Below are positions 1 to 13,166 of a stretch of 13,166 nucleotides of DNA, in pieces (the first letter of the stretch is position 1; each line of letters starts with the position of its first letter). Under the pieces are notes generated by a model. That model was given only the letters and a program-made list of their open reading frames with translations, ran no database searches and was not told the DNA's origin. A program made the position numbers and the translations under genes. Location: the NCBI GenBank assembly GCA_040905425.1, contig JBBDRO010000004.1, positions 1-13,166 of the forward strand. Reading direction: 5' to 3'. This DNA comes from Gemmatimonadota bacterium (GTDB taxonomy: Bacteria > Gemmatimonadota > Gemmatimonadetes > Longimicrobiales > RSA9).

Positions 1-72
1 ATGTTCTCATGGGAACATGAGATCTTGGCGAGCCGATGGCAATAGCCGGACGCGTCGCAAAGGCTTTGTCCC

Positions 73-84
73 TAGATTTCTAGC
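73..84 (+). promoter_or_regulatory. -10 element (TAGATT) 6 nt upstream of ATG; probable leaderless promoter
   Basis: TAGATT-tctagc-ATG with no Shine-Dalgarno sequence. Confidence 0.6.
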
Positions 85-321
85 ATGCGCACCACCGTTC
101 GTCTCGACCCCGCATTGCTACGCGCCGCCAAACGCTTCGCCGCGGAAGCGGGGACGTCGCTGACCGCCCTCATCGAGGACGGTCTCAGGGAGGTGCTCGC
201 TCGCCAGCAGCCGGCGCGGTCCTCGCCCTCCGCCGAGCTCCCGACCTTCTCCGGTGACGGGCTCCGGAACGGCGTCTGTCTTGATGACTCGGCCGCGCTC
301 CTGGACCGGATGGACGGGTGA
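85..321 (+). CDS. vapB: VapB-like ribbon-helix-helix (CopG-type) antitoxin
   Basis: 78 aa, MRTTVRLDPALLRAAKRFAAEAGTSLTALIEDGLREVL fits the RHH antitoxin pattern. The C-terminal LPTF..G...GV.LDDSAALLDRMDG is typical of this VapB group. The stop overlaps the toxin start (GTGA, 318-321). Confidence 0.85.
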   Translation: MRTTVRLDPALLRAAKRFAAEAGTSLTALIEDGLREVLARQQPARSSPSAELPTFSGDGLRNGVCLDDSAALLDRMDG

Positions 322-618
322 AGCTCCTCGACGTCAACGTCCTCGTCTACGCCCACTCCGCAGGAAACCGCCCTGGCGTTCGTGGAGGTCCTACGCAGCA
401 GGGACAACTGCGTGGTGCTGGCGCCGGGGGAGCGCCATTGGGGACTTTTCATCGAGCTCTGCCGGGTCAGCCGGGCCACCGGCAACACCATCCCCGATGC
501 CTACCACGCTGCGCTGGCGATCGAGACAGGGAGCGAATGGATCACAACGGACCGGGGCTTCCAGCGCTTTCCGGAGCTCTCCTGGCGGCACCCGCTGGAT
601 CCGGCGGGGGCGGAGTAG
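318..618 (+). pseudogene. vapC: VapC PIN-domain toxin with an internal deletion and frameshift
   Basis: The N-terminus MKLLDVNVLVYAH (318-356) is in one frame. The C-terminal PTPQETALAFVEVLRSRDNC...GNTIPDAYHAALAIETGSEWITTDRGFQRFPELSWRHPL (352-618) is in another. The middle of the PIN domain is missing. Confidence 0.85.
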
Positions 619-866
619 GCGCCGCCCACGCCGCCAGCACCGCCGCCTCCCGCTCGGGCGGCAACCCGGCCTGCCGGCACCCACGTGAAGCGCAGGTCGG
701 GGTCGTTGCCGGGGAAGGCGGCGCGGATACCGTGGAGCTGCTCGGCCATGGTCATGGGCGCCGCGGGGCCGGTGGCGTTGTAGATGAGGTGCGCACGGGT
801 GAGGTCCTCGGATGGGTGGCCGAGCGGTGCTCCTTCTGGGATGCTCGGGAAACGGCCCTCTGACAA
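619..866 (-). pseudogene. Possible gene remnant of unknown function
   Basis: The minus-frame segment SEDLTRAHLIYNATGPAAPMTMAEQLHGIRAAFPGNDPDLRFTWV has GC3-biased codons. The frame runs on into antisense vapC and has no convincing start; an AGAAGGAG RBS-like motif has no start codon after it. Confidence 0.35.
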
Positions 867-893
867 CAGGCTTCAAGTCAAATGTTTGTTGAT

Positions 894-911
894 AATTGAA
901 GCGCTACAATT
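894..911. promoter_or_regulatory. LacI/GalR-family operator-like palindrome
   Basis: AATTGAAGCGCTACAATT is an 18-bp near-perfect palindrome with a central AGCGCT, resembling symmetric lacO (AATTGTGAGCGCTCACAATT). It lies in an AT-rich intergenic tract. Confidence 0.55.
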
Positions 912-975
912 CGTTGAAAAGCATTAAGTTATAGAGTGGCGATAAGCCATAGATTATCTAAAAAGGCCCGCCAAA

Positions 976-1021
976 ATACAGTATATAGTATTCTGGCTCA
1001 ACCACGCCCTTTATGTTGCAA
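976..1021. promoter_or_regulatory. Tandem NrdR-box-like sites
   Basis: ATACAGTATATAGTAT (976-991) and GCCCTTTATGTTGCAA (1006-1021) resemble the consensus acaCwAtATaTwGtgt and are 30 bp apart start to start. Confidence 0.4.
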
Positions 1022-1165
1022 AGCCCAGAGCGTCCGTGAAGGCGCAACCCAGCAGAATCCAGCCGCAGGCCGCGCTCGCTCGAGCCGGGTGCCCGGCCGG
1101 GCACACGGAGGTGCGCTCCGGGGCCGGCCGGCCCTCGCAGCCTCATCGCCACACCCGCTCCCGGA

Positions 1166-1186
1166 GGCTACCTTTCGAAGGTAGCC
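1166..1186. repeat. Perfect inverted repeat (hairpin) 22 nt upstream of dinB
   Basis: GGCTACCTT-TCG-AAGGTAGCC forms a 9-bp stem with no U-tract. Confidence 0.7.
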
Positions 1187-1208
1187 AACCACCCCAAAAC
1201 AGCCGCTC

Positions 1209-2441
1209 GTGAACGAACCCCGCACACCCGCACCGCGCCGCATCCTGCTGGTCGACTGTGACCAGTTCTTTGTGCAGTGCGCGCGCATAGCCGACCCGGA
1301 GGGCGCGGGCCGCACACCGCTGCTGCTCGTGGGCGGCAGCGTGGACGGCCGCGGCGTGGTCACCTCCGCCTCCTACGAGACGCGCGCCTTCGGGGTGCGC
1401 TCCGGCATGCCCACCGGCCGGGCCCTCCGTCTCTGCCCGGAGGCTACCGTGGTGGGGGTGCCGCGCGGGCTGTGCGGGGAGAAGAGCCGCGCCATCCGCA
1501 CCGTCCTGGAGCGCTTCGCGCCCGTGGTGGAGCCGGCCTCCATCGACGAGGCGTACATGGACCTGTCGGGCACGGAGGGGCTCTACCGCGGGGAGGCGCT
1601 GGCGGACACCGCGCGGCGCGTGCAGGAGGCCGTGAAGGCGGAGACCGACATTGCCGTCAGCGTGGGTGGGGGAACCGCGAAGCTCATCGCCAAACTGGCG
1701 GTCACGAAGGCCAAGCCGGCAGGCGTGCACGTGGTCCCGCCGGGCGGCGAAGCGGACTTCATGCGCACCCTCCAGCTCGCCGCCATCCCGGGCGTGGGGC
1801 CCGTCTTCGCGGAGCGGCTGAAGCGGCTGGGCATGGTGAGCGTGGAAGACGCCTTGAAATACGAGGAGGCCACCCTTGGCCAGTGGCTGGGGGAGAACTC
1901 CGGGGCCTGGCTCCACCGCCGCATCCGGGGTATCGACGAGGGGCGGGTGGAGCCGGACCACGAGGCCAAGTCCCTGTCACGGGACGAGACCTTCGCGCGT
2001 GATCTGGACACGGCGGAGGAGCTCGAGACCGAGCTGCTCTACCTGGCGCTCAAGCTGGGCCGCGACCTGCGCGAGGAGGGGCTCCGCGCCCGTACGGTCA
2101 CGGTGCGCATCCGCGACGACGACTTCCGCAACCGCTCCGCCGGCAGGACCCTGCCCGAGCCCATCGAATCGGACCGGGCCCTCTACGCCGTGGGGCGCGA
2201 GCTGATGACCAAGCTACGAAGCGACCGTCGCGTGCCCGCCCGCCTGCTCTCCATCTCCGCGTCCGGCCTGTCCAGCGGCCAGGGGCCGCGCCAGCTGGCG
2301 CTCTTCGACGAGGCCGCGCCCGAGGCGGAGCTGGAGACGGAGCGGGACCGCGCCCTGTCACGTGCGGCGGATGACGTGCGCCGGCGCTTCGGCGCGGACG
2401 CGGTGCGGCCGGGCTCCCTGCTGGACCGACGGCGTCGGTGA
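1209..2441 (+). CDS. dinB: DNA polymerase IV (Y-family)
   Basis: 410 aa. Motifs include LVDCDQFFVQ (DMDAFF equivalent), GVVTSASYETRAFGVRSGMP, SIDEAYMD, KLIAKLA, KPAG and the HhH motif IPGVG. It has a little-finger domain and the clamp-binding motif QLALF. Confidence 0.95.
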   Translation: MNEPRTPAPRRILLVDCDQFFVQCARIADPEGAGRTPLLLVGGSVDGRGVVTSASYETRAFGVRSGMPTGRALRLCPEATVVGVPRGLCGEKSRAIRTVLERFAPVVEPASIDEAYMDLSGTEGLYRGEALADTARRVQEAVKAETDIAVSVGGGTAKLIAKLAVTKAKPAGVHVVPPGGEADFMRTLQLAAIPGVGPVFAERLKRLGMVSVEDALKYEEATLGQWLGENSGAWLHRRIRGIDEGRVEPDHEAKSLSRDETFARDLDTAEELETELLYLALKLGRDLREEGLRARTVTVRIRDDDFRNRSAGRTLPEPIESDRALYAVGRELMTKLRSDRRVPARLLSISASGLSSGQGPRQLALFDEAAPEAELETERDRALSRAADDVRRRFGADAVRPGSLLDRRRR

Positions 2442-2567
2442 CCGCAAAGCCCGTTAGGCTGATCCGCTGAGGGGTGCGCTCGCGCCGGAGGGCTGGTTTG
2501 CGCGCTTCCCCATCCCGAAGGTACGCGCGGTGGCGGTGATGGGAGACCTGGTCCACCGCGTGCTAAC

Positions 2568-3869
2568 TCAGGTGGCGGATACCGTCCGCTTCACGGTGGT
2601 GCCGCCGCAGTAGCGCAGGATCGTCAGCGCCAGCGCCCGGGCGGCGGCCTCGAGCTCCGCCACCTCCACGTACTCGTCGGGCGCGTGCGCCTGGCGGACG
2701 TCCCCCGGGCCGTAGAGCACGGTGGGCATGCCGCCCTGGTTCACCAGCAGACGCATGTCGGCACCGTAGGGCATGCCGTGCACCGCCGCCGCAGCGCCGG
2801 TGGCGTCCAGGTGGGCGCCGCGCAGCGTGGTGACCAGCGGATCACGGGGATCCGTTGCGGCGGGCGCGAACTGCGCGCCCCACCATGCCAGGATCGGAGG
2901 ATGCTGGCGTAGCCACGGATCGGTGCGCGCCACCGCGTCGAGCACGCCGGCCAGTTCGGCGCGGGCGGCGCGGGCGTCCTCGTCAGGCGCAATGCCCAGG
3001 CGCCCCTCGAAGGTGAGCTGCTCCGCCACCGTGGATGCCCAGATGCCCGCGCTGACCCTGCCTATACAGAGGGCGTACGGCAGCTCGTGGTCGGCGAACA
3101 GCGGATGGCGCGGCCGCGCGTTGCGCCGCGTCTCCAGCTCCTGCAGGGCGCGGTAGAGCGGGATGAAGTGGTGGATGGGGTCCACGCCCTCGGCACGCAA
3201 CGCACCGTGGGCCGCCCGCCCCGGCACCGTGACGCGGAAGTTGAGGGCGCCGGCCTGGGCGGGCGCCACGACCAGCCCGGTGGGCTCCAGCACGATGGCG
3301 GCCGTGCCGGTGTGCCCGCGCTGGATGGCCGCGAGCGTGCCCAGACCGCCGTCCTCCTCGCCCACCACGCTGTGGATGAGCACGCTGCCCGCCAACTCCG
3401 CGCCCGCCCTGATCAGCGCCTGCACCGCGCACAGGGCGCACAGCAGGCCGCCCTTCATGTCGGCGGCGCCGCGGCCGTAGACGCGACCCTCGCGCAGGGT
3501 GGCCGCGAACGGCGGCGCCGACCACCGGTCGATCTGCCCCGCCGGGACCACGTCCACGTGGCCGTTCAGGACCAGCGTGCGTGCCTCGGACTCCACCGGT
3601 GCGGTGCCCCGCAGGCGGCCCACCACCCCGATGGCGCTTTCCCGGTCCAGCTCTTCCGTGTACGCGGGATGCCGGCGTAGCGCGGGCAGATCCAGCTCCC
3701 AGCGGTCCACCTCCAACCCCATGCCCGCCATGGTGGCGGCCATCCACTCCTGCGCTGGCGTCTCCCCGCCCGCCGAGGTGTCGAAAGCCATGAGCTGGTC
3801 CAGCGCGCTGAGCAGGCCCTCCAGGTCCAGGGCGTCCAGCACGCGGGCCTCCGTGCTCGACAGCGCCAT
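2568..3869 (-). CDS. M20-family ArgE/DapE-like deacylase
   Basis: 433 aa with [39 protein letters not shown] and GPG...AHAPDEYV. Confidence 0.92.
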
Positions 3870-5048
3870 CTACAGCCGGTCCAGCGCCGCCTCGAGGTCG
3901 GCAACCAGATCCGCCCCGTCCTCGATGCCCACGGCATAACGCACGAGCGCCTCGGGGATCCCGGCGGCGGCGCGCTCGGCGGGGCTCGACTCCACGTGGC
4001 TGGTGGTGGCGGGCGGGCCCACGAGCGTGGCTACCGAGCCCAGGCTGGCGGCCTGGTGCGCCAGGCGGAGCCCGCCGAGCAGCGTGCGCACCGCGTCGAA
4101 GTCACCCTTCAGCGCAAAGGCCAGCACACCGCCGAAGCCGCTCATCTGGCGCCGGGCCACGTCGTGATTGGGATGGTCGGGTAGCCCCGGATAGAAGACC
4201 GCCTCAACGGCCGGATGCGCGGCCAGGAATTCCGCCACCCGCTGGGCGTTGGCGTTCTGGCGGCTGACGCGCAGCTCCAGCGTGCGGATGCCGCGCGCGA
4301 GCAGGGAGGCGGAGTGGGCGTCCAGCGTGGCGCCGTTGATCTCCCGGAAGCGGAAGATGCGCCGTACCCGTTCGGCGTCCCCCACCACCACGCCGCCCAT
4401 GGCGTCCGAGTGCCCGCCCAGGAACTTGGTGGCGCTGTGCAGCACCAGGTGCGCGCCCAGCTCCAGCGGCCGCTGGTTGATGGGCGTGGCGAAGGTGTTG
4501 TCCACGGCCACCACGGCGCCCGCCGCCCGCGCGGCCTCGGCCAGCCGAGCAATGTCCAGCACCTTCAGCGTGGGATTGGTGGGCGTCTCCAGGTAGAGCA
4601 GGTCGCAGCCGCCCGCCACGGCGGCCTCGATGGCGGGGTGGTCACCCGTGTCACACAGCTCCACCGCCACGCCCCAGCGCGGCAGGAATTCCGTGAAGAG
4701 ACGATTGGTGCCACCGTACGTGTCGCGCACGCTGACCACCCGGCGGCCGGGCTCCAGCAGCGCGAAGAGCGTGTTGCTGATGGCGGCCATGCCGGTGGCG
4801 AAGCTGGTGGCCGCTGCCCCGCCCTCCAGCGCCCGCACCTTGTCCTCGAAGACGGCCACCGTGGGGTTGGTGTTGCGGGAGTAAATGTGGCCCGGCTTCT
4901 CCCCGGCGCCCACCGCGCGCCACTCGTCCAGGTCATCGTAGGCGTACGTCACGCCATGGAAGATCGGCGTGACCGTGACCCCCTCCGGGCCGCGCTCCGG
5001 CTCTCCCCCCCACACGCAGCGTGTGGACGCGCCCCACCCTTCGGTCAT
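3870..5048 (-). CDS. Cys/Met metabolism PLP-dependent enzyme (cystathionine gamma-synthase/lyase family)
   Basis: 392 aa with YSRNTNPT, TGMAA, YGGT, ETPTNP, DNTFATP, HSATKFLGGHSD (PLP lysine), ASLG and VGIED. Its stop abuts the next ATG. Confidence 0.93.
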   Translation of the reverse strand: MTEGWGASTRCVWGGEPERGPEGVTVTPIFHGVTYAYDDLDEWRAVGAGEKPGHIYSRNTNPTVAVFEDKVRALEGGAAATSFATGMAAISNTLFALLEPGRRVVSVRDTYGGTNRLFTEFLPRWGVAVELCDTGDHPAIEAAVAGGCDLLYLETPTNPTLKVLDIARLAEAARAAGAVVAVDNTFATPINQRPLELGAHLVLHSATKFLGGHSDAMGGVVVGDAERVRRIFRFREINGATLDAHSASLLARGIRTLELRVSRQNANAQRVAEFLAAHPAVEAVFYPGLPDHPNHDVARRQMSGFGGVLAFALKGDFDAVRTLLGGLRLAHQAASLGSVATLVGPPATTSHVESSPAERAAAGIPEALVRYAVGIEDGADLVADLEAALDRL

Positions 5049-6715
5049 CGGCCGATTCCCACTGCCTCACTGCGCCGCACGCCGCCCGGGCCCGCGTCCA
5101 CCACCACGCGCACGGTGGCGCCCGCCCCCGCCGGCCGCACCACCCAGCTCACCGTGTGGCTCCGCTCGCTCACCACGCCGGTGAAGGCCTCCGCGCCGGC
5201 CAGGTGCGGGATGATCGTGCGCGCGGCGCCCTCCACCAGCTCCGCGCCGTCCAGCTCCAGCCGCACCACGGGCGGCGCCACCACCTGGTCCGCCAGGCCA
5301 CCGTCGCGGGACTCACTGCCCACGTGGCCGCGCACGGTGAGGTGCGTGGGCAGATAGCCGTCGTTGGTCACCGTGGCCTCCACGCGCACCGCGCCGTCCC
5401 CCAGCGGTGTCACCCGCGGTGCGGCCACCGTCACCAGCGGCGACTGCTCGGCCAGATGCAGGATCCAGTGGAGCTGCATCTCCGTCTCCCGTTCGAGCAT
5501 CTCCGCGGGCGGGTTCTGGCCCCAGTACTTGCGATGCCAGCCACCGATCTCCACCGGGCCGAGCTGCGGGTGGTCGAACGCCTCCCACTCCTTGAAGTAG
5601 CGGCCGCCCAGCTCTTCACGGTCGAAGCGGCGGCTTTCCTCCTCACTGATGTCCCCGTCCCCGTCGTAGTCCGTCACCCAGGAGTCGCTGGCCACGTACT
5701 CGGGCACCCAGCCGATGATGCCGCGGTCCCAGTAGCCCCAGCTGATGAGCGTGCCGTAGCGGTGGTTGGTGGGGTGCGTGGAGCTGGGGCGCACGGGCCG
5801 GCCGGTGCTGGCGGTGTACTCCTCCCCGAGCTCCAGGATGAGGCCCAGGTCCCGCTCGTCCAGCAGCGCCGGGCTCACGGCCGAGGGCAGCCGGTAGACG
5901 AAGCCACCCGAGGTGTGGCCGTGCACGATGCCCGTGACGTTCGGACGGTCGCTCAGGAAGCGGACGGCGGCGTACGTCTCCGGCTCGCTCAGCGGGAAGA
6001 CGCCCGCACCCGGCTGCAGGTGCTCGCGCTCCCAGTTGCGTGGGTAGTTGCGGTTCAGGTCCAGGCCGCCGATGCCGTCCTCGTTGAAGCGACCGTCGCC
6101 ATCATCGTCGATCCCCTCGCTCATCGTCACCCATTCCCCGTCCTGCCCCCGGTAGCGCATCTGCAGGATGCGGCCGTCCCCGTCCAGGTCGTTGGCGGGA
6201 TCCTCGTCGAAGCGCCCGTCATTGTCCTCATCCACGGGGTTCACGCTGCTGCGTAGCGAGAGGTCCGTGCGCAGCACCAGGTCCGAGCCGTCCGGGTTGA
6301 ACTTGGGCCGGATATAGAAGGTGCGCGTGTCCAGCAGGCGCGTGACGCGCTCGTCCTCCCCGTAGCCGCGCAGCAGGTGCTCCAGGAAATGGAAGGCCAC
6401 CGAGGAGCCCGTCAGTTCGGCGGCGTGCAGCCCGCCATCCACGTAGAGCGCGGGCTTCTCCTCCGCGGGCCCCGTGCGCTCGTTGGTCACTTCCATGACC
6501 ATCAGCTCGGCGCCCAGGAAGCTCTGCCCGATGGAGTACAGGTTGGTGAGCTCCGGATACATGCGCGCCCACGCGGCCATGATGGCATTGGTCTCGTCGG
6601 CCGTGTAGAAGCGGTTCAGGTCAATGGCGCCGTCGGCGGCCACCAGGCCCGCCTGCTGGGCGCCCAGCGGCTGGACGAGCGCCAGGACCAGGAGCACGGG
6701 CAGGGAGCGGCGCAT
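5045..6715 (-). CDS. Secreted M14 zinc carboxypeptidase with DxDxDG Ca-binding loops
   Basis: ATG 6715 follows a GGAGGT RBS and begins the signal peptide MRRSLPVLLVLALVQPLGA. Motifs are HAAE (HxxE), NPDG, DLNRNY, SEPET and GHT. It overlaps the next gene at ATGA. Confidence 0.9.
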   Translation of the reverse strand: MRRSLPVLLVLALVQPLGAQQAGLVAADGAIDLNRFYTADETNAIMAAWARMYPELTNLYSIGQSFLGAELMVMEVTNERTGPAEEKPALYVDGGLHAAELTGSSVAFHFLEHLLRGYGEDERVTRLLDTRTFYIRPKFNPDGSDLVLRTDLSLRSSVNPVDEDNDGRFDEDPANDLDGDGRILQMRYRGQDGEWVTMSEGIDDDGDGRFNEDGIGGLDLNRNYPRNWEREHLQPGAGVFPLSEPETYAAVRFLSDRPNVTGIVHGHTSGGFVYRLPSAVSPALLDERDLGLILELGEEYTASTGRPVRPSSTHPTNHRYGTLISWGYWDRGIIGWVPEYVASDSWVTDYDGDGDISEEESRRFDREELGGRYFKEWEAFDHPQLGPVEIGGWHRKYWGQNPPAEMLERETEMQLHWILHLAEQSPLVTVAAPRVTPLGDGAVRVEATVTNDGYLPTHLTVRGHVGSESRDGGLADQVVAPPVVRLELDGAELVEGAARTIIPHLAGAEAFTGVVSERSHTVSWVVRPAGAGATVRVVVDAGPGGVRRSEAVGIGR

Positions 6716-6768
6716 GCGTGACCTCCGGAAGGGGGGGTGGGGACCGGAGGATTCATACGACGGGCGGG

Positions 6769-6813
<45 letters not shown>

Positions 6814-6816
6814 GAG

Positions 6817-7407
6817 CTACGACCCTTCGATCACGCCGCACGCCAGCCGCGCTCCGGCGTCACCGGACGGCTGGGAGGTGTAGTCATCCGGTCCGGCATG
6901 GATGACCAGTGCCGTGCCGCCGTCGCGCAGCAGTGACGTCTGTTGCCCCCGCTGCAGCGTCACGTTCTCCGCCAGCGTGGTGTGCGTCACGGTGCCGTCC
7001 TCCTGCACGGTGATGTTGCGCAGGTCACCGGCGTGCGGGCCTGCCGGCGCGTCGAAGCCGTGCTCGCGCTCCGTGGGATTGAAGTGCCCGCCGGCCGACG
7101 CGAAGTCGGGCGCCTCGCAGCCCCCTGTCTCATGGATGTGGAAGCCGTGCTCGCCTGCAGGCAGCCCCTGGGCTTCCAGGCTGATCTCCACACCGCCCTC
7201 CGCCTGGCGCAGCGTGGCGGTGCCGAGCTGCGTCCCATCCGGTGCGCGCAGGGTCACCTGGATGCTGGCGGTGCCGGTGGGCTGCTCGACCTCGGTCACA
7301 AGAGTGTCCATGGCCGTAAGCGAATCCTCGGTGGTCTCCTGGGTCTCGCAGCCGGCCAGGACGGCGCCGGCCATGAGTACGAGCATCGGGTGGAAAAAGC
7401 GCTTCAT
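6817..7407 (-). CDS. sodC: Cu/Zn superoxide dismutase, lipoprotein
   Basis: Lipobox LAGC. HGFHIH, GGHFNP, EHG, PHAGDL, ALVIHAGPDD and GARLACGVI supply all expected Cu/Zn ligands. The start is 7407 or 7416. Confidence 0.95.
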   Translation of the reverse strand: MKRFFHPMLVLMAGAVLAGCETQETTEDSLTAMDTLVTEVEQPTGTASIQVTLRAPDGTQLGTATLRQAEGGVEISLEAQGLPAGEHGFHIHETGGCEAPDFASAGGHFNPTEREHGFDAPAGPHAGDLRNITVQEDGTVTHTTLAENVTLQRGQQTSLLRDGGTALVIHAGPDDYTSQPSGDAGARLACGVIEGS

Positions 7408-7517
7408 GGCGGTCATACCTCATCTGTCGGTTCGTGTGTACGCACGGAGCCGCCGGCCGTGCAAGACTCCGGCCGGGAGGCTGGACCGCACGCCCTCGCG
7501 CGCGCTACCTTGCCTGC

Positions 7518-9803
7518 ATGCCGCCGAGACTCCTCTCTGGCATTCTCCTCTGCACGCTCGTCTCCACGGGATCCGCCCAGACGGTGGAATCGGAGCCCGC
7601 CGCGCGCGCGTATTCACCCCGGTGCGCCCCGCCGCTGGCCACGGCCATCTACTGCATGGAGCTGCTCCCCACCGCGCGGGCCGAGGACGCCGGCGCCATC
7701 GTGGAGCTGGGCCGCGCGGCCTCCCCCTTCCAGGTGGCGGTCACGCCGGCCGGGCACCTGACGTACGAGCTCACCGCCTGGATCGAAGGCCTGCCCGACC
7801 CCGCCGAGCTGGGGCCCTACACCACCTACGTGGCCTGGGTCACCCCAATGGCGCTGGACCCGGTGCTGCGCCTGGGCCCGGTAAGCAACGGGGAGAACGC
7901 GCTCGGCCGGGTATCGCTGAACAAGTTCCTGCTCATGATCAGCGCCGAGGCCAGCGCCAGCGTCACCGAGCGCCAGGGCCCGCTCATCCTGCGCGGCCGC
8001 TCCCCCTCCACGCGCATCGAGGCGCACGACATGCTGGCCCAGGCGCCCTCCGCCGCCCAGGCACCTCGCCAGGCGGCCGCGGCCGACACGGGCGCGCACG
8101 CCGGCCACGCCATGGCGCACGAGCACGCCGCCGCGCCCGGTGCGGACACCCCCAGCTGGAGCCCGCCGCCCATGTACCCGGGGCTGGCCATGCTGCCCGG
8201 CGTCATGGCCGTCCAGCCGCGCGTGGACCCCCTGCGCGTGCTGCCCGCCGGCATCGATCCGGCCACGCTGCCCGAGGTGCGCCCCGCGCAGCTGGTGGAG
8301 CTGCCCGACGGCGGCACGCTGGACCTGGAGGCCGGCTTCGTGCGCCGCCGCCTCGGCCAGCAGCAGCTGGTCATGCTGGCCTTCAACGGCCAGCAGCCCG
8401 GGCCGCTGCTGCGCGTCCGCCAGGCGGCCACCATCTTCGTGAACTTCACCAACGGCACGCCCTTCCCCACGGCCGTCCACTGGCACGGCCTGCGCCTGGA
8501 CAACCGCTTCGACGGCGTGCCCGGCGTCACCCAGGACGCCGTGCCGCCCGGCGGCAGCTTCCGCTACCAGGTGCACTTCCCCGACCCGGGCATCTACTGG
8601 TACCACCCGCACCATCGCGAGGACGTGCAGCAGGAGCTGGGGCTCTACGGCAACATGCTCGTGGACGCGCTCGAGCCGGCGTACTACGGCCCGGCCAACC
8701 GCGAGGAGGTCCTCATCCTGGATGACCTGCTGCTCGGTGAGGACGGCATGCCGCCCTTCGGCGCGCAGGCGGCCACGCACGCCCTCATGGGCCGCTTCGG
8801 CAACCAGCTGCTCGTGAACGGCGAGCCCGCGTGGGAGCTGGATGTGGCGCGCGGGGAGGTGGTGCGCTTCTTCCTCACCAACGCCTCCAACACGCGCACC
8901 TTCAACCTGAGCTTCACGCGCACCGCGGAGGCGGACGCCGCCGCGCAGCGCGAGGCGCGGATGGAGGTGATGGGGGACGTCGCTTATGAAACGCTGCCGC
9001 TCAAGCTCGTGGCCTCGGACGTGGGCCGCTTCGAGCGGGAGGAACGCGTCCAGAGCGTGGTGCTGGCGCCCGCCGAGCGCTACGTGGTGGAGGCGCGCTT
9101 TCCGGAGGCGGGGCGCTGGGTGCTGAGGAACCGCGTGCAGGCCATCGACCACCGCCAGGGCGTCTACTTCCCCGAGGAACGCACGCTCGGGGAGGTGCGC
9201 GTCACGCCCGCGGCGGCCACCGACGATCACGCGCACGCGCACGAGGAGCTCCGCACGCACGCTGACGTGGTGGCCGACATCGACCGCTACCGCCACCGTT
9301 TCGAGGACCCGCCCGACCACCACCTGGAGCTTGATCTGCAGGCCGACTCGCTGGCCCGCCCCGTCCGCGAGTCCATGCTCTACGACCGTGTCTACGCCAA
9401 CCCGGTGGAGTGGGCCGGCACCATGCCGCACATGAACTGGGCGTCCACCGCGCGCGAGGTGGAGTGGATCCTCCGTGACGCGGACAGCGGCCGCGAGAAC
9501 ATGGCCATCGATTGGCGCTTCCGCGTGGGTGACGTGGTGCGCATCCGCGTGGTCAACCGGCGGGACGTCTTCCACGCCATGCAGCACCCGCTCCATTTCC
9601 ACGGGCAGCGCTTCCTGGTGCTCAGCCAGAACGGCGCGCCCACCCAGAACCTGGTCTGGAAGGACACCGTGCTGCTGCCCGCCGGCTCCACCACGGAGCT
9701 GCTGCTGGAACTGTCCAACCCGGGGCGGTGGATGGTCCACTGCCACATTGCCGAGCACCTGGAAGCGGGGATGAAATTCGTCCTCGACGTGGAGGAAAGA
9801 TGA
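7518..9803 (+). CDS. Three-domain multicopper oxidase with an extra N-terminal domain
   Basis: HWHG, YWYHPH, HPLHFHG and HCHIAEHLEAGM give the full T1/T2/T3 ligand set with axial Met. ATG 7518 follows TACCTT-N6 and begins a signal peptide. Confidence 0.92.
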   Translation: MPPRLLSGILLCTLVSTGSAQTVESEPAARAYSPRCAPPLATAIYCMELLPTARAEDAGAIVELGRAASPFQVAVTPAGHLTYELTAWIEGLPDPAELGPYTTYVAWVTPMALDPVLRLGPVSNGENALGRVSLNKFLLMISAEASASVTERQGPLILRGRSPSTRIEAHDMLAQAPSAAQAPRQAAAADTGAHAGHAMAHEHAAAPGADTPSWSPPPMYPGLAMLPGVMAVQPRVDPLRVLPAGIDPATLPEVRPAQLVELPDGGTLDLEAGFVRRRLGQQQLVMLAFNGQQPGPLLRVRQAATIFVNFTNGTPFPTAVHWHGLRLDNRFDGVPGVTQDAVPPGGSFRYQVHFPDPGIYWYHPHHREDVQQELGLYGNMLVDALEPAYYGPANREEVLILDDLLLGEDGMPPFGAQAATHALMGRFGNQLLVNGEPAWELDVARGEVVRFFLTNASNTRTFNLSFTRTAEADAAAQREARMEVMGDVAYETLPLKLVASDVGRFEREERVQSVVLAPAERYVVEARFPEAGRWVLRNRVQAIDHRQGVYFPEERTLGEVRVTPAAATDDHAHAHEELRTHADVVADIDRYRHRFEDPPDHHLELDLQADSLARPVRESMLYDRVYANPVEWAGTMPHMNWASTAREVEWILRDADSGRENMAIDWRFRVGDVVRIRVVNRRDVFHAMQHPLHFHGQRFLVLSQNGAPTQNLVWKDTVLLPAGSTTELLLELSNPGRWMVHCHIAEHLEAGMKFVLDVEER

Positions 9804-11251
9804 GTATGCCGCGTCCCCTGTCCGCGTTCCATTCCTCATGCACGGTCGCGGCCCTGGCCGCGCTCTGCGCACTCCTGACGCCCGCCGCCGCGCAGGCGCA
9901 GCGGCCGGCGTCCCAGCAGGAGTTCGTGGCCGTGGAGGCACCGGTGGTAGCGCTCACCCACGTGAAGCTGCTGGACGGCACCGGCGCGCCCGCGCGCACC
10001 GACCAGACCATCCTCATCGAGGGGGACCGCATTCGTGCCGTGGGCCCGGCCTCGGAGGTGAACGTGCCCGCTGGCGCCGAGGTGCTGGATCTCACCGGCC
10101 ACACGGTCATCCCCGGCCTCGTGGGCATGCACAACCACAGCTATTACACGGGCGGCAACGGGCGCGCGGCGCAGCTCTCCTTCTCGGGGCCGCGCCTCTA
10201 CCTGGCCTCGGGCGTGACCACCATCCGCACCACCGGCGCGCGTGCGCCCTACGAGGAGTTGAACCTGAAGCGGGACATCGAGGCCGGGCGGGTGATCGGG
10301 CCGCGCCTCTTCGCCACGGGCCCCTATCTCACGGGCGAGCAGGGTCCCGGGACCATGACGCTCCTGGACGGGCCGGAGCAGGCGCGCCGCGTGGTGCGCT
10401 ACTGGTCCGAGGAGGGCGTGGACTGGTTCAAGGCCTACACCTGGATCAGTCGGGCCGAGCTGGCCGCCGCCATCGACGAGGCGCACCAGCACGGCGTCAA
10501 GGTGACCGCGCACCTCTGCTCGGTGGGCTACCGCGAGGCGGTGGCCATGGGTATCGACAATCTGGAGCACGGCCTCTTTGCCAACAGTGAGTACTACCCG
10601 GGCAAGGAGCCGGACGACTGCCCCGGCGGCTTCCGCAGCCATTTCCCCGACCTGGACGTGAACGGTCCCGAGGTGCAGGCCACCTTCCGGGACATGATCG
10701 CAAACGACGTGGCCATGACCTCCACCCTGGTGGTCTACGAGATCTCCGTGCCGGGCCGGCCGCCCATCGACGAGCGGGTCTTCGAGATGCTGGCGCCGGA
10801 GATCGCCGCCGAGGTGCGCGCCATCTCCGTGCAGCGCAGAGATCCGAACTCCCGCGGCGGCATCGACCCGGCGGTCTACGCCAAGGCGCTGGAGTACGAA
10901 AAGGCCTTCGTGGACGCCGGTGGGCTGCTGACCGCGGGCGTGGACCCCACCGGCTACGGCGCCGCGCCACCGGGGCTCGGCGACCAGCGCAACTACGAGC
11001 TGCTCCTGGAGGCCGGCTTCACGCACCCGCAGGTGGTGCAGATCATGTCGGCCAACGGCGCGAAGGCGCTGGGCATCGACGACCGCACGGGCACCGTTGA
11101 GACCGGCAAGCTGGCGGAGCTGGTGGTCATCCAGGGGGACGTGGAGGCGCTCGGCCACATCCGTAACACGCGCATTGTCTTCCGGGACGGCGTGGGCTGG
11201 GACGCGCCGGCGCTGATGGAGTCGGTGCGGGGGATCGTGGGGATCCGGTAG
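9800..11251 (+). CDS. Secreted amidohydrolase-superfamily protein
   Basis: ATGA overlap with the oxidase stop (alternative start 9806) and a signal peptide ending in AAAQA. Motifs are DLTGHTVIPGLVGMHNH, GVTTIR, FKAY, TAH, LEHG, GVD and GTVETGKLAELVV. Confidence 0.9.
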   Translation: MSMPRPLSAFHSSCTVAALAALCALLTPAAAQAQRPASQQEFVAVEAPVVALTHVKLLDGTGAPARTDQTILIEGDRIRAVGPASEVNVPAGAEVLDLTGHTVIPGLVGMHNHSYYTGGNGRAAQLSFSGPRLYLASGVTTIRTTGARAPYEELNLKRDIEAGRVIGPRLFATGPYLTGEQGPGTMTLLDGPEQARRVVRYWSEEGVDWFKAYTWISRAELAAAIDEAHQHGVKVTAHLCSVGYREAVAMGIDNLEHGLFANSEYYPGKEPDDCPGGFRSHFPDLDVNGPEVQATFRDMIANDVAMTSTLVVYEISVPGRPPIDERVFEMLAPEIAAEVRAISVQRRDPNSRGGIDPAVYAKALEYEKAFVDAGGLLTAGVDPTGYGAAPPGLGDQRNYELLLEAGFTHPQVVQIMSANGAKALGIDDRTGTVETGKLAELVVIQGDVEALGHIRNTRIVFRDGVGWDAPALMESVRGIVGIR

Positions 11252-11307
11252 GCGAGGTGTCCACCCGACCGATCCCGGGCAGGCCCTTGTCTTACCAGAT
11301 TTCTACC

Positions 11308-11553
11308 ATGAAATCTACCATTGACGCCGCCGGCCGGGTCGTGATTCCCAAGGGTCTGCGGGCCAGGCTGGGGCGGACTGGAGGCCAGACCATCCAGATT
11401 CGCGAACGGGATGGCATCATCGAGATCGAACCTGCCGCTACGTCCATGACGCTGGTGGATCGTGGCGGGGGTCCGGTGGCGATACCGGAGCAGGAGCTCC
11501 CGACGCTCACGGATGAGCAGATGCGGGCCACCATGGAGCGGACGCGCCGTTTA
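11308..11553 (+). CDS. AbrB/MazE/SpoVT-family antitoxin; ancestral stop apparently lost, so the frame reads through to 11889
   Basis: MKSTIDAAGRVVIPKGLRARLG is the AbrB motif. The family-like end LTDEQMRATMERTRR is followed by TTA where TGA is expected. CAGATT-N6 precedes the ATG. Confidence 0.85.
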
Positions 11554-11618
11554 TCGTCGTGGACACCAGCGTGGTCGTGGCGTGTTTCTTTCTCGGAGTC
11601 GGCGCGGGAATCGTCTGA
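11550..11618 (+). pseudogene. vapC: VapC PIN toxin 5' remnant
   Basis: TTT in place of TTG, then IVVDTSVVVACF, the PIN N-terminal motif. Similarity ends at about 11588 and a stop follows at 11616-11618. Confidence 0.75.
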
Positions 11619-11945
11619 CTTGGTGACCCGGACGGCTCACCTGGCGGTGCGGCATTCGAGTACTTTGAGCAGATCGCGTCGTCCTGCATTCCGCCGACGT
11701 GTTCGTGCTCCTGGTCTAGGTGAAAACCACCTGCTCTTCCAGCGGGACCCGGTCTACGCCGTTCTTGCGAATCGACTTTACCGATCCGGAGGACAACCGC
11801 GGATCTGCAGGGCCGGGTCGCAGGCAGCCTCGAGGTGCACGGGTGGGAAGGTGGTGCCCAGCCGAATGAGGCCGTGGCAGGAACGGTAGCCCAGCTCGGG
11901 ATGAGGCCGGCTCAGGCCCACGACCACCTGCCGTCCCGTGGGAGC
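11606..11945 (-). mobile_element. Degenerate IS21-family remnant (istA C-terminus joined to an internal istB fragment)
   Basis: Frameshifted segments SRPHPELGYRSCHGLIRLG...LEAAC..AL, SVKSIRKNGVDRVPLEE and LDQEHEHV resemble the IstA C-terminus. GRRDLLKVLECRTAR*AVRVT..Q resembles the IstB motif RRDLLEvleDR...T.vTSQ. Confidence 0.75.
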
Positions 11946-12005
11946 GCATGGCTTGTCGTATCGCCCCCCGGGCCAGGAAAATATGACCACTGATAGCATA
12001 ACGAC

Positions 12006-12038
12006 TTCCGAACAACTTTCGAACAAGTCTCGAACAAT
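12006..12038 (+). repeat. Three tandem 11-bp direct repeats with core CGAACAA; probable regulator-binding array
   Basis: TTCCGAACAAC / TTTCGAACAAG / TCTCGAACAAT. Confidence 0.8.
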
Positions 12039-12044
12039 TCCTGG

Positions 12045-12073
12045 TTGCGAATGGCGTGGGCCTAACCCATGCT
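12045..12073 (+). promoter_or_regulatory. Candidate sigma70-type promoter for the Cys-rich peptide gene
   Basis: TTGCGA-N17-CATGCT immediately downstream of the repeat array. Confidence 0.35.
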
Positions 12074-12165
12074 TCGATGTGCATGGACGATCCACCGAGC
12101 GCTGGTGCAGGATCTACTGGTCTCGGAGACGATGGATCTTCAAGAACTCTCGAGCAGGAGGCGAG

Positions 12166-12468
12166 ATGGCTGAGGAAGGCAAGTGGACAAGGGCGATGAA
12201 GGTCATGCGGTTAAGTGGGCTCGCCGTGATTTTCGTCATAGCTGGCCTGGCAAACGACGCGCAGATCACGGCAGCGGAGGAGGGTTGCAGTAACGTATTT
12301 AAGAATTGCACCTCAGACCCGCAGTGTGATGACGTGAAGGGAGATTCGTGCAACGCCGGAACGGTGCAGTGCCCGGGCCAATATGTCTGCGGGGGTCACG
12401 AGAACTGCGACGAAGACCCGTCAAATCCTGTTGCACTGTGGTGCATGGTGGACAACCCCCCGGATTGA
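12166..12468 (+). CDS. Small secreted cysteine-rich protein (100 aa, 8 Cys)
   Basis: AGGAGG RBS before ATG 12166, a basic n-region plus hydrophobic LSGLAVIFVIAGLA, and an acidic mature part with C-x6-C-x5-C-x7-C-x6-C-x5-C-x5-C-x11-C. Confidence 0.8.
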   Translation: MAEEGKWTRAMKVMRLSGLAVIFVIAGLANDAQITAAEEGCSNVFKNCTSDPQCDDVKGDSCNAGTVQCPGQYVCGGHENCDEDPSNPVALWCMVDNPPD

Positions 12469-12479
12469 GCGAAGGCAGG

Positions 12480-13111
12480 GTGAGAGCTTCGATGGCGGTG
12501 GGAGGGCACGCCGCAGTACTTGCGGCTTGGCTTCTTGCCGGCTGTGTCGGAGATGATGTAAATACGCCTCAGTTTGACTTTGGCGGGACCTTTTCACGGT
12601 ATGACAGCGCCGGGACCATCATATCCGTCACTGCCGAAACGGCAGCTCGAGCCTCCCTCGGCTGGCTCTTCGACTCAGCCGCTGACTTCGAGCTGGGAGC
12701 GAACGATAGTCCGCTCCATGAGTTTCACAGAATCGCCGGGGTTAGGCAGCTTCCCGGGGGGCACGTTGTCGTCCTAGACAGCGGCGACAGGGAGCTGCGG
12801 TTCTTCGATCAAAACGGAACGCTCTTCCGGCGCATCGGCCGGCAAGGCAATGGCCCCGGCGAATTCGAGGATCCGGTGCTCGTTTCAACCTCGCGTGCCG
12901 ACTCCTTGGTCGTTTGGGACGTGAGGCTCAGGCGGCTTCACATCTACTCGTCGGACGGATTTGTGCATCGGCTGATCCGACCCGCTTCCTGGGCCGGCGG
13001 CCGTCCACCGGTGGGAGTGGCCGGGTCGCAGAGGCTGGTCGATCACGCGGCGTACCCGCATCCAGCTGGAGGGGGCACCCAGCAGGGCGTTTGGGAAGAG
13101 CCCCCTAGGGT
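12480..13111 (+). CDS. Lipoprotein 6-bladed beta-propeller (NHL/TolB-like); probably interrupted by an IS at 13112
   Basis: Absent from the ORF track because the frame has no stop in the window. The start is GTG 12480 or ATG 12492. It has lipobox LAGC and the segments DSAGTII, VVVLDSGDRELRFFDQNG, IGRQGNGPGEF and DSLVVWD..LRRL. Confidence 0.85.
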
Positions 13112-13166
13112 CAATACCGTTCACTTAGCGTTGACAAGGGGGCGCCGAGGATGTAGCTTGCCGGTC
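13112..13166 (+). mobile_element. Left end of a putative IS4-family (IS4 subgroup) insertion sequence
   Basis: CAATACCGTTCACTTAG resembles the IS4 terminal repeat TAATGCCGATCAGTTAAG. It follows the palindrome CCCTAGGG and precedes an inward-facing promoter. Confidence 0.65.
13131..13159 (+). promoter_or_regulatory. Sigma70 promoter, probably of the transposase
   Basis: TTGACA (13131-13136), N17, TAGCTT (13154-13159). Confidence 0.75.

What the first reader, a model, noticed from the sequence alone, without database searches (positions are those of the whole stretch)
12006..13111. Candidate uncharacterised module: secreted 8-Cys mini-protein plus beta-propeller lipoprotein behind a repeat-array promoter
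Seen: a 100-aa ORF with a strong RBS, a signal peptide and an acidic mature domain of about 60-70 aa with 8 Cys (4 possible disulfides). A lipobox (LAGC) beta-propeller ORF with the GxxGxGPGEF signature starts 11 nt later. Both lie in lower-GC, IS-scarred DNA downstream of a triple repeat. I do not recognise the peptide family. Inference: a ligand/receptor, toxin/immunity or peptide/maturation pair, reminiscent of small secreted peptide plus 6-bladed propeller loci in Bacteroidota. No RiPP enzyme is visible in the window.
Basis: partly seen in the sequence, partly recalled or inferred. Interest (0 to 1): 0.78.

Follow-up and report, generated by a model that had tools for sequence, protein, structure and literature searches.

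The report
Cysteine mini-protein with propeller lipoprotein partner
A small secreted eight-cysteine protein and the propeller-shaped lipoprotein encoded right after it are a real, recurring gene pair in Gemmatimonadota, usually with their own disulfide-forming enzyme, but this copy has been cut by a mobile element and its job is unknown.

Summary
ORF 12166-12468 encodes a 100-aa protein with a signal peptide, an A-x-A cleavage site and an acidic 63-aa domain with 8 Cys. A lipobox (LAGC) NHL-type propeller gene starts 11 nt later.

It is a family, not chance. A profile search of 1.84 billion proteins found 13 small relatives with 7 invariant and 1 near-invariant Cys. In all 5 other places where context was read for a profile-detected relative, a propeller gene follows directly. 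A membrane-anchored DsbA-like gene follows the propeller in 4 of the 5.

In this genome all 8 ORFs passing a signal-peptide/Cys/acidic filter lie upstream of one of about 110 propeller paralogs. A complex prediction for an intact relative's pair scored 0.78 against 0.00 for the best control.

The window's propeller is interrupted at 13111/13112 by a multicopy IS-like element. This copy is therefore probably dead, and any DsbA gene is lost from view.

Best reading: a Sec-exported, DsbA-oxidised mini-protein docks on its cognate propeller lipoprotein. The physiological role is unknown.

No Pfam, NCBIfam, PDB or fold match was found for the mini-protein, and my searches found no paper on the module. 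The scan noted the same trio earlier in another genome (e1-4594965).

The parts
12006..12037 (+). Three direct 11-nt repeats (TTCCGAACAA-C, TTTCGAACAA-G, TCTCGAACAA-T), starting 157-160 nt before the mini-protein start codon. Possibly a regulator binding array.
   Evidence: 0 of 200 shuffles reach it. A 3 x 11-nt array of different sequence lies at the same distance (-158) before the paralogous mini gene on contig C52. There it follows an OmpR-type response regulator gene. Function is inferred only.
12045..12056 (+). 12-mer TTGCGAATGGCG, also present just after the repeat array upstream of the C52 mini gene.
   Evidence: One search found 4 copies in the genome. Two are intergenic (C4, C52) and two lie inside long ORFs (C21, C112). 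Its meaning is unknown.
12156..12161 (+). Shine-Dalgarno AGGAGG, 4 nt before the ATG.
   Evidence: Sequence.
12166..12468 (+). Gene for the 100-aa pre-protein. Signal peptide is about residues 1-37 (12166-12276). The mature acidic 8-Cys domain is residues 38-100 (12277-12465).
   Evidence: Family alignment A3. AlphaFold2 with A3 gives pLDDT 86-94 over the blocks covering residues 41-90.
12480..13111 (+). First about 211 codons of an NHL-type six-bladed propeller lipoprotein gene, cut by the insertion. Lipobox Cys is at 12543-12545 and GNGPGEF lies within 12837-12866.
   Evidence: 40% identity over 180 aa to the intact G014 propeller. (profile positions 23-238 of 456 only).
13112..13166 (.). 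End of a multicopy IS-like element. The contig stops inside it.
   Evidence: One search shows the depth jump, at least three different flanks joining at 13105/13112, and inverted 19-nt ends about 1.49 kb apart in one contig. The element is not assembled elsewhere in this genome.

Best explanation
The locus is one copy, now broken, of a conserved Gemmatimonadota envelope module of three genes: an 8-Cys mini-protein, an NHL-type propeller lipoprotein and a membrane-anchored DsbA-like oxidoreductase.

Proposed working:
1. The mini-protein is exported by Sec and cleaved after A-x-A (inferred from sequence).
2. Its eight cysteines are oxidised to four disulfides by the module's own DsbA-like enzyme (inferred from gene linkage).
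3. The folded acidic domain docks 1:1 on its cognate propeller lipoprotein at the membrane (supported by a structure prediction with controls, not shown).
4. The complex, not the free peptide, is the working unit. It is probably a regulated binding or sensing device of the envelope, because regulator genes often flank the module.

In the window the propeller gene is interrupted at about codon 211 by an IS-like element. The expected DsbA-like gene is out of view. Only the mini-protein gene is intact, and this copy is probably non-functional.
For: Family:
- The profile of window + G014 found 15 proteins at E<=1e-3 among 1.84e9. Thirteen are 90-158-aa proteins with a signal peptide and a Cys-rich domain, counting the two query sequences themselves. 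Two are unrelated repeat proteins.
- Alignment A3 has 7 invariant Cys, 1 nearly invariant Cys and a nearly invariant Ala at the cleavage site.

Synteny, in the 5 places outside the window where I read context for a relative found with the A3 or A1 profile:
- G014, G422 and the metagenome contig L032: mini, then propeller, then DsbA-like.
- Own contig C2: mini, then DsbA-like, then propeller.
- MAG contig L031: mini, then propeller, then the contig ends about 400 nt later.
- A weaker hit (G178, E 7e-4, 6 Cys) shows mini, propeller, DsbA-like as well.

Own genome:
- 8 of 8 ORFs passing a filter (signal peptide, >=6 Cys, acidic) lie upstream, on the same strand, within 2 kb of a propeller paralog. 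Only 11% of the genome lies in such zones.
- With a looser filter it is 9 of 13. By eye the other 4 look like parts of non-secreted proteins.
- 6 of 9 DsbA-like ORFs abut a propeller gene.

Other genomes: I read 20 loci around DsbA-like genes, namely the 19 best matches outside this genome plus one picked for its long open frame.
- 14 carry a Cys-rich mini ORF next to the DsbA-like gene.
- 13 carry a propeller.
- 1 is a DsbA-propeller fusion, a 573-aa ORF.

Co-inheritance: one clade of 8 propellers (SH-aLRT 99) holds the window's copy. Six of the 8 have an A3-family mini upstream. Over the tree the label needs 8 changes against a shuffled mean of 14.2 (0 of 500 shuffles as low).

Binding, for the G014 mature mini with the mature propeller:
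- ipSAE 0.78 (runs 0.80, 0.75, 0.78); best of 3 controls 0.00.
- 82-85 contacts; partner pLDDT 82-84; the runs agree in at least 95% of contacts.
- The mark was reached by 116 of 157 solved complexes and 2 of 215 mismatched pairs. These counts hold only roughly, because my own alignments were used.

Fold: the mini domain folds confidently with the family alignment.

Breakage.
Against: - Nothing is measured: no expression, secretion, disulfide or binding data. No RNA run holds the stretch.
- The DsbA-like gene is not visible in the window itself.
- My two Cys filters were written after I had seen the first examples. The DsbA profile was built from propeller-linked copies, so the 20 loci lean towards this subfamily.
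- Five of the 14 mini + DsbA loci show no propeller with my profile, so the propeller is not obligatory for every mini type.
- About 100 propeller paralogs in this genome have no mini. So do two members of the window's own clade, C115_11522 and C47_33988.
- The subfamily is rare: the A3 profile hit 4 of 401 genomes sampled from the phylum, with only 12 candidates scored per genome.
- The window's mini is only 24-40% identical to its relatives.
- A complex score is the model's own confidence, not evidence of binding in a cell.
Confidence: 0.45

Rival explanations
1. Maturation station. The propeller, tethered at the inner membrane next to the DsbA-like enzyme, holds the nascent mini-protein while its disulfides are formed. 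This would be a split counterpart of the thioredoxin-like + NHL cleft of NHLRC2/SOQ1. The folded mini-protein is then released as the product.
For: - One DsbA-propeller fusion was found among the 20 loci (L052).
[quoted passage not shown] In SOQ1 the redox motif lies at the Trx-NHL interface (bioRxiv 10.1101/2021.03.16.435614, abstract).
- The mini-DsbA link (14 of 20 loci) is at least as strong as the mini-propeller link.
Against: - The prediction docks the folded mini-protein over a large interface of 82-85 contacts. That looks more like a stable complex than a transient holdase.
- The mini family and the propeller clade change together, which a general foldase would not need.
- No exporter for a released product is encoded nearby.
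Confidence: 0.2
2. Toxin-immunity pair. The mini-protein is a disulfide-stabilised bacteriocin-like toxin. The propeller lipoprotein neutralises it in the producer, and the DsbA-like enzyme matures it.
For: - The mini sequences change fast around fixed Cys.
- Several divergent pairs sit in one genome.
- Distribution is patchy.
- The modules have lower GC than the genome and lie near mobile or toxin-antitoxin debris.
- The genes are tightly coupled or overlapping.
- A specific interface is predicted.
Against: - The mature domains are strongly acidic (for example 13 acidic against 2 basic residues). Membrane-active peptides are usually cationic (my own knowledge).
- No export system across the outer membrane is encoded in the modules.
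- A 2012 survey stated that beta-propellers had not been found among immunity proteins of polymorphic toxin systems (PMC3482391, passage).
- Regulator genes flank many modules.
Confidence: 0.15
3. Peptide signal and receptor. The mini-protein is a secreted disulfide-rich pheromone or kin-recognition signal. The propeller lipoprotein is its periplasmic receptor and feeds the neighbouring regulator.
For: Regulator genes sit directly upstream in several modules:
- ECF-type sigma factors in C58a, C58b and G014.
- An OmpR-type regulator at C52.
- A LuxR/GerE-type regulator at G422.

Repeat arrays with an 11-nt period lie before the C4 and C52 mini genes. Earlier notes of this scan place other propeller paralogs of this genome beside BlaR-type and LytS-type sensors (not checked here).
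Against: - The propeller has no signalling domain and no predicted link to a transducer.
- There is no route for the peptide across the outer membrane.
- No regulator gene lies next to the window's copy.
- The repeat arrays occur in only 2 of 13 upstream regions examined.
Confidence: 0.15

Closest known systems
NHLRC2 (human) and SOQ1 (Arabidopsis): thioredoxin-like domain + six-bladed NHL propeller
   Same: A thioredoxin-fold enzyme works with an NHL-type propeller on the oxidising side of a membrane. The two parts are fused in 1 of the 20 loci I read (L052). In NHLRC2 and SOQ1 the redox motif lies at the Trx-NHL interface.
   Different: - Here the two parts are usually separate genes.
- The enzyme is DsbA-type (Pfam Thioredoxin_4/DSBA; active site CPYC in the consensus of alignment A2, where only the two Cys are invariant), not the CC(I/V)NC Trx-like domain.
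- The propeller is a lipoprotein.
- A candidate client, the 8-Cys mini-protein, is encoded in the operon. The NHLRC2 paper found no conserved neighbours in 7 bacterial genomes (PMC6107167, passage).
Substrate-dedicated DsbA paralogs encoded beside their substrate (SrgA with PefA fimbriae, DsbL/DsbI with AssT; recalled from my own knowledge, not checked here)
   Same: An extra DsbA-like gene sits next to the gene of a cysteine-bearing exported protein. In this genome 6 of 9 DsbA-like ORFs abut propeller genes.
   Different: The presumed substrate is a 60-aa, four-disulfide mini-protein of an undescribed family, and a propeller lipoprotein is a third partner.
Bacteroides six-bladed propeller lipoproteins (Pfam DUF5128, DUF4221, TolB_like; PDB 3s9j BVU_1028, 4raa BF0058) and TRIM-NHL domains
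   Same: - The propeller matches DUF5128, and a paralog matches TolB_like.
- The profile of A4 hits TRIM-NHL chains at E down to 5.7e-48 and 4raa at 2.6e-5.
- Foldseek gives 6d69 at 1e-10, 3s9j at 6.6e-8 and 4raa at 7.3e-8.
   Different: - The Bacteroides proteins have no known function.
- TRIM-NHL domains bind RNA inside eukaryotic cells.
- None is described with a Cys-rich partner. My searches found no paper on one.
Methylamine dehydrogenase: propeller heavy subunit + small disulfide-rich light subunit (recalled)
   Same: A propeller carries a small, heavily disulfide-bonded subunit in the periplasm.
   Different: The MADH light chain carries a tryptophan-derived quinone. Alignment A3 has no invariant Trp or other catalytic-looking residue apart from Cys, one Gly and one Ala. 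MADH has seven blades, not six.
Plant SCR/SP11 with S-receptor kinase (analogy only)
   Same: A hypervariable 8-Cys mini-protein pairs with a cognate binding partner encoded at the same locus.
   Different: There is no homology. The only structural trace is Z 2.3 to 6kyw_D, which is noise level.

Membership tests
8-Cys mini-protein family defined here (alignment A3; unnamed) | N-terminal Sec-type signal peptide ending in A-x-A just before the Cys-rich domain | tested here: met
   The window has ITA|AEEGC. The Ala at the cleavage site is nearly invariant in 13 sequences. This is by sequence only; no SignalP was available.
8-Cys mini-protein family defined here (alignment A3; unnamed) | Eight Cys at conserved spacing in a domain of about 60 aa | tested here: met
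   C41, C48, C54, C62, C69, C75 and C93 are invariant and C81 is nearly invariant. Window spacings are 6, 5, 7, 6, 5, 5, 11. By my reading of the G014 sequence its spacings are 6, 5, 7, 6, 5, 6, 10.
8-Cys mini-protein family defined here (alignment A3; unnamed) | The gene lies directly upstream of a propeller lipoprotein gene | tested here: met
   Met in the window and in 5 of 5 other contexts read for profile-detected relatives: G014, G422, L031, L032 and own C2. On C2 a DsbA-like gene lies between the two.
NHL-type six-bladed beta-propeller (Pfam DUF5128 / NHL) | Profile match above the curated cut-off | tested here: met
   DUF5128 scores 25.5 bits against a cut-off of 22.9, E 9.4e-6. The single NHL repeat model scores only E 0.11, below its cut-off. 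The family profile A4 hits TRIM-NHL chains at E 5.7e-48.
NHL-type six-bladed beta-propeller (Pfam DUF5128 / NHL) | A complete set of six blades in this copy | tested here: not met
   The window's gene covers profile positions 23-238 of 456 and is cut at 13111/13112. It is a truncated member. The intact G014 relative models as a full propeller, with mean pLDDT 91.
Operon with a dedicated DsbA-like oxidoreductase | A DsbA-like gene in the same gene string | not testable with these tools
   The contig ends in the insertion, and no matching remainder is in the assembly. The feature is present in 4 of the 5 relatives' contexts.
NHLRC2 / SOQ1 | Trx-like domain with a CC(I/V)NC motif fused to the NHL propeller | tested here: not met
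   The genes are separate. The DsbA-type enzyme has CPYC in the consensus of alignment A2, with only the two Cys invariant. A search for longer fused forms found none, which is weak evidence. One DsbA-propeller fusion turned up among 20 loci.
   The mini-protein matched 0 Pfam families at E up to 1 and 0 NCBIfam families.
RiPP precursor with maturase | A leader peptide plus an adjacent modifying enzyme (radical SAM, YcaO, lanthionine synthetase and the like) | tested here: not met
   The protein has a Sec signal peptide, not a leader. The neighbours scanned in the window and in related loci are regulators, DsbA-like proteins and propellers only.
Cysteine-stabilised alpha/beta defensin-like or other known mini-protein folds | Structural match to a solved fold | tested here: inconclusive
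   Foldseek against the PDB gave a best E of 0.59. VIA-align against 48,161 chains gave a best Z of 3.3. The profile against PDB sequences gave a best E of 0.49.
Toxin-immunity pair | Toxicity of the small protein and its neutralisation by the neighbour | not testable with these tools
   Needs experiments.

The most novel reading that the evidence does not exclude
The mini-proteins are disulfide-rich peptide signals or kin-recognition tags of a diderm phylum. Each is read by its own propeller lipoprotein and wired to the adjacent ECF sigma, OmpR-type or LuxR-type regulator. The expansion to about 110 propeller paralogs per genome would then be a repertoire of periplasmic peptide receptors.
Probability: 0.15. 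Interest if true: 0.85.

Novelty: new variant of a known kind. Interest (0 to 1): 0.6.

Why it matters
- Thioredoxin-fold + NHL-propeller proteins (NHLRC2, which is disease-linked, and SOQ1) have no agreed client. Here the redox enzyme, the propeller and a candidate client are encoded together in bacteria, so the partnership can be tested directly.
- The mini-protein is an undescribed, confidently folding four-disulfide scaffold with a hypervariable surface.
- The module explains a small part of the very large propeller-lipoprotein expansion in Gemmatimonadota, a common but poorly studied soil and sediment phylum.

Tried and rejected
- **Word-indexed search** with the mini-protein found only itself.
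- **Family-level search** with the single protein: 4 of 73 genomes at E<=0.05, counting G000. Only G014 was convincing; the G050 and G068 hits were chance.
- **The search for related loci with alignments A2 and A3** failed because no stretch was conserved enough. I used single proteins and the genome search instead.
- **Search for longer fused forms** of the DsbA-like protein found none, which is weak evidence.
- **Fold and look-alike searches for the mini-protein** gave nothing usable: ESM Atlas, Foldseek, VIA-align, PDB sequence profile.
- **Expression:** no RNA holder is listed for the stretch, so expression is untested.
- **Rest of the window's propeller:** looked for at contig ends and not found.
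- **Repeat of the contig tail:** not found inside the assembly. Only the public contigs showed it.
- **Sigma factor upstream in the window:** tblastn with the G014 sigma gene found no hit on C4.
- **ORFs between 11462 and 12165:** all gave 0 Pfam families at E up to 1.
- **Sigma-70 promoter scan:** 0 sites.
- **Rejected readings:** RiPP (no maturase, Sec signal peptide); methylamine-dehydrogenase-like light subunit (no conserved Trp); anti-sigma factor (no cytoplasmic domain, conserved cleavage site).
- **Literature:** searches returned no paper on a Cys-rich protein + NHL propeller + DsbA module. Only open-access papers and bioRxiv are searched, and I opened no supplements.
Full report
**What is in the window**

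The window is the whole of contig C4 of a 4.12-Mb, 115-contig genome with 70.5% GC. Earlier notes of this scan and the names on related records place it in Gemmatimonadota.

Genes up to 11251 look like ordinary housekeeping:
- a DinB-type polymerase;
- an M20 peptidase;
- a Cys/Met PLP enzyme;
- an M14 carboxypeptidase;
- a multicopper oxidase;
- an amidohydrolase.

GC then falls from about 70% to 56-63%. An AbrB-type antitoxin-like ORF follows, then only about 21 codons that look like the start of a PIN toxin gene. About 550 nt with no recognisable gene come next.

The finding itself lies after that:
- three 11-nt direct repeats at 12006-12037;
- a strong ribosome-binding site;
- the 100-aa ORF 12166-12468;
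- 11 nt later, a lipoprotein ORF with a LAGC lipobox and GNGPGEF.

**The mini-protein is a real family**

It matched nothing in Pfam or NCBIfam, and a word-indexed search found only itself. A search of 73 genomes of the same family gave one convincing relative, in G014 (E 8.7e-6). By my reading its cysteine spacing is nearly the same.

A profile of the two sequences was run against 1.84 billion representative proteins. It returned 15 hits at E<=0.001:
- 13 are 90-158-aa proteins with a signal peptide and an acidic Cys-rich domain, counting the two query sequences themselves;
- 2 are unrelated repeat proteins.

In the 13-sequence alignment, seven Cys are invariant and an eighth is nearly so. 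So are the Ala at the predicted cleavage site and one Gly. The rest varies freely.

With this alignment AlphaFold2 folds residues 41-95 as a compact strand-helix-three-strand domain, with block pLDDT of 86-94 over residues 41-90. No solved structure resembles it: Foldseek best E 0.59 and VIA-align best Z 3.3.

**The pairing with a propeller is conserved**

In G014 the order is ECF-type sigma gene, mini, propeller lipoprotein, DsbA-like gene. G422, from another family of the same order, has a LuxR-type regulator, mini, propeller and DsbA-like gene. A JGI metagenome contig holding relative P0011 has mini, propeller and DsbA-like gene. A Gemmatimonadales MAG contig holding P0014 has mini and propeller, then ends.

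The family profile also recognises a second copy in this genome, on C2 (E 5.7e-9), and weakly a third on C58 (E 0.006). Both precede propeller genes.

A weaker hit in G178 (E 7e-4, six Cys) again shows mini, propeller and DsbA-like gene.

The subfamily itself is rare. It was found in 4 of 401 genomes sampled from the phylum, with only 12 candidates scored per genome.

**The pattern within this genome**

The propeller belongs to a very large expansion: 89 six-frame matches at E<=0.01, and 116 ORFs with my own profile.

I applied a filter that does not use gene position (hydrophobic segment after a basic residue, at least 6 Cys, net acidic, 35-110-aa mature part). It picks 8 ORFs in the whole genome. 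All 8 lie upstream of, on the same strand as, and within 2 kb of a propeller paralog, while only 11% of the genome lies in such zones.

A looser filter gives 13 ORFs. Nine lie upstream of propellers. By eye the other four look like parts of non-secreted proteins. I wrote both filters after seeing the first examples, so the figures describe the pattern rather than test it blind.

Between or after these genes sit membrane-anchored DsbA-like genes (Pfam Thioredoxin_4/DSBA; CPYC in the alignment consensus, with only the two Cys invariant). Six of the 9 DsbA-like ORFs in the genome abut a propeller gene.

Regulator genes flank several modules: ECF-type sigma factors on C58 (twice) and an OmpR-type regulator on C52.

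All the module genes have lower GC (52.7-64.4%) than the median propeller gene (69.4%).

**Other genomes**

DsbA-like genes of this type occur in 382 of 401 sampled genomes. That tally includes four genomes flagged as unpublished: G250, G168, G128 and G228.

I read 20 loci, namely the 19 best matches outside this genome plus one picked for its long open frame:
- 14 have a Cys-rich secreted mini ORF beside the DsbA-like gene;
- 13 have a propeller gene;
- 9 have all three;
- 1 (L052) is a single 573-aa ORF with a DsbA-like domain followed by a propeller.

Five loci with mini + DsbA show no propeller with my profile. The mini-DsbA link is therefore the most constant one, and the propeller is a frequent third partner. 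The sample leans towards propeller-linked DsbA genes, because the profile was built from such copies.

**Co-inheritance and predicted binding**

In a tree of 100 propellers, the window's fragment falls in a clade of eight (SH-aLRT 99). Six of the eight have a mini of the window's family upstream. Other mini types go with other clades. The label needs 8 changes against a shuffled mean of 14.2 (0 of 500 shuffles as low). The window's row fills only 42% of the columns.

For the intact G014 pair, mature parts with my own alignments, the complex test gave ipSAE 0.78 (0.80, 0.75, 0.78) against 0.00 for the best of three controls. There were 82-85 contacts, partner pLDDT was 82-84, and the runs agreed in at least 95% of contacts. 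The mark was reached by 116 of 157 solved complexes and 2 of 215 mismatched pairs. Those counts hold only roughly with my own alignments. This supports binding but does not show it.

The propeller itself is a clear NHL-type fold. Its profile hits TRIM-NHL chains at E down to 5.7e-48, PAL at 2.4e-6 and the Bacteroides protein 4raa at 2.6e-5. The model has pLDDT 91. Foldseek ranks TRIM-NHL domains first, then Bacteroides 3s9j and 4raa. It has no conserved Cys apart from the lipidation site, so it is not itself a redox protein.

**The window's copy is broken**

Contigs of four sediment-metagenome runs from one study were laid on 11900-13166. Two of the runs may be the source of this DNA, so they are not independent. 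From 13105/13112 on, depth rises several-fold. At least three different sequences join from the left. One 1975-nt contig carries 13112-13166 and, about 1.49 kb away, an inverted copy of its first 19 nt. That is the signature of a multicopy insertion element.

No contig continues the propeller gene past 13111, although contigs can drop rare variants. The gene is therefore cut at about codon 211 of about 420. The rest, and any DsbA-like gene, is not in the assembly.

**The repeat array**

The 3 x 11-nt array is real and unusual: two such units at 11-nt spacing occur nowhere else in the genome, and 0 of 200 shuffles reach its score. Among 13 upstream regions of mini genes, only one other has such an array. 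It is on C52, has a different unit sequence and sits at the same distance from the start codon (-158 against -157). It directly follows an OmpR-type regulator gene. Both arrays are followed by the same 12-mer.

Direct repeats with a period of one helical turn are typical of OmpR/PhoB-type binding sites (my own knowledge). No regulator gene lies near the window's array, and nothing shows that it is a promoter.

**Interpretation**

The best-supported mechanism has three steps:
1. Sec export and signal-peptide cleavage.
2. Oxidation of the eight Cys by the module's own DsbA-like enzyme.
3. Docking of the folded acidic domain on the cognate propeller lipoprotein.

Steps 1 and 2 are inferred from sequence and gene linkage. 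Step 3 rests on a prediction with controls. What the complex does is open.

I rate a stable envelope complex highest (0.45). A maturation-station reading modelled on NHLRC2/SOQ1 follows (0.2). Toxin-immunity and signal-receptor readings come next (0.15 each).

The closest known systems are the Trx-like + NHL proteins NHLRC2 and SOQ1 (PMC6107167, passages; bioRxiv 10.1101/2021.03.16.435614, outline and abstract) and substrate-dedicated DsbA paralogs (recalled). The module is a member of neither.

**Novelty**

My four literature searches found no paper on this combination. I confirmed the recurrence and found a fusion independently. The comparison with NHLRC2/SOQ1 came from that note.

Noticed in passing
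window 11257-11618: An AbrB/MazE-type antitoxin-like ORF (Pfam MazE_antitoxin E 1.2e-4; NCBIfam AbrB domain E 1.7e-9). It is followed in another frame by only about 21 codons resembling the start of a PIN toxin (FIVVDTSVVVA...), then a stop. This looks like a decayed vapBC pair at the left edge of the lower-GC stretch.
   Followed up: partly
window 13112-13166: End of a multicopy element with 19-nt inverted ends about 1.49 kb apart in a public contig. It has several-fold higher depth than the flank and is not assembled anywhere else in this genome.
   Followed up: partly
whole genome G000 (e.g. C32:65078-73838, C37:39361-44886, C58:13707-30175, C106:20148-48639): About 110 paralogs of the propeller lipoprotein in a 4.1-Mb genome, often in tandem arrays. 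Most have no Cys-rich partner.
   Followed up: partly
G000 C58:27454-30593 (L012): ECF-type sigma gene, a 12-Cys mini gene, a propeller, a 42-aa fragment of a second mini, then a second propeller. The two propellers are nearly identical (branch lengths 0.061), which points to a recent tandem duplication.
   Followed up: partly
G000 C59:8184-8624 and C110:15-461: Two longer (146-148 aa) acidic, secreted, 6-7-Cys ORFs lie directly DOWNSTREAM of propeller genes. They may be another kind of partner.
   Followed up: no
L052 (G260:C2) 2951-4672, minus strand: A single 573-aa ORF with a DsbA-like domain (residues 12-224) followed by a propeller (residues 249-561). No Cys-rich mini ORF was seen upstream of it.
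   Followed up: partly
L035, L037, L038, L045, L047: Cys-rich mini + DsbA-like pairs without a detectable propeller. The next genes are other exported or membrane proteins. I judged this by eye from their N-termini and ran no family scan.
   Followed up: no
G000 C58:19672-20283, minus strand (L012:7672-8280): A 203-aa membrane-anchored ORF with a CxxC motif (SCNSC) lies between an ECF sigma gene and the C58a mini gene. It has no Pfam match and may be a divergent thioredoxin-fold partner.
   Followed up: no
G000 C52:19640-19680 and window 12006-12056: Two paralogous mini genes share an upstream layout: a 3 x 11-nt direct repeat at -157/-158, followed by the identical 12-mer TTGCGAATGGCG. The repeat units themselves differ.
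   Followed up: partly
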